Shown here: positions 1-64,000 of the stretch, piece by piece
Position numbering within the stretch: the first letter of the stretch is position 1
Layout: every line of letters begins with the position of its first letter
DNA from: Acinetobacter phage vB_ApiM_fHyAci03
Direction: 5' to 3' (one strand)
Length of the DNA: 64,000 nucleotides
Sequence record: NC_049438.1
Program-made: the position numbers and the translations under genes
The notes under the pieces: generated by a model
The model's input: the letters and a program-made list of their open reading frames with translations, nothing else
The model's database searches: none
Told to the model about the DNA's origin: nothing

Positions 1-2214
1 TCAATCAGAAGTATCACCTTCATTCTTAATTCCTAAGTTGTTCAAAATGTCTTTTGCCATTCGATCTGTAATGCTATAACAATTATTGAGAACATAGTGC
101 ACCATAGGGTGTTCATGTGCTAACTTTTCTTCAAATTGGCTAAATCTATTTCTGGCTGCAGAGTAGTTAGCACGATATGAGATCAATGATTGAATATACT
201 CTTCATACAAATCACTTTCAGATTTAATGCGAATTCTATCGGCTACTTGCATGATTTTGTAGAACTTGTCGAACTCCTCAGTATTAGCTCCACACGCATA
301 AGAGTATAGTACGTTTAACATCTTGTTACCCATGATGTTATTGTGTAATCTATCATGAGTTTGACGATAACAATATGAGTCACAATCTGTTGTATTCACC
401 AACTCAATAACGCCTTTGAAAATATGTTCTACTGCACATTTGAGGCCTGGGTTCTTTAATGCTCGCTTATATGCAGAAGGACGAATTTGATACAACGTCT
501 TGATGCCAAACTTATATGCTAAACGTTTTAATGGCTCTAATTCGATGCCATCAATAAATCCAAATTGTGTGCATAACGCAGTAGGATCAGAATTATAACT
601 GCCTATGCAGAATCCAGATAGTTCATCGATTTCAGAAGAAGTTAAGAATAACTCCTCATAGTCGTATTTGTTTGTATGTTTATTGTACTTTGTCACTATG
701 ACATTCGCTGAAGCAGGACGTTTCTCACGTGGTTTATCAGCCTTTTCAGCCTTCACTTCCATTGATTTGCGAAGCGGCTCAAGATCAGTTGTGTTGAGAA
801 TTCGGACTTCATCACCTTGATAGATTTCCTTAAATGTATCAATGAGCGCCATTTCAACAGGATTAGAACGTCGTACAACAATAACCGGTTCATTGATTCG
901 TGGATAATTTTTGCTTGGATTTGCTGCCATCGCCTTGATGATGTCACGAACTTTCTTTGCACTTACACCGTCGTCAATCAAGAAATGAATATACTCACGT
1001 CTATAGTCAATAAGGTCAGACAATCGAATTTCTGAAACTTTATGACGACGATACATCACTAAGTTGTCAACAGGCTTTTTGACTCGAGGCGAATATGAAC
1101 TTGTTTCATAAATTCGCGCATGAGACAGTTCACGTTGTAGATTAGGGTGCTCTCCTACCTTTCCAGCGTCTTCTACAGAAACAGTGCCATTCAAGAATTT
1201 GATGCCTGATGCCATTAGCACATTATGTTTTGTGCCTGCCATTCGCAACAATTCACGAGCTAGTTTTCGTTCATATTTGATTTCATGAAGTGAAGCAATA
1301 TCGGATGCCATTAAATCATCATTGATTTTGTTTACGCGTTTTACAATATTGTTGATTGTAAATTCGTCCATTTGGAGTTCTTCACGTGATGGCTGTGGCA
1401 TCAATTCATTAATAGGAAAATGAACATATGTTACTGGTGCAGTGGCATTTAACCAAGAAGTTTTCATTCCTGGTGTGCCTTCTAAAGGATATACAATATT
1501 GCCACAAATTGCATATACACCAGGCCCATCAACAGATTCGTTGTAACGTGTAAAGAAATAATCGTCACTATACGTTTCGAAATTTTTGAAACTCGGAACG
1601 TTAAGATTAGCGCCAGATAATTCATATACGTCTGGATCAAATGGCGCCAAAATTCGACGAATTTCTGAGTGCCATGAATTAATATCAAGTGCTCTAACTG
1701 GGACTGTGACTTCGATACCGGATTTATCGCCTTCCTCAAATGGGCCTTCAAACACTTTCATGATTTGTGGCTCGCCATTTGACAATGCAGCAGTATAAAT
1801 TCGTACTGTTCCTTCAAAGAATGACGTTACGTTAAATGTGTCGGTATATGAGAATGGTGACTTAGCACCTAGTCCAAATCCGCCAGTAAGATCACCACGA
1901 TCAGTTTTAAGTGATTTGAAGTATTGAGTGTAAATTGTGATCATATCATCATGGCTAAGACCAGGACCATAATCTCGAACTACAAATCGCGGATCAAGTT
2001 CATTAGGAGCTTTGACCTGCCATTTAGCCTTGGTACCATTAAGTAGATGAGCATCCATAGCATTACAAACAACTTCACGAACTACAGCACGAATTTTGTG
2101 TTTGTAGATACCACTTGACAAAATCTGAAAGGCCTTAGCAGAAGTACTTATGCTAAACTTGTGAGCATCACCTGAATTTCCAAGAATAACTTCATTTTGA
2201 TTATTAAATTGCAT
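1..2214 (-). CDS. rIIA: rIIA membrane-associated protein (HATPase_c-like N-terminal domain)
   Basis: 737-aa ORF. N-terminus aligns to T4 rIIA (…ILGN…KIRAVVRE…DAH…LDPRFV.RD.GPG…GGFGLG.KSPFSYTDTF…). Stop codon sits at nt 1-3. Confidence 0.9.
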   Translation of the reverse strand: MQFNNQNEVILGNSGDAHKFSISTSAKAFQILSSGIYKHKIRAVVREVVCNAMDAHLLNGTKAKWQVKAPNELDPRFVVRDYGPGLSHDDMITIYTQYFKSLKTDRGDLTGGFGLGAKSPFSYTDTFNVTSFFEGTVRIYTAALSNGEPQIMKVFEGPFEEGDKSGIEVTVPVRALDINSWHSEIRRILAPFDPDVYELSGANLNVPSFKNFETYSDDYFFTRYNESVDGPGVYAICGNIVYPLEGTPGMKTSWLNATAPVTYVHFPINELMPQPSREELQMDEFTINNIVKRVNKINDDLMASDIASLHEIKYERKLARELLRMAGTKHNVLMASGIKFLNGTVSVEDAGKVGEHPNLQRELSHARIYETSSYSPRVKKPVDNLVMYRRHKVSEIRLSDLIDYRREYIHFLIDDGVSAKKVRDIIKAMAANPSKNYPRINEPVIVVRRSNPVEMALIDTFKEIYQGDEVRILNTTDLEPLRKSMEVKAEKADKPREKRPASANVIVTKYNKHTNKYDYEELFLTSSEIDELSGFCIGSYNSDPTALCTQFGFIDGIELEPLKRLAYKFGIKTLYQIRPSAYKRALKNPGLKCAVEHIFKGVIELVNTTDCDSYCYRQTHDRLHNNIMGNKMLNVLYSYACGANTEEFDKFYKIMQVADRIRIKSESDLYEEYIQSLISYRANYSAARNRFSQFEEKLAHEHPMVHYVLNNCYSITDRMAKDILNNLGIKNEGDTSD

Positions 2215-2234
2215 GATAAATATCTCACTTCATA

Positions 2235-2435
2235 TTAAAAGGTGTGTTTATATTGATCGAGTAGTTCTACTGCACGTCGAACGTCTTCTTCAGTGTTAAC
2301 TCCAGCTTCTAAACGAGCTACCATTTCAAGGTTCAAGTTACGATCGATCGCAGCTTGATGTTCATCAAAGAAACGTTCCATTGCATGGTGATGGTGTTTA
2401 ATTGCAGTGCGTAGGTTGTTTATGTCAATTTTCAT
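2235..2435 (-). CDS. rIIA.1-like small protein
   Basis: 66-aa ORF immediately upstream of rIIA, as in T4. His-rich. No recognisable domain. Confidence 0.5.
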   Translation of the reverse strand: MKIDINNLRTAIKHHHHAMERFFDEHQAAIDRNLNLEMVARLEAGVNTEEDVRRAVELLDQYKHTF

Positions 2436-2467
2436 TTCAATTTACTCAATGGATATATTTGATATGT

Positions 2468-2501
2468 CTATTATACTAAACATTGATTTGAAAGTAAACA
2501 T
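2468..2501 (-). promoter_or_regulatory. T4-type early promoter (minus strand: GTTTAC -35, 18-nt spacer, TATAAT -10) upstream of rIIA.1/rIIA
   Basis: Plus strand shows ATTATA (2470..2475) and GTAAAC (2494..2499). Confidence 0.6.
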
Positions 2502-2526
2502 TTAAATGCAAAAAGTTTAGACAAAA

Positions 2527-2652
2527 TTAAAGGACCCTGAGGTCCTTTTTAAATTTATCTTTGCGATAGTATTTTGATTTGTCTTTTACAACCTGCATTT
2601 TAAATGCAGGTGTTCTGACAGCTTTTGCGATCGGATTACGTTTACCTTTCAT
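2527..2652 (-). CDS. ArfA-like small basic protein (alternative ribosome rescue factor A-like); stop codon inside terminator hairpin
   Basis: 41-aa ORF MKGKRNPIAKAVRTPAFKMQVVKDKSKYYRKDKFKKDLRVL, absent from the ORF track because it is under 60 aa. It aligns with the ArfA core ([37 protein letters not shown]). GGAG Shine-Dalgarno sits 8 nt upstream. The ATG overlaps the upstream TGA as ATGA. Confidence 0.35.
   Translation of the reverse strand: MKGKRNPIAKAVRTPAFKMQVVKDKSKYYRKDKFKKDLRVL
2529..2548 (-). terminator. rho-independent terminator hairpin (AAAGGACC-CTGA-GGTCCTTT) followed by a U-run; contains the arfA-like stop codon
   Basis: Perfect 6-8-bp stem. The mRNA reads …GGACCUCAGGGUCCUUUAAUUUUG. 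Confidence 0.6.
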
Positions 2653-3917
2653 TTCCATAACTCCAAATATTTATTCTCTAGATCTTCCGGTACAAAGAAA
2701 TGGCTTGCAAAAAATGCGTCCATACCTGTGACAAGATTTCGATCTTCTCGAATAGACATACCACATGCTTTGTCGCCAATTATCCATGAACCGATGATAG
2801 GATAATAACCGTCATGCGGTTGAATATCATGCCATTGTTGATACATATAGCCCCAGTGATCATATTCAGGCACTTTGTGCGATCCGGGTGCTAAATGACT
2901 AAGCTCTTCGCCTGAACAAAATTGTGAACGATAAATATTTGAACCTTCACGTCCATGAATTGCTTTCTTAGCATACTGCCCGGATTTCGGACGATGGTTC
3001 CCATCAAAGCTTGCTAACAAGTTAGGATGATTAGGGAACATTTGCCATAACTTGACAAGCATCGCTTTGTTTGAAAGTAACATTTTCCATGCAGGTTCCA
3101 TCCATCGTGTATTAGTGCAATCAAGAATGTCAGATCCAAATTTCTCTTCAGTCATCCATTCCCAAGGATAAAGTTTAAAACAATTTTTGATCTCTTGGTC
3201 TTGAAGATCAATGAATGATTTAGTTTCGGGACCAGTGCCAATACGTTCTTTCAAAAGGCCAATGTCTTGCATTTGCAGTTCTTTGACTGATAATCCTGCT
3301 CGAAGTGCAGAATCCATCAAATAAACTAAATTGCCAAAGTCTTCATGGCGGAATCCGCCACTTGATGCAAAATGAACTAATTCGCCGGGTTTAAATCGAG
3401 ATTGCCATACTTCTTGAAGAGTTTCATCAATAAGATTATATTGAATGCGCAGATCGTCAGGATAATCTCTTCCATCAGGAAGTTTCTTCATACCTTCGAT
3501 ATAATTCCATTGTGCAACAGAACACTCAAGAATTGAAACTGGTGTATCGCCATTGTACTCAAACATTTTCAATGAATTGTCCCAGCCAAATGCAAGGTCA
3601 AAACGTCCATATAATGATTTGTCGCCACGTTTCCATGATTGTTCAATTAACGGAATTGAATTTTCATCCAAGTTGAAGTATTCAGGGTAATCTCCAGACG
3701 TGACCATTTGCTCTACCATTGCACATGACATATCATGAAGTTCTTGTGTTGCGGCTTGAATGCGATCAATTTCACTTTCTGACATACCATACACTACACC
3801 TTCTTGCCAATACGGTGCACCTTCAGGACCGGATGGAGCATTCCAATAGTTGAAGCCGATTCCCTCTAAAAGCTCGACATGATTAGGGCGAATTTCGAAA
3901 TTAGTATGTCGTTTCAT
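2649..3917 (-). CDS. glutathionylspermidine synthase-family ATP-dependent amidoligase (GspS synthetase-domain homolog)
   Basis: 422 aa. Whole-length resemblance to the synthetase domain of bacterial glutathionylspermidine synthase (GSP_synth family). No amidase (CHAP) domain is present. Confidence 0.65.
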   Translation of the reverse strand: MKRHTNFEIRPNHVELLEGIGFNYWNAPSGPEGAPYWQEGVVYGMSESEIDRIQAATQELHDMSCAMVEQMVTSGDYPEYFNLDENSIPLIEQSWKRGDKSLYGRFDLAFGWDNSLKMFEYNGDTPVSILECSVAQWNYIEGMKKLPDGRDYPDDLRIQYNLIDETLQEVWQSRFKPGELVHFASSGGFRHEDFGNLVYLMDSALRAGLSVKELQMQDIGLLKERIGTGPETKSFIDLQDQEIKNCFKLYPWEWMTEEKFGSDILDCTNTRWMEPAWKMLLSNKAMLVKLWQMFPNHPNLLASFDGNHRPKSGQYAKKAIHGREGSNIYRSQFCSGEELSHLAPGSHKVPEYDHWGYMYQQWHDIQPHDGYYPIIGSWIIGDKACGMSIREDRNLVTGMDAFFASHFFVPEDLENKYLELWK

Positions 3918-3980
3918 ATTTTCACTCAGGTTGTAGTGTATAGAAGTATTTTAAACAATATTACTAGCGATGTAAACTGT

Positions 3981-4265
3981 TTATCTAAATTTAGTATATT
4001 CGCAACGATGTTGAGGGATTTTCATATAACGATCGGCTAATGTTAAACTAACATATGTGCCATCAGAATACCATGTAATAGAACTATCGTTACCTGTATA
4101 TGTAACAATTGAATCGCCTAAAAGTGATAAACATTTGAGTGTAACTGTACCAGCAGGCGTATATGCCTGATTTGCCTTTGGGCGTTGCATTACAAAAATG
4201 CTCAATGCGATAACAATTCCAACAATTAAACAGAATATCATCTGTCCATTATTTAACTTACTCAT
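3981..4265 (-). CDS. small membrane-anchored protein (N-terminal TM)
   Basis: 94 aa with a hydrophobic N-terminal segment. No homolog recognised. Confidence 0.4.
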   Translation of the reverse strand: MSKLNNGQMIFCLIVGIVIALSIFVMQRPKANQAYTPAGTVTLKCLSLLGDSIVTYTGNDSSITWYSDGTYVSLTLADRYMKIPQHRCEYTKFR

Positions 4266-4274
4266 AAAACCTCC

Positions 4275-4297
4275 AAATGGGACCGAAGTCCCAAATT
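4275..4297 (-). terminator. terminator hairpin with UUCG tetraloop on the mRNA (GGGAC-UUCG-GUCCC)
   Basis: Plus strand reads AAATGGGACCGAAGTCCCAAATT. Confidence 0.5.
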
Positions 4298-4299
4298 AA

Positions 4300-4836
4300 T
4301 TAACCACCAGAAGATACAGCACCACCAAAACCACCACGAGACACTGAAGTACTACGTGAGACTGATGTGCTTCGAGATGTGGCAGCTCGAGCAGATACGG
4401 CACGAGATTCTGTTGCACGATATGAATTTAAAGTACTACGAGCTGGTGGAACATATGCACTTGAGCCCATTGAACGTTGTCGTTCTTTATATGAATTATA
4501 TGAGCCATTAGACATCATATTGCCAAGCATCATACCCATGGCACCTGCCATTAGCATATCCATACCAGAGAACCCAGAATCAGATGCAGCTTTAGATGCG
4601 GCAGCAGGATCAGTTTTATGAAGTTCAAGTAATTTTACCCAATCTTCATATGTGCCGGTGTAACCTTTTGATTTAGCTTCTTCATATGATTTGTTAAGTG
4701 TATCTGCGACTTGAACAAATGCACCTTCAGGAGTTTGAGCTACACCTTCTGCTACAGCAACAGAATCATCTTTTGTGCATCCGGCTAAAACGAAAGCCGG
4801 GACAATAAGCATTGCAACAGATTTTTTAAGTTTCAT
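4300..4836 (-). CDS. lipoprotein with Ser/Thr/Arg-rich repetitive C-terminus
   Basis: Signal peptide plus lipobox (…VLAGC). C-terminus carries RSTSVSRSTSVSR repeats. Confidence 0.5.
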   Translation of the reverse strand: MKLKKSVAMLIVPAFVLAGCTKDDSVAVAEGVAQTPEGAFVQVADTLNKSYEEAKSKGYTGTYEDWVKLLELHKTDPAAASKAASDSGFSGMDMLMAGAMGMMLGNMMSNGSYNSYKERQRSMGSSAYVPPARSTLNSYRATESRAVSARAATSRSTSVSRSTSVSRGGFGGAVSSGG

Positions 4837-4939
4837 AAGTTTGCCTTAGTTGAAATAAACAATTAAACCACAAGCCATAATAATTATTCCTATAAGGAAT
4901 CCAGATGACCAGTTATACTCTGGAAACATAGTATCTCCA

Positions 4940-5281
4940 TTAAATATCAATGTTTGAGTACTGTGCAATGATTGCAAGTCCTACAGAAATGAAGACCAAT
5001 CCAACCCAAGCTCCAACATCTAAGTTTTGATTAAGCATTGCTTTAGCTAGAAATGCGGTGGCAATGGCTCCAAGGCCTGACCACATGACATATAAAATTC
5101 CAGCTTGCATATATTTCAATGCAATAACACAAGCAATAAATGATCCGGCGTATAATGCAGCACCAATCACCAAAGGTACAATATTATTAAATCCATCTGC
5201 CTTAGCCATATAAATCGTTGAGACAACGTCGGTTACAATGGCAACAAGTAACCATACTACGCCCAACTGAACCGGCGTCAT
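4940..5281 (-). CDS. SMR-family (EmrE/Gdx/SugE-like) small multidrug-resistance transporter
   Basis: 113 aa with four predicted TM helices. Aligns to EmrE (…MWSGLG… and …QNLDVGAWVGLVFISVGLAII… versus AYAIWSG…QRLDLPAIIGMMLICAGVLII). Asp replaces the TM1 Glu14. Confidence 0.7.
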   Translation of the reverse strand: MTPVQLGVVWLLVAIVTDVVSTIYMAKADGFNNIVPLVIGAALYAGSFIACVIALKYMQAGILYVMWSGLGAIATAFLAKAMLNQNLDVGAWVGLVFISVGLAIIAQYSNIDI

Positions 5282-5637
5282 GCCAGTTCACTCAAAACTT
5301 TACGAGCTTCTTTAAGCCAGTCATCACGAGTGATGTCGCCATCATCAGGTGCAATTGCAGTAGTGAACAATTTAATAACTTTCCATGTACGAGTGCTGTA
5401 ATTATCTTCAGACCGTTTAGAAAATAAGAGTGTATCTTCGCCATCTACCTTTCGAATACCGAAAATTCTGCGCAGTGTACTGGCCTCTTTCACATTTCCG
5501 TATTCATCTTTAGTCCAGCCTAGAGTTTTGCCAATAACACAAGTTTTATATTCACCCATGCCAAATACGGTATTTGCTGGCAATTGTTCTACTGCTTCAA
5601 TTACACGAATAAGGCCATTTGTTAAATTGATCTTCAT
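5278..5637 (-). CDS. hypothetical protein
   Basis: 119-aa ORF in the operon. No motif recognised. Confidence 0.4.
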   Translation of the reverse strand: MKINLTNGLIRVIEAVEQLPANTVFGMGEYKTCVIGKTLGWTKDEYGNVKEASTLRRIFGIRKVDGEDTLLFSKRSEDNYSTRTWKVIKLFTTAIAPDDGDITRDDWLKEARKVLSELA

Positions 5638-5667
5638 ATTAATTTACTCATTTGATTTAAGATAGAA

Positions 5668-5701
5668 CCATTATAACAACAGTTCTATCTCATGTAAACA
5701 T
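5668..5701 (-). promoter_or_regulatory. early promoter with PeSL-type dyad (GATAGAAC…GTTCTATC flanking the -10)
   Basis: ATTATA at 5670..5675 and GTAAAC at 5694..5699 on the plus strand. Confidence 0.6.
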
Positions 5702-5711
5702 TAAAAATGAA

Positions 5712-6731
5712 TTATTTTTGGATTAAATCCAACCAAATTTCTCGAATTTCAGTGGTAACAATTTTCTGCAATTCTGCTTTGAATTTTGAAGGTTGCTGAG
5801 CTGCATTCAAAGTAAGACCTTCACGTTCGGCTTCTTCAAAAATATCTTTCATTGTAAGTCCCATTACTTTGCCAAAGTCTTTAGTTGTCACTTCACCAAT
5901 GTGAGAAACAACATTCGAGATACGAGCTTTAGTAACATATTCACTGAATTTGCTCAAGAGTTCTAAGTCTTCAGGCGGTAACGGAGTAGGGATTTTAGGA
6001 AGTTTTGATTTGCCTTTTTCTTTAAACTTGTCAGTTTTGTATTTGATTGCAAGTCGAGATCCACTGCGCAAGAACATTGGAGTATTTGGCTTGATGACAA
6101 GACCTTCTGCAACATTATCTTTAGGAGCAGGTTGTGGGTGAACGCTATACATATTTTCCCATGTCAATGATGGTACAATAGAATCGAATTCAACCGGTAA
6201 TTTCAAAAGTTGTTCAAGTGTACCACGAGCAATTAATGGAGCAATTTTCAATCCACGATAATCGCAGAATTCTTGAACTTTATCATCAGCCCACCATCCA
6301 TGTGAAAACCCTGCATCTGGTGCATCCATATAGATGTCAAATACATAGAATGATTTAGGGCCATAATCAACTTCTTTCTGGATTCCTTCACCTGCATATT
6401 CACCAAAGATTTGCATACTTTTGAATGAAGGCACGTTAGCAACAAGATCACTTTGAATTGCTTCAAATACGTCAATCAAGTCTTTCATTAGATCTTCATA
6501 TCCGAAGAATTTTTCAGTTTCACCAATGAAACCTGAACGTTTTGCAGGTTTGATAGAGTCCGCTGTAATGACAACCGAGAAGTTTGTGCCATGAATTTTT
6601 TCACGAGCTACAAATTCTGTGTTGACTGAACCTTCACCCAGTGCAATAGCATCAAAACATTGGCGAATGAATTTATCGTTAGTGTGGTTTTCAAGGCTTG
6701 AATATTTAATGAAAGACATATTGTTCTCCAA
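5712..6731 (-). CDS. rnlB: RNA ligase 2 (Rnl2, T4 gp24.1 family)
   Basis: 339 aa. N-terminus matches T4 Rnl2 (KYSSLENH…; nucleotidyltransferase motif I KIHGTNF; …FGEYAGPGIQK…DYGPKSFYVFDI…). Confidence 0.85.
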   Translation of the reverse strand: MENNMSFIKYSSLENHTNDKFIRQCFDAIALGEGSVNTEFVAREKIHGTNFSVVITADSIKPAKRSGFIGETEKFFGYEDLMKDLIDVFEAIQSDLVANVPSFKSMQIFGEYAGEGIQKEVDYGPKSFYVFDIYMDAPDAGFSHGWWADDKVQEFCDYRGLKIAPLIARGTLEQLLKLPVEFDSIVPSLTWENMYSVHPQPAPKDNVAEGLVIKPNTPMFLRSGSRLAIKYKTDKFKEKGKSKLPKIPTPLPPEDLELLSKFSEYVTKARISNVVSHIGEVTTKDFGKVMGLTMKDIFEEAEREGLTLNAAQQPSKFKAELQKIVTTEIREIWLDLIQK

Positions 6732-6744
6732 AGTATTGGGATTA

Positions 6745-6939
6745 TTAAAGTACTGCGATTGAACGACTGATTAAAATAGGACCTACCTTTTTAGGTGTAA
6801 GGAAACCAGAATTTGCGAGTTTTTCGAGATATAGAGTTTCCTGTTCTTTAGAAACAATTACAATATCGATAGTTTCTTGGTGGACTGCAATGTGTCCTGA
6901 TTCCATGTTTGTTGCTACAACTTCAACCAAGATTTTCAT
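6745..6939 (-). CDS. hypothetical protein
   Basis: 64-aa ORF. Confidence 0.3.
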   Translation of the reverse strand: MKILVEVVATNMESGHIAVHQETIDIVIVSKEQETLYLEKLANSGFLTPKKVGPILISRSIAVL

Positions 6940-7373
6940 TCTACTGCTCCATAAATTGCAGATGTTGCACCATCAGTGTATGTATGTAAAATAACTCGAA
7001 TACCTCGAAGGAGGTTATTTTCAAGAGTGCTAAGATTTGCATCAGTGATATATGCATGTTTAAAGATACCTTCATCTGATGCTTGATCGATTTCGCAAAC
7101 TTTAAGAGGATTTTTTGCATGCTTCTTAATAGATTGCTCATCATAATCTAAATCAAGATTTAGCAACTCGTTATATGTAGGGAAGCGTTTACGTGCTTCG
7201 ATGATTAGTTTACGTTCATTAGATGTCTTAGACAAATTTGCGGCATCGTTAAAGACTTTGACTAAATTGTTGTAAATCGTTGCAGTGAGTTTCATTTCTT
7301 TCTCCAAAGGAGTCAGCTTACGCTGACATCCAATCTTTACGAAGTTGTGCATCATTACCAAATAGCATTTCAA
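6936..7373 (-). CDS. hypothetical protein
   Basis: 145-aa ORF downstream of gene 60. The true start may be an internal Met. Confidence 0.4.
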   Translation of the reverse strand: MKCYLVMMHNFVKIGCQRKLTPLEKEMKLTATIYNNLVKVFNDAANLSKTSNERKLIIEARKRFPTYNELLNLDLDYDEQSIKKHAKNPLKVCEIDQASDEGIFKHAYITDANLSTLENNLLRGIRVILHTYTDGATSAIYGAVE

Positions 7374-7840
7374 ATTGTGCCTTCCAATTTTCAGGAAGTT
7401 TGACTACATCGAAATGTGGTTCACGAATAACTTTTTCATACTCTTCCATCTCCAAGCTTCCGAGACCCTTGATGTAACGGAAACTATAGCCTTTAAGATT
7501 AGGTTTGTCTGCTTCATAATCTTCAATAGTGTAGTACCATTTTTGATCTTTGCCTTTCTGACAAATTGCTACTGGAGTTTTGACAAACTTGATTCGCCCT
7601 TGTTCAAAAAGTTCAGGCCAATTACTGAAAAATGCAAGCAATGATGGATAAATTGAACCAGTCCCGTCTTAATACTCGAAGTTAAAAATTAGATTAGCCC
7701 GAAGGCTAATCTACATCCGCATCTGTCATAATGGCGATGTTGCGATAATTCATAGTACTAGTGAAAGTACGGCGTACATTAGTTTGAGCTTTATAAGTGT
7801 TCATATCAACATCAGTTTTTGCGATTTGAGTTAATTTCAT
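7318..7840 (-). CDS. 60: DNA topoisomerase II small subunit gp60, translated in two segments joined by a 40-nt ribosomal bypass (segment 1 7709..7840, gap 7669..7708, segment 2 7318..7668)
   Basis: Segment 1 (MKLTQIAKTDVDMNTYKAQTNVRRTFTSTMNYRNIAIMTDADVD-stop) matches the T4 gp60 N-terminal 46 aa. Segment 2 (DGTGSIYPSLLAFFSNWPELFEQGRI…) matches T4 gp60 from its landing site (GLGSIYPSLLGFFSNWPELFEQGRI…). The joined product is 160 aa, the same length as T4 gp60. Confidence 0.8.
7692..7711 (-). promoter_or_regulatory. take-off stem-loop of the translational bypass (GAUUAGCC-UUCG-GGCUAAUC), holding take-off codon GAU and stop UAG in the 5' arm
   Basis: Perfect 8-bp stem with a UUCG tetraloop. This is a near copy of the T4 gene 60 take-off hairpin. 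A GAG lies 6 nt 5' of the landing GAC (7666..7668), as in T4. Confidence 0.75.
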
Positions 7841-8648
7841 TGTATACCTCGTAAAATTTTTCATCTGGAGTCCACCCTTTTTCAAATTCTTCAAAAATTC
7901 TACTATATAGGCGACTTCCACTAGTAATACCATTGAGATCTTTCCAGTATTTAATTGGATTTTCAAATGTCTCAATATTGTGTAAGTATATTTTAACATA
8001 CCAATCATAGAAAATTGGTATTGCTTTAACTATTTGTGCGTATATAGGCAAAGAATTCTTGTGATACCAAGGCCTAGCCTTCTTTTTAGCAGCGGCCGCT
8101 TTAGTGGCATTAGTAGTATTTCCTACACCCTTTAATCCTAATTCCTTTATTTTAGGATCATCGACAAATAAAGAGTATGTATTACCTTCGTCATCCTTAA
8201 AGCATGTCTTGCCTTTGATCCCAGCCATCTTTCTTCCGAAATTGACTCCCTTCCATATTGATCTATCAACAGAATCAACATCATGTATTCCAAATTCTCC
8301 AGTCTCAATATTTTTGAGCACCGTTTTATTTGTCATATATTCTTTTGACCATTCTGAAATGGCCTTTGAATGGGCCTCTCTTGCAAATGCGTAAGTCCTA
8401 GATGAGCATTTTCGATCTACTCCAGAATTGCTCATTCTACCTAGTGCAAATGCCATCTGGCTATTTCTGTGAATTTTATATAGTAGCACATGAGCTAAAT
8501 AATGTTCACGATAAGTCAAATGAACCAAATTAGATTTGTCATCAGATCCTCCCATAGAATGAGGAACAATATGGTGCCACTCTCCTTTATCAATAGAGCG
8601 ATGTCTCGCTCTATCAATTAATTCATCATATATTCGTTGATAGTTCAT
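7812..8648 (-). CDS. HNH homing endonuclease (MobA-like)
   Basis: 278 aa. HNH motif EWHHIVPHSMGGSDDKSNLVHLTYREHYLAH. Inserted between gp39 and gp60. Its start overlaps the gp39 stop as ATGA and its 3' end overlaps the gp60 start by 29 nt. Confidence 0.8.
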   Translation of the reverse strand: MNYQRIYDELIDRARHRSIDKGEWHHIVPHSMGGSDDKSNLVHLTYREHYLAHVLLYKIHRNSQMAFALGRMSNSGVDRKCSSRTYAFAREAHSKAISEWSKEYMTNKTVLKNIETGEFGIHDVDSVDRSIWKGVNFGRKMAGIKGKTCFKDDEGNTYSLFVDDPKIKELGLKGVGNTTNATKAAAAKKKARPWYHKNSLPIYAQIVKAIPIFYDWYVKIYLHNIETFENPIKYWKDLNGITSGSRLYSRIFEEFEKGWTPDEKFYEVYNEINSNRKN

Positions 8649-10177
8649 AACAAACTCTTAACTTTCATCCATTTTCCATCAACTTGGATTTCATCATTTT
8701 CATTAACGACGGTTCCATCTTCAAGAGTATACCATTTACCTTCTTCAGCATATGTTCCTGCCGGTTCTCCAATTACAAGTCCAGTGATTGCACAGATATC
8801 GAAAATTTCTTTGTTCTTGAGCATTTCTGCTGGTGTCATACCCCATGTATTCATTACTTTACCGCGTAATGGATAACCGCCATGAAGTTCACGATCACGA
8901 GTTGAAATTAAATAACCAATCGCAGAATCACCTTCTGTTAAAAATAATGTTGTCTCAACTGTGTCATCACCATATTTGTTAGCTTTAATATGTTTTGCAA
9001 CTTTTGCCTTTGCAGCTTTCTTTGCAGCACGAGTGTTTGCAGCTTTTTCAGCAGCTAATAACTTTGCAAGAACTGCTTCAATGATAGGCATCAAAATAGA
9101 TTCATTTGCAATAAGCATCCGAGCCAATTTCTTGATGTCAATATCAATATGAGCTTTCACTTCACCCCATGGAGAAGTTAATCGTTCTTTTGTTTGAGAA
9201 TCAAAACGCATATTAGACATGTTCTTAATGAATAATAACATAGTCAAGCATTCTTTGATTCGTGCTTTATTAACTTCAACTTTATGGCGTCGTTTGATTT
9301 GCGGAATCAATTCATTTGTCAATTCATCGATCACATAATCAATATGAGAACCACCAACCTTTGTGTGGATTGCATTGACAAATGACAAGTGTCTGAATCC
9401 ATCATCTGAACGTCCAATAGCTAATTGAACATTGTCCGTTTCCATGATGATTGCATCTTCATCATACATTTTAGCGTATTTTTTGAAGTTTCCAAGTACT
9501 CGAACGTTGTTGAATTTGAATTGGATGTCTGGGTAAATAACCGCTAAGATTTGTAGACGATCCTCAACAATTTGTTCGATCGTGCTATCTATACCATCAC
9601 AATCAAGCAATGAGAAATCCGGCACAAATGATACTTCAGTACCTTGTTTTCCACCTGCTTTTGTTTTCCAATCAATGTTTGACATGTTGTCTGAACATTT
9701 AACAACGATAGTGTTTTCACCATCACATGTTGTACCAATGAATTCTTTAGAGAAAATATTCGTTAATGAACTACCAACACCATTGAGGCCTGCAGTTTTA
9801 CGAGTTGCATCATCACCAAAGTTGCCTCCAGCTTTAGTTCGAGTCCAACAAGCTACAGCGCCAGGTAGTTGAGTGCCTTCTGGAGTAGTAATCATTGCCT
9901 GTGGAATACCACGACCATTGTCTTTAACTGTAATTTGATTGCCTGAAATCTTGACTTCAATTTTATTTGCAAATGCAAAATCAGTTCGAATTGCTTCATC
10001 TAATGAATTATCAATAATCTCATCAATAATTTTGACTAAAGCCGGAACATATTTAAGTGTTTGAAATTTGCCAAACAAAAACCGATCATGATTTTCTGAT
10101 GTTGTAGAACCAACATACATGCCTGGACGCTTTAACACATGTTCACGATCAGATAACATTTTAATTTCAGTGCTCAT
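8645..10177 (-). CDS. 39: DNA topoisomerase II large subunit gp39 (GyrB-like ATPase)
   Basis: 510 aa. GHKL ATPase motifs (…IIDNSLDEA…, …DNGRGIP…, …GLNGVGSS…). Corresponds to T4 gp39. Confidence 0.9.
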   Translation of the reverse strand: MSTEIKMLSDREHVLKRPGMYVGSTTSENHDRFLFGKFQTLKYVPALVKIIDEIIDNSLDEAIRTDFAFANKIEVKISGNQITVKDNGRGIPQAMITTPEGTQLPGAVACWTRTKAGGNFGDDATRKTAGLNGVGSSLTNIFSKEFIGTTCDGENTIVVKCSDNMSNIDWKTKAGGKQGTEVSFVPDFSLLDCDGIDSTIEQIVEDRLQILAVIYPDIQFKFNNVRVLGNFKKYAKMYDEDAIIMETDNVQLAIGRSDDGFRHLSFVNAIHTKVGGSHIDYVIDELTNELIPQIKRRHKVEVNKARIKECLTMLLFIKNMSNMRFDSQTKERLTSPWGEVKAHIDIDIKKLARMLIANESILMPIIEAVLAKLLAAEKAANTRAAKKAAKAKVAKHIKANKYGDDTVETTLFLTEGDSAIGYLISTRDRELHGGYPLRGKVMNTWGMTPAEMLKNKEIFDICAITGLVIGEPAGTYAEEGKWYTLEDGTVVNENDEIQVDGKWMKVKSLL

Positions 10178-10233
10178 CGCAACTCCAACGTAATTAGGTT
10201 ATTGAAAATTATAATTCAATAATGTTAAAAGCA

Positions 10234-10253
10234 AAGGGAGCATTAGCTCCCTT
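10234..10253 (-). terminator. terminator hairpin (AAGGGAGC-ATTA-GCTCCCTT) between lysozyme gene and gene 39
   Basis: 8-bp perfect stem followed by a T-rich run. Confidence 0.55.
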
Positions 10254-10256
10254 AAA

Positions 10257-10823
10257 TTATTGTTCAAAGTACTTCTTCTCAGCTTTACGTCTATTTGTTA
10301 GACCTGGAATAACTTGTAAGACACCTTTAACTCTGCCCTTATTCCATACCAAGAACTGATCTGCTGCACCTGCATAATCTTTCGCATTCAACTTCTTCAA
10401 CAATGTTGACCCAGCGAATGCGGTTTCACCAATATTGTATACTAATGAGACTAATGCATCAAATTGTGTCTGTTTTAAAGGAACAGTCACAAGTTTATTA
10501 ACAGCTCTGACGAATTTTTGGAGATCGTTCTTCATATACGCTTTAGCTTGAGCTTCAGTGCAAGTATCGCCTTTCTTAACAGCAACGCCGTTAGGGTAAC
10601 GAGTTGTCCCGTATCCGATAGTCCAAACACCCACACTATCAAGATAAGCCGAAGTTCTAAGCCCCTCAAATTGTCTGATCAAATCAACGCCAAGATCTGA
10701 AATATTTACTTCACTCGGCGCTAATGTATTGTTGATTACTTTATTAAGTTCATCGACTTGAGCTTGTGTCAATTTTCCGCCAGCTATTTCACGAGCTGCA
10801 TCAAAAAATGGCTTAACATCCAT
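10257..10823 (-). CDS. T4-lysozyme-family (GH24) muramidase with N-terminal extension
   Basis: 188 aa. …LIRQFEGLRTSAYLDSVGVWTIGYG… is a T4 gpe-like catalytic region. A roughly 45-aa N-terminal extension precedes it. Confidence 0.75.
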   Translation of the reverse strand: MDVKPFFDAAREIAGGKLTQAQVDELNKVINNTLAPSEVNISDLGVDLIRQFEGLRTSAYLDSVGVWTIGYGTTRYPNGVAVKKGDTCTEAQAKAYMKNDLQKFVRAVNKLVTVPLKQTQFDALVSLVYNIGETAFAGSTLLKKLNAKDYAGAADQFLVWNKGRVKGVLQVIPGLTNRRKAEKKYFEQ

Positions 10824-10862
10824 AATACTTTCCCATAGTTAAAGAAAGTATTTATGATATGT

Positions 10863-11306
10863 TTATGCTATAGCTGAATAAACTCCTTCAATTGCCAATC
10901 TTTGGTGTAATCGTGGAAATTGAATAATGTTGTCAGGAATAGCAGATGCAGAACTATGCGGACGAATTATCGGTATCTGAGCTTCAACCGCTACCGGTGC
11001 AATAGGTGCAAAATATTTAATGCACTCTGCTCGAATATAACACTCTTCTACACGCATGCCATTAATGCTCGCAGAGTAAACACTACCTACAGCTGAACGA
11101 TGAACACTTAGTGTTCGACTTTGGTCGCCTGAATTAAGTAGTTTCATCATTAACGAAAAATAATGTCCTGGTAATTCCACATTACCCTCTTTAGTTTTGA
11201 GATCCTCTGTTGATAGACCTTTAGAATCTATCAACAAATATTCTGCACCTGTTTCAAAACCTTTCATCGTGTTCTCCTTAAACTTCTTTGAAAATTCGAG
11301 TGCCAT
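10863..11306 (-). CDS. hypothetical protein
   Basis: 147-aa ORF. Confidence 0.4.
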   Translation of the reverse strand: MALEFSKKFKENTMKGFETGAEYLLIDSKGLSTEDLKTKEGNVELPGHYFSLMMKLLNSGDQSRTLSVHRSAVGSVYSASINGMRVEECYIRAECIKYFAPIAPVAVEAQIPIIRPHSSASAIPDNIIQFPRLHQRLAIEGVYSAIA

Positions 11307-11520
11307 TTGCAGTAATTTCTTTGATTGCTACGAAATCGATTTCGTTGTCTTTGATGACGAAAAGAACTTGATTGGTTTCAAGATGATTGTGAAAATGTTT
11401 CTCGACAACAGTTAATTCAGGGTTAGTGAGAATTGCATCAAATTCAGCTTGAGAGATAGCAGTTGTATTTGCAGGTTTAGGCATTTTATTAACTTTTGCG
11501 ATAAGAGCTTGTTTGTTCAT
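11278..11520 (-). CDS. hypothetical protein
   Basis: 80-aa ORF. Confidence 0.35.
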   Translation of the reverse strand: MNKQALIAKVNKMPKPANTTAISQAEFDAILTNPELTVVEKHFHNHLETNQVLFVIKDNEIDFVAIKEITANGTRIFKEV

Positions 11521-11556
11521 GATAATTTCCTCAATTTGATTAATGATTTGATATGA

Positions 11557-11590
11557 CTATTATAACAACAATGGCCCAAGATGTAAACAT
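11557..11590 (-). promoter_or_regulatory. early promoter (GTTTAC/TATAAT) upstream of 11278..11520
   Basis: ATTATA at 11559..11564 and GTAAAC at 11583..11588. ATGGCC…GGCCAT dyad around the -35. Confidence 0.55.
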
Positions 11591-11615
11591 CCAAGGCCAT
11601 ATATTTTTGATTTTT

Positions 11616-12275
11616 TTACACTGTAAATGGGTCGGTATCTTCAGGCGCAGGAATTTCTTCTAACTGCAATGCGTATCGCTGTGCCATTTTGAGCATGATA
11701 ACATCTTTTGCGCAGTCGTGAATTGAGTCATGATGCACAAAGCCATCAAGAATTCCTTTACGCAAAGGCGTCTTGGTCATTCCACGAACTAATGAATACG
11801 CTTCAATTGCAGTTCGAATGTCACGTTGACAATGGAATTTGATAGGCTCAAGCTTATCTGTGTCATTCGTTTTAAATGTTTGGCGAATCATATCAACAAA
11901 GATAGGAAAGTCAAAAGACATGCCTCTGCACCATCCTTGTGATTTCCATTGATTGATTCCATTCTCTTTCAAGAATGCCAAAATCTGCGTAACAGCTTCT
12001 TCAACTGTGACATCATCTGACGAAGGCAATAGATTCTTTTTAGCCTCTGGTGATTGTTCCATCCACCACTTTACAGTTGAAGGAGTAGTTGATCGTACAC
12101 CCTTTTGAGATTCAAGATTGAGTTTAAATCGTTTGCCGTTTTTGATGAGTTCATCTAAAGGCTGCATGACTTTAGGGTCTGGATCAAAAATGAGAATTGA
12201 CACATCTACTACAATACAATCAGGCTTGTTGCCTAAAGTTTCTAAGTCAATAATAAAATCGTTATACTTCGCCAT
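11616..12275 (-). CDS. dexA: exonuclease A (DexA, DnaQ-like 3'-5' exonuclease)
   Basis: 219 aa. Strong match to T4 DexA (…FIIDLET…, …KSQGWCRGMSFDFPI…, …HDSIHDCAKDVIM…). Confidence 0.85.
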   Translation of the reverse strand: MAKYNDFIIDLETLGNKPDCIVVDVSILIFDPDPKVMQPLDELIKNGKRFKLNLESQKGVRSTTPSTVKWWMEQSPEAKKNLLPSSDDVTVEEAVTQILAFLKENGINQWKSQGWCRGMSFDFPIFVDMIRQTFKTNDTDKLEPIKFHCQRDIRTAIEAYSLVRGMTKTPLRKGILDGFVHHDSIHDCAKDVIMLKMAQRYALQLEEIPAPEDTDPFTV

Positions 12276-12621
12276 TGATATACACCCAATCAGTAATTAA
12301 AGTTCTAATGTCTGCAAGAATTTGCATATCGACATCGATATGTGTTATAGATTTAGAGCAAACGTAACCAGTATGTTCGTTTGCCCAATTTGCAATATCT
12401 AAACCTGTTCTTCGTAAACGTTCAAGATGCCCTTTAATTTTGAAATGCAAGGAATCTTCTGTGATACCTTCACCATAACGATTACACAATACAGCCTGTG
12501 ATGCCACATCCTTTCTAAATGTGTATTCAGAAAATGTTTTAACATCTATTGCACTCAAACTACCGTACAATGCATTTAACATTTCTACTGGTACGCTTAA
12601 TGTTCCTTTGCTATTAGCCAT
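12262..12621 (-). CDS. hypothetical protein
   Basis: 119-aa ORF. Confidence 0.4.
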   Translation of the reverse strand: MANSKGTLSVPVEMLNALYGSLSAIDVKTFSEYTFRKDVASQAVLCNRYGEGITEDSLHFKIKGHLERLRRTGLDIANWANEHTGYVCSKSITHIDVDMQILADIRTLITDWVYINGEV

Positions 12622-12943
12622 TTTGCTTCGCCCTTATTTTCAATACATCATGCAAAATGACTACTTCATTGTAATGGCTCAATGCAGATTCAGGAACATA
12701 TACTTTAATAGGATCATCTACGATTTCATTGACCATACGAGCATTATTGATCTTTTGTGATAGCGATTTGCTAAATTGATCAACCCATTGGTGAACACGA
12801 ACACCCATGTTGATGCATTGACTGTTATAATAAGATTCGCCTTTAAGTCTAATGATTGAGTCACGGACTTCTTCAATGTAATCGAGCAGTTGGACAGCTG
12901 CTTTAACTGTTAGCGCTATATCAGGTTGCATATTAAAACTCAC
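12614..12943 (-). CDS. hypothetical protein
   Basis: 109-aa ORF. Confidence 0.4.
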   Translation of the reverse strand: MSFNMQPDIALTVKAAVQLLDYIEEVRDSIIRLKGESYYNSQCINMGVRVHQWVDQFSKSLSQKINNARMVNEIVDDPIKVYVPESALSHYNEVVILHDVLKIRAKQNG

Positions 12944-13085
12944 TGGTAAGTGGAATCCAAGTACATCAAATACAAAATCATTAATTGTTTGATTTGTTGC
13001 ACATTTGGATCATTCATTTGTTCTTGATTCAGTGATTCAAACAACTTTGAATCAAGCTCTTCACTATATTCGTCGTATGTCTTCA

Positions 13086-13328
13086 TTATACCACAGCTTT
13101 ATTAGAAGATTGATGTGCTAAAACAATAGAATTGATGTCCATTGCTAATGCAAATGGAATTGTAACCGTTGAAGTAGGTTCACAGTGCATTAATGTTGAG
13201 TGAAGATTAAAGAATGGCTGAAATGCATAAAATGTATTTCTAGCAAAATCGTTTGCGTCTAAGCCGCTATCAATAACGTGACGAATCAATTCCATCAACC
13301 TAATCAAATCTTTCGCGGTTAAATTCAT
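13086..13328 (-). CDS. hypothetical protein
   Basis: 80-aa ORF. Confidence 0.35.
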   Translation of the reverse strand: MNLTAKDLIRLMELIRHVIDSGLDANDFARNTFYAFQPFFNLHSTLMHCEPTSTVTIPFALAMDINSIVLAHQSSNKAVV

Positions 13329-13339
13329 TTTTCATTTCC

Positions 13340-14698
13340 TTAAACGAAGTAAACGTTATGTTTAGCACGAGTTGCTCCGACATAAAGGAGTTGTTGTGCT
13401 AATGCCGGATCAGCGCGATGGATACATGGCGTGAACAAAAACACATTATCTAAAGTTGAACCTTGAGATTTGTGAATAGTTCCACATGGCAACGGCTTGA
13501 CCTTATGAAACCGAGCCTTTAAATCCCACCATCCTTTCCAGTTTGGTCGTTTGTCTCTGGCATTTTTAAATTCGCTTGCAGACTTTGACATGAAATATTG
13601 GAACTTGTTAAGTTCTTGTTCATCATGAATCACTTTGATCATATCAACTGCATCTGAGTCCACACCTCGAATTTCGAGTTCCCAGACTTTAATCGAGTCT
13701 GAACCTTTAAAGCCCTTGATGAATAAGTTGACATATTTTTCACGACAGTTAATAATTCTTACTAGTTCACCATTATTGAAAATAACTTCAGTAAATGTTT
13801 TGCCTTCAAATGTATGACTTCGCATCAATGGCTCTTGCATAACTAAGACTTCATCTTTGATGTAAGGCACAGTAGTCTGATATAACTTTTTACGAATGAT
13901 GTTATTCAAATCATTTACTGATTTGTTTGTAAATGCTAACATTCGATTATCGAATAGGTCATCAGGATCTTTGACGATTTCAAAGTACTTTGTTAAAAAT
14001 GCAGCTACTGATCCACCATCTTGTCTAACCATTGAATGAACACCTTGTCCATCCACAAGATTCTCACGAATCCAACCGCCTTTACGAATTTCTGTTGCAA
14101 CTTCGATAATTGGAGCATTTGAGCGCATAACTTCAGTCAATGATACTTGTTCAAATTTGTCATTAAAGAAAAATGCAGAAAGTTCTGGTATGGTAGAGTT
14201 AGGAGCTACAGGACGGATCTGCGCTATATCACCTAAGCCGATAATTGTACACCATGGCGGAATAGATGCCATCAAAATCCGAAATAATTCGCGATCATAC
14301 ATTGAGACTTCATCGCAAATTAACACCCGACACTCTGATAGGTCTGGTGTATCTGATTGCTGAAAGACTGTAGAATCTTCATATGTGGTAGGATTAATCT
14401 TTAACAATGAATGAATTGTTGATGCTTCCATACCTGAAAGTTTTGCCAAAACTTTCTTTGCTTGGTGTGTAGGAGCTGCAAGCATTACACCCTTTTCACC
14501 ACTCGAAATCAAATGATTGATCAAAAAGCGTGTAAGTGTAGTTTTACCTGTACCTGCAGGTCCATTGATTGTAATATGTGGCTTTACTTCACATGATGAA
14601 GTCGTTGCCATCATAGATTTAGTTGAAATGACTTTGATTACTGCATCAAATGCGGCTCGTTGTCCTTCATTTAAATCTTCTAACTTCAAATCATTCAT
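13340..14698 (-). CDS. dda: Dda DNA helicase (SF1B)
   Basis: 452 aa. Walker A TINGPAGTGKTT. Long collinear match to T4 Dda (…LAAPTHQAKKVLAKLSG…, …CRVLICDEVSMYD…, …IPPWCTIIGLGD…). Confidence 0.9.
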   Translation of the reverse strand: MNDLKLEDLNEGQRAAFDAVIKVISTKSMMATTSSCEVKPHITINGPAGTGKTTLTRFLINHLISSGEKGVMLAAPTHQAKKVLAKLSGMEASTIHSLLKINPTTYEDSTVFQQSDTPDLSECRVLICDEVSMYDRELFRILMASIPPWCTIIGLGDIAQIRPVAPNSTIPELSAFFFNDKFEQVSLTEVMRSNAPIIEVATEIRKGGWIRENLVDGQGVHSMVRQDGGSVAAFLTKYFEIVKDPDDLFDNRMLAFTNKSVNDLNNIIRKKLYQTTVPYIKDEVLVMQEPLMRSHTFEGKTFTEVIFNNGELVRIINCREKYVNLFIKGFKGSDSIKVWELEIRGVDSDAVDMIKVIHDEQELNKFQYFMSKSASEFKNARDKRPNWKGWWDLKARFHKVKPLPCGTIHKSQGSTLDNVFLFTPCIHRADPALAQQLLYVGATRAKHNVYFV

Positions 14699-14739
14699 AA
14701 TCTTTAAACCATAAACATTTTCTAATATTATAAACTATG

Positions 14740-15036
14740 TCAAGCTACTTTAACTTGCTTAACAAACATAGTCTTTAATTGCCGAGTCATGAGCTCACGA
14801 GCATAAGCCGGCACTTCAGGGCGTTCAATTTCTTTGACAGTTTTGATGCCAAATAGCTTGCGTTCAGCTTTGAACTCTTTAGTTGGGTTCAAGATATTAG
14901 TGATTTTATCTGCGTATTCTCGCATGCCTAAAGTTGCAGAGCGTTCATTTGGAAATATTTTGATGACACCTAATTCTGATAGTGCTTCATCAAATCCATC
15001 TTTGTCTTTATAAAATACCGCATAGCCACTAATCAT
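14740..15036 (-). CDS. hypothetical protein
   Basis: 98-aa ORF. Confidence 0.4.
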   Translation of the reverse strand: MISGYAVFYKDKDGFDEALSELGVIKIFPNERSATLGMREYADKITNILNPTKEFKAERKLFGIKTVKEIERPEVPAYARELMTRQLKTMFVKQVKVA

Positions 15037-15398
15037 TTTGAATCTCCAAATTGCTCTACACCCTTTAATGTAACTTTGAAGTGCTCACGAATTTGTTCTT
15101 CAACTTGCTTACGACATTCAGATAAAACCATGTCTTCAATGATTGATCGCTTTGTAGTCAACCAGCCGTCATCTCTATTGATTATGCCGTTAAGGTATTG
15201 TTGGATGATTGCATTTACTTGTTTTTCGATGAATCTCTCAAGATTATATGCTGCAAACAATTTGTGTACTCGAGATTCAACTTGTTCTTTGAGAACTTCT
15301 CGATATAGTTGTAACATATCATCTTTGTTAATTCCATTGCCTGCAATGAGATTTTTGATATGACGTTTTACAGATTCAATGTTAAATTCCTCAGTCAT
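15033..15398 (-). CDS. hypothetical protein
   Basis: 121-aa ORF. Confidence 0.4.
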   Translation of the reverse strand: MTEEFNIESVKRHIKNLIAGNGINKDDMLQLYREVLKEQVESRVHKLFAAYNLERFIEKQVNAIIQQYLNGIINRDDGWLTTKRSIIEDMVLSECRKQVEEQIREHFKVTLKGVEQFGDSK

Positions 15399-15399
15399 G

Positions 15400-15864
15400 T
15401 TACTCTCCCAACATTTCGTTTACTTTGATGAATAGATCGCCAGTCTTTCCACCATTTTTATCAGGGTGAATAGCAAATCTAATTCGTTTAAGTTCTGCCA
15501 TAGAAAACTCATCTTTTCCTACAGGCTTTTGATCCCTTTTGAGAATATCTTCAAAGTTTGCCTTTGAAGTAAACTCTCTAGCTTTCAGTTTTACAACAAG
15601 CTCATATTCCTTTAGAAGCTTGTTGTAATCATCCACATTCATATTATGTTTCTTTTCTAAGCGAAGATACAGATCCTTGAGCCTATTTCTATTGTTGACT
15701 ACATCATTGTAGTCGTACACAAGCTCTTTGTACTTTCTATGAAATATCGTGTATTGGTTGTAGAAGTGCAAGAAGCCTGCATATCCACCCATCATCAACA
15801 GAAAAATTACTAAGAAGTCCATTCTAATTTCCTCAGATCTTGTTAATAAGACAATTATAACCAA
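15400..15864 (-). CDS. membrane-anchored J-domain (DnaJ-like) protein
   Basis: N-terminal TM segment (FLVIFLLMMGGYAGFL). The C-terminal region …ELKRIRFAIHPDKNGGKTGDLFIKVNEM… has the HPD tripeptide and helix II/III context of a J domain. Confidence 0.5.
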   Translation of the reverse strand: MVIIVLLTRSEEIRMDFLVIFLLMMGGYAGFLHFYNQYTIFHRKYKELVYDYNDVVNNRNRLKDLYLRLEKKHNMNVDDYNKLLKEYELVVKLKAREFTSKANFEDILKRDQKPVGKDEFSMAELKRIRFAIHPDKNGGKTGDLFIKVNEMLGE

Positions 15865-16786
15865 CTTTATGTTTAAGCAACTTATATGTTGGCGTACTTA
15901 AAGGTAATCCTAATTTGATGCGTGCTTTATCACCATCTGATAAGTTTTCAAACTTGATTAATGCAGGCTTGATGATAGTTTTGAGCCTATGCATATTGTA
16001 ATAGATTTTTTCTAATTCGTTTTTCAATCTACTGATAGCATTTTCATGATATGAAATTTCATTGGTTGCAGCTTTAAACTCGATCGGTTTAAGATTAAGT
16101 GTTTCACCATTACTTGTTGCACAATTTTTGTAGAACTTGTTCAACGCTTTAGCCGATGCAAGTAAAGCCGATTTCAGCGACTCTGCCTTTTCAGTATGCA
16201 CAGTTAAAAGTCGATTAATCTTTTTAGCTTTAGCTTTTCCTACAGGTTGTCCATTTTTTGCGATCAATGTAGCTTCAGTTTCTCTAATTAATGCAATACG
16301 ACGTTCATACGAAGCTTTAGTGTTTTCATGAACTTCTAATAACTTTTTCCAGCGTGGCAGATGCTTAGGATGAATCTTAGGCTTATTGTACTCTTTGTTC
16401 ACTGCATCTTTGAGTGCATTAGCCGCAGTAATAGTACCTATTGCAATAGAATGAAATGTTACTTCTGCTTCTTTGGTGATAGCCATTGAATTCAATTCAT
16501 TAATACGAGCATCGATTGTATCAGAAGTTAGATCACTGCGTAAAGTGTTTAATTCACGTCGTACCGGAATAACATTACCGTCAATATAGCCAATGGTATT
16601 ATCAATACGTTCTAATGACATAGACGCGGTTTCATTTTCTTCAAAAGGCATACCGGAATATGCGCATAGTGTTTGATGTTTAATATTAGCAAATGTAGAC
16701 AATGACATATCAAATTTGATACCACGTAATTTAGCATTCTTAGCTTTGTTTACGAAACATTCCGCAATTTTGATGTTAGAGATCAT
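15833..16786 (-). CDS. hypothetical protein (possible degenerate HNH-like segment near N-terminus)
   Basis: 317 aa. CAYSGMPF…LERIDNTIGYIDGNVIPV… weakly recalls an HNH core but lacks the conserved His. The rest is coiled-coil rich. Confidence 0.35.
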   Translation of the reverse strand: MISNIKIAECFVNKAKNAKLRGIKFDMSLSTFANIKHQTLCAYSGMPFEENETASMSLERIDNTIGYIDGNVIPVRRELNTLRSDLTSDTIDARINELNSMAITKEAEVTFHSIAIGTITAANALKDAVNKEYNKPKIHPKHLPRWKKLLEVHENTKASYERRIALIRETEATLIAKNGQPVGKAKAKKINRLLTVHTEKAESLKSALLASAKALNKFYKNCATSNGETLNLKPIEFKAATNEISYHENAISRLKNELEKIYYNMHRLKTIIKPALIKFENLSDGDKARIKLGLPLSTPTYKLLKHKVGYNCLINKI

Positions 16787-16905
16787 TTCGATGCTCCTTT
16801 TGTCATTGATGAACGTTCACAAAGATAGATAATTGCAAGAGTAGCAAAGAATGCCAAAATAAAAATTGAAAATGTCATATTAATTTACTCATTTAGTTGA
16901 TATGG

Positions 16906-16938
16906 CTATAGTATCAAACTATGTCTTAGATGTAAATA
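16906..16938 (-). promoter_or_regulatory. sigma70/early-type promoter (TTTACA, 17 nt, TACTAT)
   Basis: Plus strand shows ATAGTA at 16908..16913 and TGTAAA at 16931..16936. Confidence 0.5.
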
Positions 16939-16969
16939 GCCTGTGTGATTAAATTTTGATCATGTAAAT

Positions 16970-17114
16970 GTAAAGCACGCGTGCTTTACAAAATTTTGAT
17001 GTTATAATGGTTCTACCGGTTCACCGCTCTAATTATATCTGCTGTTCGGTCGGATAATATATGCTGCTGCGCAGCCGGCGCTGTGCGCCGAAATTAGATG
17101 TTTTAATTGTTTAG
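16970..17114. repeat. copy A of a ~130-bp inverted repeat (partner copy at 47991..48133, about 90 percent identical in opposite orientation)
   Basis: Direct comparison shows 52-nt and 38-nt identical blocks separated by a diverged 17-21-nt core. The repeat contains the palindrome GTAAAGCACGCGTGCTTTAC (16970..16989) and two GC hairpins, GCTGCTGCGCAGC (17063..17075) and CGGCGCTGTGCGCCG (17077..17091). Confidence 0.8.
16982..17008 (+). promoter_or_regulatory. MotA-box-like element (TGCTTTA) 14 nt upstream of TATAAT on the plus strand inside repeat copy A; middle-promoter-like geometry, antisense to the flanking genes
   Basis: TGCTTTA at 16982..16988 and TATAAT at 17003..17008. The same module in copy B faces the minus-strand genes. 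A strong bidirectional terminator lies 150 nt downstream at 17155..17177. Confidence 0.3.
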
Positions 17115-17154
17115 ATGTTTTTGATATATCTCGACTGATATTTTAGGCAAAAAT

Positions 17155-17177
17155 AAAGGAGCCATTTGGCTCCTTTT
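17155..17177. terminator. bidirectional terminator (AAAGGAGCCA-TT-TGGCTCCTTT with A/T runs on both sides)
   Basis: Lies immediately 3' of the macrodomain gene. It would also terminate plus-strand transcripts coming from repeat copy A. Confidence 0.6.
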
Positions 17178-17178
17178 G

Positions 17179-17622
17179 TTATATGTACAATACATAAATG
17201 TTCACGTCTGGCGTTACTTCGTTAATTATTTCTGCAATTTTCTCCCAGGTTCCACCTGCAATACCAGCGCCAATTTTAGGAATTCCCACCGATTTGCCGG
17301 CATATTTTTCATTGATTACAGTAAATGCCTTTCTGATGCTATCATATAAAACATGTTCAGGACATTTGCCAGGTCTGAACTGAGTATACGCATTAATGAT
17401 GTCGCCGTTAACAGTTTTGGCGATGCTCACATCGCCGAGCTTGCTCCAATCACCATATTCAGTTTTCTTGTCTGCTTCTAATGCAACAGGAAATGTCTTG
17501 CTAATAGAACCTGCAACTCCGGCTCCCATTGTATGGAAACAGTTGCAACCATGGGCTATCGCATCAAAATCATTATGTTGGAATGCTTCAAGCAAATCAC
17601 AATATACATATTGCCTAATCAT
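17179..17622 (-). CDS. TARG1/DarG-type macrodomain protein (ADP-ribose binding/hydrolase fold)
   Basis: 147 aa. …AIAHGCNCFHTMGAGVAGSI… and …GIPKIGAGIAGGTWEKIAEIINEV…IYVLYI align with TARG1 (…AHCISEDCRMGAGIAVLF…, …[25 protein letters not shown]…ITVYTL). Confidence 0.55.
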   Translation of the reverse strand: MIRQYVYCDLLEAFQHNDFDAIAHGCNCFHTMGAGVAGSISKTFPVALEADKKTEYGDWSKLGDVSIAKTVNGDIINAYTQFRPGKCPEHVLYDSIRKAFTVINEKYAGKSVGIPKIGAGIAGGTWEKIAEIINEVTPDVNIYVLYI

Positions 17623-17642
17623 TATTACCTCGGGTTAGATTA

Positions 17643-17864
17643 TTAAACGCCTAATGTTAAAGCACTTAATACTTTAGAGAATAAAGCCATTGCTGTTTCA
17701 GGCTCTACTGCTCCAGTTAAAGTGCCAACTGCTGCAGCGATAGCAGCTAATGCAATTGCTGCAAGACTCATTGTTGCCTTTGGGTTTTTCTTAAAGTTAT
17801 CGCTAACTTTGCTTTTAAGTTCAGTCTTCATGTTGTTCCTTATATGCTTTAGTAGCCTCTTCAA
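17643..17864 (-). CDS. small membrane protein
   Basis: 73 aa. Ala-rich TM segment. Confidence 0.3.
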   Translation of the reverse strand: MKRLLKHIRNNMKTELKSKVSDNFKKNPKATMSLAAIALAAIAAAVGTLTGAVEPETAMALFSKVLSALTLGV

Positions 17865-18012
17865 CTGTCATACCATCCAAAATATTGAGACAGATTCCAA
17901 GATCAGTATGCTCTTCAGTATCATATGCATGAACTGCATCTAACAGGTCTTGAGAATTACTGATTGCGGTAGCCAAGAAGCTTACTTGTTGTTTAGTTAG
18001 TGTTAGTGACAT
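17821..18012 (-). CDS. hypothetical protein
   Basis: 63-aa ORF. Confidence 0.3.
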   Translation of the reverse strand: MSLTLTKQQVSFLATAISNSQDLLDAVHAYDTEEHTDLGICLNILDGMTVEEATKAYKEQHED

Positions 18013-18112
18013 GTCTGTCTCCTAAAATATTTATTAACAGATTAATTACTAATCTATGCTTTACATCAAAAGTTATAAATAAAATTAAAAAAGCCTTTAA
18101 AATGCACCCGCC

Positions 18113-18460
18113 TTAATACAGGATTAAACTGTTGACAATAACCTCTTCTGGTGTCATCTGTGTCATTCTGCCTCTAGAAATTTCACGTAAACGTAATAGT
18201 GCAACGCCTTGACGATCCATTTCATGCTCAATAGAGTTCAATCGACGCTGCAGGCTTTGTGCATCAAATCTCATAGTTTTCAATTTCTTTAATGCACTTT
18301 CAGCCAAATTAGGCGTTGGTGAAACGCGAATAATGGACTTTTGAAGATTAAAAATTCGTGTTTCTAAACTATCGATTTGAGCTCTTAATGCTTGTGCACG
18401 TTTCTTGTTGAGCTTGATTTTGTACATTAAAGCGTTTTTGAGTTGATTAATTTCCACCAC
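18113..18460 (-). CDS. hypothetical coiled-coil protein
   Basis: 115 aa. Heptad-like K/R/E/L-rich sequence. Confidence 0.4.
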   Translation of the reverse strand: MVEINQLKNALMYKIKLNKKRAQALRAQIDSLETRIFNLQKSIIRVSPTPNLAESALKKLKTMRFDAQSLQRRLNSIEHEMDRQGVALLRLREISRGRMTQMTPEEVIVNSLILY

Positions 18461-18738
18461 ATTGTGTCCTTAATAATTCGCCATGCTAGTGCCCATGTGC
18501 TAAATGTAGTTAATGCAAATACTGCTAATGCAGTATCATTAGGAAATGATCCAGTCATAGCTATGTAAATTTGAGCTATATGAATTGTTAGCCATGATCC
18601 ACCGCACAAAGCAAATACAGCGGCTAATGCAATCATCGATTTCATGCTCATACAGTCACCGATTCTTTGTGCGTATCTTGTTCTACGTTTAAAACGAGAT
18701 ATGTTTGATGAACACCATAGGGCTTCCAACCTCTGCAT
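18427..18738 (-). CDS. hypothetical membrane protein
   Basis: 103 aa. The true start is probably an internal Met (MSMKSMIALAAVFALCGG…). It overlaps the upstream ORF. Confidence 0.35.
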   Translation of the reverse strand: MQRLEALWCSSNISRFKRRTRYAQRIGDCMSMKSMIALAAVFALCGGSWLTIHIAQIYIAMTGSFPNDTALAVFALTTFSTWALAWRIIKDTMWWKLINSKTL

Positions 18739-19115
18739 TGCCCAAAACCTTTTAGCCTATAGCCCATTGAACCACGAGCTCTGTACATCTTAATATACTT
18801 TTCTTTAAGCAAACGTTGCAATGCAGGAGATCGTTGTAAATTTACACAATGCTCACGATTGATAGGCAATCTGACGTATTCGCCTTCAATTTGCTGTTTA
18901 AAGAACTCTTTATAGTATTTGTACTGATCGGCATCAGAAATTCTGCCGCCAATAAGCTTTAAAATTTGCATACGTGCTAATCGTTTTGCTTCATATGCGA
19001 CAAATCGTTCTTCAATTTGTGGATTCTTTGCACGTACGCGATCTTCAAGATTTCCGAACGTTAAAAGCTCTTGGTGCTTAAGATCACTTAGTATTTCTGC
19101 CAAACTGCTCATCAA
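18648..19115 (-). CDS. hypothetical protein
   Basis: 155-aa ORF. Confidence 0.4.
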   Translation of the reverse strand: MMSSLAEILSDLKHQELLTFGNLEDRVRAKNPQIEERFVAYEAKRLARMQILKLIGGRISDADQYKYYKEFFKQQIEGEYVRLPINREHCVNLQRSPALQRLLKEKYIKMYRARGSMGYRLKGFGQCRGWKPYGVHQTYLVLNVEQDTHKESVTV

Positions 19116-19290
19116 GCAACTCCGTAAATTTATCTGCTACCTTAACAACATTTTGAAGGTAATACTTTTCGCCAAACAGTAATGGCGTTTCCAATTTAGC
19201 CTTGATAGCTTGTAAGCCACCAAGTGCTTTAACCAATTTTACATGCGTGTGGTATTGATATTCGATACCATTAATAGTTAATACAAACAT
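19084..19290 (-). CDS. hypothetical protein
   Basis: 68-aa ORF. Confidence 0.3.
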   Translation of the reverse strand: MFVLTINGIEYQYHTHVKLVKALGGLQAIKAKLETPLLFGEKYYLQNVVKVADKFTELLDEQFGRNTK

Positions 19291-19496
19291 TAGAGCTCCG
19301 AGTTTTCATCTACACAAAGTAATCCGAACCAAACAACAATTACGAATATCACGTAGAATGTTAATGGCAACGCTTCAGGTAAAGGTCCAATAAGTACCTT
19401 TAATGGAATTATAACTATTGCAGTCAAAAGTATTGCTACAATAGCAGACAAAAATGCACAAGTAACCATGTATGGGAATGTAAGCTGCCATTTCAT
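19290..19496 (-). CDS. small membrane protein
   Basis: 68 aa. Two hydrophobic segments. Confidence 0.35.
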   Translation of the reverse strand: MKWQLTFPYMVTCAFLSAIVAILLTAIVIIPLKVLIGPLPEALPLTFYVIFVIVVWFGLLCVDENSEL

Positions 19497-19825
19497 GCTA
19501 AATTCTCCAACAATTTACGTTCATCGATACATCGTTGGCATTTAGTGCAATCAGAAGTTATGCCGTGTTTAGAACGTTCAATACCTTGAAGGTCCATTTC
19601 TTCGATAGCTGCTGCAATAGCATAGTATTGTACAACAAGTGGAAATCTATGACTTGATAACACTTCACTACATGTAAATTTACCTCTAAACAAAATATTT
19701 GTATGAAGGCCATCAGATTGTTGGATATCTCGGATGTAACCTCGAACGAGCAGAGTTGCATGAAGCTCGTCATAACGTTGACCAAGGAAACGTCGAAGTG
19801 CTACAAATTTAGGTTTATTTTGCAT
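19493..19825 (-). CDS. hypothetical protein with C-terminal Cys cluster
   Basis: 110 aa. …CTKCQRC…. Confidence 0.4.
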   Translation of the reverse strand: MQNKPKFVALRRFLGQRYDELHATLLVRGYIRDIQQSDGLHTNILFRGKFTCSEVLSSHRFPLVVQYYAIAAAIEEMDLQGIERSKHGITSDCTKCQRCIDERKLLENLA

Positions 19826-19863
19826 GATATTTTACTCATTAATTTCTGATAATGCCATTATAC

Positions 19864-19896
19864 TACATAATGACACTTGTGTAAATAGGTTTTATT
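19864..19896 (-). promoter_or_regulatory. early promoter
   Basis: ATTATA at 19866..19871 and TGTAAA at 19889..19894. Confidence 0.5.
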
Positions 19897-20365
19897 TTAA
19901 AAAGAACGGAATATCACGACCAGTCCATTTTGCCATATGCGCCTTTTCGTTTTTGTAAAGTGTACGATATTCTGCGATTGCATTTGTGTGAACAATTCGT
20001 CCAGGCATCACTGCGACGAATGGCGTAAGTTTATTTGCACCAAGTGGAATTTTATCGATATTGTCGATTAAGGCAGGGATCAAGCGTGAACTAGCATGAA
20101 CTTTGCCATAGCGATATGTATATTCACTAAGTAACTCGATAACTAAGTCAAGGAGAAACTCGTAGTTTTGGCGAGATTGCATTGTCCATACAACACATGG
20201 ATGATTTTTATGAGTTGCACGATATAAAATATCGCTTTCGATGCCATTTAATCGAGAAACAGTTGAAAGAATTTGACAATATTCGACACACATTTTAACA
20301 ACATGTTTGTCACAGTGGTACTGTGCAGATTTAGCTGGATTTGCGTCGAAATGAAAAATATTCAT
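19892..20365 (-). CDS. hypothetical protein
   Basis: 157 aa. Preceded by an early promoter and terminator. Confidence 0.45.
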   Translation of the reverse strand: MNIFHFDANPAKSAQYHCDKHVVKMCVEYCQILSTVSRLNGIESDILYRATHKNHPCVVWTMQSRQNYEFLLDLVIELLSEYTYRYGKVHASSRLIPALIDNIDKIPLGANKLTPFVAVMPGRIVHTNAIAEYRTLYKNEKAHMAKWTGRDIPFFLK

Positions 20366-20399
20366 GATGTTTACTCAATGTAGATTAGATCTGATAGAT

Positions 20400-20433
20400 G
20401 TATTATACTAAAATAAAAAGCATGTGTAAACAG
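20400..20433 (-). promoter_or_regulatory. early promoter upstream of 19892..20365
   Basis: ATTATA at 20402..20407 and GTAAAC at 20426..20431. Confidence 0.6.
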
Positions 20434-20457
20434 TTTTACTAATTATTTTTTACTACA

Positions 20458-20477
20458 ATGGAGCCTTACGGCTCCAT
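20458..20477. terminator. terminator hairpin (ATGGAGCC-TTAC-GGCTCCAT)
   Basis: Perfect 8-bp stem with a T-run on the plus side. Confidence 0.5.
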
Positions 20478-20482
20478 TTTTG

Positions 20483-20689
20483 TTATGCTATTTCCATTTT
20501 AGAAATATCAAAATACGAATATTCCCAGCATCCACCATTTTCATCATAACACCAAACCATTGATTTAGGAGGCATATGTCCTGGAGGTGGTGTAATTTCC
20601 TCTTCAATAGGCTTGTAGAAATAAAATTCACCATCAAAAACTGTAACAACTGTTGTGCCTTCAGGAAGTTTAGTGGAAAATGCTTTCAT
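20483..20689 (-). CDS. hypothetical protein
   Basis: 68-aa ORF with its own promoter. Confidence 0.35.
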   Translation of the reverse strand: MKAFSTKLPEGTTVVTVFDGEFYFYKPIEEEITPPPGHMPPKSMVWCYDENGGCWEYSYFDISKMEIA

Positions 20690-20722
20690 AACAATACTCT
20701 TGGTGAATTAGATTTGATAGAG

Positions 20723-20756
20723 CTATTATAATATAGCCCTATCATGATGTAAACAG
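20723..20756 (-). promoter_or_regulatory. early promoter with PeSL dyad (GATAGAGCTAT…ATAGCCCTATC)
   Basis: ATTATA at 20725..20730 and GTAAAC at 20749..20754. Confidence 0.6.
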
Positions 20757-20757
20757 A

Positions 20758-21117
20758 TTATTTCATGAAATATGAAATGGTGTCGCCATCCATATAAACC
20801 GCTTCACCTTGGCTAGCGATAAAATCTTTTGCATCATCTAACCATTCAAATCCTTCTTGATTCATTACTTCTTCAATGAAGATTACTGAACCTGAAGATG
20901 AATATCTAACTACCATATAGTACCAGCCTTTCTCATAGATTTCATCATTATCAACAACTCGGTACACTGCGAAGCCATCAAGATCACAAGTTTGATCAAT
21001 GTTATGCGAGATTTTATTAACTGAGAAAGCTACAACCGATTGAATTTCAACGTTAGGAAACTCTGCACAAATTGCAGATTTAAGAGCAGAAATTGAAGGA
21101 GTAGTAAATTGTTTCAT
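20758..21117 (-). CDS. hypothetical protein
   Basis: 119-aa ORF with its own promoter. Confidence 0.4.
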   Translation of the reverse strand: MKQFTTPSISALKSAICAEFPNVEIQSVVAFSVNKISHNIDQTCDLDGFAVYRVVDNDEIYEKGWYYMVVRYSSSGSVIFIEEVMNQEGFEWLDDAKDFIASQGEAVYMDGDTISYFMK

Positions 21118-21208
21118 TATGATTTCCTCATGTTGTTTATCGATTTGATAGTTGTATTATACCACAAAAGGTGCACGTTGTACACCTTTTTATGAAATTA
21201 TTTAAAAA

Positions 21209-21643
21209 TTAATCAAAATAGTCTTCATCGTCTTCATCTGAATCTTCATCGGCAGTAAAGATTACAAGTTCGGATGTTTCATCCGCGAATGTGAACATGC
21301 CATTGTAATATGATACATAAAGAACTTCATCAGTAAATATTGTTGCATGCTTATCTGCAACTAAGCGATTTACTTCTTCCATGTTGCATAGTTCTAATGG
21401 GATCGCACCAATCATGCCTGAATCTACTGGAAATTTGAGAGGACTATTTGATGAATAGTATCCATCACCATAAGCAGTATGATGTGCCCAAACTTGGTTA
21501 CCTGCGATTTCGTATACACCATCTACAATGCCATCAGCAATTAGAGCTTCATAATGCTCATCAAGCATTACATAACACGGATCACAAACTACATATGAAT
21601 TACGTTTAAGTTGCATTTTAATTTCCTCATTTACGAATATCAA
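21209..21643 (-). CDS. hypothetical protein with acidic C-terminal tail
   Basis: 144 aa. …DEDSDEDDEDYFD C-terminus. Confidence 0.4.
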   Translation of the reverse strand: MIFVNEEIKMQLKRNSYVVCDPCYVMLDEHYEALIADGIVDGVYEIAGNQVWAHHTAYGDGYYSSNSPLKFPVDSGMIGAIPLELCNMEEVNRLVADKHATIFTDEVLYVSYYNGMFTFADETSELVIFTADEDSDEDDEDYFD

Positions 21644-21693
21644 AAATTACTTTAACTTCGAGTTCTTGTTCTTCAAGAGATTCAATAGAATCT

Positions 21694-21876
21694 TCAGGTG
21701 TAAAGCCGTAGTTTGATAACCATTGTCTTATCATATTTAGGCTGAATACATTCATCTGCATCATAAGTCTGAATATTGCCTTCTGCATCAAAGTATGAAT
21801 AAAGGCCTTCAGATTCAACTGCGATAATTAAAACTGTACCTTTAGGGCGAGTATTGATAATTTGTTCGAAGTTCAT
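21694..21876 (-). CDS. hypothetical protein
   Basis: 60-aa ORF directly downstream of the promoter at 21913..21946. A competing overlapping frame exists at 21627..21818. Confidence 0.3.
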   Translation of the reverse strand: MNFEQIINTRPKGTVLIIAVESEGLYSYFDAEGNIQTYDADECIQPKYDKTMVIKLRLYT

Positions 21877-21912
21877 TGCTTTGTACCTTTATCCATATTT
21901 GATTTGTTAAGA

Positions 21913-21946
21913 CTATTATACCATAGCCTTATCACAATGTAAACTA
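21913..21946 (-). promoter_or_regulatory. early promoter
   Basis: ATTATA at 21915..21920 and GTAAAC at 21939..21944. Confidence 0.6.
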
Positions 21947-21949
21947 TTT

Positions 21950-22303
21950 TTAATAAATTTTGAATGCTTCAGTGTTTTCATGCAAATACTTGATTGCTTC
22001 TTCAAGAGTATCACAGATCCCGTCTTCATATGGTTCATCATCAATAGTAATATCCATTGTGCTTGTATCAACTGAAGAGCACCAAATAACATATTGCTGT
22101 GCATCTAAATCTGCATCAAAAACCGAATAAACTGTTGCAATGCGAAGTTCCCAGCCATCTTGACGTCCATTTTCTGTTAAAGGATTAGGCTTAGCAGAAA
22201 GAACAAATGTGTTTTTGTGGACGAAGTTACCATCAAGGATGTTAAAATCTGCAAGGAATTGATTGATAATTTGTTGTAAAGAAGGCAATTGGATGTTTAA
22301 CAT
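21950..22303 (-). CDS. hypothetical protein
   Basis: 117-aa ORF. Confidence 0.4.
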   Translation of the reverse strand: MLNIQLPSLQQIINQFLADFNILDGNFVHKNTFVLSAKPNPLTENGRQDGWELRIATVYSVFDADLDAQQYVIWCSSVDTSTMDITIDDEPYEDGICDTLEEAIKYLHENTEAFKIY

Positions 22304-22351
22304 GATATTTTCCTCAATTTCAAATAAAGATATTTTATTTGATAGAGCTAT

Positions 22352-22381
22352 TGTATAATATCCTTAAAGCAAAGTAAACTA
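22352..22381 (-). promoter_or_regulatory. early promoter
   Basis: TATAAT/ATTATA core at 22354..22360 and GTAAAC at 22374..22379. Confidence 0.45.
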
Positions 22382-22870
22382 AATTTTGAAATTATATTTG
22401 CTTTGGTACTCAACAATTACTGAGTAGTGTCCTTTAGGGTTCAAATACGACAGTCGTTCACACTCTTCAATAGCTCGAATGTGATCATCAAAACTACCTC
22501 GTGTTTCATAGTCGCCGCCATAATAGTGTTCTACTACAACAAACTTGATATCTGAAAATACTTTAGGTCCTGGATCTGGCACTTCAGTAAAATAGATCAT
22601 ATGTTCAGGGCTAATAACAAGCCGTTTGTCTTGTTCAGGATTACGTCTGAAAGCAATGATCTCTCGATCTTGCAAATCCGTAATGGTGCCATTGTCTTGA
22701 ATTTTAATGTAAGGATTATTTTTGATAAAGTGGTATTTGTAATTGTCATACACGTAGTTTTGTTGTGCTAAGTCATATAGCTCGGGATCAACTTTGTACC
22801 ATTTAGCCATGATAATTTCCTCTTTAGATGAATGTATTGTATTACAAAATTTTAGACATGTAAACCACAA
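22379..22870 (-). CDS. hypothetical protein
   Basis: 163-aa ORF. Confidence 0.4.
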   Translation of the reverse strand: MWFTCLKFCNTIHSSKEEIIMAKWYKVDPELYDLAQQNYVYDNYKYHFIKNNPYIKIQDNGTITDLQDREIIAFRRNPEQDKRLVISPEHMIYFTEVPDPGPKVFSDIKFVVVEHYYGGDYETRGSFDDHIRAIEECERLSYLNPKGHYSVIVEYQSKYNFKI

Positions 22871-22889
22871 AAGGCACTTAGGTGCCTTT
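22870..22889 (-). terminator. terminator hairpin (AAGGCAC-TTAG-GTGCCTT)
   Basis: 3' of 22878..23387. Confidence 0.5.
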
Positions 22890-23387
22890 TGAACGTAAAA
22901 ATTCTTTGAGTTCTCCGATAACCTTCACATGTCCGGCCTTTGAACCGAGATTGAAAATAGGAATATCATAATCAATAGCAATTCGAAGAGCCATTGCGGT
23001 TCCACCTTCAAGTTTGCCGTCAGGTGTCCAGCAGATAACGAAATCGACTGGCTCATCTAAACTATCGCCTAAAGTAATTTGAGCATTTCTGCCATGCATT
23101 TTACGTGCAGAAAAACTACAAGCTTTCCAATTAGGATGATATTTAGCAGCAAAATCAATATGGCGTTGCTTTAAAGCAGGTGTATCAGATGTGTAATTAT
23201 TGTAGCCTTGCCATGGCAACCAAAGTACAGTTGAATTAGGTGCACCATCAATAAATGCTTTATCTGCACCTAATGCGCCGCCAGTATGACAAACATGTCC
23301 GAGAATATCGAGCTCTTTTGCAAGTTGGCGCATAATTGCAAGAATATCCATAGGCGTTCTACGAGATCCGATGCCGGCGTATTTCAT
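22878..23387 (-). CDS. DprA/Smf-like SLOG (Rossmann) domain protein
   Basis: 169 aa. …YAGIGSRRTP…LGHVCHTGGALGADKAFIDGA… and …GGTAMALRIAI… resemble the DprA Rossmann core (GSR…SGLARGID…). Confidence 0.45.
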   Translation of the reverse strand: MKYAGIGSRRTPMDILAIMRQLAKELDILGHVCHTGGALGADKAFIDGAPNSTVLWLPWQGYNNYTSDTPALKQRHIDFAAKYHPNWKACSFSARKMHGRNAQITLGDSLDEPVDFVICWTPDGKLEGGTAMALRIAIDYDIPIFNLGSKAGHVKVIGELKEFLRSKGT

Positions 23388-23396
23388 AGGAAGTCC

Positions 23397-23711
23397 TCAA
23401 ATAACTACGTTAGGCAAAACGACGTCATATGTTTTGTCAAAAATTTCAGGTTTACACGGGTAATATTCACCATTTACTCCCTGAATGATGTAGTCATTAA
23501 GTGAAGCAGTCATTGTGCCTTCAAGTGTTTCGATAGAGAGTCCAGATTCCATGACTCGGTCATACATTGCGTTAAAGTTTGCAGCAGTATTAGGATCAAT
23601 TACAACATCTAATCCCATAAACAAGAGAACATTTTCAAGAGATTCAGGTGTACCAAGCCATTGAACTGCATAAACTTCAACTGGTTTCTTTCGAGCGAGA
23701 ATTTTAGTCAT
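23397..23711 (-). CDS. hypothetical protein
   Basis: 104-aa ORF. Confidence 0.4.
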   Translation of the reverse strand: MTKILARKKPVEVYAVQWLGTPESLENVLLFMGLDVVIDPNTAANFNAMYDRVMESGLSIETLEGTMTASLNDYIIQGVNGEYYPCKPEIFDKTYDVVLPNVVI

Positions 23712-23726
23712 ATTTAAACCTCAAAA

Positions 23727-23746
23727 AAGGGCACAATGTGCCCTTT
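23727..23746 (-). terminator. terminator hairpin (GGGCAC-AAT-GTGCCC)
   Basis: 3' of the 45-aa ORF. A- and T-runs on either side. Confidence 0.5.
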
Positions 23747-23757
23747 GTTTTAATTGA

Positions 23758-23895
23758 TTAAGCTGCGTTAACACGAGCTATACGAGCAAATGCAAGTTTA
23801 AGAGAAAGCTTTTGTGTAGCTCGCGGATCACGTAATTTGCCAACTTTAGAGGTTGCAAATACTGGAGTTTCGTTTTTAGCTTTAGCCTTTGACAT
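23758..23895 (-). CDS. small basic protein (45 aa)
   Basis: MSKAKAKNETPVFATSKVGKLRDPRATQKLSLKLAFARIARVNAA. Lies between 23919..24503 and the terminator at 23727..23746. Absent from the ORF track because it is under 60 aa. Confidence 0.3.
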   Translation of the reverse strand: MSKAKAKNETPVFATSKVGKLRDPRATQKLSLKLAFARIARVNAA

Positions 23896-23918
23896 GATAA
23901 TTTCCTCTGCAAGATTAA

Positions 23919-24503
23919 TCAAATAGATTTATTTGATAAGGCAATTATATCACATACCTTATTCGAAGTAAACTGCTTTTCTTCATTATCCAATTTTTGT
24001 TCAATCGCGATAATGGCATGAACCCATTTCTTATAAACGAGTGCACGGCTAATTTTTGATAAACGGCTGATTCGCCATCCTTGATGAATGTAATCTTTTA
24101 CATCAGATTTGAGTACAATCATTTCAGTGTACGAGACATCAGTTCCTTTGAAAATTTCAACGTATTCACGTTTAGGTTCCCAGAACTTTGGCAAGAGGTC
24201 TGTAACGTGGTCGAAGTCAATAAACGATTTTCTTGCTTCTTCTAAATCGTCAAAGAGGTTAGGTGACATAGGTTGTACAGAACAAACATCTCCAGCAATT
24301 TTATCAGTTTCACGATTTATATACATATCACGTACTCTATTTTTAGCCCAGTTCCTACGTTTAGTTCTAGACATACCTGAAGGCATTTTGTACCCTTCTT
24401 GACCAATAAGATCTGCCAATCGTCGAATACTGATGCCGAGGTGATGTTGCTCAGGATTTTCATCCTGAGCTATTTGATTAGTAACCATTGTTTTGGCGTT
24501 CAA
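23919..24503 (-). CDS. hypothetical protein
   Basis: 194-aa ORF overlapping the gp56 3' end by 26 nt. Confidence 0.4.
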   Translation of the reverse strand: MNAKTMVTNQIAQDENPEQHHLGISIRRLADLIGQEGYKMPSGMSRTKRRNWAKNRVRDMYINRETDKIAGDVCSVQPMSPNLFDDLEEARKSFIDFDHVTDLLPKFWEPKREYVEIFKGTDVSYTEMIVLKSDVKDYIHQGWRISRLSKISRALVYKKWVHAIIAIEQKLDNEEKQFTSNKVCDIIALSNKSI

Positions 24504-24996
24504 AGTTTTCTTTGTTCTTCAAGTAATACAATTCGAACATTTCTTCGGCTCGAATACCAAGAGCATTTGCCATGTTGAGAACGAAATGGATAATATCAAT
24601 GAATTCAAATTTAATTTCAAGTTGATCTTCAGGACTCAAGTCTTTAATTAATGTATTACGTTTTTCAAGATTATTTGACTTCCATGCTTTCCAAACACCT
24701 GATGCTGCATTTTCACCATTTGACATACCGCCAAGCGATGTTAACAATTCGCGGAATTCATCGTCAATTGAATCCTTTTGAGCACGCATCCAATCAACTA
24801 CTTTACCAGCAGTGTCTAAATTACGAGGATCTTGATTCATTTCTGGTTTATCTTGAGCAAGACGAATCTGTAAACTGTTTTGCATATCAAGCATTGTATC
24901 GAGGTACTGTTCACCATTAAACCGTAAATCTTCTGCAACTTGACGAGCTGCATCGATACCGTTTACTAAATGTGAACATTGATTGAAGTGCGCCAT
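24478..24996 (-). CDS. 56: dCTP pyrophosphatase gp56 (dCTPase/dUTPase, MazG-like all-alpha NTP-PPase)
   Basis: 172 aa, almost collinear with T4 gp56 (MAHFN.C.HL…, …LDMQ…LQIRLA…, …WMR.QKD.IDDEFRELLTSLG.MS…, …SPEDQLEIKFE..DI.HFVLNM…, …LYYLKNKENF.RQ.NGY). Confidence 0.85.
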   Translation of the reverse strand: MAHFNQCSHLVNGIDAARQVAEDLRFNGEQYLDTMLDMQNSLQIRLAQDKPEMNQDPRNLDTAGKVVDWMRAQKDSIDDEFRELLTSLGGMSNGENAASGVWKAWKSNNLEKRNTLIKDLSPEDQLEIKFEFIDIIHFVLNMANALGIRAEEMFELYYLKNKENFERQNNGY

Positions 24997-25052
24997 GTGT
25001 ATTTCTCCAAATGTATGGGTAAAGTTGATAAGGTAATTATAACAAAAAGTTT

Positions 25053-25388
25053 TTAAAGCGGCTTAAGTGAAATGTACACATAAGTTTTTGCGATGTTAGT
25101 ACTAGCGACCAAAATTTCAGGGTACTTGAATTCAAACTCGCATTCAGCTTTGTCATCAATTAAGTTGACTGATGAAAAGCCATCAAATGATGGAAAATAC
25201 CCTAAATCAATGAATCGATCTGCAAAGTTTTTAGGAAGATCCTTTATTGGAACTCGAAATTCAAATGCACTATAGTTGTAGTATTCGCCATCATCAGAAT
25301 AATTTGTTGTCAAATTAACAAGATTCAAATCCACAGGCTTAAACTTAATAGTACTAGAGTCTGATGCAAATTCAACCATTATTTGCAT
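25053..25388 (-). CDS. hypothetical protein
   Basis: 111-aa ORF. Confidence 0.4.
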   Translation of the reverse strand: MQIMVEFASDSSTIKFKPVDLNLVNLTTNYSDDGEYYNYSAFEFRVPIKDLPKNFADRFIDLGYFPSFDGFSSVNLIDDKAECEFEFKYPEILVASTNIAKTYVYISLKPL

Positions 25389-25999
25389 TTTTTAGTTACT
25401 CCTAATGCAATAAGAATAGCCTCTTCTCGTTCACCCCATTTGAGGTTTTCTTGATCAATTTGTTCAATTACATCTGCTGCACGGCGTAACAATTCAGGCT
25501 TCATAGTTGTTAAAGGCAAATGTGCTTCTCGTTCTTCGATGTAATGAATACGATCTGCTTCATCCTTGAATCTTTCTTGGATATATGCAGTGATTTCTTC
25601 ATCAGTGCCATTCAAAAATAGTTCCATCGGTACTTGATTGAGTACCCATTGTTCTTGATCTTCAAGATCAGGTGCACATTCATCCCAGACGTCATATGTT
25701 GCAGTACAAACAATATTTACTTCTGGTACTTCTACATGGATACGATGAAAACCCGTCTGCTTTTCACGATTTTCTGGTGTATCTGGTGCTTTAGGGTCAT
25801 AGTGTGGATTTTCAAGCCAAGTAGATGTAATATGGTCATATACATGAATTACGTATCCATTGCCTTGAAATTTACGAGGCACATCAATTGTTTCACCACC
25901 TGGAAGTTCCATGATTGCATTTTGAGCAGTTTGAATGAATTCCCAGGCTCGCTCTTCAATTTCTTCGTTTACTGCTGTACGTCGTTCGAACATGTTCAT
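25379..25999 (-). CDS. hypothetical protein
   Basis: 206-aa ORF. Confidence 0.45.
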   Translation of the reverse strand: MNMFERRTAVNEEIEERAWEFIQTAQNAIMELPGGETIDVPRKFQGNGYVIHVYDHITSTWLENPHYDPKAPDTPENREKQTGFHRIHVEVPEVNIVCTATYDVWDECAPDLEDQEQWVLNQVPMELFLNGTDEEITAYIQERFKDEADRIHYIEEREAHLPLTTMKPELLRRAADVIEQIDQENLKWGEREEAILIALGVTKKCK

Positions 26000-26355
26000 C
26001 GCATTTCTACCTCAACATCGGTTAATTGAATTCCAAAATGTACAAGAAGCTGCCATGATGTAGCAATTACAAAACCAATTGTGGCATCGCCGATTACATA
26101 CATTGAAGCCATTGTACACAAGAAAGTCCAGATGCCAAGAATAATCGGCTCATATTGCTTTTTACAATATGACATCCATGAGTATGTAACAATGCTGAAC
26201 AACACAAAGAATAATGCAAGTTCTAGTACCAATAAATTTATTGCAGTGCTTGCAGCGATAAATACTACAAGCGAAATTATTGCACCAAACATGTTTTTGA
26301 TTAGGTGCCCTTTCATTACCACTGCTCCTTGCCTGTATAGTGACGGAATCGCCAA
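25996..26355 (-). CDS. hypothetical membrane protein
   Basis: 119 aa. Three or four hydrophobic helices. Confidence 0.4.
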   Translation of the reverse strand: MAIPSLYRQGAVVMKGHLIKNMFGAIISLVVFIAASTAINLLVLELALFFVLFSIVTYSWMSYCKKQYEPIILGIWTFLCTMASMYVIGDATIGFVIATSWQLLVHFGIQLTDVEVEMR

Positions 26356-26753
26356 GGAGTTTCACGTGCTAACTGTTCAACAGCTTGTTCCATTATCTCT
26401 GCCCATCGTTGCTCATGAAATGTTTGCAACTCGTGTGTATAAGGCATTTGTCGTACTTGACCAATGTATGTACGAATACGTTGAATCACCAAGCCATAAT
26501 TTCGTTGCTCGTTTGTTATATAGAACTCAATCTTGTCTAATGATTCAATGTGATTTTCAACTGAAACTTTACGTCGATCTATGATTTTTGCAAGATCATA
26601 ATCTTTTGCTGAAAGAGCATCATTGACACTACGTTCTAGGCTTAAAAATACGAGCTTTTGAGCAATGCGTAATGCACGAATTTGATTACGAATAACTCGT
26701 AGACTACGTGCTTTAGCACGTAGTGATTGTTCGATAACATATGGAAAACTCAT
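26316..26753 (-). CDS. hypothetical protein
   Basis: 145-aa ORF. Confidence 0.4.
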   Translation of the reverse strand: MSFPYVIEQSLRAKARSLRVIRNQIRALRIAQKLVFLSLERSVNDALSAKDYDLAKIIDRRKVSVENHIESLDKIEFYITNEQRNYGLVIQRIRTYIGQVRQMPYTHELQTFHEQRWAEIMEQAVEQLARETPWRFRHYTGKEQW

Positions 26754-26758
26754 GATAA

Positions 26759-27091
26759 TTATCCTTTAATCATTTCAACTTTAAGAATGCGTTTGATGTC
26801 TCCATTACGTGTTTCGATAATGAGTGGAGAATGCAACGTTACTGATGCAGAATCCATGATTTTATCTGCAATTTCAAGAGACGTAATAATCGGAGCATCT
26901 GTGAATTCTGTAGCCCAGATAAATGCTCGGTTGACTTCGCCGAAGCGAGGTCTGTTGCCAGTAGTAGAAACTAATATGTTTTCATAATTAAGAACTTCAA
27001 CTTCATCGCCAGAACGCCATGGCAAGATTTTATCAAGCATAGTAGGAGTTTTAACTGTGTATTGAGTTTGTGTAATTTTAACTATAACCAT
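26759..27091 (-). CDS. hypothetical protein
   Basis: 110-aa ORF. Confidence 0.4.
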   Translation of the reverse strand: MVIVKITQTQYTVKTPTMLDKILPWRSGDEVEVLNYENILVSTTGNRPRFGEVNRAFIWATEFTDAPIITSLEIADKIMDSASVTLHSPLIIETRNGDIKRILKVEMIKG

Positions 27092-27124
27092 GATGTTCTA
27101 CTCACTGTAGTATATTTGATAGGA

Positions 27125-27158
27125 CCATTATATCAATAGTCCTATCAAAAGTAAACAG
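27125..27158 (-). promoter_or_regulatory. early promoter with PeSL dyad (GATAGGAC…GTCCTATC)
   Basis: ATTATA at 27127..27132 and GTAAAC at 27151..27156. Confidence 0.6.
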
Positions 27159-27641
27159 TTATTTTTGCGATTGTTTGTATTTTTGTGCCATAGCAAGAGA
27201 AATAAATTTAGCCGACATTTCTGCTATTTCCTGATTTGTCTTACCTGCTTCAGATAGTTTTTCATAGTTTGAGATGATGACATGAATCAAGCCATGATCT
27301 GACATTGTAAAGTCTTTAAGGAACTTTAATGCTTTAGCGGTATTTGCAGCCTCAATAATATCGAGAGATGCTTTATGCCACATGTCAATAGTTGACTCAT
27401 CACATGATAAGATTTTAGCGCGATCTGCCTCAAATGAAATTCGAGGATTTACATCACTGTAATTGTACAGGTTTACCATGACCAGGCTATCATCAGTTCG
27501 ATGCTCTGTGAAGTCAAGATATGAGATATCAGAATGGCTAATGATTTTATAGATGTCATTAGATTCAAACATATCAAACAGAGTTTTAGCGATTTCATCT
27601 ATCGCTGCTTTAGATTCTTTAAAGGTACTTAATACGTCCAT
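27159..27641 (-). CDS. hypothetical protein
   Basis: 160-aa ORF downstream of primase. Confidence 0.4.
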   Translation of the reverse strand: MDVLSTFKESKAAIDEIAKTLFDMFESNDIYKIISHSDISYLDFTEHRTDDSLVMVNLYNYSDVNPRISFEADRAKILSCDESTIDMWHKASLDIIEAANTAKALKFLKDFTMSDHGLIHVIISNYEKLSEAGKTNQEIAEMSAKFISLAMAQKYKQSQK

Positions 27642-28006
27642 CAGATTACTCCGGCAATCATTAGTTCATAAAGTTGATCATCACTATAGTGGCTCCACAT
27701 AGGACCAAGTGTGTTGTTTGTTTCGGCATTAATGTGCTCATACAGAACATCAAAGGTTTCACTCAATTCAGCGATTTCACGTTCAAGCATAGAATTCGGC
27801 CTAAGTGACGTCGACCAGTCACAAAACGCTTGCCTGTATTGGGCTTGTAAAACTGCTGCAGCTTTACGTAATAATGCTGCACTTCTGGGTTTCCATGGAT
27901 TATCGCCATAGAGTGACGATAATTCAGGTTCAAGGCGATTCATGTTATCTAGTAACTCGCTTATGATACTATGGTGTCGTTCTGTGTCATGCATTTTGTA
28001 CCTCAA
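27641..28006 (-). CDS. hypothetical protein
   Basis: 121-aa ORF downstream of primase. Confidence 0.4.
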   Translation of the reverse strand: MRYKMHDTERHHSIISELLDNMNRLEPELSSLYGDNPWKPRSAALLRKAAAVLQAQYRQAFCDWSTSLRPNSMLEREIAELSETFDVLYEHINAETNNTLGPMWSHYSDDQLYELMIAGVI

Positions 28007-29055
28007 ATTTTACAGAATTGTGTCATACGAACCTGAGCCATTAATCCTGACTCAGAGTTTTGTAAAATGTATTCTTGGATATCCGATGCTTTTGCACCTT
28101 CTTTTACAATCATATCATTCACATCTTTAGATTGCCATGGAGCATTATCCCAGAAACAAACACGTTCGCCAGCATCAATAAGTTTCTTCATACGTTTAAT
28201 GGTATCGGGATGGCGACATTCATTGTCCAGAACCCAAATACGTTTATCGGCATAAGGCACTTGATCAAGACTCAATGAGCCGCCAGTAATGGCAAGAGCG
28301 TTTTCCAGAAATAAACTATCAATAGGCCCTTCCATAACAAACACAAAATCTTTAGATTCATCAATTGTGTCCTGTCCATACACCTTAGATGCATGTTCAT
28401 GTGCCTTGATTGTCATGTATTTGATGTTTGAAGGCTTTAGTGCACGCCCTTGAATCGATTCGATTTCACCTTTCTTATTGAAGATTGGTATCACCAATCG
28501 ATATTCAGGTTTAGGCGTTTCAAATGTACCAGGTTTGATAGAATTACATAGATCTTGCCATTGAGCAGTGAACCATAAACGATTCCACTTTTCTTTTGGA
28601 ATGGCGCGATCACTAACATATTTTACAATAGGGTGACTATCAGGCAATGTATCTATTCTAGTAGAATAATTTAATTTTTCGATTACCTTAAATGTAGTGG
28701 TGAGTTTTTCTGATACTTCAACAGGTGCCGACCTAGATGATGTACCTGAACCAGACTCTTTGAATTTCTCCATCATGTATTCACGATAAAGTTCTTCATC
28801 TCTTTCTTGTAAAAATCTGTCAAACCGAGACGAATAGTCACAATTGTAACAATGCACGAATGTAGTATTGTCATGATGAAAATACCAGAAGCGGGCCTTG
28901 TGTGGATCTTTTTGAGAGTCGCCACAGACCGGACAGGCGCAGTTAATACGTATAGGCATGCCAGGAATCAATTTGTAATTTCGTTCATATGATAATAAAC
29001 GAATGGCATAATCGTTGTCGATCCAAGAGCTCATAATATTCCTCTCATAAAACAA
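28003..29055 (-). CDS. 61: DNA primase gp61
   Basis: 350 aa. N-terminal zinc ribbon (CACPVCGDS…CYNCDYS). TOPRIM region (…VFVMEGPIDSLFL…, …VLDNE…). Confidence 0.85.
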   Translation of the reverse strand: MFYERNIMSSWIDNDYAIRLLSYERNYKLIPGMPIRINCACPVCGDSQKDPHKARFWYFHHDNTTFVHCYNCDYSSRFDRFLQERDEELYREYMMEKFKESGSGTSSRSAPVEVSEKLTTTFKVIEKLNYSTRIDTLPDSHPIVKYVSDRAIPKEKWNRLWFTAQWQDLCNSIKPGTFETPKPEYRLVIPIFNKKGEIESIQGRALKPSNIKYMTIKAHEHASKVYGQDTIDESKDFVFVMEGPIDSLFLENALAITGGSLSLDQVPYADKRIWVLDNECRHPDTIKRMKKLIDAGERVCFWDNAPWQSKDVNDMIVKEGAKASDIQEYILQNSESGLMAQVRMTQFCKI

Positions 29056-29081
29056 ATGGAACCAATTGGTTCCATTATATA

Positions 29082-29558
29082 CTATTTGTCGTAGTAAACT
29101 TCTGCTAAACTCTTTCTCTTTTTGTTGATTGTTTGAGGACCTGCATTTACAACAGCTCCCGTAGTTGTACCTGAAGCAATATTTGTAGGATTACCTTCTG
29201 CATCTCCTGCAACCATTTCCTCAACTAATGTCATAACATGCTCTTCGATCATTTGCACCTCGGATTCTGTTAATCCAAAACGCGAACCAATTGCAGATAA
29301 TGAACTTGAAATTGTTGTAAGCGTGCTTGCACTAGGAATAACTGAAAGATTTTTCTTCAATGCTCTCACTGCACCATGAAATGGCGTGTATGAACTTTTC
29401 TCTTCATCAGTTTTTGGACGCTTTAACACGTTACCTTTTTCGTCAATAATGCCTGTTTCAAATGCTTTCCATTCTTTGAAATCCTTTTGGATCAATCGAA
29501 TGAAACGAAATGCATAAGCACTATCTACAACAGTTTTTGCTGCACCTGATATACTCAT
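29082..29558 (-). CDS. hypothetical protein with Ser/Thr-rich segment
   Basis: 158-aa ORF between primase and helicase. Confidence 0.4.
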   Translation of the reverse strand: MSISGAAKTVVDSAYAFRFIRLIQKDFKEWKAFETGIIDEKGNVLKRPKTDEEKSSYTPFHGAVRALKKNLSVIPSASTLTTISSSLSAIGSRFGLTESEVQMIEEHVMTLVEEMVAGDAEGNPTNIASGTTTGAVVNAGPQTINKKRKSLAEVYYDK

Positions 29559-29863
29559 AATAGTCTCCTTATTTCACTATTTATGAGTTGTATGTTGTAT
29601 GTCGTATAATATTCAGAGTTTTCGAATTGAAGATACGAATGATTCAGGTCACCATCCTTTTCAAGTTTTTCCATGAGAGTATCAAGCTCTGCACCGGTAT
29701 GTGTATGAAATGCTAAGAGCTCACGGATCTGATCTAAATCCATAATAAAAACTTTTACATCATTTACGACTGTAGTGCTATCCCACCCATATTTGCTATT
29801 GAAGTCGATATGACGCTCTTCTTTTTCAGTTACAATGTATACATTCATTCTGTAATTCTCCAA
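29555..29863 (-). CDS. hypothetical protein
   Basis: 102-aa ORF. Confidence 0.4.
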   Translation of the reverse strand: MENYRMNVYIVTEKEERHIDFNSKYGWDSTTVVNDVKVFIMDLDQIRELLAFHTHTGAELDTLMEKLEKDGDLNHSYLQFENSEYYTTYNIQLINSEIRRLL

Positions 29864-30168
29864 AAACGTTTAGCTTCTTCAACAGATTTCATGTTTTCTT
29901 CTGTGAAGCCTTGGAACTTTAGATCACTTCCTTTGTGTCCAAAGAAACGTAAAAGCATTGTTGCGCCAAATAATGCATAGTCAATGCATTCATGTTCAGT
30001 GAGTTTATGACCATTTTTGTCAGTTTGAAAGCACTGGTACTCTAAGTTGTTGCCAAAGAGTTCTTCATCATCAAGACGAGTAGCTCGTAAAAAGAACTGA
30101 ACATTGCCAGAACTTTCTACCGCACGTACGATTTTGACCACTACATTTTCGATTTTAGGTGTACTCAT
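29845..30168 (-). CDS. hypothetical protein
   Basis: 107-aa ORF. Confidence 0.4.
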   Translation of the reverse strand: MSTPKIENVVVKIVRAVESSGNVQFFLRATRLDDEELFGNNLEYQCFQTDKNGHKLTEHECIDYALFGATMLLRFFGHKGSDLKFQGFTEENMKSVEEAKRFWRITE

Positions 30169-30593
30169 TTTCCGTAATTCTCGATCCAGTTAGTGACATG
30201 CTCATAACATTCTTCATCTGAAGCAAGGTATTGAGCCCATAAGAATACATCTTTACGCCATAGTTCCATATACAATTCAGGATCTTCTCGATACTCTACT
30301 ACAGGCATCGTGGCGTCTTCATAGACAATAGGTTCATTACCAAATACACGAAATAACAGTTCTTGATCTATACAAGGATTCTTTTTGTTGTAGAGCTGAT
30401 GGCCAATTGCATTTGCTCGTTCAATGTGCCCTTGTTTGATTAGCCAATCTTTCCAGTCTTCCCAATCAACACAATCATGTAGATAATAATCCATGAAGCA
30501 TTCTTGGGCAAATGCTTCCCATTCGATGATTTTGAATGCAAGTTCGTTTACTTTATTACTCATCTTCAAGGCTCCGAGCGTATGCTTTAGCAT
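30165..30593 (-). CDS. hypothetical protein
   Basis: 142-aa ORF. Confidence 0.4.
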   Translation of the reverse strand: MLKHTLGALKMSNKVNELAFKIIEWEAFAQECFMDYYLHDCVDWEDWKDWLIKQGHIERANAIGHQLYNKKNPCIDQELLFRVFGNEPIVYEDATMPVVEYREDPELYMELWRKDVFLWAQYLASDEECYEHVTNWIENYGK

Positions 30594-30930
30594 CAGTTTC
30601 GATTTTTTCGAGTTGAGTAATTATATACTCAATAAACTCTAAACGCCGTGGATTTGTCCACACTAGGCGATATGATGAATTATATTCTTGTTTGCCTGCG
30701 ATAGGATATGCTATGTTACCTTCATAGATTAAGGGCCATGATTTAATAATGCTAATGATGTCAATATTAATATGAGGTAATGCATCTAAATATGCCACAT
30801 TACACACACCCGAAATTGTAATGCTTGTGCCAAATCGTGATTTGAGAGCAACAACGTCTCCAAAATGATCTTTCATGTAATGAAGACGTTGAATAGTCTC
30901 TTGTAAAATTGCTAATTGGCCAGGTTTCAT
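30556..30930 (-). CDS. hypothetical protein
   Basis: 124-aa ORF. Confidence 0.4.
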   Translation of the reverse strand: MKPGQLAILQETIQRLHYMKDHFGDVVALKSRFGTSITISGVCNVAYLDALPHINIDIISIIKSWPLIYEGNIAYPIAGKQEYNSSYRLVWTNPRRLEFIEYIITQLEKIETDAKAYARSLEDE

Positions 30931-31436
30931 CCTAATGGCTCCAATGTACCAGTTTCAGCAAACTTCTTACATTCCGCTAAAGCGAATTCAAGAAACTTCC
31001 AACGTTTCTCATTAAGCCAGAACGACGGGCAATAATTACCATCACTATCAAAGCATTCATCATCAAACTCATCGCCTGTATTCACAGGGAACTGAGCAAA
31101 TTGATCTTCACGTTCACCAGTAGGATTCACCATAGCATATTTAATGCAAATATAACACTTAAACGCTGGCGGACAATTGAATCGTTTAGGATCGATTTCT
31201 ACACCATAATCAGTTGTTTTGATGTATGACAATAGGCCAAAGAAGTTACCACACGTAGCACGTAATGTGGTAAAAATTGCTTCATGAGGATGATATGTTG
31301 TGTTGTGAGGCATCGCAAATTCATACATCTTTAAAACTTGCAATGCATCAATAATTTCAGTTTTACGTTCGAGTGCATATGTAATGTTCTCAATAGTTTG
31401 AGTCAAATATGTTTTGTGTTCATCAGTTAAGTTCAT
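30927..31436 (-). CDS. hypothetical protein
   Basis: 169-aa ORF. Confidence 0.4.
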   Translation of the reverse strand: MNLTDEHKTYLTQTIENITYALERKTEIIDALQVLKMYEFAMPHNTTYHPHEAIFTTLRATCGNFFGLLSYIKTTDYGVEIDPKRFNCPPAFKCYICIKYAMVNPTGEREDQFAQFPVNTGDEFDDECFDSDGNYCPSFWLNEKRWKFLEFALAECKKFAETGTLEPLG

Positions 31437-31462
31437 AATGATATACTCATTGGGTTATAGTG

Positions 31463-31496
31463 CTATTATACTATAAGCTGCCTACAAAGTAAACCG
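31463..31496 (-). promoter_or_regulatory. early promoter
   Basis: ATTATA at 31465..31470 and GTAAAC at 31489..31494. Confidence 0.6.
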
Positions 31497-31589
31497 CTTA
31501 TTTATTAAAAGTTAGAACAATTACACGTTTTACAAATTCGATGGTGTTCATGCCCTTTGCTGCCAAAAATACGATCGATAAATTTTCAT

Positions 31590-31904
31590 TTAAATTTCCT
31601 CAACGAATGCCCATGATGCGTGCCATACTGTAGCACCTTTAGTATCATTCATACATACTGCATCTTCTGGCATTACTACTCGGTATAAAACTGGTTCTCC
31701 GCCAATCGATTTCGACGCTCTGCCTGCGTATACTTTTGCTAAGCCGATGTCTTCTGTAAAGAAAACTCGATTTAGATTTTTGTTTCTGCCTTTTTCTGAA
31801 AGGATCCCAGAAACATTAGGTGGAATTAACATGTGCTTGATACCTGCTGCAGTACAACTCCCATGATAGAAAACTTTTTGTGCTTCAGGAAACAGATTAA
31901 CCAT
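31590..31904 (-). CDS. small protein resembling the C-terminal NAD-binding (ART-fold) half of Tpt1/KptA RNA 2'-phosphotransferase
   Basis: 104 aa. …KVFYHGSCTAAGI…, …LNRVFFTEDIGLAKVYAGR…, …GEPVLYRVVMPEDAV…, …ATVWHASWAFVEEI parallel the KptA C-domain (…FLYHGTASRFLD…, …[20 protein letters not shown]…, …GVWLTSTVAVEFL). No N-terminal RNA-binding or catalytic domain is present. Confidence 0.3.
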   Translation of the reverse strand: MVNLFPEAQKVFYHGSCTAAGIKHMLIPPNVSGILSEKGRNKNLNRVFFTEDIGLAKVYAGRASKSIGGEPVLYRVVMPEDAVCMNDTKGATVWHASWAFVEEI

Positions 31905-31932
31905 GTTAGTTCCGATAAGTTATTTGATAGAG

Positions 31933-31966
31933 CTATTATACCACAAAAGGGAACCAGTGTAAACTG
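31933..31966 (-). promoter_or_regulatory. early promoter upstream of 31590..31904
   Basis: ATTATA at 31935..31940 and GTAAAC at 31959..31964. Confidence 0.6.
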
Positions 31967-31978
31967 ATTCCCTTAACT

Positions 31979-32296
31979 TTAAACTAAATTAAAGTGACGA
32001 ACGAGATGTTCGATAACAATGTACCATGATACTGGCGGAATAAAGATCGACGCAGCGGTCCACCAAAATCCTTTAGCTAAAACAATACCAGTGATGTACA
32101 CTGCAAATGCAACAAGGCCAACTAATGCTCTCATAATTACCTCAGGCAGGTTTGTATGGTAAAATTTTACCAGATTGTAAAGCGAATTTAAATTTATCCA
32201 CGTATGATGAATCATACATACGTACAACAATGTGATAGTTCTCCCAAGCAAATTCTCTGAACCATCCACTTGTGATAGAGGTGCAGACCTTTTCAA
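31979..32296 (-). CDS. hypothetical membrane protein
   Basis: 105-aa ORF overlapping the 3' end of 32142..33095. The real start is possibly an internal Met. Confidence 0.25.
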   Translation of the reverse strand: MKRSAPLSQVDGSENLLGRTITLLYVCMIHHTWINLNSLYNLVKFYHTNLPEVIMRALVGLVAFAVYITGIVLAKGFWWTAASIFIPPVSWYIVIEHLVRHFNLV

Positions 32297-33095
32297 GGGC
32301 TATCAAAAATGACTCTTTAGGGTCAACTTTAAAATTTGTTGGAATTTGTGAACGTTCTAATGCCAGGACGTAAGTTTCTTCGAGAACACCCAGCAATTGT
32401 GTTGTCAAATCCAGTTTAAAGAATAAATCTCGAGAACAATTTACTTCAGCATCGCCATCCATGTAAAATGTATACGCAGGGCGTTCAAGGAGTTTTACTG
32501 CTTCATGTATAGAATCATGATCATAGATGTAATCAAAATTTGATGTAAAGAATTCATCTTTACGAACATTAAGCATAGGGTGCCCATAATCATATGTCTC
32601 TTTAGCACGTCGTTGTAACCATGCTGGATCATGAGGAATTGCACCAATTGCTGGACTTCGCAAATTCCGAATTGTGTTCATAGTCTTCAAGAAATGTGGT
32701 GAATTCTTGAGAAAGCGATGAGACAATTTAAGTGAGTACAACATATTTATTGTTGCAATAGTACATGGAATTGAGCCGACGTTAACACTATCACGAATAG
32801 TCCAAGAACTTTCTACCAGTTCATACGTGGTGCAATTTTTAGACATCGGATACGTGACTTCAAAGATTTGTCCGTTGATTCGATAGGCGCGAGTGTGAGT
32901 ATTGAACTTCTTCGATTTTGCATCAAATATTAATTCGGACAACTCTGCATTGTGTTTAAGAGTTTCAATGACTTCATTTGCATGTTTTTCATCAATGCAA
33001 ATCATATCAATGTCTTTAGGTTTTAAGTTGTTAGGAATTTTCATGCGCTCTAAATGTTGAGCTAAAGCATACGAACCAATAATCAACGGTCTCAT
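32142..33095 (-). CDS. nucleotidyltransferase-fold protein (Pol-beta/minimal NTase superfamily)
   Basis: 317 aa. N-terminal hGS-x17-DhD signature (IIGSYALAQHL…KDIDMICI), typical of the Pol-beta-like NTase fold. Confidence 0.45.
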   Translation of the reverse strand: MRPLIIGSYALAQHLERMKIPNNLKPKDIDMICIDEKHANEVIETLKHNAELSELIFDAKSKKFNTHTRAYRINGQIFEVTYPMSKNCTTYELVESSWTIRDSVNVGSIPCTIATINMLYSLKLSHRFLKNSPHFLKTMNTIRNLRSPAIGAIPHDPAWLQRRAKETYDYGHPMLNVRKDEFFTSNFDYIYDHDSIHEAVKLLERPAYTFYMDGDAEVNCSRDLFFKLDLTTQLLGVLEETYVLALERSQIPTNFKVDPKESFLIALEKVCTSITSGWFREFAWENYHIVVRMYDSSYVDKFKFALQSGKILPYKPA

Positions 33096-33292
33096 TTCAT
33101 ACCTCTACTATTTACAGCGTGTTTGATTTCTAATTGCATTTGATTAAAAATGAATGACAGCTGGATATCAGCTTTAGATGCATTAGGATCATCACGAACA
33201 GATTTGACAACCTGCTTGAGGGCTTTACGAGCCTTAATTATCAATTCAATATCTTTATCTTTCATAACAATTTACTCTTTAAGGTAATAGAG

Positions 33293-33326
33293 CTATTATA
33301 TCAAAACAAACAGCTCTATGTAAATA
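33293..33326 (-). promoter_or_regulatory. early promoter with dyad (AGAGCT…AGCTCT)
   Basis: ATTATA at 33295..33300 and TGTAAA at 33319..33324. Confidence 0.55.
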
Positions 33327-33647
33327 TCACGAATAATATTTTTTGCATGCAGTATAAATGCGATCAAGCCATTTCTCTTCAGTCATTTCGCCTTCATCGA
33401 ACATCGTCGGATCATAGCCATAATTGAGATATCGAACCCAAGCCATCATTGGGATTTGATTATCGATTACTTCGTAGATGTTACGACAATACTCGTCAAA
33501 ATAGTAATACAACTGTTTCGCTTCAAGCTGAAATGCTATGCTTTTGAAGTTGCCATTGTACTTTCGATAAAGCATTGTAAACACAGTGTTAGCGAATTCT
33601 GCACGTGGATCTGTAGGTTTGTCATAAAAATCATAATACATCAACAA
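33327..33647 (-). CDS. hypothetical protein
   Basis: 106-aa ORF. Confidence 0.4.
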   Translation of the reverse strand: MLMYYDFYDKPTDPRAEFANTVFTMLYRKYNGNFKSIAFQLEAKQLYYYFDEYCRNIYEVIDNQIPMMAWVRYLNYGYDPTMFDEGEMTEEKWLDRIYTACKKYYS

Positions 33648-33880
33648 GACTCCGAGCTATTATACCATGTGATTTCAGTTGTGCCATGACTTTGAGTGAT
33701 GTCAAAATTCATGAAGTGTAACTCATGTTCTTCGATAATTTCGCCTACATGTTCAGCTAGTGTACGAACAGTGCCAAGAATTTCTTTTACACGAATTTCT
33801 GCAGTGAGCCGAGCTAAACGTTTAGCCTCTTTTTCATCTTCACGTTGTTGCTTGACAACTAATGCGCCTTGTTTACTCAT
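33641..33880 (-). CDS. hypothetical protein
   Basis: 79-aa ORF. Confidence 0.35.
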   Translation of the reverse strand: MSKQGALVVKQQREDEKEAKRLARLTAEIRVKEILGTVRTLAEHVGEIIEEHELHFMNFDITQSHGTTEITWYNSSESC

Positions 33881-34132
33881 TTAACTCTCCGAATTCGACC
33901 AATTGCTGTTATGCCATACTTGTTCAATGACGCCATATCCATTGTTAGATGTAATAGAGAAATCTAAACGTTCTTCAATTGAAACTCGTTCGGCTTCATC
34001 TAATAAGTCTTGAATGCTGTTGACAAGTTCTTGTAAATATTGCTTACTTTTGCTCATAATGGCACCTTTAACATGTTTCCGATGATGGCGACCATGAAGA
34101 AGTCGAACCGTAATAGCGACCACCCATGCCAT
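33881..34132 (-). CDS. hypothetical protein
   Basis: 83-aa ORF. Confidence 0.35.
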   Translation of the reverse strand: MAWVVAITVRLLHGRHHRKHVKGAIMSKSKQYLQELVNSIQDLLDEAERVSIEERLDFSITSNNGYGVIEQVWHNSNWSNSES

Positions 34133-34259
34133 ATGCGGGTTGAATATAAAAATTTAACTCATGCTTGTCAGCAAAAGCCTCGGCTTCATGAATAGCAGCA
34201 TAGATTTTCTTACGCAATGCTTCCATATGTTCATCGATTTGGTCTTCAGACATTCCCAT
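34068..34259 (-). CDS. hypothetical protein
   Basis: 63-aa ORF. Confidence 0.3.
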   Translation of the reverse strand: MGMSEDQIDEHMEALRKKIYAAIHEAEAFADKHELNFYIQPAYGMGGRYYGSTSSWSPSSETC

Positions 34260-34285
34260 GTGTTTATCCTTAAAAAGTAATAGGA

Positions 34286-34319
34286 CTATTATAACATAGT
34301 CCTATGATGTTGTAAACCA
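34286..34319 (-). promoter_or_regulatory. early promoter with PeSL dyad (TAGGACTAT…ATAGTCCTA)
   Basis: ATTATA at 34288..34293 and GTAAAC at 34312..34317. Confidence 0.6.
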
Positions 34320-34321
34320 CT

Positions 34322-35818
34322 TTAGAAATTTAATTGTGCTGCAAGATCTTCAAGCTCAGATCGTGATGCTGCAGAAATTCGATGAACTTTTTCTAGTTCT
34401 TCACGATTAGACAATTTGATTGACTCTTCTGTGATAGGAATATTCTCCTTTGCATCAACACATGCTTTAATAATGATGTCATCAGTCATCATTTCGTCAG
34501 GAATAACTGGTGCACTCGGTCCATCTGCTTCATACCAGCGCTGATTACCTTTCTTAACACATAACGTGAATTTGTTATTGATTGACTTGTCGCCATAACG
34601 AGATTTAATTTGTTTCATTAGCTGAACACCTTGTGCTGCAAGCTCTTCAGTTTCAATTGCAGCTAAAATGAAGTCAGCGGTATGGCTTAAGCCTGCAGAT
34701 TCTGCAATATCGCTCATGGTAATATCAGAGTTATCCCAGCCGCCACGAGTTGTTTGAGCAGCAGTCCAAATTGGGACTCCTTCTTCAACCGCTAATGCAC
34801 GTAGTTCTTCAGCGATTGCTTTAACAAGTGTATATGAATTTTCGCTAAACACCTTAATTCGAGATGATGCACAAATACCCAAGTAATCGACAACAATAAC
34901 ATCTGGCTTAAATCCCTTCTTGAGTTTGAGTTCATTCAATAACGCTTTAAATGTTAATGCATGTGCACCGCCAATAGGATATTGTTTGATGTACAATTGT
35001 CCTAAAACATTTGCTCGTCTCCAACGTTCCATACGAGCTTTATATTCGGGGTAACTAACATGTCCATCATCTAAGTCATCCATTGAGATATCTAGCAAGT
35101 TTGCATCAATACGTTTTGCAACAACTTCTTCTGCCATCTCCATTGAGATATAAAGAACATTTTTACCGGATTGCAAATAGTCGGCAGTTAATGAACACAG
35201 CCCTAAAGATTTACCAACATTAACACCTGCTAAAATGATGTTAAGTGTTCCAATTTCTACACCGCCTTTAGTGATTTTTCCAAGTATAGAAAGTTTGAAT
35301 GGAATCTTACGTGCTTTGTTCTGATATGATAACCAACGAGATTCATAGTCATCCATCCAGTTATGCCCAATAGATGAATCAAAGCATACTGCTAATGCCT
35401 CTTTCATGATATCTGGGATTGCACCTACATCAGGCAATCGTTTATCTCGTTGGTTTATAGGTTTATCAGCATTGTTCTGAATTTGAACAATTTTTACAGT
35501 GGCATTATATATCGCACGTTTTTTGATAAACGCTTCTGTTTCTGGTACTAACCAATCAATAGATTCCTTTTCAGTTTTGAGATTGTTTAATAAAGTAGTT
35601 GTGCCGTTGAAGTCTACTTCGTTTAAACTTGAATTGTTGACAACTAAGTCTAATGCTACTTTTGATGGAACTCCATGGTATGCATCTACATGCTTCTTAA
35701 TAGAGTTATAGAGAATTCTTGCTGGACCTTTGTCAAAATATTCCTCTTTGAGATATGGCCATACTTTGCCAAAATACTCTTGATTCGAGATCAATTGTCC
35801 TAAAATAATATCAATCAT
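34322..35818 (-). CDS. 41: replicative DNA helicase gp41 (DnaB-like)
   Basis: 498 aa. RecA-like core with Walker A (…AGVNVGKSLGL…) and DnaB-family motifs. Confidence 0.85.
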   Translation of the reverse strand: MIDIILGQLISNQEYFGKVWPYLKEEYFDKGPARILYNSIKKHVDAYHGVPSKVALDLVVNNSSLNEVDFNGTTTLLNNLKTEKESIDWLVPETEAFIKKRAIYNATVKIVQIQNNADKPINQRDKRLPDVGAIPDIMKEALAVCFDSSIGHNWMDDYESRWLSYQNKARKIPFKLSILGKITKGGVEIGTLNIILAGVNVGKSLGLCSLTADYLQSGKNVLYISMEMAEEVVAKRIDANLLDISMDDLDDGHVSYPEYKARMERWRRANVLGQLYIKQYPIGGAHALTFKALLNELKLKKGFKPDVIVVDYLGICASSRIKVFSENSYTLVKAIAEELRALAVEEGVPIWTAAQTTRGGWDNSDITMSDIAESAGLSHTADFILAAIETEELAAQGVQLMKQIKSRYGDKSINNKFTLCVKKGNQRWYEADGPSAPVIPDEMMTDDIIIKACVDAKENIPITEESIKLSNREELEKVHRISAASRSELEDLAAQLNF

Positions 35819-35868
35819 GTGAACACCTTAATTAACTAAATCAATTATATCATCATCTCATAGAAGCA

Positions 35869-35886
35869 ATAGGCCCGAAGGCCTAT
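35869..35886 (-). terminator. terminator hairpin with UUCG loop (AUAGGCC-UUCG-GGCCUAU) 3' of 35888..36190
   Basis: Plus strand reads ATAGGCCCGAAGGCCTAT followed by TTTTAAAAA. Confidence 0.55.
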
Positions 35887-35887
35887 T

Positions 35888-36190
35888 TTAAAAACTGAAC
35901 GGTTTCTTACGTTTAGAGAAGTTCACAATCATTTCTTTTAGAATATATTCGATATGTGGAATCAACTCTGCCTTACGATCTTCACTTGGAGTACTGAAGC
36001 CATATGTTACTCCATTGCCGGAAATTTGGAATTCTGTAATGTAAACAATATGATCTGTACCATCTTCAAGCTTAATTAGGAGTTCATGTTTTACATCTTT
36101 CATTGCATCTTTAATAATACTTAAAGACTTTTCATATAAAGCGCCTGATGGGCCTTTATCATCTTCTTGAATTGCTTCAACTTGTTCCAT
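35888..36190 (-). CDS. hypothetical protein
   Basis: 100-aa ORF. Confidence 0.4.
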   Translation of the reverse strand: MEQVEAIQEDDKGPSGALYEKSLSIIKDAMKDVKHELLIKLEDGTDHIVYITEFQISGNGVTYGFSTPSEDRKAELIPHIEYILKEMIVNFSKRKKPFSF

Positions 36191-36193
36191 ATG

Positions 36194-37312
36194 TTACTCC
36201 AATAATGCCTTTTCCCACATCGCGTACACACGAGATGGATTGTATTGTTCATATAATGCATTAGCACGTGCAACACGTTGTTCATATGTGTCTTCGAACT
36301 CATTTAATGCTTTAGAATATGCGGCAATAATGTCATTAGTTGTCATACCTTCTTCAATCCAAACAACTTTAGTTAATGGATCATGTTCAAGTGTTGCATG
36401 ACTATAACCACGTTTGATGAGTTGAAGTACAGGCACACCTTTCTCAATAGCTTCCAATGAACCATGTTCAATAGTGCCTGTGTCATGACAAGTGTTAACA
36501 AGGACTAGCGCTTCGGCTAATGTTGCCTGGATAGTTGCACGCGGAACATCAATATGTACAAAAGGCTCTTTGAGATATTTCTTAGGTGGTGCCCATTGAC
36601 TTGGCAGGAATGCAGCAATTTTATGGTGAGATTTACTCATTGCTTCTAAAGCTACATTTGTCTTTCTGAATTTCAAATCATAGCGCTGTGCTGAAACTAC
36701 AACACCATTAGAAGGCAGCACTTTAGGACGATTTTCGATTAATGTAGCCGGGAAGAAATTATCTGAGATGATGTCATGCTCTTGCCAATAATCGAAATCA
36801 ATTGCACCTTTAGCAACTTTGATATTCATTTTTGAATACACTTGAGCCGTAAGGTCTTTAAATGTTTGAGTTGGCACAAGATTCTTGCCGCCATTTTGGT
36901 GAATAAAAACAGCAGTACGCCAAATTGAAACAAGTGTTCGAATACTAGGATCGAGTGGCGTGGCTAAAAGGTTTCGAATTTTAGGTCCTAACCCGAGTTT
37001 GATCAAGCCATTGATAACACCTTTTGCACCTTCAACAGTAACAACTACATCATATTTTGAATAGTCCAATTGTGAAATTTTGTCAATGATTTTGTTGCCG
37101 TGTTTGATAGTGTACTTGTCCACAATTGGGTAGTCAATAGATATTGCATTGACTTTATATGGACCAAAGTTCTCATCGCCGAACGCCATGTAATCGATTT
37201 CATGGTGCTTACTCATTGTTTTGATGAAATTCAATTGAACTGATTCTAAGCCACCGGAAATATAATCAGCATTAAATGTAATAAATCGACATGGAATGTA
37301 TAAAATTTTCAT
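36194..37312 (-). CDS. GT-B (GT4-like) glycosyltransferase, paralog 2; candidate hmC-DNA glycosyl/arabinosyl transferase
   Basis: 372 aa. C-terminal GT-B donor-binding signature …NTCHDTGTIEHGSLEAIEKGVPVLQL…. Roughly 50 percent identical to the adjacent paralog. Confidence 0.55.
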   Translation of the reverse strand: MKILYIPCRFITFNADYISGGLESVQLNFIKTMSKHHEIDYMAFGDENFGPYKVNAISIDYPIVDKYTIKHGNKIIDKISQLDYSKYDVVVTVEGAKGVINGLIKLGLGPKIRNLLATPLDPSIRTLVSIWRTAVFIHQNGGKNLVPTQTFKDLTAQVYSKMNIKVAKGAIDFDYWQEHDIISDNFFPATLIENRPKVLPSNGVVVSAQRYDLKFRKTNVALEAMSKSHHKIAAFLPSQWAPPKKYLKEPFVHIDVPRATIQATLAEALVLVNTCHDTGTIEHGSLEAIEKGVPVLQLIKRGYSHATLEHDPLTKVVWIEEGMTTNDIIAAYSKALNEFEDTYEQRVARANALYEQYNPSRVYAMWEKALLE

Positions 37313-37342
37313 GTTTCATCTCAAAGAAAGTGTAGTATTATG

Positions 37343-37358
37343 GAGCCCGAAGGCCCCA
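37343..37358 (-). terminator. terminator hairpin with UUCG loop (GGGGCC-UUCG-GGCUCC) between the two glycosyltransferase paralogs
   Basis: Plus strand reads GGAGCCCGAAGGCCCC. Confidence 0.5.
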
Positions 37359-37367
37359 GTTTCAAAA

Positions 37368-38513
37368 TTATTTTAAAACATTTTCCCAGAGTTTGAAATA
37401 TGCTTCTTCGTTAAATTTGTTGTAAAGATATTCAGCCCGTGCAACACGTTGTTCATATGTATCTTCAAACTCATTTAATGCTTTAGCATACATCTCGATT
37501 AATTCTTGAGTACTTGCACCTTCTTCAAATTCAACTCGAACAGTATTAGGGTCGTACTCAAATGTAGCATGGTTGTATCCTTTTTGAATGAGTTGAAGTA
37601 CTGGCGTACCTTGAGAAATAGCTTCAAGCGATCCATTTTCTACTGTACCAGTGTTGTGGCACGTATTGACAAGAAGTTTGGCAGTTGAAATTTCTTTTTG
37701 TATGGTTTGTCGTTTAGCATCGATAATGACCCAGTGATCTTTCTCCAGCCATTTTTTGCCAGGTGCCCATTTCGACGGACAGAATGCGATCTTAGGCCCA
37801 TCAAATAAATCCATTGCACCGAATGCAACATTAGATTTTCTGAATGCATTGTCAAACCGTTGGGCTTGTACAATATGCCCTTCAGAATGAAGGACTTCAG
37901 GTTTATTTGCAATCAAAATCGGCGGATAAAATTCATCTGCAATAATATCATGATTTTGCCAATAATCAAAATCAATGACTTCTGCGGCAATACGTTCATT
38001 CATTTTAGAATAAACCTTTGCAGCTAAATCTTTGAACGTTTGAGTAGGAACGATATTCTTTCCGCCAAGTTTATGGACCATTACTGCATTGTTCCAGCAT
38101 TGTACGATACCACGAACTGATGGGTCAAGTGGAGTAGCAAGAATATTACGAACCTTTGAAATTTGTCCAAGTTCGGCTAATGTATTAAGAACCATTTTAC
38201 TGCCTTCAATGATCACAATAGCATCGTACCGATCCCAGTCTGTGATTTCTTGAAGTTTGTATTTGATTTTATACGCATGTGCGGTAGTGAACTTTGCGCC
38301 AATAGGTTTATCAATTGATAATTCGTTAACTTTAACACTGCCGAAGTTTTCGTCGCCAAATGAAACGTAATCGATATCATGCACTTTTGACAAGTTGACA
38401 ATAAAATTATACTGAACCGCTTCAAGGCCGCCAGCAACACGATCAATATCAAATGGCACTGAACGGCAAGGTAAGTATAAAATTTTCATATTATGCTCCA
38501 ATAAAATTTTCAA
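37368..38513 (-). CDS. GT-B (GT4-like) glycosyltransferase, paralog 1; candidate hmC-DNA glycosyl/arabinosyl transferase
   Basis: 381 aa. …NTCHNTGTVENGSLEAISQGTPVLQL…. Tandem paralog of 36194..37312 with an identical C-terminal tail (…ALNEFEDTYEQRVARA…). Confidence 0.55.
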   Translation of the reverse strand: MKILLEHNMKILYLPCRSVPFDIDRVAGGLEAVQYNFIVNLSKVHDIDYVSFGDENFGSVKVNELSIDKPIGAKFTTAHAYKIKYKLQEITDWDRYDAIVIIEGSKMVLNTLAELGQISKVRNILATPLDPSVRGIVQCWNNAVMVHKLGGKNIVPTQTFKDLAAKVYSKMNERIAAEVIDFDYWQNHDIIADEFYPPILIANKPEVLHSEGHIVQAQRFDNAFRKSNVAFGAMDLFDGPKIAFCPSKWAPGKKWLEKDHWVIIDAKRQTIQKEISTAKLLVNTCHNTGTVENGSLEAISQGTPVLQLIQKGYNHATFEYDPNTVRVEFEEGASTQELIEMYAKALNEFEDTYEQRVARAEYLYNKFNEEAYFKLWENVLK

Positions 38514-39033
38514 GGTTTAAATCATAAACCACATCAGTAAATGATTTAGCTTCATTAATATTGTTGTGTACATCATGATCGAGGATTTTATATGGAGTTA
38601 TATTAAATTCATCATATACTTCATTAAACCGATCTACGATTGCATTGAATTGATCTTCACTTACTGTAATTAAATCATCAGTAAAGCTATCTACAAGTTT
38701 GTTTCGTGTTAGCCCAATAACCAAGACTTCATTGTTTTGAATGAAACGTCTGAAATCATCTTTGAAGATTTCAACTGGCTTTCCACGAAGAACACTTTCA
38801 TATACAATGTTACTTAAACCGCCTCGATCCAAAACATAGATTTTACTGTTATCGACATAATTTAACATCGTTTCAAAAATTGCGACTTCATTTCGAGTTA
38901 GACAAGTGAAACGTCCTTCACTTGTCTTTTTCGGAAATTCCATCAAGGTTACATCAAAATGACGAGTAAGATTGCTAATCAAAGTTGTCTTACCAGCATT
39001 ATCAGGCCCTTCTACAAGAATTATTTTTGCCAT
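38491..39033 (-). CDS. P-loop nucleoside/nucleotide monophosphate kinase (thymidylate-kinase-like)
   Basis: 180 aa. Walker A ILVEGPDNAGKTTL and a DRG lid-like motif. Confidence 0.55.
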   Translation of the reverse strand: MAKIILVEGPDNAGKTTLISNLTRHFDVTLMEFPKKTSEGRFTCLTRNEVAIFETMLNYVDNSKIYVLDRGGLSNIVYESVLRGKPVEIFKDDFRRFIQNNEVLVIGLTRNKLVDSFTDDLITVSEDQFNAIVDRFNEVYDEFNITPYKILDHDVHNNINEAKSFTDVVYDLNLENFIGA

Positions 39034-39965
39034 ACATCTTCACCAGGTTGAATAACTACTTCATCATATGATGGCATTATATACTCACTAATGATGTTAG
39101 CATCAAAATAAATCAATTCACCTAACCCAGGATGAAACACATTTTGTGGATTTTCGTTGTAGATAATTGTTGGACGCTGAGACAACGTAATGTAATACGC
39201 GATCTTTGACATTTTAACATCCATAATGGTTACATCTGGATATAGCTCAGCAATCTGATCTTTAAAATCAACATATGTGTCATTTGGATCTGTGATAATG
39301 AGCATATTACCAGTTTCTGCACAATCTTTTACAACATCCATGAATCTATAACATTTGTCAGAGAGTCTGAATGGAAAGAATACAATATTAGAACCCATGT
39401 GCTGAGTGTCATCGATATTTTTTATATATCGTGCAATGACATCAGGATTGACTACCTTTTGAGTCATCACAATTTTATCTGCATCAATTCCATGAGCAAT
39501 AAATTCTGCTCGTTGAGATTCATTCAATACAAATACTTTAATAGATTGCCGTGCAGTTTCAAGATCCGATTCCCACCATTTATCAATGTATGGACGATCT
39601 AATCCAGGAACTTTGGAAATATTTGCATTGAAAATAAATTCATGAACTCCATTATAACCAGTGACATCAGTTATTAATACGTCGATGTTGTTTATTCGCA
39701 TAATTTCATCAACATTAGATTCATTCCAATACCAGAACCATTGGCGAGTTTCTTCAGCATTAGTACCATAATGAAATTGTACAAAGTTGAAATCTGGAAA
39801 TAAGAATTCTAATTCAGATTTGTCTGAAATGTTGAATGGTACAGCAATCAAATCGCCTTTCTGTGCACGATGTAGATGCAACTGAAAGTTGCCGTCTTTG
39901 AGGACGGCATACTCACGAGTAGCATATGATCGCATTGAAAAAATTGGCACAATCATTCTGCTCAT
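39021..39965 (-). CDS. hypothetical protein within DNA-modification island
   Basis: 314-aa ORF. No motif recognised. Confidence 0.4.
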   Translation of the reverse strand: MSRMIVPIFSMRSYATREYAVLKDGNFQLHLHRAQKGDLIAVPFNISDKSELEFLFPDFNFVQFHYGTNAEETRQWFWYWNESNVDEIMRINNIDVLITDVTGYNGVHEFIFNANISKVPGLDRPYIDKWWESDLETARQSIKVFVLNESQRAEFIAHGIDADKIVMTQKVVNPDVIARYIKNIDDTQHMGSNIVFFPFRLSDKCYRFMDVVKDCAETGNMLIITDPNDTYVDFKDQIAELYPDVTIMDVKMSKIAYYITLSQRPTIIYNENPQNVFHPGLGELIYFDANIISEYIMPSYDEVVIQPGEDVWQK

Positions 39966-39968
39966 AGC

Positions 39969-40679
39969 TTATTCTTCCAAAAATGATTTAACATATTCAA
40001 TATCCCGTTCAAATACATGTGCAGATACAATTGAGTGTGCATAAGTGCCAAGTCCTACACCACATTCTTTAGCAACATGTTCCATGAATCGATGCATAAG
40101 ATAAAAATCTAATTGCATTACCACTGCACAGTTTTGACTACGCATATGAGTATGCATATAAAGTAGCCCTTCACGAATATAAAACGTAATAGAATCCGTG
40201 CATGGGTATTCTAAAGTTTCATCTGAATCTAAAAGAACTTGGTCTTGCTCCTGAAGAATTTGGAAAACTACTCGTCGTGAGTTTGGTTTTTCTTTAAGTT
40301 CTTTAATAAGAGCTGGCATTTGGGCTGCGATTCGTGGCCCGTAGAAGGTGTTGAAATTCGAAGGAAGAGTATCCGTCTTCGGCTTTGCAATGAACTTCGC
40401 GACATTTGGATACTCCTTAAACGCTTGTTCCGCATCTGTGCCACCTTGAATCATGAATTCCCAGAATTTTTCAGCATAACCATAATCAATACGATTGATA
40501 CGTTTGTCTTTAAATGTTGCACCTTGTTCAGGTAATCCGATTTCAATAAGAATTGAACCAATTTCATGACACTTACCGATACGAGAATCTGTGACGAATT
40601 CCGGTGCTTCAACAACAAAATTATTGATACGTTTGAATGCCTCTTCGAACGTGCTAGCTAAAATATATTTTGACATCAA
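39969..40679 (-). CDS. 42: thymidylate-synthase-family pyrimidine hydroxymethylase (gp42-like dCMP hydroxymethylase)
   Basis: 236 aa. …PNSRRVVFQIL…, …YPCTDSITFY… (catalytic Cys) and …MRSQNCAVVMQLDF… match T4 gp42 (…PDSRRGIMIY…, …MCTNTVQYL…, …MRSNDVVFGFRND…). Confidence 0.7.
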   Translation of the reverse strand: MMSKYILASTFEEAFKRINNFVVEAPEFVTDSRIGKCHEIGSILIEIGLPEQGATFKDKRINRIDYGYAEKFWEFMIQGGTDAEQAFKEYPNVAKFIAKPKTDTLPSNFNTFYGPRIAAQMPALIKELKEKPNSRRVVFQILQEQDQVLLDSDETLEYPCTDSITFYIREGLLYMHTHMRSQNCAVVMQLDFYLMHRFMEHVAKECGVGLGTYAHSIVSAHVFERDIEYVKSFLEE

Positions 40680-41071
40680 ATCACCTTTGGGGTATATGGT
40701 TGTTTAGATAATAACTCATTTTTTAGAAAAGCATCTTTGAACTCACGTGGGTTCATTGCTTTGTCATCAATGATCCAGTCATAAACCGGCTTATGAGTTA
40801 TCAAGTGATGATATTTCAATCCGATTTTCTTAAGATTTTTTATTAAAGGTGGCAAGATAATCGAATCAATTAATTCTGGGCCTACTGACTTCATGCCTCT
40901 GGCTGTGAACAGTGTGATTGTATGCCCTTGATCATATAACGAATTAATAGTATCGACCATCTGTTGGTCTGGAACGAAATTCTCATAATCTCGATTATCA
41001 TTCCAGACAGTAATGGTGTTATCGATATCTATGCAAAAATGTTTTGCACCAGTCATTAAAGTTTCTCCCAA
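40676..41071 (-). CDS. small HAD-superfamily phosphatase
   Basis: 131 aa. Motif I FCIDIDNTIT (DxDxT). Later conserved T/S and K/D positions are present. Confidence 0.55.
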   Translation of the reverse strand: MGETLMTGAKHFCIDIDNTITVWNDNRDYENFVPDQQMVDTINSLYDQGHTITLFTARGMKSVGPELIDSIILPPLIKNLKKIGLKYHHLITHKPVYDWIIDDKAMNPREFKDAFLKNELLSKQPYTPKVI

Positions 41072-42717
41072 TGCATACCATCAACTAATTTATTTGGACG
41101 ATATTTTTCACCGGTTTCTAAATCAATTAAGAGCCATTTATCAGGATTTTTGGTTGTCAATGTAGCGCTGACTAATCCTGTGTCATACGCTACTGAACCA
41201 TCCTGAAGACGTCGTCCCATGTGACTAAGTGTTTTCGATAACAAATACATGCCATAGTAGTATGCACTTACAGCTTTAAGTGGATTGTTTTTGAAATATC
41301 CCGCAAGCGCGATCCAAATAACAGCAACCCATAAATGATGATACTCATTAAATGGTTCTGCATCAACATTTGTCAAGCCTAATGGCTCAATATTCACAAT
41401 AGCTGAATCGCCATCAATCGATAATCCACCCCACATAGGATCCGCATTAAATTTATCATAACCAGTTAATGCATAAAATACTTTAGCTTCATCATAAATT
41501 CGTGGACCATAAATTTTTGTTTTGCCAAAGTATCCACGTGGATCAATCAAACGAACTTTGCCTTTATCATCTAACATCAAGTTACTAAAGTTCGGGTCGC
41601 CATGAATAACATAGTAATCTTTGTCAGAGGCTTCATACATTAAATGAGCGTATGCTTGTTCAAGCATAGTTTCTAAACGTCCAATTTTATGATGATTCAC
41701 ATATTGAATATCGCCAAATGATTGTATTAGCCCTTTAATTTCATTACAACGAGCTAAAACTTTATCAACGACTTCATAACGATAGTCTTCAGCGATTTGT
41801 TCACGTGATGTGAATTCATTCATTTTAGGGAACTTAAGTGTTTCAAGAATTTCTGTGAGCATTTCTGGTTTATATGCCTCAAACATTGGAACACCTTTAA
41901 TTCGTTCCATTTTAAAAGACATATATTCACCAAAATCACGTCGATCAATGATTTTTGGCACCGCATCACTTTCTACACTATCGTACCATGCAAGCTCTTC
42001 ACGTTGAAGTTCTCGCCCCTTTTCATTCAATGCAGTTTTATACACAACATCATTTGCTATTGTAATTGAATTAAATTCTCGATTTAATTCACGGTGACGA
42101 TGTGCGTGTTGGAGTTTTGGCTTATCACCAAGATCAATAAGATTAATCAATTCTTCTTGATACATATTTTTTGCATCAAGCAATTCTACAAAATCACGCC
42201 CTTTGAAGAATTCGTTCGCTTCATCTTTATCATCAAAGTTACTAATAAAGAAATCTTTAAATTGATAGATGCCGACAACATTACCACCAGTACCACCAGT
42301 TTCAGTTAATGTTTTGCCATCAAAATTATATCGACATTCATCACCAAATGTATAAACCGAATTGCTATTCCATGAGAATGCATCAAATTGTGGAATGACA
42401 TCACACCAATTGAATACTACATTATGCAGATTGATCAAATGAGAAATTCGAGAAATTGCATAAGCCGAGCCATAAGCTTCATCAACAGTTTCAACAATTA
42501 TGTCTAACTTGAAAATCTTTGCATACTCACGTACTTGTTCTGCAAATTTGCTATGTACAACCACAATAATTTCATCTGCACCTAATTTTTTGTAGATGCC
42601 ATGCAAATGATGTAGAATTGTATGCTGTTTGTAGTTCACCAAAACTTTAGGAATATGATGTGTGATAGGATACAAACGAGTAGCTAAGCCTGCACCTAAA
42701 ATAACCGCTTTTTTCAT
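41056..42717 (-). CDS. bifunctional sugar-1-phosphate nucleotidyltransferase (N-terminal) / APH-ChoK-fold sugar kinase (C-terminal)
   Basis: 553 aa. N-terminal …AVILGAGLATRLYPIT…K… is the NDP-sugar pyrophosphorylase G-x-G-x-R signature. C-terminal …YVIHGDPNFSNLMLDDKGKVRLIDPRG… is the protein-kinase-like Brenner motif of anomeric sugar kinases and choline kinases (HGDxxxxN…D). Confidence 0.6.
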   Translation of the reverse strand: MKKAVILGAGLATRLYPITHHIPKVLVNYKQHTILHHLHGIYKKLGADEIIVVVHSKFAEQVREYAKIFKLDIIVETVDEAYGSAYAISRISHLINLHNVVFNWCDVIPQFDAFSWNSNSVYTFGDECRYNFDGKTLTETGGTGGNVVGIYQFKDFFISNFDDKDEANEFFKGRDFVELLDAKNMYQEELINLIDLGDKPKLQHAHRHRELNREFNSITIANDVVYKTALNEKGRELQREELAWYDSVESDAVPKIIDRRDFGEYMSFKMERIKGVPMFEAYKPEMLTEILETLKFPKMNEFTSREQIAEDYRYEVVDKVLARCNEIKGLIQSFGDIQYVNHHKIGRLETMLEQAYAHLMYEASDKDYYVIHGDPNFSNLMLDDKGKVRLIDPRGYFGKTKIYGPRIYDEAKVFYALTGYDKFNADPMWGGLSIDGDSAIVNIEPLGLTNVDAEPFNEYHHLWVAVIWIALAGYFKNNPLKAVSAYYYGMYLLSKTLSHMGRRLQDGSVAYDTGLVSATLTTKNPDKWLLIDLETGEKYRPNKLVDGMHWEKL

Positions 42718-42784
42718 AATTAAAAATCCTAAAAGAGTTGTGATACGACTTATAATATCACAACTCTCAATTAAAGTACAATGC

Positions 42785-43414
42785 TTATTTAGATTCTGCT
42801 CTGAGCATAGCTCCTAATGAGCCACCAGGATGGTAAGAATAAAAGTCTTCGCGGGTGAATTGTAAATAATCTGAAAGTGTTACGCCGATAGTGTCAAGTA
42901 GCGTTAATAGAACCGTGGTGCTGGTAGTTGGTGCCAATTGATTGACATCACACTCTACAATATTCGGTACACCGAATTCCATATCAAATGGTGCTTTTTG
43001 CTCATCGGTTAAATTAGTATTACAGTGTAATAAGATTTGAGTCACATTAGGGCGGATTGTGCGAAGATGTTTTGCCATGTATTGCATTTCATCTGTTTTG
43101 CCGGAACGTGATACATGAATAACTACATCGTCATGCCCAATAAAACCTGCATCACCATGAGAGTAATGACATGTATTTAAGTACATAGACGGGATGCCAA
43201 GGCTCGCAAATGATTCTGATGCTTTAGTAGCCAAGTTTGAGTTTTTGCCGACGCCAGTAATCATAATACGCTGTCGATAATTTGATGCTGCCACAGGCTT
43301 CAAAATTTCAAGTAACTTTTCATATTTCACTTGATTTTCTGCAATAAAATCGCCTAGTATTTTAAGCGCCTGTTGTTGAGCCGCTACTACATCTAATGCT
43401 AATTTGATACTCAT
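42785..43414 (-). CDS. SIS-domain sugar-phosphate isomerase (KpsF/KdsD arabinose-5-phosphate isomerase-like, single domain)
   Basis: 209 aa. …RIMITGVGKNSNLATKASESFASLG… and …HGDAGFIGHDDVVIHVSRSGKTDE… align with the KpsF SIS core (…VVVSGIGKSGHIGKKIAATLASTG…, …HGDLGMI…ISYSG…). No CBS domains. Confidence 0.6.
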   Translation of the reverse strand: MSIKLALDVVAAQQQALKILGDFIAENQVKYEKLLEILKPVAASNYRQRIMITGVGKNSNLATKASESFASLGIPSMYLNTCHYSHGDAGFIGHDDVVIHVSRSGKTDEMQYMAKHLRTIRPNVTQILLHCNTNLTDEQKAPFDMEFGVPNIVECDVNQLAPTTSTTVLLTLLDTIGVTLSDYLQFTREDFYSYHPGGSLGAMLRAESK

Positions 43415-43449
43415 AATGTTTACCTCTAAATTATGGAACTATTATATCA

Positions 43450-43773
43450 TCAATCTTTCAAAATTGATCTGCTTATAGAAAAGTGAATTTTGGCTGGCTC
43501 ATAATGACGCCCTTGTTCAAATTCTTTAGTGAAACGAACCGAGAGTTGAGTTTTGTTCATTCGAACAAAATTTGTATCGATGTACTCAAACAACTCTTTT
43601 ATTGCACCTGCGCTTTTTTCGCCGTTGAAGTATACGTGAGTCCACATCTCATTATCAGGCGAGCTGATAATTCGATCTTTAAGAATGTGCTCGGCTTCAG
43701 TTACAATAGCCTCAGCTTCTGCATGGTTGATGAAACGTGGAGTCTCGCTCAATAATTTTTTAAAGTTAATCAT
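43450..43773 (-). CDS. hypothetical protein
   Basis: 107-aa ORF. Confidence 0.4.
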   Translation of the reverse strand: MINFKKLLSETPRFINHAEAEAIVTEAEHILKDRIISSPDNEMWTHVYFNGEKSAGAIKELFEYIDTNFVRMNKTQLSVRFTKEFEQGRHYEPAKIHFSISRSILKD

Positions 43774-44315
43774 TAGTATAAATTCTCTGAATATAATGTT
43801 CCGCCATTAGATTTGTCTCCGCCTACACGTCTAACAATTTGTTTTTGCTCGACTGCAATATGCCATGCTTCTTGGCGATCAACAAATCTAAAGTGATTTG
43901 TCACGAAGCCTTGAATTTGCTCTGGCATTTCATAAGTTCTATCGCCGAGACGATCAAGTATTTGCCATGCCAATTCGTCGAAGTGTCTGACACTTGGAAT
44001 AACAAGGTCACCAAATTTTGTTGCAGCACATACAATGCGTTCAGGCACATTTACTTCATTGCCATTAGGCAACTCATCAACATCATAATGCTCTAAACGT
44101 CTGCACTTCTCTTGCCATGCCAGATTAGCATGTGCTAAATGATTAATCTCAAACTCGTGAGCCTGTTTAAGTTTTGAAATTTCATCTTCTTTAGTAGGCA
44201 AAGAGTTGTCCACTAAATAGGTACTTTGACGTGCCATGTCCGGTTCCCAAGTATATTTACCTGCAGTGTTTAATTCTGAAAGATCTGTACCATTATCAAT
44301 CATATCATTCACCAA
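43773..44315 (-). CDS. hypothetical protein
   Basis: 180-aa ORF. Confidence 0.4.
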   Translation of the reverse strand: MVNDMIDNGTDLSELNTAGKYTWEPDMARQSTYLVDNSLPTKEDEISKLKQAHEFEINHLAHANLAWQEKCRRLEHYDVDELPNGNEVNVPERIVCAATKFGDLVIPSVRHFDELAWQILDRLGDRTYEMPEQIQGFVTNHFRFVDRQEAWHIAVEQKQIVRRVGGDKSNGGTLYSENLY

Positions 44316-44655
44316 TACATTGCTTTAAACGCTTTTGGTAGTTTGAAGACTTAAGATAACCAAATTCAATCAAGGTTTGCTCGATTGCCATTTGACGACA
44401 AGTGTGAATTACAAAAGTTGCTGCATCCATTTGTGGCTTATTACGAAGTTTCTCCAGTACAGGACGCTCACGTTCTACTGCATCATCAATATGTGTCTGA
44501 AGCATCCTGCGATGATTTTGCATATCTTCTTCTAAATCAATTCGACGTTGTTGATCAGCTAAACATCGTTTGTCCCATCCTTTGCACATTTGTATATCTT
44601 CAGCAAAAGATAAACTTGGAATAGCTAATGCTAGTGCAATCAATACAAATTTCAT
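44305..44655 (-). CDS. secreted/periplasmic protein (signal peptide)
   Basis: 116 aa. MKFVLIALALAIPSLSFA signal peptide. Several Cys residues. Confidence 0.45.
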   Translation of the reverse strand: MKFVLIALALAIPSLSFAEDIQMCKGWDKRCLADQQRRIDLEEDMQNHRRMLQTHIDDAVERERPVLEKLRNKPQMDAATFVIHTCRQMAIEQTLIEFGYLKSSNYQKRLKQCIGE

Positions 44656-44948
44656 TACATTGCTCCCAATAAGCTTGCGATAATTGCAAGGTCACCGACA
44701 CCTGCTATAGCAACAATTAGTAATAAGACTAATGCAAATGCGATAGATTTTAAAGCATTCATCACACCGATCGATATTGCAGCTATGATAAATGCAATGA
44801 ATGTTGTTACGCCCATTGTAACGAAGCCAAGTAAGTTTAGAATAACCACAAGGACTGTAATCGCAGTAGAACTCTTATAGAATACTACCATTGCAATAGG
44901 AAATATTGACAAAAATAACGCTACGATACTTCCAAATAAGAGACTCAT
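44655..44948 (-). CDS. polytopic small membrane protein (Imm-like position next to gene 43)
   Basis: 97 aa, almost entirely hydrophobic helices. Sits between the gene 42 region and gene 43, where T4 imm lies. Confidence 0.35.
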   Translation of the reverse strand: MSLLFGSIVALFLSIFPIAMVVFYKSSTAITVLVVILNLLGFVTMGVTTFIAFIIAAISIGVMNALKSIAFALVLLLIVAIAGVGDLAIIASLLGAM

Positions 44949-45256
44949 GAGGCGTCTCCTTTAAGTAAAATTAACTCGGTTGTAGTATAGTTAAGTTGAT
45001 CGATAGTGATACAAGTATCTTCCCAACGTTTAACAACATCTTGAACTTCAGCAATGACTTCGTAGTCAGATCCTGGATAGTTGTCCCAATCTTCTGCACG
45101 TCGAATCGGTTCATCACTAAATGCAGTAATAGTTCCATCTTTGTCGACTGCTACATGAGCAGCCCATTCTGGCAAGTATACTGTTACGGGACCAGATTTT
45201 TCAGAACCTGAGATTAGTGTAACATTTAACGCATGCGGATAGTAAGTAATTTTCAT
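44945..45256 (-). CDS. hypothetical protein
   Basis: 103-aa ORF. Confidence 0.4.
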   Translation of the reverse strand: MKITYYPHALNVTLISGSEKSGPVTVYLPEWAAHVAVDKDGTITAFSDEPIRRAEDWDNYPGSDYEVIAEVQDVVKRWEDTCITIDQLNYTTTELILLKGDAS

Positions 45257-45310
45257 GACGATTTCCTCATTAGGAATAATTATTTGATAGAGTTATTATA
45301 CTAACAAAAA

Positions 45311-45338
45311 TAGCGAAAGTAAAACAAAACTTTCGCTA
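45311..45338 (-). terminator. 10-bp hairpin (TAGCGAAAGT…ACTTTCGCTA) followed by TTTT
   Basis: Perfect inverted repeat with an 8-nt A-rich loop. The -10 of a probable promoter follows. Confidence 0.5.
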
Positions 45339-45344
45339 TTTTAA

Positions 45345-45647
45345 TCATTTGCCGTAACGATTTACGAAATGTTCTACCATGTTGTCTGCAATAGTCGCAG
45401 CTGATGAAGAAACTCCATCGCATCCACGAAGGACACCGCTATTTGGCAGATATGCCAATGCACAAGCCTTCCAGAATTCACGTTTCTCTAATTCTGTGAT
45501 TGCAGGAGTAGGTGTACTAAAAAGCTGGTATTCACGAGCTTCATCCACCGATACAGTAGTTCTACATTTAGTACAACGAACTTTAGGTGGACTACTTAGC
45601 AATACTGCGTCGAAATTAAATTCATGATTGCATAATAAACTGTTCAT
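45345..45647 (-). CDS. hypothetical protein
   Basis: 100-aa ORF. Confidence 0.4.
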   Translation of the reverse strand: MNSLLCNHEFNFDAVLLSSPPKVRCTKCRTTVSVDEAREYQLFSTPTPAITELEKREFWKACALAYLPNSGVLRGCDGVSSSAATIADNMVEHFVNRYGK

Positions 45648-45680
45648 AACTTACCTCTAGAGGGCATAGAGCCCTCGTTT

Positions 45681-46853
45681 TTAAAAGTCAAATAAATCTT
45701 CTAATGAAGAACGTTTTTCTGCTTGCATACCTGCAGATTCACACATACCTTCCAAAGGTTTCTTATATGTTTTTGTAAACAATGACATAACGTCAATATG
45801 TTTTAAAACATCTTCACGAATTTCTTTTGGAAGTTCGTTACCTGATGGCCATGCAATAACTTTGTCGCCGAATGGATTTCCAGGTTTCAAAGGCAAGATC
45901 ATAACTTTATCACCTTCACTAATATCCGGTAAGTTATCGAATGCCTTAATTGCACGTCGATACGTCAAAACACCACGAATATGACTAGGACATTTCAATC
46001 CAGGGAAGCCATTATCATCATATTTTGCAATGTTATTTGCAGTTCTTACACCTGCAATAACTTTGTAATCAAGATTTCTAAATTCATTTTCAAATTTCTT
46101 GAAATAGTCTTGAAGTGGCTTTTCACCTTCTTGGAGCATAATACGAATACTTTCTAACAATGCATCTTTGACCGCTTTAGGTGTAGATGATTGTTGAGTT
46201 TCCATGCCCATGATTTTCAAGTATGGCTCTTTAAAACGAGTACCTTCCATGTCATACACATTTAATGCATAACGTTTCTTAGCTCGCCAGAATCCACCAA
46301 TACCGTTTGAACCGAGTGGTGGACATGCAATTGCTTCGCGATCCATGAACATTAATTGCTCATAGTTGTTAAGATATTCGCACAGTTCTTGGAAGCCTGC
46401 ATTAATAACTGGTTCGATTTTCTTTGAACCTACTGCATCTAAGAAGTCAACTAATTTTTCAGTTGATGCAAATTTTTCAATGCCAACTTTATCAATGAGT
46501 GGACTCAATTCAATATACAATGAATCTGTATCACCATAAATTACATACGGATGATTAGTTGTTCCACACATTTCATTAAGGTATGCATTAATTTTTCGTT
46601 CTGTCCATTGAAGGACCAATTGTCCGAAAATAGTAATCGCTTCTGCATTACGAAGATCGTAAAATCTAAAGTAGATATTGCCGAGTGCACCATATAATGA
46701 ATTAATCAATAATTTTCGATTAATTTGATTCGTATCACACAAAACAATATAGTTTTCACATTCATGCTCAAGTTCAAGCAATTCTTCTTGTGAAAGTGTT
46801 TTGAGATATTCGATTTCGGATTCAGTTAAGTCACGACTAAAATCTAATTTCAT
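45681..46853 (-). CDS. 43B: DNA polymerase gp43, C-terminal fragment (43B: fingers/palm motifs B and C, thumb)
   Basis: 390 aa. Motif B KLLINSLYGALGN. Motif C VIYGDTDSLY. Confidence 0.85.
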   Translation of the reverse strand: MKLDFSRDLTESEIEYLKTLSQEELLELEHECENYIVLCDTNQINRKLLINSLYGALGNIYFRFYDLRNAEAITIFGQLVLQWTERKINAYLNEMCGTTNHPYVIYGDTDSLYIELSPLIDKVGIEKFASTEKLVDFLDAVGSKKIEPVINAGFQELCEYLNNYEQLMFMDREAIACPPLGSNGIGGFWRAKKRYALNVYDMEGTRFKEPYLKIMGMETQQSSTPKAVKDALLESIRIMLQEGEKPLQDYFKKFENEFRNLDYKVIAGVRTANNIAKYDDNGFPGLKCPSHIRGVLTYRRAIKAFDNLPDISEGDKVMILPLKPGNPFGDKVIAWPSGNELPKEIREDVLKHIDVMSLFTKTYKKPLEGMCESAGMQAEKRSSLEDLFDF

Positions 46854-46874
46854 ATAAACTCCAAATTGATGGGA

Positions 46875-47039
46875 TTATTCTATAACATCATAATCAACTG
46901 ACACTATAGCTTTAATTGTTAGTTCCTTTGAACAGGATTCGCAATTGACTTTGAATTCTTCATCGGCATGTCTCCAATGCTCAAAGTAATCGGACGTGTC
47001 AAGTTCAGAATTGCAGTGTGGGCAGTATATTTCAAACAT
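46875..47039 (-). CDS. small zinc-ribbon protein (54 aa)
   Basis: MFEIYCPHCNSELDT…VNCESCSKEL… has two CxxC pairs. Lies immediately upstream of 43B. Absent from the ORF track because it is under 60 aa. Confidence 0.35.
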   Translation of the reverse strand: MFEIYCPHCNSELDTSDYFEHWRHADEEFKVNCESCSKELTIKAIVSVDYDVIE

Positions 47040-47149
47040 TTCTATGCCTCAAAAGGGATATGACAATTATATCATATCCCTTATCAAAAGCTTAACTATA
47101 ATTCAGATTGTATAATGTAATACGAATCACTTTAGGCGTACGTTTATAT

Positions 47150-47368
47150 TCAAAACATCGCATTGATAACTTCGGCGCCGGCAATTACAGGATTTTTAAA
47201 CATGATACAACCTGTAACAAATCCGGCTAAAAACAACACAGGAATACAGATTAATAGGGCTACAAAAACTCGATACCACAAGCTAACGTATTCACCAATT
47301 GATTCACAATTTTCATTTGCTACTTTAATTTGTTCGAAGATATTCATAGGCCTAACTCCCACAGGCAT
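47150..47368 (-). CDS. small membrane protein in polymerase-splitting insert
   Basis: 72 aa. Hydrophobic core. Confidence 0.35.
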   Translation of the reverse strand: MPVGVRPMNIFEQIKVANENCESIGEYVSLWYRVFVALLICIPVLFLAGFVTGCIMFKNPVIAGAEVINAMF

Positions 47369-47661
47369 TGGTTTAATAACTGATTGATTGAACGTTCGTT
47401 ATGTATAGATTCATTAAGAAGCTGTGCTATAACACGATAATCTGTTTCACTATTGCATCGAGCGTTAAGAATTGTTTGTGCATTTGTGCGACACATATCA
47501 AACGTTTTGAAGAAACTGTCATAACGAGGCAAACGAATTGCATTTAACACATTAGGTTTCCAAACAACATTGAACTTGCCATTGACTTCATCAATAAAGA
47601 ACAACATAGTTTCAATAGATTGAGTATATGTGTACTCTTCGGGCGATGTATAAACTCTCAT
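47344..47661 (-). CDS. hypothetical protein in polymerase-splitting insert
   Basis: 105-aa ORF. Confidence 0.4.
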   Translation of the reverse strand: MRVYTSPEEYTYTQSIETMLFFIDEVNGKFNVVWKPNVLNAIRLPRYDSFFKTFDMCRTNAQTILNARCNSETDYRVIAQLLNESIHNERSINQLLNQCLWELGL

Positions 47662-48002
47662 CGACTTACCTCTGCATCAAAATCTACAAATTTAGCTCTA
47701 CATTCATGATAGACACTATGCATTAAATCTAACACTCCATAATTGAATTGAGAATTTTCTGATTTCCCAAGCAGAGCTCGGGAGCGTGCCGCTATTTCTG
47801 AATTTATAAATTCTAGAACTTCTTTACCTTGTGGATATCGTAACATCTTAGGCACGAATTGTGCGTCAATAGTAATATTACATCTGCCTCTTAACACAGT
47901 AGCTATAAATGGATAATATTCTATCCAATGCTCGCCTGTCGAGCTTGATATTACTCTATTTTGTCCATACATAATAACCTCGTAATATATCAAATTAATC
48001 AA
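47658..48002 (-). CDS. hypothetical protein in polymerase-splitting insert
   Basis: 114-aa ORF directly downstream of repeat copy B. Confidence 0.4.
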   Translation of the reverse strand: MINLIYYEVIMYGQNRVISSSTGEHWIEYYPFIATVLRGRCNITIDAQFVPKMLRYPQGKEVLEFINSEIAARSRALLGKSENSQFNYGVLDLMHSVYHECRAKFVDFDAEVSR

Positions 48003-48133
48003 ATCATCTAATTTCGGCGCACAGCGCCGGCTGCGCAGCAGCTATTCTGTACCGAACGGCAGATATAATTAGAGCGGTGAACCGGTAGAACCATTATAAC
48101 ATCAAAATTTTGCAAAGCACTCGTGTGCTTTAC
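47991..48133. repeat. copy B of the ~130-bp inverted repeat, located inside the insert that splits gene 43
   Basis: Reverse complement matches copy A. GC hairpins CGGCGCACAGCGCCG (48015..48029) and GCTGCGCAGCAGC (48030..48042). Confidence 0.8.
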
Positions 48134-48167
48134 GAATATAGATCATTTTATGAACACTCAAACCAAA

Positions 48168-48395
48168 TCATAACAATTCTTGGATTCTTCTAGATTTATA
48201 CTGCATAAGTTCGGTACGTGTCATTCCTGAAGTGTCCTGTTCACACTGCGCGTTAACTGTTTTAATCATAATGAGGGTATTATGATTTATATTATCTATA
48301 GGAAGTTGTCGGCAGTGTGTGTCTGACATAACTATTCTGCATGGATATTGCTTTGCGATATCTCTAATACTTTCATAATATTGCTTAAGTGACAT
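48168..48395 (-). CDS. hypothetical protein in polymerase-splitting insert
   Basis: 75-aa ORF. Confidence 0.35.
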   Translation of the reverse strand: MSLKQYYESIRDIAKQYPCRIVMSDTHCRQLPIDNINHNTLIMIKTVNAQCEQDTSGMTRTELMQYKSRRIQELL

Positions 48396-48419
48396 ATCAA
48401 ATCTCCATAGATTTTAGAA

Positions 48420-48453
48420 TAATTATATCATAATCAAAAAGCAAAGTAAATAT
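48420..48453 (-). promoter_or_regulatory. early-type promoter upstream of 48168..48395
   Basis: ATTATA at 48422..48427 and GTAAAT at 48446..48451. Confidence 0.45.
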
Positions 48454-48466
48454 TTTAGACAAAAAT

Positions 48467-48488
48467 AAAGGACCCATTTGGGTCCTTT
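48467..48488 (-). terminator. terminator hairpin (AAAGGACCCA-TT-TGGGTCCTTT) inside the polymerase-splitting insert
   Basis: Near twin of the 17155..17177 hairpin. Confidence 0.55.
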
Positions 48489-48501
48489 AGATAAAATGAA
48501 A

Positions 48502-48858
48502 TTATACAACGCTATACATTGTAACCGCAATAGGTAGAATTTCATTTGTCAATGTATTAAGGCTACCTTCAGTGATAGGAGTTCCTTGGAAACGATGAAC
48601 GATACGTTCAATTTCAACAACTTTTCGTTTATTAGTTTCTCGATCACGTGGATCAATTACCAATTTGATATTATCATCTTTAAATTCCAGTGCAAGGATC
48701 CCGAGAGTAATTTTTGCATCTAACGAGCGTGTAGAACGAGTATCAATTACTGGAGCTGCTGTGTTAAATTGTAATTTAGATTGCTGGATCATAATATCTC
48801 TACGTACTTTGTAAGTTGATAGGATTATTATATCAATAACCCTATCACATGTAAACAA
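48502..48858 (-). CDS. hypothetical protein in polymerase-splitting insert
   Basis: 118-aa ORF. The real start is probably the internal MIQQSK… at about 48792. Followed by a terminator at 48467..48488. Confidence 0.35.
   Translation of the reverse strand: MFTCDRVIDIIILSTYKVRRDIMIQQSKLQFNTAAPVIDTRSTRSLDAKITLGILALEFKDDNIKLVIDPRDRETNKRKVVEIERIVHRFQGTPITEGSLNTLTNEILPIAVTMYSVV
48825..48858 (-). promoter_or_regulatory. early promoter with PeSL dyad (GATAGG…CCTATC) immediately downstream of 43A
   Basis: ATTATA at 48827..48832 and GTAAAC at 48851..48856. Confidence 0.6.
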
Positions 48859-48859
48859 A

Positions 48860-50368
48860 TTATTTCATTAATTTTTTAATCACTTCGGCATTACGCTTTG
48901 CAGCCATCATTTTCTTCTTCCATTCTTTACGTTGGAAGAACACTTTAGTAATTTCTTGTGGAATGATACCTTGCTTTGTCTTCGAATACATCATACCGCT
49001 TGGCGAGCATGAGAATTCATTTGAAGGACTCGGTGCAATCTTATTAATGAAATCACTAAGTTTAGGCGGTGCAAATTGTCCTGCAATTGTTTCTGGGCTA
49101 ATGTTTACCTGGCGAATGATTGACGGATACAGAGATGTTACGTCAAACGACAAAACATATTTGTACGCACCAGGCACAGGGTTTTTAACATATGCGCCTT
49201 CATACGGTTGTCGAACATTTGGCTTAGCTTCCGGTAAAACTAAGTGCTCGGCTTTTAATGAGTTGAAGATAATTGCATCCCAAGTTTTCACAGGACTCAT
49301 TACTGTTGCAATATTCATTCGAGCGTAATAGCCCATTGAAATTGACAGGTTGATAAATCCTCGTTTTGCGTCAATTGCTTGTACACAGTACACATCGACA
49401 ATGTTATATGAAATATAACGCTGGTGGTTTGATTCACGTAATTTGTCGATTGGCCCATCATATTCTAATTTGTTGATGCCAGCTTCATATTCTGCAATAT
49501 AATCGAGTTTATATGATGGCTGTGAAGTAAACGCAAACTTTTTGTATAAATCCATGTAATCGAGAATCATGATTCCAGAAATATTGAAAATTTCTTTATC
49601 TCCATACATGTTTTGAATGACTTTTGACGTTACTTTACCAAAAGGACTTAAACGTTTCATGTTCGAGACGCCAAGAACGTTTTTGATACGATTTACAATA
49701 TATGGAATATCAAATCCTTCAACGTTCCAACCGGTGAAGATGACAGGAGTTTTTTCTTCCCATAAACGAATGTATTCTAACAGCATTTCCTTTTCTGTTT
49801 CGAATGGCATATACACAACTTTATCTAAAATATGTTGTGGAACTTCATCGCCGCCTTCATCAATTGATTTGCCTGCAAGAACCGGATCCCACTTTGAAAC
49901 ACGTCCACGTTGAGAGTTCAACAAGTCAAACACGTAGTATTTGTCATCAATAGAATCATAGTGTGTAATTGCATCAATTTCATATTTTGCAAAAGTCGGA
50001 TTCGGGAACTCTCCTGCTGTTACCTCGATGTCACAGTTTGCAACACGAATTGCATTTCTGTTATATGTGATGTCCTTTTTTCCATACACATCAGAAATAT
50101 ATGCAAGTTTGAAGTCATCCATACCTAAAATTTCTACAATTCCACGTGTCTTTTGCATCCAGTCTTTAGCCTCACGAATGGAGCTAAAACGTTTAGGAAT
50201 ACATGGCTTGCCATAAATGTCTTTATATTTTGATTCAACGCCTTCTTTGGCATGAATGAACAATGTAGGCTCATATGGAATTTCACGAACTTTTTCGACG
50301 CCATTTTCCACATAACGCTCTTGAATAAGGTCACCAGATTGTTCAACTACTAGATAGAAATTATCCAC
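48860..50368 (-). CDS. 43A: DNA polymerase gp43, N-terminal fragment (43A: N-terminal, 3'-5' exonuclease, motif A)
   Basis: 502 aa. Exo I …CDIEV…. Motif A …FDVTSLYPSII…. Ends between motifs A and B. Confidence 0.85.
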   Translation of the reverse strand: MDNFYLVVEQSGDLIQERYVENGVEKVREIPYEPTLFIHAKEGVESKYKDIYGKPCIPKRFSSIREAKDWMQKTRGIVEILGMDDFKLAYISDVYGKKDITYNRNAIRVANCDIEVTAGEFPNPTFAKYEIDAITHYDSIDDKYYVFDLLNSQRGRVSKWDPVLAGKSIDEGGDEVPQHILDKVVYMPFETEKEMLLEYIRLWEEKTPVIFTGWNVEGFDIPYIVNRIKNVLGVSNMKRLSPFGKVTSKVIQNMYGDKEIFNISGIMILDYMDLYKKFAFTSQPSYKLDYIAEYEAGINKLEYDGPIDKLRESNHQRYISYNIVDVYCVQAIDAKRGFINLSISMGYYARMNIATVMSPVKTWDAIIFNSLKAEHLVLPEAKPNVRQPYEGAYVKNPVPGAYKYVLSFDVTSLYPSIIRQVNISPETIAGQFAPPKLSDFINKIAPSPSNEFSCSPSGMMYSKTKQGIIPQEITKVFFQRKEWKKKMMAAKRNAEVIKKLMK

Positions 50369-50446
50369 GTTATCTCCTTGGTAGGGTATTTTGTATCATT
50401 ATAACACCACAAAAGAGGAAGCTAACTCCCTCTTTTATTTTAAAAA

Positions 50447-50680
50447 TTACTTAGATTCAACAACTGTAGTCTTTGTCATTTCTTCGCGAGGTATCCAAGT
50501 GTTCTTGTCGGTTTTGACATAACATCCGGTGATAAAACTATATTTGGTTTGACGACCTGTAATAGATTCATAACTGTTACATTTAACATAACCACTTACC
50601 GTATTGTATGTTAAGCCTACTACAACAATAACACAGACGATAATAACAGAGAATACGAGTTCAGTTAAATTATTACTCAT
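50447..50680 (-). CDS. small membrane protein
   Basis: 77 aa. N-terminal TM. Confidence 0.35.
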   Translation of the reverse strand: MSNNLTELVFSVIIVCVIVVVGLTYNTVSGYVKCNSYESITGRQTKYSFITGCYVKTDKNTWIPREEMTKTTVVESK

Positions 50681-51063
50681 TATGCACCTACGACATATTT
50701 TGATTTAAGAGTCCACTCAGCTTTCTGTGCAGCTTTGATAACACGGAAATTGTTAGTAACTTCAATTTCAGGTGGGACATATTCAACCTCAATAAGCCCC
50801 CATGCTTCAAGTGTCTTAGCGATAGAAACGGTACGTTGAACATCTTCATCACTAATATTAACTACTTTACCGTCGAGGCGCATCATATCTTTAAAATGAA
50901 CGATGTACATTTGATCAGCGCCAGTTTGCGGAGACTGCTTCTTCAAAATATGGCAGGATTGATAAAGTACTTTATCTCGTTGGTTAGCGATACCCATACG
51001 AGTCAAAGTTTCTTTAACTTTAAGAAAATTTTCTGGGTGTACCAATTTAATAGGGATCATCAT
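50680..51063 (-). CDS. regA: translational repressor RegA
   Basis: 127 aa. …ENFLKVKETLTRMGIAN…DKVLYQSCHIL… and …TNNFRVI… match T4 RegA. Confidence 0.85.
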   Translation of the reverse strand: MMIPIKLVHPENFLKVKETLTRMGIANQRDKVLYQSCHILKKQSPQTGADQMYIVHFKDMMRLDGKVVNISDEDVQRTVSIAKTLEAWGLIEVEYVPPEIEVTNNFRVIKAAQKAEWTLKSKYVVGA

Positions 51064-51629
51064 AGCTGCTTCAACTCTTTAATTTCTTTAGGATTTTTAG
51101 TGATAGATTTAAGGAATTCATCTGTTGCTAAAGCTTTAGCCTCTCTAAGAACTGTTTGCAATTTGCCTTTTCGTTCAAGTAATTGACGATAGTTGTAGGC
51201 AACCTGTGAATTCACTTTATAGTAAGCCATAAGAAGCTTGAGTATGTATTGATCTTTAATGCTTTCATCTAACTTTAGTGATTTAGAAAATCGTCGTCCA
51301 TACGGAATAAGGTTCATCAAATAATTATGATGCACTTGATCTGGCAATGAACTTAACATTAAATTAGCATTGTACACAGTAGTCAAGCAATCCATATGCT
51401 GGCTTAACATATTATCAATCATGAATTTTGAATAGTTTTCAAATTGACTGACATTCAATTCACCCTTTACAGAGTTGATGTTATTAAGAATCACAAAGAG
51501 TTCATTTTCAGGTTTCTCTTTATATTCTTCAATAAGTTTTTTAACCATGTCCCAGTCTTTATTAGCCCAGGCTGCCTGATGCGGATTTAGAACTTCCTCA
51601 TCATCGTCAAATAAACATATCATGCTCAT
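51060..51629 (-). CDS. 62: clamp-loader subunit gp62
   Basis: 189 aa, collinear with T4 gp62 (…HQAAWANKDW…, …FMIDNMLSQ…, …ERKGKLQTVLRE…). Confidence 0.75.
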   Translation of the reverse strand: MSMICLFDDDEEVLNPHQAAWANKDWDMVKKLIEEYKEKPENELFVILNNINSVKGELNVSQFENYSKFMIDNMLSQHMDCLTTVYNANLMLSSLPDQVHHNYLMNLIPYGRRFSKSLKLDESIKDQYILKLLMAYYKVNSQVAYNYRQLLERKGKLQTVLREAKALATDEFLKSITKNPKEIKELKQL

Positions 51630-51690
51630 TTTAATTTACTCACTTAAATTTTAAGGCTATTATATCACATAATAGCCTAAATTGATAACC

Positions 51691-52671
51691 TTATTTTACC
51701 CATTTCATCTCTTTGAGGAGTTGAACGAATAAGTACATCAAATGAATTTCTGGATTTGCTGCAATCCCATGCATTTGATTGTTTTCACCTACAAGTTCAT
51801 ATAAACGAAGAACCGAAACACGATCTACGCGGGTGTATAACTCATCAATAAGTTTCTCAATGAATACTGCATAATCCGGTGCATATTTCTTTGCAAGCTT
51901 GCGAAGTTCTGCAAATTCACCTTTTTGTCCATTTGCTCCTAACGCAGTTATAACGTCATCAATCGAACTTCGAGATTCCATGACCATAGACAGAATGCCT
52001 TGATCAATAATACCATTTGTTGAATAGTGGTCTAAATCACTAATTGTTTTACGAAAATCTGGGAAGTTTTTCTTGACTAATGCTGCAATAACAGTCGGAG
52101 TTTCGACTTTAATGTTTTCATTTTTGCAGATTTCAATGCAACGAACTACCATTTGACGCATCATATTTGTTACGTCTTCACCTATCGGTGCACCGAACTT
52201 AATGACCTTTGCACGAGATTTTATTGGGCGAGAGATGCCATCGAGATTGTTTGCGGTAATAATCACAGAACAATTCTTTGCATAAGCTTCCATGAATGAA
52301 CGCAAGTATCGTTGTGCTTCAGCTAATTGAGGTCTATCAAACTCATCAAGAATAATGACCTTTGGCTTACCTTCAATTGATTTTGATGTTGCAAACCGAG
52401 TTAATTCATTTTTGACAAAGTCGATGCCAATACCTGAACCATTGACAAAAATATATTCTGCACCAATGTCATTACACAATGCCATAGCTACGGTAGTTTT
52501 ACCAGTCCCAGGAGAATTTGATTGAAGGACTAGATGTGGCAGTTTGCCTTTAGCCACTAATCCTTTGAAAATATCTTTATCTGCTTGAGGTAAAATACAT
52601 TCATCCAAAGTAGTTGGACGATATTTTAATTCAAACATATGTTCACGTTCATTAACTGATAAAGCTGTCAT
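51691..52671 (-). CDS. 44: clamp-loader ATPase gp44 (AAA+)
   Basis: 326 aa. Walker A …SNSPGTGKTT…. Walker B …ILDEFD…. Confidence 0.85.
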   Translation of the reverse strand: MTALSVNEREHMFELKYRPTTLDECILPQADKDIFKGLVAKGKLPHLVLQSNSPGTGKTTVAMALCNDIGAEYIFVNGSGIGIDFVKNELTRFATSKSIEGKPKVIILDEFDRPQLAEAQRYLRSFMEAYAKNCSVIITANNLDGISRPIKSRAKVIKFGAPIGEDVTNMMRQMVVRCIEICKNENIKVETPTVIAALVKKNFPDFRKTISDLDHYSTNGIIDQGILSMVMESRSSIDDVITALGANGQKGEFAELRKLAKKYAPDYAVFIEKLIDELYTRVDRVSVLRLYELVGENNQMHGIAANPEIHLMYLFVQLLKEMKWVK

Positions 52672-52701
52672 AATATTTCTCTCTAATTCAATTCAAAGGA
52701 T

Positions 52702-52717
52702 TGGGCCCGAAGGCCCA
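52702..52717 (-). terminator. terminator hairpin with UUCG loop (GGGCC-UUCG-GGCCC) between genes 45 and 44
   Basis: Plus strand reads TGGGCCCGAAGGCCCA. Confidence 0.5.
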
Positions 52718-52722
52718 TACAA

Positions 52723-53412
52723 TTAAAAGTTATGTGTAGACCCATCTTCTACTGAAAGTACATAACTTGATTGAGTGCCAGCAAATTTAACTGCAAACTT
52801 TTCACCAACAGCCCATAACTTAACTCTATAATCATCTGGCAATAATTTCATGTTTTGAATATGAAGAATGAATTTGAATTCTTTATCACCAGTATAATCT
52901 GCAACATCGAATGTTGATAATGGCTTTTCAAAATTAGGATCAATTTCTTTGTTGTATGTTTTGAATACAACTTTGCCATTTGCATTTTCGATTGTTAGAG
53001 TGGTTGCACCGAGTCCGTGAGAGATTTTCATCAATTGTTTGTAATCGTCACCGCTAAGATCAAATTCAACCGATGCTTCTGGGAATTTAATCGCTTTCTT
53101 TGGATAAACAATTGCTGATGGATCTGCTGCCGGCCATGTAATAACTGAACGTTTGCCTTTAATAAGAATTTCATCGCCGTTTGATGTGATTTCTGAATCT
53201 TCACCGGATAGAGATAAAATACCTAAGAATGCATTCAAATCATAAATTGCAACGTTAAATTCAATTTCTTCACCTGGAGGCAATGTAGTTTCACCATAAG
53301 TTGCACCGGATGCAGAACGGGTCATTACAAAATCGCCGGCTTGAAAGTAAATTCCTGAGTTAATTGTTGCAAAGTTTTTAAGGATTGACACAAACTGTTT
53401 AGAAAATTTCAT
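52723..53412 (-). CDS. 45: sliding clamp gp45
   Basis: 229 aa, collinear with T4 gp45 (…LKNFATINSGI…, …WPAADPS…, …LWA.G…KF…). Confidence 0.85.
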   Translation of the reverse strand: MKFSKQFVSILKNFATINSGIYFQAGDFVMTRSASGATYGETTLPPGEEIEFNVAIYDLNAFLGILSLSGEDSEITSNGDEILIKGKRSVITWPAADPSAIVYPKKAIKFPEASVEFDLSGDDYKQLMKISHGLGATTLTIENANGKVVFKTYNKEIDPNFEKPLSTFDVADYTGDKEFKFILHIQNMKLLPDDYRVKLWAVGEKFAVKFAGTQSSYVLSVEDGSTHNF

Positions 53413-53450
53413 AATTACCTCTTAATTGTCTTTAAAATTATATCACATCA

Positions 53451-53825
53451 TTATGCTTTAGCTTGTGCTTCACGTTGTGCAAAACGTTCAATAAAGATTT
53501 GAGCAGCTTGGATAAGTAATTCATCTGGGTCTTGGCAATATGCATCTTCAAGGCGTTTCACACCATCGATTCGAACTTCTTTAGCACCTTGTTCACCGGC
53601 ACGTTTATTTGCAGTGGCCATCATATTGACCCAGATTTCATTAACTTCTTTATCAAATGAAACATATAGCTGGCGTTTGACTTCGCCCGGGAAATGTGAG
53701 AACTTAGCTTTAACTTCGTCTGGCATCTGTAAAGACCATGCTTTACGAATACGATTATCGGCTGATTCACCACGAGAATGTTTAGGTTGCAAGTCATTAA
53801 CCGTAATTTCTTTAAAATTTAACAT
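53451..53825 (-). CDS. rpbA: RNA polymerase-binding protein RpbA-like
   Basis: 124-aa ORF in the T4 rpbA position, between gene 45 and gene 46. Confidence 0.5.
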   Translation of the reverse strand: MLNFKEITVNDLQPKHSRGESADNRIRKAWSLQMPDEVKAKFSHFPGEVKRQLYVSFDKEVNEIWVNMMATANKRAGEQGAKEVRIDGVKRLEDAYCQDPDELLIQAAQIFIERFAQREAQAKA

Positions 53826-53859
53826 AATGTATTACCTTGTATCATTTGATGAATGTATT

Positions 53860-54096
53860 TTAAATCAAATTATTGAAAGCACTGATAACTTGATTTTGTC
53901 TGTGTGGATCGTATGTATTTTCAATAACAGTCCACGCTGGGCTCCGATTGGACATGATTTTCATACGCGTAGTTTCATCAGGAAATGCCTGAACTAGTTG
54001 TGCTTCTGTGACAATTAGTTCAGCGCCTGTGTATAGATTAATCAATGTCCATGTAGGAATTTCAGGATATGTTATTATATCACTAAATGGTTCCAT
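53860..54096 (-). CDS. hypothetical protein
   Basis: 78-aa ORF. Confidence 0.35.
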   Translation of the reverse strand: MEPFSDIITYPEIPTWTLINLYTGAELIVTEAQLVQAFPDETTRMKIMSNRSPAWTVIENTYDPHRQNQVISAFNNLI

Positions 54097-54105
54097 TGTA
54101 CACCT

Positions 54106-54306
54106 TTAATTTACACAAATTACTCGTTGACCGCATTCATCGAATGCTTCTTCTATAGGATCCCACTTGCAAACTGATGGTCTGAAGTGGACTTCTTTAA
54201 CTACATTGCCTTCGTCATCCGATGCTGAAACTATTTTGCAATTCAATAATTCGGGGTCATTTTTAACAAGTCTATTTAGATGGTTCAAATATTGCTTAAG
54301 ATTCAT
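54106..54306 (-). CDS. hypothetical protein
   Basis: 66-aa ORF. Confidence 0.35.
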   Translation of the reverse strand: MNLKQYLNHLNRLVKNDPELLNCKIVSASDDEGNVVKEVHFRPSVCKWDPIEEAFDECGQRVICVN

Positions 54307-54500
54307 ATGCCTTTAATCTCTTCATACGGATTTTTGTCTTGTGGATGGCACTCAATAAAGAGTTCCCAGTGTTGTCTAACTTTATGCATCCACTTTTCAT
54401 AATCACCTAGATTGCGATCGTTAAAATCGTGTATGGCTCCATCTAGACAATATAACATATCTTCTAGAACTTCTTGGCATTCAGGTGTTAACTTTTTCAT
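54303..54500 (-). CDS. hypothetical protein
   Basis: 65-aa ORF. Confidence 0.35.
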   Translation of the reverse strand: MKKLTPECQEVLEDMLYCLDGAIHDFNDRNLGDYEKWMHKVRQHWELFIECHPQDKNPYEEIKGI

Positions 54501-56182
54501 GATACCTCCATTACAGTAAAACGTCCAACTTTCTTCATTTGAAGATGTTGTCCATAATCTTGCGGGTTATGATCCCGATGGCTGATAATAAACACATTTG
54601 AATCAGGCATATTATTCAAGATAGTAGTGACAGATTTTGTGGCTGATGCATCGAAGGCGCCGTCAAAGATTTCATCTAAAAAGAGACATGAGATTTTGAT
54701 GCCAGATATTTTTTCGGCAATATCTCGCCATGTAAACATCAATGCCAGATCAATTCGTCCTTTTTCACCTTGCGAGAATGATGCGTATGAAAAATCTTCT
54801 CGACCGCGAGATTTAATAGTTTCAGAAAATTCTTCATTTAATGTGAACGAATAGTCTGCTTCCATCATCGCCAAATACGAATTGATTTGTTTGTTGAAAA
54901 TAGGGATGTATTTTTTGATGATGGACCCTTTAATGCCAGAATCTTTTAACATTTCGGTGATGACTGTTCGACGTTGCTTGTCAATGACAAGTGCACTTTT
55001 TCGTTGAATCACATCAGTCAATTCATCTTTGAGGCGTTGAACTTCAGATGTGTTGTCTACAAAATCCTTTTTGGCTTCTTCAAGCGCGGCATTGACCTTT
55101 TTAATACGTTCTATTTGTTGAAGCGCTAATTGGCGATTAGTTGCAATTTTATTTTCTAGGCCACGTATAACTTCTTTGGCATTCAAATATGCAGCCTTAC
55201 GATCATGTATCTCTTTGTGGATTTCCTTGAGGCGCTCAAGTTCTGCGCTGAGTGTGAGTTTAGAGTCTTCGATTTTTTCCACTAATGAGTTGTCTGAAAG
55301 CAATTGAAGGCATGTAGGACATGATCCACCGCCTTCATACAATTTCAATACACGTAAGGTCGAATTAAGTTCACTTTCAGCTTGAACGATAGCTCGATGA
55401 GAATTATGAGACTCTTCACTCGGATCATCGCCTAGTTCTATGGCTAAAATTTGCTCATTGTATGATTGATTTTGTGCTTTAATCTTGTCTACTTCGGCCA
55501 CGGCTTCATCTTTCATAGCTTCCAAACGAGTGATGTTATCGCCAGATAGTTTTTGCTGGCGCTCATTCGCTGTAATAAGAGTTTGAATTTGTGTTTGAAG
55601 ATGCGTAATTGTCAATTCGGTTTTCGATAATTCAGCATTAATGTTGCGAATTTCATCCTTATTGAGCTTGTCCATGTCAGCAAGAATTGACACTTCTAAT
55701 AGGTCTTCAACAAGTTTACGGCGAGCACCAGTAGATAGGCTCATAAATGGTGTGTAACCTGCAGTACCCAGAACTACAACCTGCTTGTATGAGTTATAGT
55801 TCATCCCAATCATTTCTTCAAATTCGCTTTGGAAATCTTTAGCGCTTGCTGCAACATCGAGCGGCTTGCCATCTTTATATACTTCGAAGATATTTGGCTT
55901 GATGCCGCGTTTGATGTAATACTCATGATTGTTGTACTCTAATAACAATTTAACCAATAGGCCCTTTTTGTTAGTTGAGTTAAGTAATTGTCCCTTTTTG
56001 ATGTCACGAAATGGTTTACCAAACAATGCAAATGTAATGGCCTCGAGAAGTGTAGACTTCCCTCCGCCATTTGGTCCTGTGATAAGAGTTTTATGAACCT
56101 TATCCAATTGAATGAATATTGAATTGTCACCGACCGACATGATATTACAATATTCAATTTCTTTAAGTTTAAACGTTTTCAT
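54497..56182 (-). CDS. 46: recombination endonuclease subunit gp46 (Rad50/SbcC-like ATPase)
   Basis: 561 aa. Walker A …ITGPNGGGKSTLLEAI…. Long coiled-coil with a CxxC hook. C-terminal signature/D-loop region. Confidence 0.85.
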   Translation of the reverse strand: MKTFKLKEIEYCNIMSVGDNSIFIQLDKVHKTLITGPNGGGKSTLLEAITFALFGKPFRDIKKGQLLNSTNKKGLLVKLLLEYNNHEYYIKRGIKPNIFEVYKDGKPLDVAASAKDFQSEFEEMIGMNYNSYKQVVVLGTAGYTPFMSLSTGARRKLVEDLLEVSILADMDKLNKDEIRNINAELSKTELTITHLQTQIQTLITANERQQKLSGDNITRLEAMKDEAVAEVDKIKAQNQSYNEQILAIELGDDPSEESHNSHRAIVQAESELNSTLRVLKLYEGGGSCPTCLQLLSDNSLVEKIEDSKLTLSAELERLKEIHKEIHDRKAAYLNAKEVIRGLENKIATNRQLALQQIERIKKVNAALEEAKKDFVDNTSEVQRLKDELTDVIQRKSALVIDKQRRTVITEMLKDSGIKGSIIKKYIPIFNKQINSYLAMMEADYSFTLNEEFSETIKSRGREDFSYASFSQGEKGRIDLALMFTWRDIAEKISGIKISCLFLDEIFDGAFDASATKSVTTILNNMPDSNVFIISHRDHNPQDYGQHLQMKKVGRFTVMEVS

Positions 56183-56796
56183 TTAAGACCCTTTGGTATA
56201 GCGTATGCACCTGAATGAATGTCTAAGTATATAGAACGTGTAGCGCTCCGTATTTCAGGTGACACTGAGCCTGAAATAGAGTCATAAATTGATGCATAGT
56301 AATGTTTTCTTGCTTTAATTATATCACGAATCTGATAAAGCGCGATAGGTTTATAGTCGGTGTTTTCTAATGATGTATTGACATAACGACAATCATTTAA
56401 AGTGGCAAAATGAACATGCCCATGGATATTAATCTTTCCACGTAGTTCTGTCGGATGTAGTGGTGCATGAGACAACCAAAACTCTTTGTACTTACGCAAT
56501 GCTGCTACTTCATCAAATGTTTCACAAAGTTGATGCATTGTCAAATTATCGGTGTCGTGATTTCCACAAATAAGAATCTTTTTGCCTGGCCATTTAGCGA
56601 TTTGACGTGCACGTTCCAATGAAAATACTGCATCGCCTGTAAAGTAACAGACATCTCGTTTTGTTACTGCGTTATAGTATTCACGCTCAACATGTTCAAA
56701 ATGGTCTTGTTCGTCACGAAATTGAGTGCGATATTTTGCGATAGCTTTATGTCCTGCATGCAAGTCGCCATAAAATAATACGTTAGCCATTACCAT
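56179..56796 (-). CDS. calcineurin-like metallophosphoesterase
   Basis: 205 aa. …FYGDLHAGH…, …GNHD… and …HGHVH… motifs. Inserted between gp47 and gp46. Confidence 0.55.
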   Translation of the reverse strand: MVMANVLFYGDLHAGHKAIAKYRTQFRDEQDHFEHVEREYYNAVTKRDVCYFTGDAVFSLERARQIAKWPGKKILICGNHDTDNLTMHQLCETFDEVAALRKYKEFWLSHAPLHPTELRGKINIHGHVHFATLNDCRYVNTSLENTDYKPIALYQIRDIIKARKHYYASIYDSISGSVSPEIRSATRSIYLDIHSGAYAIPKGLK

Positions 56797-57047
56797 TCTC
56801 CAGGTGGAAGTTCTTCACCGATATTTGCATCTATAACTGAATCGACTGCTGCCTCTACTTGATGAGGATATAAACGCATTGAACGCCCAGTCTCTTCGCA
56901 TGTAATTGTAAGTTGTCCGACTTTGCCTCCTTTACGAGTAACAAGATATTCAATCTTGAATCGAGCAGGATATTCGGATGCTAGATTAAACATAATGTGT
57001 TTTGTCTTTGGTTTCTCGTTGACCAATAGAACATTTTTCAATTTCAT
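56790..57047 (-). CDS. hypothetical protein
   Basis: 85-aa ORF. Confidence 0.4.
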   Translation of the reverse strand: MKLKNVLLVNEKPKTKHIMFNLASEYPARFKIEYLVTRKGGKVGQLTITCEETGRSMRLYPHQVEAAVDSVIDANIGEELPPGEW

Positions 57048-58054
57048 TTTGAAGCCTCCAAATATAACAATTTTGACATATCTTTGATTGCAGCTGCATC
57101 TTCGGATGTTAAGTCTTCAATCGATTCAACATATTCATCGATAAGTTCAGATAATGACTTTACTTCAGTTGTGTCTTCCTCTTCAATAACTGCACTTGTA
57201 TCTACTCGGTTGACCACTTTAAGTTCATGAACTACATTTTCTAATGCAGTTTCAAATGCAGCTAATTGTTTATCTACTTTAGTGACATACAATCTAACTG
57301 ATAGATTTTTATAGATTTCAGGATTTATTTGAGTAGGATAATCGATACGTCTGTGCCACATAGTATTGTTCTGAATGAATTTTGATTCTTCAGTATCTGA
57401 ATCAAATTCCCAGAATCCACGTGGATCATTTTCATCACCTGCTGTCAATGACCATGGTGTCCCGATATATGTTACATTTTTATTTTCAGAAATTGTATGG
57501 AAATGCCCAGACCAAACACGTTTATACGACTTCAAGAAATCAGGTTCTTCGCCATGAGATTCCATACCTTTGTAGAAATAGAACCCATTGAGTTCAAAAT
57601 GCCCCATGCAATATTTCGATTTAGATGCCTTAATAAATTTTAAAATTTCTTCTCGATTCTCTTCACAGATCCAAGGCACCATATCAATCTCTACGCCTAA
57701 ATCTATAGTTGTAGGAGAACTAATGACTGTGAAATTTTCAAATTGTGTCAATAATTCGTCACATGCATTAGGGAAGATAGTATTTTTAAATGTTGCATCA
57801 TGGTTGCCGACAATAACATAAACTTTAATGCCAGCATCAAGAATCTCTTGGCAAATTTTTCTGTTGAAATTCATTGTCTTATGTGTGATTGCCTTACGAA
57901 CATCAAACCAATCGCCAGCCTGCAACCAAGTTGTTATTCCTCTGGATTTAGAGTAATCAATGGCCTGTCTAATTCCTTGCAATTGGATGTTCTGGATCCA
58001 TGGATCATCTTGACGAACACCAATATGCAAGTCTCCTAATTTCAAAAATTTCAT
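57044..58054 (-). CDS. 47: recombination endonuclease subunit gp47 (Mre11/SbcD-like nuclease)
   Basis: 336 aa. Phosphoesterase motifs …LGDLHIG…, …GDWFD…, …GNHD… and …GHFH…. Confidence 0.85.
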   Translation of the reverse strand: MKFLKLGDLHIGVRQDDPWIQNIQLQGIRQAIDYSKSRGITTWLQAGDWFDVRKAITHKTMNFNRKICQEILDAGIKVYVIVGNHDATFKNTIFPNACDELLTQFENFTVISSPTTIDLGVEIDMVPWICEENREEILKFIKASKSKYCMGHFELNGFYFYKGMESHGEEPDFLKSYKRVWSGHFHTISENKNVTYIGTPWSLTAGDENDPRGFWEFDSDTEESKFIQNNTMWHRRIDYPTQINPEIYKNLSVRLYVTKVDKQLAAFETALENVVHELKVVNRVDTSAVIEEEDTTEVKSLSELIDEYVESIEDLTSEDAAAIKDMSKLLYLEASK

Positions 58055-58080
58055 ATGAATACCTTATCTAATCTATGGAT

Positions 58081-58114
58081 CTATTATATATCATATAGTA
58101 TGCATAGTAAACAA
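58081..58114 (-). promoter_or_regulatory. early promoter upstream of gene 47
   Basis: ATTATA at 58083..58088 and GTAAAC at 58107..58112. Confidence 0.55.
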
Positions 58115-58116
58115 CA

Positions 58117-58133
58117 AAGGACCGAAGTCCCTT
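58117..58133 (-). terminator. terminator hairpin with UUCG loop upstream of the gene 47 promoter
   Basis: Plus strand reads AAGGACCGAAGTCCCTT. Confidence 0.45.
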
Positions 58134-58136
58134 AAA

Positions 58137-58499
58137 TTATTTTTGTTCTAGTTTAGCGGCTTTGTGAGCTATATCCAACATCGCTTCGCGAGAAGAGTTC
58201 CACATTGCACGAATTAATTCATCATTATATGGCTGACGATAGAACTTACGAAGTTTTTTAATTGCATAAGAATATCCAGTGAAATTATTTGTAATTAGAC
58301 ATTCACCTGCATGTTTTTTGAGGCGTTCTAATTCCTTTTTGTTACGTTTAATTAATTTCTGCGCTCGTTTTTGCGCTTGAGCTTCAATGCGTCTCTGAAT
58401 TTTCTCTGCATCATATTCATCTATAACTGAGTCTAAGAATTCGTCATCACGTTCAACAGTTTCAGATTCGATAAATAACTGTTCGATATTAGCTTCCAT
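58137..58499 (-). CDS. hypothetical basic coiled-coil protein
   Basis: 120-aa ORF. Confidence 0.4.
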   Translation of the reverse strand: MEANIEQLFIESETVERDDEFLDSVIDEYDAEKIQRRIEAQAQKRAQKLIKRNKKELERLKKHAGECLITNNFTGYSYAIKKLRKFYRQPYNDELIRAMWNSSREAMLDIAHKAAKLEQK

Positions 58500-58503
58500 A
58501 GCT

Positions 58504-58725
58504 TTATCCTTGATTGAGTGTTAAGTAAAGACCGGAATCTTGTACATCAAATAAGTATTCAGATTCCGGGTCGATTTCAAATAATTCAGATTCAGAGCTG
58601 AAAAAATCTTTCTCTTCATTCAATAAGTGTGTTAAATCAAGTATTCTCTCCATACAAAAAGTCCAGTGCATCATTGTCTTCGACCTTTGGCTTTTCTTTT
58701 GGCTGTGCCTTTGTCGAAGCTTCAT
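58504..58725 (-). CDS. hypothetical protein
   Basis: 73-aa ORF overlapping the 3' end of gene 55. Confidence 0.3.
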
Positions 58726-59179
58726 ATTGTGTCATCTTATCGTAAATGTCCTGAATAAAGCCTTCATCTGCAATAGATGCCATTTCAGGATCACGAGAAT
58801 CATACACGTTGTTAATAAAGTAGCTGTATTTTACCGCAGTTTGCTTGCGTTCTTTTTTGATACGCTGAATAAACGCGTTGAAACAAGCCATAGTGATATA
58901 TGCATGAGGATTATCATATTTTGTCTCATCAAAATTGATGAGTCCTTTAATTGCAGCCTCTACACCATCACCAATCATTTCTTCTTTCCATGCTGGCGTG
59001 TAACCAGAGAAATTGAAACGTTTTGATAGTCCACGTGAAATTAGCAGAATAGCACGCCCAATAGTGTCATTTTGCTTTACTATTTTACCTGCAGCTCTAC
59101 ATTCTTCTTTCCATGAACATATTGCTTCATATAATTCTTTGTTATTCACATAATTGTGCTTAACTTGTTCATTACCCAT
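58637..59179 (-). CDS. 55: late-transcription sigma factor gp55
   Basis: The ORF track starts at a TTG. The real start is probably ATG at 59179 ([20 protein letters not shown]…), with GAGG 5 nt upstream. Collinear with T4 gp55 (…YNYVNNKEL…, …QNDTIG…RFNFSGYT…, …NFDETKY.NPHAYIT.ACFNAF.QRIKKE…). Confidence 0.8.
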
Positions 59180-59250
59180 AAAAACCTCGTACATCTTAAT
59201 AGATGAAGCATAATAATATTTATTCATTATAACACATTTTTCATACAGCA

Positions 59251-59270
59251 AAGGGACCTTGTGGTCCCTT
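59251..59270 (-). terminator. terminator hairpin (AGGGACC-TTGT-GGTCCCT) between the nrdH-like gene and gene 55
   Basis: Perfect 7-bp stem. Confidence 0.5.
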
Positions 59271-59553
59271 AAAATGTATCATAACCTAATTGCAGAAGAT
59301 AGTTCTTAAGCTCTTTGATTTTAACACGTGTCCCATCTATGAAAATATATGGCATGAATAATTTTGACACTGCGATCTTTGTCTTTAACTCCGCATACAA
59401 TTCATCATCGATCTTTGGAATACCATCTACAAGTTTTACAATACGCTTGAATGTATAAGGCAAACCTGCCTCATTAAAGGTTTTCTTTGCACTTTCACAG
59501 CCTGCACATCGAAACGTTTCTTCTTCAATACCGTAAATTTCAATATTCATCAC
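59269..59553 (-). CDS. nrdH: NrdH-like glutaredoxin
   Basis: 94 aa. CAGC redox motif and glutaredoxin fold pattern. Sits in the T4 nrdH position. Confidence 0.55.
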
Positions 59554-59794
59554 GATTAAATCCGCTATAATAAATGAAGTTGTAGATTTCTACTAAATCA
59601 AATCCGCTTATATTGAGCTCACATAACGCTACTTCAATATCTCTCATTGATATATCACGATCTGTTGGCATATCGACGCAATGTTTATAACCATTGCTCC
59701 ATGTTTCAAAGTGTACTAAATCTTCTTGCGCAATAATATACAATCTATCGCCTGTATCGCCTTCATAATTGATTGAGACTGATGTAACTTTCAT
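59540..59794 (-). CDS. hypothetical protein
   Basis: 84-aa ORF. Confidence 0.35.
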   Translation of the reverse strand: MKVTSVSINYEGDTGDRLYIIAQEDLVHFETWSNGYKHCVDMPTDRDISMRDIEVALCELNISGFDLVEIYNFIYYSGFNRDEY

Positions 59795-60273
59795 TGCTTA
59801 TCCTTTAAGAATAGTCTGAGAGCCTTTTTAAACAAGGGTACTCGTTTTGCCTTAGTGCATTTTGCCGGGAATTCTAAACCTATTGATGCTGCAAGATTAT
59901 CCATGCCATCAAGATCAAGTTTAGAAAAGTACTTTGTTAAATCATTGATATAAGCAGGGTGAGTGTTGTGCTCGGATAAATCTTTTTTGTAATATTCAGA
60001 CAACGTCATAAAATATTCAGAGATGTCAACACCTTTGGATTTCAATCCTGAAGTATCAAATTTATGTTTGAGTTGTCCTTCTAATGCATTACAATAATTG
60101 CATAAGAGAGCACGTACTTTGCCTGCATTTGGACCATGTAATGTATGGTCATGGTCTAGATGATTAGATTTTATATCTGGAGAAAGAGCTCTTCGGCATA
60201 ATGGGCATATTCCATTTTGTGCATGATACAATCTAATCTTTTCTTCTTCAAATTTTTTGCCGATTAATAACAT
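59791..60273 (-). CDS. 49: endonuclease VII gp49 (Holliday junction resolvase)
   Basis: 160 aa, collinear with T4 EndoVII (MLL.GK…EEK…Y.AQNG.C.LC.R.L.PD…NHLDHDH.L.GP.AGKVR.LLCN.CNA.EGQ.KHKF..SGLK…). Confidence 0.85.
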   Translation of the reverse strand: MLLIGKKFEEEKIRLYHAQNGICPLCRRALSPDIKSNHLDHDHTLHGPNAGKVRALLCNYCNALEGQLKHKFDTSGLKSKGVDISEYFMTLSEYYKKDLSEHNTHPAYINDLTKYFSKLDLDGMDNLAASIGLEFPAKCTKAKRVPLFKKALRLFLKDKQ

Positions 60274-60305
60274 ACTATCACCTCAGTAGATGATAGTATT
60301 TATTG

Positions 60306-60581
60306 TCAGCCGATCACACGATATGAATCATCGGCGTCTAAGATACACCAATAATCCTTTAGTTCTTCAACAGTCGAAATGTCAATAATTTCACCTGTTT
60401 CGGTATTTTTTAGCTTATCGATTCCCCAGATGTCATCGATTAAAATTGTGACACTTTCAACCGTATAGGGAATTCCCGGCTTTAATTCCGGGAAATATTG
60501 TGCAATAAAAACATTATCGTCGAAATATTTTTTGTTGATAATGACAGTATTGCCTATACTAGGCTTCACTCGAATCGGCAT
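60306..60581 (-). CDS. hypothetical protein
   Basis: 91-aa ORF. Confidence 0.4.
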   Translation of the reverse strand: MPIRVKPSIGNTVIINKKYFDDNVFIAQYFPELKPGIPYTVESVTILIDDIWGIDKLKNTETGEIIDISTVEELKDYWCILDADDSYRVIG

Positions 60582-60858
60582 TTAGCACCTCATATTCTTG
60601 TGGATTAGATGTAGTAATGAATGCCCACCATTTTGCCTTTGGCTGTTCATTTTCTGGAAGTCGATGAACTTCGTGGACATTAAACTTTTCTGATGTTTCG
60701 ACACAAATCATCTCAACAACGCCAGATATTTCTCCAAGATTTCTGATGCAAGTAGCTCTATATGATTTACCCAGAGATAGCTCTGGGTAATGTATTAAGA
60801 AATCATCAGATGTATTGAAGAAATGGTCTGTCAATTTAAAAACCATTCCAGTTTGCAT
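60559..60858 (-). CDS. hypothetical protein
   Basis: 99-aa ORF. Confidence 0.4.
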   Translation of the reverse strand: MQTGMVFKLTDHFFNTSDDFLIHYPELSLGKSYRATCIRNLGEISGVVEMICVETSEKFNVHEVHRLPENEQPKAKWWAFITTSNPQEYEVLNADSSEA

Positions 60859-60859
60859 A

Positions 60860-61186
60860 TTACACCTTTACAAAGAAATGTGAAGTGAAGTTAGTGAAGA
60901 ATGCCCAGAAGTCTTCATCCAATGGATTAATTTCAAATACTACGCCAGTAGATAAAGCTTTGAGAGCGACACATCCTTTAGTCATATCTAAAAGTTCAGT
61001 GAATTCATCTTCTGCAGGAGTTTCACGAACTTTTTCAATAACAAAAATACTATGTTTACCCAATTCTGGAGTTTTCTTAATTAAAGGCTTGATGTGGCGA
61101 AGACCTTCAGGAGTGAATGAAATTTTATCGCCTTCAACAAAATCAACAGGGTTCAAATATGTAGTATTCATTTCAATTTCCTTCAA
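60860..61186 (-). CDS. hypothetical protein
   Basis: 108-aa ORF. Confidence 0.4.
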   Translation of the reverse strand: MKEIEMNTTYLNPVDFVEGDKISFTPEGLRHIKPLIKKTPELGKHSIFVIEKVRETPAEDEFTELLDMTKGCVALKALSTGVVFEINPLDEDFWAFFTNFTSHFFVKV

Positions 61187-61213
61187 TTAATAACAACTTA
61201 GGTATTTTAAACC

Positions 61214-61492
61214 TTATTTCGATAAAGCAATGTCTTGGCGAAGCTCATGGAACCCACCAATAAGTGTTTCACCTTTAAAAATAACAGGTAATGAGATTCC
61301 AGCAGGAGAGGTTTTACCAAGTTTTGCTAACAAGCTATGAAATTCTGGAGTCCATATCGGTCCATTTTCATTTACACCTGATGCAATACTAATAAATTTG
61401 AACTCTTTGCCTTTTGCCGTACATAAACGTTTTGCACTATCGCAATTGATACATTTTTGGACTTCAGGCAAATAACCATAAATAGTGTACAT
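61214..61492 (-). CDS. nrdC: thioredoxin NrdC
   Basis: 92 aa. …IYGY…KCINCDSAKRL… and …PVIF…G..IGGF..L… match T4 NrdC (…VYGYDSNIHKCVYCDNAKRLL…). Confidence 0.8.
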   Translation of the reverse strand: MYTIYGYLPEVQKCINCDSAKRLCTAKGKEFKFISIASGVNENGPIWTPEFHSLLAKLGKTSPAGISLPVIFKGETLIGGFHELRQDIALSK

Positions 61493-61545
61493 TTTGTTTC
61501 CTCTGTTAAATACGATAATTAATCTATCGTATTTATTTTATGAGG

Positions 61546-61579
61546 CTATTATATACAATAACCTCATATGTGTAAATAC
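61546..61579 (-). promoter_or_regulatory. early promoter with dyad (TGAGG…CCTCA)
   Basis: ATTATA at 61548..61553 and TGTAAA at 61571..61576. Confidence 0.55.
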
Positions 61580-61580
61580 T

Positions 61581-62588
61581 TTATTTTGAAAGAATTTTAA
61601 TTGTTTCTTCGAGTGCAGAAACTTTTCGTGCAAATTCTACCTTTGCATCACGAAGTGTTTGAATTCGTGAAAGTAGTTCAGCGATAGTATCATCAGTCTC
61701 GCTATCCTGTTTTTTCAGTGCATCTATATTAGCCTGAACTAGTTCTATTGCAACAGATGTGCCAAGCTTTTCTCCTGGATTTGACACCATGAACAGTGGT
61801 GACTTGCTCATTACTGTAACTTGTGGTGCCTGTTCACGTAGCGTGACTTTTAATGAATATGCATTAACACCTTGTTCAATTTTTAAATTAGTGCACTGCG
61901 ATAATAACTTGTACATCTTTTCCGCAATCGCAAGGGCATTTGAACGTGCAGTCGGATGATCAAATGTAGGATGGAATCGAATAGTGCACGTAGAATTATT
62001 TACACCTGAATCTACACTAATTATGGTATGCTCAAGCTTAACACCCGGAATTGTAGCACCATTCTGAGTTCGATGCCCAATGTTTGCCAGATTTTGAATA
62101 CTTCGATTATTAGTTCGTTCTAAACGTAGCATACCAGAAATAATTGATGCCAACTGATCGTCAACAAATTTACTTAATGAAAATGAAGTTCGATTTGCAG
62201 CCTTCACATTAGAATTATAATCTGTTATGTAAAATTCTTCGCCTGTGCCTTTAACACTACAAAAATTTCGTATGCGATGGGTAATTAATATACGTGTGGC
62301 CCAGTTGGTTTTGATTAATTTTGCAATTAAATTTGGTGCTTGAGAAGCACTTAATGCAGAGTAATGTGTAAGAATTCGTCTAAGAATCTTTTCGATTTCA
62401 TCAGATGGTGCGCTGTCAAAAACACGACTCAATTCAAAGTGGATATTTCGTTGTACAGTGTTTGCTATAACATGTGGCAAACCTTCATTTGATAAGATTT
62501 TATGACGACATGCATTAGCATTGATTGTGTCTTCAAATTGACGGTGAACGATGTCACTAATAATAGATTTAAATGTAGATTTATTCAT
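61581..62588 (-). CDS. hypothetical protein
   Basis: 335-aa ORF. C-terminal coiled coil. Confidence 0.45.
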   Translation of the reverse strand: MNKSTFKSIISDIVHRQFEDTINANACRHKILSNEGLPHVIANTVQRNIHFELSRVFDSAPSDEIEKILRRILTHYSALSASQAPNLIAKLIKTNWATRILITHRIRNFCSVKGTGEEFYITDYNSNVKAANRTSFSLSKFVDDQLASIISGMLRLERTNNRSIQNLANIGHRTQNGATIPGVKLEHTIISVDSGVNNSTCTIRFHPTFDHPTARSNALAIAEKMYKLLSQCTNLKIEQGVNAYSLKVTLREQAPQVTVMSKSPLFMVSNPGEKLGTSVAIELVQANIDALKKQDSETDDTIAELLSRIQTLRDAKVEFARKVSALEETIKILSK

Positions 62589-62615
62589 GCCATATAACCT
62601 TTAGGATATTATGAG

Positions 62616-62650
62616 ACTATTATAACAATACTCTCATAATATGTAAACAC
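62616..62650 (-). promoter_or_regulatory. early promoter with dyad (TATGAGA…TCTCATA)
   Basis: ATTATA at 62618..62623 and GTAAAC at 62643..62648. Confidence 0.6.
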
Positions 62651-62652
62651 CT

Positions 62653-63237
62653 TTAAATTAAATTTACAGCCTTTGCAATTGCATATGAAATTCGTGGCAT
62701 AGCAATACCTGTTCCAAAGTATACAACCTTGCCTTCATGTGTTCGCTTGCCATAGGACCCAAGTTCGACGCCTTTATATTCAATATCTAAACCCTGCGGC
62801 GTATCAACGACAATTGCGTCCTTTAATCCTTCCTGTCGAAAGAATGCCAGAGCATCTGTCACAACAGATCGTTCAAATGACACTAACTCGAGTTTAAGGA
62901 AGATTTCTAAGTGTGAATCGTCAATTACTCTTTCATTTCGTTGACAAGGCGTAAGCATCATAAACTTGCCTTCAGACGGGACAGGTACACCGGCTTGAGC
63001 ATATTTAGTCATCATATCATAAAATGACTGTTCTGCACTTCCAACGTAAAAATTGTCCTCATCATGCGCCATAGGTACAGCACCTTCAGGTATAGTTTTG
63101 TTTATCGCTGGCATTCCAACACACTGCGCAGCTGAAATAGGCTTATAGCCTAGCTTTTTATAAAACTCTATAGCGCGTAATAACTGTGGTAGATTAATTT
63201 CAAATCTTGGGTCAATTGTTAGATGTCGTTCAAACAT
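62653..63237 (-). CDS. minimal class-II aminoacyl-tRNA-synthetase-like catalytic-core protein (AsnA/EpmA-like fold)
   Basis: 194 aa. Motif-2-like …CQRNERVIDDSHLEIFLKLELVSFE… (fRxE…H.xEF..LE) and motif-3-like …YFGTGIAMPRISYAI… (GxGxxxxR). No anticodon-binding domain. Confidence 0.35.
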   Translation of the reverse strand: MFERHLTIDPRFEINLPQLLRAIEFYKKLGYKPISAAQCVGMPAINKTIPEGAVPMAHDEDNFYVGSAEQSFYDMMTKYAQAGVPVPSEGKFMMLTPCQRNERVIDDSHLEIFLKLELVSFERSVVTDALAFFRQEGLKDAIVVDTPQGLDIEYKGVELGSYGKRTHEGKVVYFGTGIAMPRISYAIAKAVNLI

Positions 63238-63842
63238 TCAAGTGCCTCTGCAATTTTGTCAGTATTTCCTAATTTGGTGAGACGTTCAGTTCGTGTGAAT
63301 TTCACAAGTGTGCCCTTTGTTGCCACCCAATGATATGAATCATTACGGTGAAATAACTGGCCGGGCTTCTTGTGCATTTTCGTTTGTGGTACATAGATTT
63401 CACCACGAATGACTTCGCCTACTGTAGTGAATCCTTTAATATCACTTTCGGATACCATAGGCAAGCTGGTAGAGTTTTCAGTGAAAATAATGTAGTAAGT
63501 GTTGTAGTCGACCCAAATCTTTACTTGGCCAATGCCATCAACAAAACTTGTTGCATTTTCGAGTAAATATTTCTTCCACCCAGCGGTTGAGCCAAATGAT
63601 GGTCTACCATTAGCTTCAAATGCGCCTTTAGTAGTTTCAGACATTATGTCTAAATCTTTTAATGAGACACCTAACTGATTTGCCTGATGTTTTAATGCAC
63701 CATACAAATCTGATAACTCAACTTGTGCCATTATACGATTGTCTGAAGCAAGAGCATCAATAAATTCTTGAGCCTCTTCAATAAGTTTGTATGCACTTGA
63801 GTGCACACTTTTCTTTATGTCTGCTACATGATACCCAGCCAT
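63219..63842 (-). CDS. MazG-like nucleotide pyrophosphohydrolase-domain protein
   Basis: 207 aa. N-terminal …LIEEAQEFIDAL…AQVELSDLYGAL… is an EExxE/D…E..D MazG-type helix pair. Confidence 0.45.
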   Translation of the reverse strand: MAGYHVADIKKSVHSSAYKLIEEAQEFIDALASDNRIMAQVELSDLYGALKHQANQLGVSLKDLDIMSETTKGAFEANGRPSFGSTAGWKKYLLENATSFVDGIGQVKIWVDYNTYYIIFTENSTSLPMVSESDIKGFTTVGEVIRGEIYVPQTKMHKKPGQLFHRNDSYHWVATKGTLVKFTRTERLTKLGNTDKIAEALECLNDI

Positions 63843-64000
63843 TATTTATTCTCCCAGACTATTTTGCCGCCATATTGTGCAAATTGACTACGATATTCAT
63901 ACCCATTGTCTTCCCATTCGTGTTTTTCAGGATTCCACATTTTGAATGGCTTTTGCGTAGTATCATATACCGCAACCTGATCTTTAGATGAATCTTCTTC
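63842..64000 (-). CDS. hypothetical protein, C-terminal 52 codons (5' part lies beyond window end)
   Basis: Open frame running off the right edge, ending at TAA 63842..63844 (…QFAQYGGKIVWENK-stop). Confidence 0.4.
   Translation of the reverse strand, partial: EEDSSKDQVAVYDTTQKPFKMWNPEKHEWEDNGYEYRSQFAQYGGKIVWENK

Follow-up and report, generated by a model that had tools for sequence, protein, structure and literature searches.

Background

ArfA (Pfam PF03889), the alternative ribosome rescue factor A of gamma- and beta-proteobacteria, is one of the closest known systems to the mini-protein discussed here. In ArfA, F25 makes a hydrophobic contact with RF2 and the strand Q27-E30 augments the RF2 sheet, and the N-terminal segment 1-14 of the protein becomes ordered when RF2 opens (PMC8012679). 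A truncated ArfA comprising residues 1-40 is inactive, the protein is visible in structures up to residues 46-48, and the A18T variant binds and recruits RF2 but fails to activate it (PMC8012679). The reach past the P site is up to 3 nt for ArfA and up to 9 nt for tmRNA-SmpB (PMC8012679). ArfA and BrfA of Bacillus, rescue factors that back up tmRNA, have their mode of expression in common: each is translated from a non-stop mRNA and kept low by trans-translation (PMC8012679). ArfT of Francisella belongs to a different, widely distributed family of repeat-containing proteins (PMC6514570).

In a survey published in 2024, arfA was present in 0 of 2,376 Alphaproteobacteria (PMC11633108). Among phages, gene g10 of Citromicrobium phage RXM has been annotated as an ArfA gene in a genome note without experiments (PMC8953757). 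One JGI record of a homologue of the protein described below carries the name "ArfA". Our literature search found no experimental characterisation of the phage and viral mini-proteins that score above the Pfam ArfA cut-off, and neither a paper mentioning DUF7230 nor an experiment on DUF7230 proteins. As far as found in the literature searched, phage ArfA-like genes are visible in annotation and unstudied.

Here we describe a mini-ORF from a 64,000-nucleotide stretch of the genome of Acinetobacter phage vB_ApiM_fHyAci03 (NC_049438.1), hereafter called the window. An earlier note on this DNA had presented the ORF as an ArfA-like rescue factor whose stop codon is buried in a terminator hairpin, in the manner of the non-stop arfA mRNA. 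That observation is largely right as a whole; the strand, the coordinates of an internal palindrome (by one base) and the buried position of the UAA have been corrected.

Gene context and conservation

The mini-ORF with its stop occupies 2527..2652 on the minus strand (ATG 2652-2650, TAA 2529-2527) and encodes the 41-residue peptide MKGKRNPIAKAVRTPAFKMQVVKDKSKYYRKDKFKKDLRVL, a DUF7230-family mini-protein and, very probably, a remote ArfA homologue. Its location between a GspS-like gene and rIIA.1, as noted earlier, was borne out by the ORF map with the same 41 residues. The GspS-like gene (2649..3917, minus strand), a member of the glutathionylspermidine-synthase family (GSP_synth, E 6e-107), lies upstream in the same putative unit, and rIIA.1 (2235-2435) and rIIA (1-2214) are found downstream, likewise on the minus strand. 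An SMR-family transporter (4940-5281) and RNA ligase 2 (5712-6731) are encoded further upstream on this strand, with a DUF1190-like protein and a small ORF between the transporter and the GspS-like gene. Neither tRNA genes, tmRNA genes nor Rfam families were found within the 64-kb window. The window shares 99.9% identity with AB-Navy4, a T4-like Acinetobacter phage of the genus Lazarusvirus.

Reading the sequence at the gene junction, the ATG of the mini-ORF overlaps the TGA stop of the GspS-like gene as ATGA (2649..2652, minus strand), which suggests that the mini-ORF is translationally coupled to its neighbour. A Shine-Dalgarno-like GGAG (2661..2664, minus strand) is located 8 nt upstream of ATG 2652, and the AB-Navy4 record annotates a ribosome-binding site for the mini-ORF. 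An upstream ATG at 2658, giving 43 residues, would leave a spacing of just 2 nt and is a less likely start; the 41-residue form is the one annotated in GenBank records, where its label is "hypothetical" only, and homologues and records begin MKGKRNP. Two sites match the sigma-70 promoter consensus. The first, TTTACA-17-TAAAAT (3948..3976, minus strand), is a consensus match upstream of the GspS-like gene and a candidate start of a two-gene unit made up of the GspS-like gene and the mini-ORF. The second, TTTACT-17-TATAAT (2470..2498, minus strand), also a consensus match, is found just past the terminator-like hairpin described below and ahead of rIIA.1 and rIIA. As this promoter-like site (2498-2470) follows the hairpin, the hairpin probably ends the two-gene unit, suggesting that the mini-ORF closes its transcription unit.

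The mini-ORF was recovered by tblastn in 69 phage records, 67 of which are from Acinetobacter phages, and rIIA.1/rIIA adjoin it in most of the T4-like orthologue loci fetched. Counted over all pairs of eight diverged phages, 346 codon differences were synonymous versus 116 non-synonymous. The core KRNPIAKAVRTPAFKMQVV is invariant across these eight phages, and the last C-terminal residues vary freely (DLRVL, HLNED, SYE, NFKNFD). Judged from such comparisons, the mini-ORF is a real gene under purifying selection in T4-like Acinetobacter phages.

Family assignment

A profile search against Pfam ArfA/DUF331, the check proposed along with the earlier claim, did not place the peptide in that family: it lies below the threshold of PF03889 (gathering score 25.5 bits), with no match even at E<=10, and E. 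coli ArfA, the positive control in the same scan, scored 89.5 bits. The Pfam scan instead assigned the mini-ORF to DUF7230 (PF23876), where it scored 45.9 bits (cut-off 27; E 6.3e-12), with peptide residues 6-39 matching positions 3-35 of the 42-position profile. The peptide also matched phrog_2701 (E 2e-16), and neither this family nor DUF7230 carries a functional label. The NCBIfam scan returned no family for the mini-ORF, nor any for E. coli ArfA. A relationship to ArfT was ruled out, as Pfam at E<=10 gives DUF7230 only and ArfT falls in a different repeat family. Pairwise comparison with E. coli ArfA by BLASTP gave 36% identity over 33 residues, a value that is only suggestive.

The kinship with ArfA is seen at the level of the wider family. 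Starting from the phage group, exhaustive searching with HMMER yielded 253 cluster representatives at E<=1e-3, with the consensus [KR]NP[IV]AKxLRTP[KR][FY][KR]x[RQ]VVKxKKxYxRKxKHK; KKGKGSY, a hallmark of ArfA, is present in a minority of the representatives. Two profiles were used for remote comparison, the broad family alignment from this search (A2) and a narrow phage-only profile (A1). In hhalign, A2 matched the ArfA alignment over 38 columns with a probability of 94.6% and E 7e-8, and when A2 was run against the whole PDB the six best matches were all E. coli ArfA chains (E 9e-6 to 2e-4). The A1 profile reached an hhalign probability of 9% with ArfA and retrieved no ArfA from the PDB, giving only weak matches to uS14 and designed proteins. 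This failure is likely due to the small diversity of A1, and since A1 alone misses ArfA, the link rests on the broad alignment and on intermediate sequences. Such intermediates exist: 12 of 149 family members match Pfam ArfA at E<=0.01 and 131 of the 149 match DUF7230, and all eight viral-contig mini-proteins with KKGKGS[FY] score above the Pfam ArfA gathering score (27.9-39.7 bits). The mini-ORF peptide is 73% identical to one of these eight over 22 residues. Its identity to P0255, which came out of the exhaustive search and is likewise above the ArfA gathering score, is 67% over 21 residues; these identities of 67-73% to bridging proteins refer to the N-terminal half of the peptide. A tblastn search of the phage collection with a KGKGS-type phage peptide gave no match, probably owing to low-complexity filtering.

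As a control against circularity and Lys-rich composition, the 57 most ArfA-like members were removed and the remainder realigned. The reduced profile kept the register of its alignment to ArfA (score 25.8, P 1.3e-4), compared with 14.9 for reversed ArfA; none of 20 column-shuffled controls scored above 13.1. With sequences this short and this rich in Lys, composition inflates the scores somewhat, a bias that the reversed and shuffled controls answer only partly. It is conceivable, if quite improbable, that the resemblance to ArfA is convergent or compositional, the mini-ORF encoding a generic small basic nucleic-acid-binding protein or an unrelated phage protein. Such an origin would be in keeping with a very short, Lys/Arg-rich peptide that has no direct ArfA HMM match and whose narrow profile points weakly to uS14 and designed proteins in the PDB, but it accounts poorly for motifs that occur in order and collinearly (N-x-I, P-x-F-[KR]-x-[QR]-V-x-K and Y-x-R-K-x-K), for the graded intermediates and for the far lower scores of the reversed and shuffled controls.

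We thus regard the peptide as a true, remote homologue of ArfA with high confidence. The likeness put forward in the earlier note holds as remote homology, through the A2 profile, the PDB matches and the intermediates, and fails as a direct family match. From the alignments we conclude that DUF7230 probably forms a sister branch of ArfA, set apart mainly by the loss of three residues, the KGK loop. A link between DUF7230 and ArfA seems not to have been reported before; we infer it here, together with the non-stop layout of the bacterial members described below. An AF2 model of the peptide (pLDDT 67, mostly low-confidence helix) was uninformative; a free 41-mer is expected to be disordered.

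Alignment of the peptide with ArfA places the core KRNPIAKAVRTPAFKMQVVKDKSKYYRKDKF on ArfA residues 12-45, with a three-residue gap at KGK in all alignments and only 5 peptide residues preceding the aligned core. The peptide covers the equivalent of ArfA residues about 8-52, which extends past the inactive 1-40 truncation and takes in the part seen in structures (46-48). N8-T16 is aligned to the ArfA helix 15-24, P17 to P23, and F19, a Phe that is invariant in the phage group, to F25. The segment P-A-F-K-M-Q-V-V corresponds to ArfA P23-L24-F25-R26-Q27-R28-V29-E30, with M21-V24 on Q27-E30, and both RF2-docking elements, the Phe and the strand (K-M-Q-V-V vs R-Q-R-V-E), are present in the alignment. 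In the C-terminal half, Y30-R32-K33-K35 is aligned to Y39-R41-K42-K44 of the ArfA tail that lies in the mRNA channel, and the tail Y-Y-R-K-D-K-F-K-K, aligned to Y-M-R-K-G-K-H-G-N, is long enough to reach the equivalent of 41-48. K-H is replaced by K-F (or K-Y) in the phage clade, and KHK is found in many other DUF7230 members. Given the missing N-terminus, the lack of KGKGS, the K-F and the Lys at the position of A18, release-factor activation by the peptide may differ from that by ArfA or be absent.

Bacterial homologues

Bacterial loci were collected with a sub-alignment of the broad family. Chromosomal DUF7230 genes were found in Pseudaquidulcibacter, in other Caulobacterales/Hyphomonadaceae MAGs, in a Pseudomonadota MAG and in CPR MAGs. 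In the proteobacterial loci, the KHKK codons are directly followed by a GC-rich hairpin within the ORF, after which most loci have a U-tract. The stop codon is found 15-130 nt past the hairpin, and the read-through tail is often hydrophobic. The CPR loci have an in-ORF hairpin too. Relative to the protein, the hairpin starts at the same place in the phage mini-ORF and in the bacterial genes, namely after the basic tail. This bacterial layout, which is that of arfA and brfA, makes sense only for a back-up rescue factor and argues for a function of the DUF7230 family in ribosome rescue. With no alphaproteobacterial arfA in the 2024 survey, the DUF7230 branch seems to have been missed.

The same genes bear on the possibility that the phage peptide is an anti-host mimic of ArfA, which would occupy the mRNA channel or A-site without triggering peptide release and so block tmRNA-SmpB, ArfA/ArfB or a ribosome-targeting defence factor, or park ribosomes. 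A peptide that keeps the ribosome-binding half and the RF-docking strand, lacks the ArfA N-terminal segment and has Lys at the position of A18, where A18T cannot activate RF2 (PMC8012679), has the features to be expected of such a mimic. The short N-terminus and the Lys are, however, shared by bacterial DUF7230 proteins that nevertheless carry the non-stop autoregulatory layout, and the same N-terminal motif occurs in phage proteins above the Pfam ArfA cut-off. We therefore hold mimicry to be a rather unlikely role for the peptide, and rescue remains our preferred reading.

Terminator and stop codon

The last seven codons of the mini-ORF (AAA AAG GAC CTC AGG GTC CTT, encoding K-K-D-L-R-V-L) form a terminator-like hairpin, AAAGGACC-TCAG-GGTCCTTT (2529..2548, minus strand; GC core 2545-2532), in which the Lys codons give the A-tract. 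The hairpin (2548-2529) folds at -16.6 kcal/mol (z = -4.2), is followed by AATTTTGT, and is annotated as a terminator in the AB-Navy1 record. The GC core is followed by the U-rich tract UUUAAUUUUGUCU (2519..2531, minus strand), which holds the UAA (2529-2527). The stop codon sits 2 nt past the GC core and is followed by U; the extended stem ends with an A-U pair made by the T of the TAA, leaving both A's outside it, in the U-tract. Of the earlier description of a stop within a GGACC-UCAG-GGUCC hairpin with a U-run, the hairpin, the last codons and the U-run are thus retained, but the UAA is not buried in the stem. It is paired only in a longer, A/U-rich extended helix of 17-18 bp, perfect in Morttis, which could form on read-through RNA.

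Reading through a whole hairpin sets this ORF apart from all others among the ~11 terminator-associated ORFs in the window, in which the stop codon precedes the 3' end of the stem by 18-44 nt. We ruled out that the hairpin simply results from the compactness of the genome, given that the other terminators follow the upstream stops or overlap them at the start of the stem. Intrinsic termination typically releases RNA 7-9 nt past the stem. Release at this distance would generate an RNA ending ...GGUCCUUUAAUU(UU), on which the UAA is kept with 2-4 nt after it, and canonical termination should consequently dominate. A ribosome at such an RNA end would have 5-7 nt beyond its P site, more than the reach of ArfA (up to 3 nt) but within that of tmRNA-SmpB.

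The arrangement of stop and hairpin differs among the relatives of the phage. In Lazarusvirus, PhT2 and Acj61 the stop lies at the stem edge, and the loops (UCAG, UACG, UUCG) differ only synonymously. In Acj9 and Ac42 the stop precedes the terminator, and ZZ1 has no hairpin, the next gene following directly. Morttis and Maestro share a frameshift that moves the stop to 24 nt past the hairpin, and in two metagenomic Acj61-like contigs (L148, L149) TGA has changed to TTA, so that the stop is found 51 nt past the hairpin. Ordinary stops prevail among the viral homologues: a degenerate DNA pattern search was used to collect loci with the family motif, and of the 130 distinct loci listed, which come mostly from viral contigs, 118 lack a terminator-like hairpin close to the stop. 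Across the sequences compared, the stop/hairpin layout is not conserved among orthologues or viral homologues.

These data allow an assessment of the idea, contained in the earlier note, that the gene is expressed from a non-stop mRNA exactly like E. coli arfA. In such a tmRNA-sensing circuit, many transcripts would end or be trimmed inside the hairpin and lack the UAA, and the peptide would be tagged and destroyed by tmRNA, accumulating only if trans-translation is saturated. That the ORF, alone among the ~11 in the window, reads through a whole terminator would fit this arrangement, as would the start of the hairpin right after the basic tail, just as in the non-stop bacterial homologues, and the displaced stops of Morttis/Maestro (+24 nt) and L148/L149 (+51 nt) imply that non-stop versions are viable. 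Even on terminated RNA, the ~2-4 nt after the UAA, equal to 5-7 nt past the P site, are within reach of tmRNA-SmpB (PMC8012679). Yet a UAA located 2 nt after the GC core is kept when termination occurs 7-9 nt past the stem, the stop precedes the hairpin in Acj9 and Ac42 and the hairpin is missing in ZZ1, and 118 of the 130 listed motif loci are without a terminator near the stop. An 8-bp core stem is also short for RNase III, and a phage would gain little from having its own factor repressed by host tmRNA. A circuit of this kind is therefore doubtful for the phage gene, and the proposed identity with E. coli arfA draws little support from a UAA in the U-tract, an unconserved layout and an 8-bp stem. 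In our reading, the version in the window probably terminates translation normally, the clade having inherited or re-created a terminator-in-ORF architecture; a partial non-stop regime is a less probable alternative.

A second structure, described earlier as a 10-bp hairpin at 2592..2612, does exist, as a perfect 21-nt palindrome with a 9-bp stem and a 3-nt loop (2591..2611, minus strand) over the T-P-A-F-K-M-Q-V codons; a functional role for it is unsupported, the palindrome being broken in relatives. It folds at -12.3 kcal/mol (z = -3.7), and similar perfect hairpins are common in this genome. Uncompensated synonymous changes (CAG to CAA, GCA to GCG or GCT, AAA to AAG, TTT to TTC) weaken it in PhT2, Morttis, Acj61, Ac42 and phage 133, and most of its pairs, such as GCA-U with A-UGC, follow from the fixed P-A-F-K-M-Q codons. 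That the palindrome serves as a regulatory or RNase III site was ruled out by the uncompensated changes, the codon constraint and the frequency of comparable hairpins, and the palindrome is probably incidental. Cleavage there would, unlike in arfA, also destroy the protein core.

Discussion

The combined results suggest a model in which the product of the mini-ORF is a minimal ArfA-superfamily protein of the DUF7230 branch, carried by a phage, that works as a release-factor-dependent rescue factor, a reading that we favour with some reserve. The model starts with ribosomes that reach the 3' terminus of mRNAs which have been cleaved or truncated; such mRNAs would be plentiful in a T4-like infection and after the action of nuclease-type defences. 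The Lys/Arg-rich C-terminal half, KDKSKYYRKDKFKK, would enter the empty mRNA entry channel, and the P-A-F-K-M-Q-V-V segment would bring in a class-I release factor of the host, through beta-strand addition and the conserved Phe. The peptidyl-tRNA would then be hydrolysed and the ribosome recycled without tmRNA tagging. We infer that the peptide binds ribosomes and recruits a release factor, and likewise when the gene is expressed and where its transcripts have their 3' end.

With respect to expression, the mini-ORF appears to be the final cistron in a short transcription unit that has matches to sigma-70-like promoters, its last seven codons doubling as the intrinsic terminator of the unit. 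The in-frame UAA at the 3' edge of the hairpin implies that the 41-residue product would arise by default through normal termination, and that the factor would be constitutive rather than repressed by tmRNA. The terminator inside the ORF would then be a remnant or a shortened form of the non-stop design kept by the bacterial homologues.

A broader scenario, to which we give little weight, combines two elements: DUF7230 would be an unrecognised, widespread branch of ArfA, and the gene would still be a tmRNA-sensing switch in the Acinetobacter phage clade. Many phages would carry the branch, as would Caulobacterales and CPR, bacteria assumed to be without ArfA, and the terminator, built from the gene's own Lys codons, would give rise to non-stop messages upon 3' trimming or a Morttis-type loss of the stop. 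The factor would in this case accumulate only when mRNA cleavage induced by the phage or by defence systems overwhelms host trans-translation.

Should the mini-ORF encode a working rescue factor, as we propose, it would follow that phages routinely bring their own tmRNA-independent ribosome rescue; the family motif is carried by at least 120 viral contigs. Stalled ribosomes would then be a contested resource, with non-stop complexes created both by the destruction of host mRNA and by nuclease-type defences. The same reading would provide a function for a Pfam DUF and several PHROGs, and would extend ArfA-type, non-stop-regulated rescue to Alphaproteobacteria, where the 2024 survey found none (PMC11633108), and to CPR. 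The peptide would also be the smallest natural ArfA-type factor, operating without the N-terminal arm and the KGKGS loop, and could shed light on release-factor activation in the absence of a stop codon.

Compared with known systems, the peptide resembles BrfA of Bacillus and ArfT of Francisella in being a small protein with a basic C-terminal tail, both of these being RF-dependent rescue factors, but it has no detectable sequence relationship to either. BrfA, like ArfA, is made from an mRNA whose transcription terminates ahead of the stop codon (PMC8012679). The viral mini-proteins above the ArfA cut-off (e.g. MKHNPIAKQVRTPKFKPRVVKPKKGKGSFKRKKKV) are similar in their N-terminal half, NP[IV]AKx[LV]RTPxF[KR]x[QR]VVK, in having the same minimal length and in their mostly ordinary stops, and differ by keeping the KGKGS[FY] loop that is absent from the mini-ORF peptide. 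ArfA itself differs from the phage peptide in several respects: the latter is without ArfA residues 1-11 and the KGKGS insertion, and has K-F for K-H and a Lys at the A18 position. The phage stop lies at the hairpin edge, compared with 17-18 codons downstream in ArfA, and the mini-ORF is phage-encoded and overlaps a GspS-like gene as ATGA, with probable coupling. The two proteins have a collinear core in common, consisting of a short helix, a Pro, a Phe, the [KR]-x-[QR]-V-x-K strand and, as a basic tail, Y-x-R-K-x-K. Their active parts are of similar size (ArfA being modelled to 46-48), and in both genes the codons of this tail are immediately followed by a hairpin within the 3' part of the ORF.

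Results

The phage's window contains ~28 distinct perfect hairpins with stems of at least 8 bp, the raw count of 44 hits comparing with ~8 in Markov-simulated sequence (examples lie at 7690-7713, 10234-10253, 17155-17176, 20457-20478, 23726-23746, 48466-48489 and 59251-59270). Many share the form AAAGGxxCC-loop-GGxxCCTTT and are sited after gene ends, and hairpins of this form appear to be the phage's own terminator family. The hairpin covering the last seven codons of the mini-ORF for the 41-aa DUF7230 peptide (2548-2529, minus strand) is a member of this AAAGGxxCC-type family.

Four natural variants carry ORFs that run 24-51 nt beyond this same mini-ORF terminator hairpin, giving products of 48 and 58 aa: Morttis (L009 504-650), Maestro (L147 304-450) and the loci L148 (883-1059) and L149 (1001-1177), with coordinates counted within each homologous locus. 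A frameshift common to Morttis and Maestro produces the longer mini-ORF, and in L148 and L149 the stop is lost through a change of TGA to TTA. In the homologue on viral contig L129, a strong terminator hairpin with a T-run after it (AGAGGTGGGGG-TTAG-CCTCCACCTCT) carries the stop codon TAG in its loop, a further case within the family of a tight overlap of stop and terminator.

Mini-proteins of the type NP[IV]AKx[LV]RTP... are encoded on at least 120 viral contigs (IMG/VR; L026-L145). Among the matches listed, those with the hallmark loop KKGKGS[FY] pass Pfam ArfA. Several of the listed viral mini-proteins also have a conserved N-terminal extension, MPGKWDG[KR]SRxSNxxYxxxFDRIF, joined to the ArfA-like core. 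The record of Acinetobacter phage 133 (L006 278-562) annotates a 94-aa ORF in a different frame from the underlying DUF7230 ORF, which ends in NPIAKAVRTPAFKMQVVRDRTKYTRKEKYKTF and a stop; the 94-aa ORF is probably a mis-annotation.

Discussion

The mini-ORF is ATGA-coupled to a glutathionylspermidine-synthase-family gene (2649-3917, minus strand), and an SMR-family transporter gene (4940-5281, minus strand) lies 1 kb upstream. Spermidine is exported by the SMR pair MdtJI, and the two neighbours could form a putative polyamine-handling module. A T4-type RNA ligase 2 gene (5712-6731, minus strand) is found ~3 kb upstream of the mini-ORF in the same orientation, and in PhT2 (L007 1-80) rnlB precedes the ArfA-like ORF by two genes. 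We speculate that RNA repair and putative ribosome rescue might both counter RNA-cleaving host defences.

Bacterial DUF7230 genes (L012/L017 4001-4165; L018-L021; L022-L025, match ~1501-1690 in each) of Caulobacterales/Hyphomonadaceae, one Pseudomonadota MAG and CPR MAGs contain a hairpin within the ORF, directly 3' of the KHKK tail, and at most proteobacterial loci this hairpin is followed by a U-tract. A 2024 survey found no arfA in the lineages holding these genes (PMC11633108). Their stop codons lie 15-130 nt 3' of the in-ORF hairpin, and this hairpin-before-stop arrangement is a non-stop layout of the ArfA type.

Follow-up and report, generated by a model that had tools for sequence, protein, structure and literature searches.

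The topoisomerase II gene of Acinetobacter phage vB_ApiM_fHyAci03 is split by a MobA-type mobile cassette, as is confirmed here in a window of 64,000 nucleotides (sequence record NC_049438.1). Our reading of the whole locus, to which we assign a probability of about 90%, is that a MobA element has split the gene, that ribosomes bypass a 43-nt coding gap to make a single gp60-like protein, as the sequence signals predict, and that MobA homing has spread the cassette. Bypassing in T4 gene 60 is the classic case of extreme translational recoding and was the lone example for decades. Natural variants are ready-made mutants for testing which bypass signals are essential, and the variant in this phage has particular test value with its GAU/GAC wobble mismatch, 43-nt gap, shifted take-off site and shorter spacing from signal to take-off. 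The cassette at this locus is already known and well understood, since the same locus is contained in a preprint (Manning & Atkins, bioRxiv 2022, doi 10.1101/2022.08.31.505936). As that study included fHyAci03 and also stressed the value of such variants, our finding is a confirmation rather than a discovery.

A topoisomerase gene split inside the Toprim domain

Re-reading the sequence reproduced the coordinates of the earlier note and its layout of gene 39, HNH endonuclease gene and gene 60 on the minus strand (table 1). ORF1 comprises the N-terminal 473 amino acids of the topoisomerase II large subunit, interrupted after ..GEPA (aa 473), followed by an element-encoded C-terminal extension (CTE) of 37 amino acids. 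In profile searches it matches Pfam DNA_gyraseB and HATPase_c as well as PHROG 543 ('DNA topoisomerase II large subunit'; E 1.9e-211, aa 2-473 aligned). The CTE itself can be aligned with its T4-type counterpart (GKWYTLE..VVNENDEIQVDGKWMKV in the window versus GEWFTFE..IVNENDEVQINGKWITV).

Table 1. Features of the split topoisomerase locus (positions in the 64,000-nt window).
Feature	Position	Strand	Basis or remark
ORF1, gene 39-like, 510 aa	8645..10177	-	stop TGA 8647..8645
CTE, 37 aa	8758..8648	-	homologous to T4-type CTE
MobA element, ~1097 nt (CTE coding, mobA, NTE with HomR, bypass insert)	7666..8762	-	Berthold alignment
mobA, intact 278-aa HNH-family homing endonuclease gene	7812..8648	-	PHROG 655, HNH residues, BF15 alignment
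Shine-Dalgarno GAGG, 6 nt upstream of ORF2 start	7847..7850	-	sequence; AC4 record has RBS at equivalent place
ORF2 NTE, 30 aa (MKLTQIAKTDVDMNTYKAQTNVRRTFTSTM)	7751..7840	-	PHROG 19082, T4 gp60 identity
HomR, 42-nt element-borne copy of topoisomerase segment NYRNIAIMTDADVD	7709..7750	-	Berthold alignment
Take-off stem-loop, 10 bp, UAGAUUAGCC-UUCG-GGCUAAUCUA	7690..7713	-	folding and covariation
Take-off codon GAU, Asp44 of ORF2 (T4 Asp45)	7709..7711	-	also assigned for KARL-1/Aci03
Coding gap, 43 nt, UAG CCUUCGGGCUAAUCUAAUUUUUAACUUCGAGUAUUAA GAC	7666..7708	-	absent in fused relatives
GAG mini-Shine-Dalgarno, 6 nt 5' of landing codon	7675..7677	-	T4 spacing identical
Landing codon GAC	7666..7668	-	next codon decoded is GGG 7665..7663
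ORF2 part b, 115 aa + stop (7320..7318), C-terminal Toprim-associated region	7318..7665	-	TOPRIM_C, PHROG 7229

The remainder of the subunit is encoded by ORF2, which runs for 44 codons from an ATG at 7840 to a TAG stop (7708..7706) and continues 43 nt downstream in another frame, itself closed by a TAA directly 5' of the landing codon. This second part matches TOPRIM_C (in a search on window 7321-7662, i.e. one codon short). On the gp60 profile PHROG 7229, the two pieces occupy positions 4-47 and 48-163, abutting at 47/48. Joined by the hop, ORF2 has 159 amino acids and aligns unbroken across the junction (aa 28-156/158) to GyrB/ParE profiles; on the GyrB profile TIGR01059, ORF1 covers positions 4-477 and the joined ORF2 picks up at 483. 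The N-terminal region of ORF2 shows 56.5% identity to the first 46 amino acids of T4 gp60 (44-aa piece versus PHROG 19082: E 1.2e-22). Its N-terminal extension (NTE) bears the nascent-peptide signal residues Y16, Q19, V22 and R23-R24 at their T4 positions; Y33, M39 and T40 of T4 have equivalents that sit one position earlier.

Close relatives show what the uninterrupted gene looks like. Phage Berthold, 97.6% identical over the aligned parts, carries a fused gene for a 605-aa protein, and alignment with it locates the insertion site, the comparison that the earlier note had called for: Berthold lacks the approximately 1097 nt of the element, which replaces 55 nt of the parental gene and has a 5' edge that is ambiguous between 8757 and 8762. 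The net difference between split and fused locus is 1043 nt (3101 versus 2058 nt). The split lies inside the Toprim domain, which spans aa 410-492 of the fused protein with a score of 17.9 bits (below the Pfam gathering threshold, 23.1), and the Asp landing codon of MTDADVD|G forms the 3' edge of the element. For this element the published size range is 1097-1106 nt, with 55-75 nt of the parental gene deleted, and the published mobA overlaps are 1-20 nt with ORF1 and 8-32 nt with ORF2 (Manning & Atkins, doi 10.1101/2022.08.31.505936).

The element is present in 9 of 51 Acinetobacter phage records; the others, about 97% identical, have the fused gene, and in these fused relatives endonuclease, split and bypass insert are missing together. 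A split predating acquisition of the endonuclease, which the earlier note had named as a finding that would speak against it, is not supported by this distribution. In three phages the element is 99.4% identical while its flanks are 97.5-98.2% identical, a difference that fits recent transfer.

An intact MobA endonuclease

The start codon of mobA (8648..8646) overlaps the ORF1 stop (8647..8645) in an ATGA sequence, i.e. by 4 nt, and its 3' end at 7812 overlaps the first 29 nt of ORF2 out of frame, both of which the earlier note had described correctly for the 278-aa endonuclease between the 510-aa gp39 and gene 60. The protein contains the motif EWHHIVPH...SNLV...REH..AH; when it is aligned with six MobA homologues, H25, H26, N40, H49 and H53 prove invariant. 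Strong profile matches are to PHROG 655 'homing endonuclease' (E 4.7e-50) and to the HNH family PHROG 12434; the score against Pfam HNH (PF01844), 19.9 bits, is slightly below the gathering cut-off of 21.4. By sequence, no solved structure was matched significantly, with weak matches to a Cas8f-HNH and to the HNH region of IscB being insignificant. This reading frame is not a pseudogene: its alignment with the intact MobA of the T4-type phage BF15 covers the full length (residues 1-275, 48.9% identity), and phage AC4 encodes a protein that matches it at 100% identity. MobA in this phage, though intact, may nevertheless be inactive. Closely related copies are broken: the nearly identical mobA of KARL-1 is frameshifted and annotated as two ORFs, and that of DLP2 is truncated.

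The element-borne HomR and the corresponding segment of the fused Berthold allele encode 100% identical protein from DNA that is 83% identical, with seven synonymous differences. By analogy to T2 and T4, the parental HomR equivalent would hold the MobA nick site; the HomR concept is that of Manning & Atkins (doi 10.1101/2022.08.31.505936), who cite the nicking result of Bonocora et al. (2011).

Signals for ribosomal bypassing

The untranslated insert in gene 60 that the earlier note had recognized is present, with codons and gap length that differ from T4 (GAU/GAC and 43 nt). The gap opens with the in-frame UAG, and the take-off stem-loop encloses both this stop and the take-off codon. The hairpin has a minimum free energy of -13.9 kcal/mol (z -3.4; none of 200 shuffled sequences as stable). 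When six cassette types are compared, pairing holds in 96.7% of cells, with compensatory double changes in four pairs, a score reached in none of 500 shuffles; controls slid along the alignment are at most 43% paired. Together with the profile E-values and the abutting gp60 pieces, this places the arrangement well outside what chance would produce. Counting the GAG mini-Shine-Dalgarno (mini-SD) and its spacer UAUUAA (6 nt), the last 18 nt ahead of the landing codon are 78% A/U, and the gap has no GAY triplet other than this codon. GAU and GAC both encode Asp and can be decoded by one tRNA-Asp. The fused Berthold gene reads GAT GTC GAC GGG ACT (..DVDGT..), and a hop from GAU to GAC yields exactly the fused-protein sequence DADVDGTGSIYPSLL (...DADVDGTGSIY...), with NIAIMTDADVDGTGSIYPSLLAFFSNWPELFEQGR as the expected junction peptide.

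T4 experiments together with these conserved signals suggest the following course of events. A ribosome translating ORF2 would pause with peptidyl-tRNA-Asp at GAU and UAG in the A site, and the nascent peptide (Y16, Q19, V22, RR) and the UUCG hairpin would then drive codon-anticodon dissociation. The ribosome would slide over 43 nt until the GAG mini-SD, 6 nt upstream, places the tRNA for re-pairing at GAC, and decoding would restart at GGG to give a gp60-like subunit of 159 aa in which the native metal-binding motif ...MTDADVDGTGS... is preserved. At the DNA level, when relatives with the uninterrupted allele co-infect, MobA probably nicks that allele in the HomR-equivalent region, with repair copying the cassette in, and the insert beside HomR would make the carrier allele resistant to MobA. 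Bypassing may be the cost of keeping the topoisomerase functional.

Relation to the T4 cassette and to other systems

The T4 mobA/gene 60 cassette and its 50-nt bypass are the subject of Huang et al. (1988), of Weiss et al. (1990) and of Bonocora et al. (2011), whose results on MobA homing and self-protection in T4 and T2 are used in the form summarized by Manning & Atkins (doi 10.1101/2022.08.31.505936). The fHyAci03 cassette shares with that of T4 the order gene 39 - mobA - gene 60 with out-of-frame overlaps, insertion at the same Toprim site, and an element that supplies CTE, NTE and HomR. Common to both are also the stop after the take-off codon, the UAGCC-UUCG-GGCUA hairpin, the GAG 6 nt before the landing codon and the nascent-peptide residues Y16, Q19, V22 and RR. 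In contrast to the Gly codons GGA/GGA of T4, however, take-off and landing in fHyAci03 use the Asp codons GAU/GAC, with a mismatch at the wobble base and one codon earlier. Because of this earlier take-off and a 1-aa deletion in the NTE, Y16 lies 28 residues from the take-off residue (30 in T4), and because the gap is 7 nt shorter (43 rather than 50 nt), the frame offset is +1 instead of +2. The wobble mismatch, the shifted take-off and the shorter gap are differences that may matter for the mechanism. The hairpin differs by compensatory changes in its lower stem and by a U-run following it. The mobA gene starts with ATG in a 4-nt overlap, whereas T4-type genes have GTG and a 23-nt overlap, and it is intact, whereas that of laboratory T4 is annotated as a pseudogene. 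Identity to T4-type proteins is only 49% for MobA versus 62.5% for ORF1.

Since CTE, MobA, NTE, hairpin and mini-SD are all homologous to those of T4, the fHyAci03 cassette is a diverged orthologue and not an independent invention. The description of the locus in the earlier note as a sequence-diverged version of the T4 mobA/gene 60 cassette therefore stands; of the two origins it had offered, independent evolution falls with this homology, whereas an older lineage agrees with Manning & Atkins (2022). Sequence comparison suggests that the cassette arose once, diverged long ago between phage clades and has moved recently inside each clade.

Two other systems share parts of this arrangement. In Aeromonas phage Aeh1, nrdA is likewise an essential gene split by an inserted gene for a Mob-family HNH endonuclease, MobE, and the two resulting polypeptides, which bear element-derived tails, reassemble into active enzyme. 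The target gene is a different one, however, and there is no bypass insert. MobA of fHyAci03 matches MobE-type proteins by its N-terminal HNH domain only. The 'byp' elements of Magnusiomyces mitochondria resemble the present case in bypassing with matched or wobble-matched codons and a poorly decoded A-site codon, but are, by their description, unrelated in sequence, occur as many short inserts per genome and have neither a homing endonuclease nor such a nascent-peptide signal.

Alternative explanations

An unlikely alternative is that the element is a stranded relic, in which bypassing still runs, because the topoisomerase needs it, while MobA cuts nothing and the element is immobile. The broken mobA copies of KARL-1 and DLP2 and the pseudogene annotation in laboratory T4 are in line with this, as is the report of Manning & Atkins (doi 10.1101/2022.08.31.505936) that the endonuclease is gradually lost once the element has inserted. 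In fHyAci03, however, mobA is full length with invariant HNH residues and encodes the same protein as in AC4; furthermore, patchy presence among relatives about 97% identical and an element more conserved (99.4%) than its flanks (97.5-98.2%) speak for an element that moves. We regard it as very improbable that there is no bypassing at all and that a 44-aa ORF is followed by a separately initiated C-terminal ORF (e.g. from TTG 7641, the start given in several GenBank records), which would leave the large subunit in at least three pieces. The ORF list does contain a TTG-initiated ORF of 107 amino acids, and AC4, KARL-1, DLP2 and phi1_092060 are annotated with two separate CDSs, in AC4 with an RBS before the second. 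Yet this 'RBS' falls in the mini-SD region, and separate initiation would lose GTGSIYPS and strand the essential acidic MTDADVD motif on a 44-aa peptide. Moreover, the experimentally defined T4 signals are all in the right register, i.e. codons, UAG, covarying hairpin, GAG at -6 and nascent-peptide residues, and the hop restores the sequence of the fused relative exactly.

Convergence, in which an HNH gene and a recoding insert with no relation to those of T4 arrived at the T4 site, could be argued from the gap of 43 versus 50 nt, the Asp instead of Gly codons and the roughly half of MobA residues that differ from T4. In effect it is already refuted, each module being homologous to its T4 counterpart, with MobA 49% identical over its full length, CTE and NTE alignable, and hairpin top and mini-SD spacing identical; in addition, phages of Proteus and Salmonella and metagenomic phages carry intermediates that bridge the two forms.

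Previous description and annotation of the locus

The clade 5 MobA element of Manning & Atkins (bioRxiv 2022, doi 10.1101/2022.08.31.505936) comprises the Acinetobacter phages KARL-1, 'Aci03' (vB_ApiM_fHyAci03), Stupor and Abraxas, with GAU/GAC take-off and landing assigned in KARL-1 and Aci03. It is the same object as the element in the window, having GAU/GAC, UAG, the UUCG hairpin, the GAG mini-SD and a 278-aa MobA, and Berthold serves there, as here, as the 'parental' fused comparison; there is no substantive difference. A stretch of 787 nt printed in their clade-5 genomic alignment matches window 9157..8371 exactly. It can be attributed to Aci03 because a window-specific patch inside it occurs only once in the printed file, KARL-1 differs at this patch, and GLVIGEPAG is present in their Aci03 ORF1 protein. 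The 87 nt printed for the 3' part of the Aci03 bypass region are likewise an exact match, such that printed sequence and phage vB_ApiM_fHyAci03 show zero differences.

In the literature library searched, the clade 5 cassette was found described in this preprint only, and neither the fHyAci03 nor the DLP2 genome paper refers to it. The GenBank records (AC4, KARL-1, DLP2) list the pieces of the cassette as separate CDSs, so that in these phage-therapy candidates the locus is mis-annotated as three to four separate 'topoisomerase' or 'hypothetical' CDSs. With cassette-bearing and fused alleles both present among sister phages, MobA homing could be measured cleanly in therapeutic Acinetobacter phages.

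Chimeric elements

Two later genomes, DLP2 and phi1_092060, contain chimeric elements into which a bypass module of the fHyAci03 type has been swapped. The replaced tracts, a patch of about 120 nt in phi1_092060 and about 460 nt in DLP2, are both anchored at the HomR/bypass end. Such short, anchored tracts are expected if the MobA of one variant nicks the 'protected' allele of another and repair copies in a short conversion tract. We tentatively consider, as a minority possibility, that one MobA-element variant can invade another in Acinetobacter phages, with HomR and the 43-nt GAU/UAG/GAC module of the fHyAci03 type having overwritten the Stupor-type GGU/AGG/GGC module. If this were true, the immunity conferred by a bypass insert would be merely variant-specific, and the endonuclease gene would not be needed for the module to spread.

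Organization of the split topoisomerase locus

The region from 7318 to 10177, in which every gene lies on the minus strand, consists of a gene 39-like frame (ORF1), an HNH endonuclease frame (mobA) and a gene 60-like frame (ORF2) that is itself in two pieces. ORF1 matches the Pfam families DNA_gyraseB and HATPase_c as well as PHROG 543 (E 1.9e-211, aa 2-473) and covers positions 4-477 of the GyrB profile. The mobA product carries the motif EWHHIVPH...N...H and matches PHROG 655 ('homing endonuclease', E 4.7e-50), with Pfam HNH slightly below its cut-off (19.9 bits vs 21.4). The ATGA overlap between ORF1 and the endonuclease, the 278-aa length of the latter and its 29-nt overlap with ORF2, all of which the earlier note had described, are borne out in each detail by the ORF coordinates and the sequence. 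No Rfam family matched the bypass region, and no tRNA genes were found in the window, so that a phage tRNA-Asp is not nearby.

Features of the split topoisomerase locus (positions in the window)
Feature	Position	Strand	Description
ORF1	10177..8645	-	510 aa, N-terminal portion of the large subunit of a T4-type topoisomerase II
12-nt patch	8779..8768	-	CTTGTAATTGGA (GLVIGE), just 5' of the element junction
mobA ORF	8648..7812	-	278 aa; ATG overlaps the ORF1 TGA (ATGA)
ORF2 start	ATG 7840	-	GAGG Shine-Dalgarno 6 nt upstream; 29-nt overlap with the end of mobA
ORF2 first piece	stop TAG 7708..7706	-	44 codons, MKLTQIAKTDVDMNTYKAQTNVRRTFTSTMNYRNIAIMTDADVD
121-nt fold	7760..7670	-	UAGUACUAUGAA paired with the 3' gap
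HomR	7750..7709	-	42-nt recoded copy of a topoisomerase segment
Take-off hairpin with run behind it	7713..7681	-	hairpin directly followed by AUUUUUAAC
Take-off codon	7711..7709	-	GAU
Insertion after HomR	7708..7666	-	43 nt
Landing codon	7668..7666	-	GAC
ORF2 second piece	7665..7321	-	115 aa, topoisomerase C-terminus; other frame, 43 nt downstream

Insertion edges and earlier description of the element

Extra DNA is present in only nine of the 51 matching Acinetobacter phage records; over the region, AC4 and KARL-1 (Straboviridae, Twarogvirinae, Lazarusvirus) are 98.2% and 97.5% identical to the window. The remaining records (Berthold, Lazarus, Konradin, AB-Navy4 etc.; roughly 97% identity) match in two pieces, 2058 nt versus 3101 nt, and have a single 605-aa large-subunit gene annotated. 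Alignment with Berthold, a fused-gene relative of the kind that the earlier note had proposed for locating the insertion site, places its edges at ~8762/8757 and 7666. Identity is 98% up to the first of these (...GGT GAA CC, with the edge after CC), where ~1 kb of unique DNA begins; HomR then codes for NYRNIAIMTDADVD as the fused gene does, with seven synonymous differences, and after the 43-nt insertion homology is collinear. The element is therefore ~1097 nt long and takes the place of 55 nt in the parental gene.

The feature is genuine and has been described before, and the earlier note interprets it correctly in all essentials. A MobA element of 1097-1106 nt, comprising a C-terminal extension of ORF1 (CTE), MobA (269-279 aa), an N-terminal extension of ORF2 (NTE), HomR and a bypass cassette, is reported to have entered six phage clades, Acinetobacter included, by separate and recent insertions, with GAU/GAC take-off and landing codons in 'KARL and Aci03' and Berthold as the parental comparison (Manning & Atkins, bioRxiv 2022, doi 10.1101/2022.08.31.505936). 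The name 'Aci03' there stands for vB_ApiM_fHyAci03. The identity of the window with this Aci03 rests on the sequence printed in the preprint's supplement. In the clade-5 alignment 787 nt, CTTGTAATTGGA included, exactly equal window 9157..8371, and this stretch belongs to Aci03 because CTTGTAATTGGA occurs once in the file, KARL-1 differs and Aci03 ORF1 has GLVIGEPAG; the 3' part of the Aci03 bypass as printed (87 nt) is likewise an exact match. A literature search found no journal version, no other paper on the Acinetobacter element and no experiment on the Acinetobacter variant, and the fHyAci03 and DLP2 genome papers do not mention the cassette.

The 12-nt patch CTTGTAATTGGA, which occurs in no other phage record, differs at five positions from TTAACTATTGGT (GLTIGE), the version carried by AC4, KARL-1, DLP2, Stupor and the fused Berthold allele. 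T4-type phages have GLVLGE at this position, so the patch may be what remains of donor sequence brought in by co-conversion. The locus is annotated inconsistently in the records of AC4, KARL-1, DLP2, Stupor and phi1_092060, where each half of ORF2 is given a CDS of its own, named 'hypothetical protein' or 'DNA topoisomerase II', and the starts are invented; translational bypass is marked in none of these five, unlike in the T4 records.

Predicted translational bypass in ORF2

The protein of the fused relative reads ...NYRNIAIMTDADVDGTGSIYPSLLAFF..., and exactly this sequence would be restored by a hop of the peptidyl-tRNA-Asp from GAU to GAC, with 43 nt skipped and reading resumed at GGG. Profile comparisons of two independent kinds are in line with this hop: on the gp60 profile PHROG 7229 the 44-aa piece occupies positions 4-47 and the 115-aa piece positions 48-163, and on GyrB/ParE profiles the hop-joined ORF2 (159 aa) forms one stretch across the junction from position 483, with ORF1 ending at 477. 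The 10-bp take-off hairpin (-13.9 kcal/mol, z -3.4, equalled in stability by 0 of 200 shuffles) compares with -14.7 kcal/mol for that of T4. When hairpins were compared across six cassette types (window, T4, Proteus PM2, Salmonella S16, Stupor and a metagenome contig), 96.7% of cells were paired and four pairs had double compensatory changes, a score approached by no shuffle and no slid register.

Anatomy, homology, presence/absence polymorphism and exact restoration of the fused sequence can be read from the DNA itself; for the events at the ribosome, experiments on T4 are the guide. By that analogy, UAG in the A site would make the ribosome pause, the nascent peptide together with an A-site hairpin would promote take-off, and a mini-SD would position landing at GAC, yielding a product of 159 aa (~18 kDa) with the predicted junction tryptic peptide NIAIMTDADVDGTGSIYPSLLAFFSNWPELFEQGR.

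That the C-terminal piece is instead initiated separately, as the GenBank annotators assumed, is very improbable, because the essential MTDADVD motif would be stranded on a 44-aa peptide and a full set of bypass signals would be ignored. A simple +1 frameshift was rejected, with TAG standing in frame 0 and the landing frame closed by a TAA directly 5' of the landing codon. A pseudogene and a sequencing error were likewise rejected, since three independent genomes share this structure at 99.4%.

The take-off hairpin also fits the pattern of an intrinsic terminator, because AUUUUUAAC follows it directly, at the spot where the AC4 record has a 'terminator' annotated. The T4 hairpin has no U-run behind it. 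The combination in the window could attenuate transcription of the 3' part of ORF2. In addition, a 121-nt fold joins UAGUACUAUGAA, just upstream of HomR, to a segment of the 3' gap that contains the GAG mini-SD (UUCGAGUAUUA); with a z of only -2.2 and 4 of 200 shuffles equally stable, this fold might correspond to one of the auxiliary structures known from T4 (5' or 3') or might be a product of chance.

Relationship to the T4 cassette and proposed MobA homing

The order of gene 39, HNH endonuclease and gene 60, which the earlier note had likened to the T4 mobA/gene 60 cassette, is essentially of that type, as judged from MobA, CTE, NTE and RNA signals. The T4-type CTE can be aligned to the ORF1 tail (GKWYTLE-DGTVVNENDEIQVDGKWMKV), and residues 1-46 of T4 gp60 are 56.5% identical to the ORF2 N-terminus, with Y16, Q19, V22 and R23-R24 kept and equivalents of Y33, M39 and T40 also present. 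Take-off codon, UAG and CC-UUCG-GG stand in the T4 register, as does GAG, which is spaced 6 nt from the landing codon downstream of it. The window differs from T4 in its codons (Asp GAU/GAC versus Gly GGA/GGA), in a take-off one codon earlier, in its gap (43 versus 50 nt), in compensatory changes in the lower hairpin stem, in a distance between nascent-peptide signal and take-off residue that is shorter by two residues, and in its intact mobA, the laboratory T4 copy being annotated as a pseudogene. MobA aligns with T4-type phages over its whole length (tblastn 49.6% over residues 1-275; 48.9% in global alignment to BF15). Because the modules are homologous and the hairpin covaries across six types, the cassette is an orthologue of that in T4, and independent evolution, one of two options given in the earlier note, is not supported; a convergent origin was rejected on the full-length homology of MobA, the alignable CTE and NTE and the shared register of the RNA signals.

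H25, H26, N40, H49 and H53 are invariant in seven MobA sequences, and a PDB sequence search gave HNH-motif matches only, none of them significant. If MobA acts as experiments on T4 suggest, it would nick the uninterrupted allele of a co-infecting phage within the HomR-equivalent region, repair would copy the cassette in, and the carrier allele would be shielded by the insert ~20 nt from the nick site. Less probably, MobA is an inactive relic here, as the broken mobA copies of KARL-1 and DLP2 would suggest; yet the ORF in the window is intact, and conservation is higher in the element (99.4%) than in the sequence on either side of it (97.5-98.2%).

Distribution and exchange of element variants

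A scan of IMG/VR with the MobA alignment yielded 80 loci but only one full-length MobA (Proteus phage Pm5461), and added no cassettes, because at the other loci the match is confined to the HNH domain with which different Mob-type endonucleases begin. Pattern scans for a recoded Toprim motif plus hairpin returned Pm5461 only from IMG/VR, and T4 itself plus one GGG/GGA variant from metagenomes; in neither scan did the 43-nt GAU/GAC type turn up again outside Acinetobacter phages. The variant (contig Ga0209174_10012078, minus strand, ~3915-4010) has a GGG take-off, UAG and GGA landing, a longer hairpin (GAUGGGUAGCC-UUCG-GGCUACCCAUC) and a more divergent topoisomerase context.

Two Acinetobacter phage genomes deposited later than the 2022 preprint carry chimeric elements. 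Stupor-type alleles have a GGU/AGG/GGC insert. In phi1_092060 the CTE, mobA and the greater part of the NTE are 100% Stupor-type, and a ~120-nt patch (locus L007, ~1610-1735) covering HomR and bypass is identical to the window type (~7775..7655); the element of DLP2 (locus L004, ~2680-3140), with a truncated mobA, changes from Stupor-type to window type at ~8120 and continues so to ~7655. In both, HomR and the 43-nt GAU/UAG/GAC module are 98-100% identical to the window, and the downstream flanks are Stupor-like. Because both elements are chimeric, the HomR/bypass module has been exchanged between variants independently of mobA, and their composition shows, at the sequence level, that element variants recombine with one another. 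Cross-cleavage by MobA might be what sets off such an exchange. A second, small window-type patch lies in phi1_092060 at ~8110..8071.

Follow-up and report, generated by a model that had tools for sequence, protein, structure and literature searches.

The region of gene 60 in the Acinetobacter phage vB_ApiM_fHyAci03 (sequence record NC_049438.1), which lies within the 64,000-nt stretch of DNA analysed here (the window), raises the question of how one topoisomerase subunit could be made from a reading frame that is closed by a UAG codon after 44 codons and taken up again 40 nt downstream in a different frame. The translational bypass of T4 gene 60 is the textbook extreme of translational recoding, and to our knowledge bypassing of the gene 60 type was known from one example for over 30 years. 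Natural variants that use an Asp tRNA, wobble-matched codons and a shorter gap can reveal which features the mechanism requires. A preliminary description, made from the letters of the window alone, had proposed that the locus is such a variant. The positions it gave for the GAU, UAG and GAC codons and for the 40-nt spacer were all correct (table 1).

On the minus strand, gene 39, an ORF for an HNH homing endonuclease (MobA) and gene 60 follow each other consecutively. The gene 39 product is the same as the uninterrupted topoisomerase II large subunit (Topo2L) of phage Lazarus up to ...GEPA (aa 473) and divergent thereafter, and its C-terminal stretch, including the C-terminal extension (CTE), is 60% identical to the C-terminus of T4 gp39 over 63 aa. 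The MobA ORF shares 4 nt with the end of gene 39, at its stop codon, and 29 nt with the start of gene 60. Gene 60 starts with an ATG at 7840, with a GAGG Shine-Dalgarno sequence 7 nt 5' of it, and its first coding segment holds both the putative nascent-peptide signal and the TOPRIM DxDxD motif. After the landing GAC, the codons GGG ACT GGT TCA ATT TAT encode GTGSIY in a frame that differs from that of the first segment, and the second segment runs on to a stop codon at 7320..7318. No extra stops or indels were found in either of the two coding segments.

Table 1. Positions of the topoisomerase gene parts, the inserted element and the predicted bypass signals in the window.
Feature	Position	Strand	Basis
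Gene 39, N-terminal part of topoisomerase II large subunit, 510 aa	8645..10177	-	ORF and Pfam HATPase_c, DNA_gyraseB
CTE of gene 39, last 37 aa, element-encoded	about 8757..8648	-	divergence from Lazarus
Inserted MobA element, about 1089 nt (CTE, MobA, gene 60 N-terminal extension, spacer)	7669..8757	-	alignment
MobA, predicted HNH homing endonuclease, intact, 278 aa	7812..8648	-	phrog_655, E 4.7e-50
Gene 60 coding segment 1, 44 aa, MKLTQIAKTDVDMNTYKAQTNVRRTFTSTMNYRNIAIMTDADVD	7709..7840	-	aligns with T4 gp60 residues 1-45
Candidate 5' stem-loop, adjoining the take-off hairpin upstream	7713..7740	-	folding
Take-off stem-loop GAUUAGCC-UUCG-GGCUAAUC, 10 bp, UUCG tetraloop	7690..7713	-	folding
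Predicted take-off codon GAU, Asp44, equivalent to T4 Asp45	7709..7711	-	sequence
UAG stop codon, in the A site at predicted take-off	7706..7708	-	sequence
Non-coding spacer, 40 nt (43-nt coding gap with one Asp codon counted)	7669..7708	-	sequence and alignment
GAG, putative mini Shine-Dalgarno, 6 nt 5' of the landing codon	7675..7677	-	T4-like spacing (GAG AUUAUU GGA)
Predicted landing codon GAC, the Asp codon of the parental (uninterrupted) gene	7666..7668	-	sequence and alignment
Gene 60 coding segment 2, 115 aa and stop, GTGSIYPSLLAFFSNWPELF...DWMSA	7318..7665	-	ORF and Pfam TOPRIM_C

Joining the two coding segments gives a gp60 of 44 + 115 = 159 aa, one residue fewer than the 160 aa first proposed, with the junction ...DADVD-GTGSIY.... 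Residue for residue, the joined protein reads as the NYRNIAIMTDADVDGTGSIYPSLL of the uninterrupted sister-phage topoisomerase (Lazarus Topo2L). The Lazarus protein has ...GEPAENLNYRNIAIMTDADVDGTGSIYPSLLAFFSNWPELF... at this place, which the joined protein of the window matches exactly, with NYRNIAIMTDADVD before the junction and GTGSIYPSLL... after it. When the DNA was compared with the Topo2L genes of Lazarus and AB-Navy97, the insertion at the bypass site amounted to exactly 43 nt, and the megablast homology to about 40 cassette-free phages started at query position 233, which is position 7668 of the window and belongs to the landing codon. The joined protein also matched the gp60 family phrog_7229 over positions 2-158 and the full-length Topo2L family phrog_543 over positions 26-158, in both cases as a single stretch that crosses the junction. 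The frame switch and the collinearity with T4 gp60 that had been proposed were borne out by alignment and by the profile matches, and the agreement goes far beyond coincidence.

Several simple explanations of the interrupted frame were excluded. A sequencing or assembly error, which the preliminary description had itself named as a possibility, does not account for the locus, since five phages sequenced independently of each other (the window phage, KARL-1, AC4, DLP2 and phi1_092060) carry the cassette, from GAT to GAC, without a single nucleotide difference, their assemblies being independent and their flanking DNA diverged. In the 8 codons 3' of the landing codon, all substitutions among the cassette-bearing phages are synonymous in the landing frame, a pattern that could have been imported via recombination with uninterrupted phages. 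Simple +1 or -1 frameshifting was also rejected: the gap is closed by TAG 7708, TAA 7696 and TAA 7684 in frame 0, by TAA 7671, which lies immediately 5' of the landing codon, in the +1 frame and by TAA 7691 in the other frame. With no frame open across the gap, the two segments cannot be joined by a simple frameshift. A search of Rfam over 7000..9000 (E up to 1) for an intron or a known RNA family returned two chance-level matches, both far under their gathering scores, and this agrees with the earlier statement that no intron-like element separates the segments. A group I or group II intron is excluded also because the 43-nt insert is too short. As a pair of take-off and landing codons, GUA 7714 and GUA 7675 were rejected on account of a frame mismatch.

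Both the take-off codon and the UAG codon lie within the 5' arm of the take-off hairpin. The near-T4 UUCG hairpin of the preliminary description proved to be real and to extend to 10 bp, with a predicted free energy of -14.5 kcal/mol (z -6.65; 0 of 200 shuffled sequences equally stable), compared with -14.7 kcal/mol for the T4 hairpin. The distance of exactly 6 nt between the GAG and the landing codon 3' of it was confirmed and equals that in T4. A and U make up 80% of the spacer 3' of the hairpin. The 40-nt spacer is free of GAY triplets, an absence which is statistically unremarkable by itself. Both GAU and GAC are decoded by one tRNA-Asp (G/QUC), and no tRNA genes, including any for tRNA-Asp, were found within the 64-kb window. 

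The T4-like character of the nascent peptide, also part of the earlier proposal, was upheld by the alignment with T4 gp60, in which the eight listed residues Y16, Q19, V22, R23, R24, Y33, M39 and T40 (T4 numbering) are kept. According to the available text of Manning & Atkins (bioRxiv 10.1101/2022.08.31.505936), Y16, Q19, V22, R23/R24, Y33, M39 and T40 are among the residues relevant for bypassing, and by analogy with T4 we infer a bypass-promoting role for the nascent peptide of gene 60. The N-terminal extension is 1 aa shorter than that of T4, and in the alignment the substitutions H44 to V, K5 to Q and L6 to I are seen.

Upstream of the take-off hairpin, the candidate 5' stem-loop has a predicted free energy of -8.3 kcal/mol (z -2.2), a value reached by 4 of 200 shuffled sequences, while the parental sequence encoding identical amino acids at this site reaches only -2.6 kcal/mol. 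These values are suggestive only. Downstream of the landing site no significant fold was detected (z +1.5), and the window differs from T4 in having no evident 3' stem-loop. Both the 5' and the 3' stem-loops are described in the available text of the preprint as poorly conserved between clades.

The stem of the take-off hairpin was further compared in a 22-nt alignment of the window with T4, Salmonella S16, Proteus PM2 and Shewanella Thanatos-1, which represent five clades. The nine stem pairs shared in this alignment are formed by standard pairs in all 45 pair cells, and the pairing falls to 11-48% when the 3' partner is shifted by 1 to 3 columns. There are four variable pairs among the nine, namely the outermost pair and the three that are formed by the take-off codon; three of these four have changed on both sides, and only the pair at the first base of the take-off codon varies merely between G-C and G-U. 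Pairing persists across the codon changes, so that the take-off stem is kept whatever the take-off codon is. Compared with S16, the window has an identical 3' arm (GGCUAAUC) and a single G-to-A change in the 5' arm, by which GGU becomes GAU and a G-U pair becomes an A-U pair.

With every sequence-level hallmark of the T4 gene 60 type present, the locus supports the earlier proposal of a natural bypass variant, and the gene 60 cassette very probably acts as a functional programmed translational bypass of this type. Other explanations have nevertheless to be considered. The gene could be split three ways, with release of a 44-aa peptide at the UAG and with a C-terminal fragment started internally at TTG 7641, the pieces then assembling non-covalently, as gp39 and gp60 already do. 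One split (gp39/gp60) is in fact tolerated by the T4 topoisomerase, and in the GenBank records of KARL-1, AC4, DLP2 and phi1_092060 gene 60 appears as two CDSs, the second of which starts from this TTG or a neighbouring codon. However, the TAA directly before the GAC closes the landing-frame ORF, and the earliest possible start is 9 codons downstream, so that the conserved GTGSIYPS would be lost and the TOPRIM DxDxD motif would be left on a free 44-aa peptide. The position of the TTG is not conserved among the cassette-bearing phages, and the 'RBS' predicted in AC4 is only 3 nt. A three-way split would also give no reason why the Asp codons match, why the GAG lies at 6 nt, why the parental protein is restored exactly or why the stem has compensatory changes, and it is regarded as improbable. 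Still less probable is that gene 60 is decaying after inactivation by the inserted element and that the phage relies on the host gyrase. T4 topoisomerase mutants are merely 'DNA-delay', the element is absent from most sister phages, and KARL-1 and DLP2 already have a degraded MobA, but in five phages with diverged flanks neither the cassette nor the two coding segments are damaged, and they are identical or differ synonymously. The absence of additional stops or indels from either segment speaks against decay, and selective conservation of such features in many clades is reported in the accessible part of the preprint (bioRxiv 10.1101/2022.08.31.505936).

It could also be argued that the hairpin is mainly an intrinsic terminator, or an RNA-stabilising UUCG hairpin between two cistrons, with no role in recoding. 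A terminator-like scan matched 7685..7713 on the minus strand, where the 10-bp stem is followed by ATTTTTAACT, and the hairpin with the subsequent AUUUUUAAC fits the pattern of an intrinsic terminator; three other CCUUCGGG hairpins of the window appear, by eye, to be intergenic. The AC4 annotation places a terminator at this site, but on the opposite strand. Moreover, the U-tract is not only short but also interrupted, bypassing is proven for the homologous hairpin of T4, which lacks a U-tract, and the stem co-varies with the take-off codon's identity, something that would be needless in a terminator. An exclusive role of this kind is hardly credible. Termination as such is compatible with bypassing and the two are not mutually exclusive, and partial transcription termination within gene 60 may compete with the bypass.

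For the bypass, a sequence of events can be proposed in which the dynamic steps are modelled on T4, while the window itself shows the sequence elements and the restoration of the protein. Ribosomes would translate the 44 codons, and the nascent peptide (..YKAQTNVRRTF..MTDADVD) would act in the exit tunnel. Once the P site held GAU with its peptidyl-tRNA-Asp and the A site held UAG, the UUCG hairpin would form, and the nascent peptide together with this A-site hairpin would promote the release of the anticodon from the mRNA. The ribosome, keeping its peptidyl-tRNA, would then slide across the 40-nt A+U-rich spacer with no decoding. Pairing of the anti-SD with the GAG would set GAC in the P site, where the same tRNA-Asp would pair again, and decoding would restart at GGG. 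The product would be one 159-aa gp60, identical by alignment to the uninterrupted protein. Two features of the landing region are to be kept in mind, as a second GAC lies out of frame 5 nt 3' of the landing codon (7663..7661) and the GAG of the mini-SD is a near-cognate codon of tRNA-Asp as well. Landing fidelity is thus not guaranteed, and the ribosome might land wrongly at either of them, with a truncated product as the result.

The cassettes of T4 and of the window occupy the same position in the topoisomerase, offset by one codon. They share the UAGCC-UUCG-GGCUA hairpin core, the UAG and the GAG 6 nt before the landing codon, and have a homologous nascent peptide, CTE and MobA. The window uses the Asp codons GAU and GAC, which are wobble-matched and non-identical, whereas T4 uses the Gly codons GGA and GGA, and the U-tract that follows the take-off hairpin in the window is absent from T4. 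MobA is intact in the window and a pseudogene in T4. The preliminary description had set a gap of 40 nt against 50 nt in T4; its 40-nt spacer stands, but the comparison mixed two conventions, as the spacer is 40 nt compared with 47 nt in T4 and the coding gap 43 nt compared with 50 nt. This makes the gap 7 nt shorter than in T4 and not 10 nt, because the 50 nt of T4 include one matched codon. This shortening lies wholly between the hairpin and the GAG, where 21 nt in T4 correspond to 14 nt in the window.

It is doubtful that the Acinetobacter sub-type works in a measurably different way from T4, although the weak pairing at GAU and strong pairing at GAC, the 7-nt-shorter spacer, the near-cognate GAG and the U-tract are features by which it might. 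If so, the efficiency of bypassing could possibly be tuned by the queuosine status of tRNA-Asp, and transcription termination at the hairpin could possibly compete with it. Neither the GAU-weak/GAC-strong asymmetry nor the terminator-like U-tract was found in the available parts of the preprint (bioRxiv 10.1101/2022.08.31.505936).

Comparison with other gene 60 cassettes showed that the non-GGA forms include GGU/GGC (Stupor type) and GAC/GAC (Aeromonas). The Aeromonas phages Aes012 and 50AhydR13PP resemble the window in having Asp codons for take-off and landing and a UAG after the take-off codon. Their cassettes differ from that of the window in the use of GAC for both codons, in a spacer of 14 nt (17 nt as annotated) and in the absence of a stable take-off hairpin (-3 kcal/mol, z +0.4). 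The GenBank record of Aes012, which predates the preprint, already annotates a region of predicted bypassing that uses GAC (Asp) codons. Stupor, Abraxas, LemonAid and AB-Navy-v2 are Acinetobacter phages like that of the window and have their cassettes at the same insertion site, with a homologous MobA (57-58% aa identity) and a homologous N-terminal extension. These Stupor-type cassettes differ in having the Gly codons GGU and GGC, an AGG 'hungry' codon in place of the stop, a 7-bp stem with a GCAA loop, and the GAG 7 nt before the landing codon by hand count. The sub-type that combines Asp codons with the UUCG hairpin was found only in GenBank Acinetobacter phages. An exact-pattern scan of IMG/VR with GAYTAGCCTTCGGGCTA gave three matches, which were ordinary hairpins or coding sequence, and none of them was in a gene 60 context.

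Bypass cassettes in phages, including those of Acinetobacter, were described by Manning & Atkins (bioRxiv 10.1101/2022.08.31.505936) from six genomic clades. In the accessible text, the locus of fHyAci03 ('Aci03') and KARL-1 is placed in clade 5 alongside dozens more, and take-off at Asp45 with GAU/GAC was concluded independently for vB_ApiM_fHyAci03. The 'Aci03' sequence in File S1 of that preprint (3061 nt) corresponds exactly to positions 10378..7318 of the window, and the bypass finding is for this reason a rediscovery. The Asp-codon bypass cassette was already known from sequence analysis in the preprint, and the novelty implied in the preliminary description does not hold for this locus, which had been reported from the same phage. 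The preprint, as far as its accessible text goes, is wholly in silico and earlier than the mosaic genomes of DLP2 and phi1_092060. The gap length of 43 nt is not given explicitly in its main text as accessible, which was searched for '43 nt' and '40 nt' only. The literature searches yielded no experiment, by protein analysis or reporter, that tests the Acinetobacter variant, and the genome paper of fHyAci03 makes no mention of topoisomerase, homing or bypass. In the GenBank records MH713599 (KARL-1), OL770262 (AC4), OP946502 (DLP2) and PQ885451 (phi1_092060), the two CDSs of gene 60 are labelled 'hypothetical protein' or 'C-terminal region' plus 'topoisomerase subunit', which is a systematic mis-annotation of the Acinetobacter cassette across the four records examined.

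The best explanation for the origin of the cassette is that it arrived as the 3'-terminal part of the MobA element, which split the large-subunit gene of the phage topoisomerase II. The element stands in for about 47 nt of the parental gene, as counted by hand from alignments with uninterrupted phages, and relative to Lazarus and AB-Navy97 its 5' break falls after GCAG and its 3' break at the landing codon. The insert is a MobA homing-endonuclease element homologous to that of T4, and it encodes a predicted endonuclease. The Pfam HNH score of MobA (19.9 bits) is slightly under the cut-off of 21.4 bits, the GEWHHI motif is present, and the C-terminal half is 48% identical to T4 gp60.1. Most sister phages were found by megablast to be without the element. 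MobA of the window is 100% identical to that of AC4, while KARL-1 has a frameshifted MobA in which the HNH motif GEWHHI carries an H-to-R change, and DLP2 has a truncated one. Because the cassette stays identical in KARL-1 and DLP2, where MobA is degraded, it outlives the endonuclease.

Part of the gene 60 N-terminal extension is a replacement copy (HomR) of NYRNIAIMTDADVD, located at 7712..7753 on the minus strand. HomR and the parental copy (positions 2559..2600 of the compared parental sequence) encode the same amino acids and differ, according to a hand count from the alignment, at 8 of 42 nt, all of them synonymous sites. The changes AAU to AAC, AUU to AUC and GCA to GCC in HomR raise the stability of the candidate 5' stem-loop from -2.6 to -8.3 kcal/mol. 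By analogy with T4, interruption of the gene by the element probably destroys the target of MobA itself and so shields element-bearing genomes; this protection of the target site follows T4 work cited in the accessible part of the preprint (bioRxiv 10.1101/2022.08.31.505936). The synonymous changes in HomR may also abolish the MobA target site.

MobA elements of Acinetobacter phages fall into two types, type A (window and KARL-1, GAU/GAC) and type B (Stupor and LemonAid, GGU/GGC). When DLP2, phi1_092060 and AC4 were aligned to positions 7500..8900 of the window, DLP2 was of type B from the CTE to about alignment column 808 and of type A beyond it. In phi1_092060, MobA and about 29 codons, the first half of the N-terminal extension of gene 60, were of type B, and HomR and the cassette beyond were of type A. 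The 5' junction of AC4 was type-B-like. Judged from these alignments, the predicted elements of types A and B recombine, and the bypass cassette and the MobA gene are swapped as separate modules. Such an exchange of cassette and MobA between element types was not found in the available parts of the preprint (bioRxiv 10.1101/2022.08.31.505936).

The window contains four CCUUCGGG hairpins including that of the bypass cassette, the others being located at 35874..35881, 37346..37353 and 52706..52713 on the minus strand. On the strand of the bypass hairpin, 0.26 such further hairpins would be expected by chance, and three were present. Inspected by eye, these three appear to be intergenic T4-style UUCG RNA stabilisers or terminators. 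As the CCUUCGGG motif recurs in the genome, the motif alone is not specific for bypassing.
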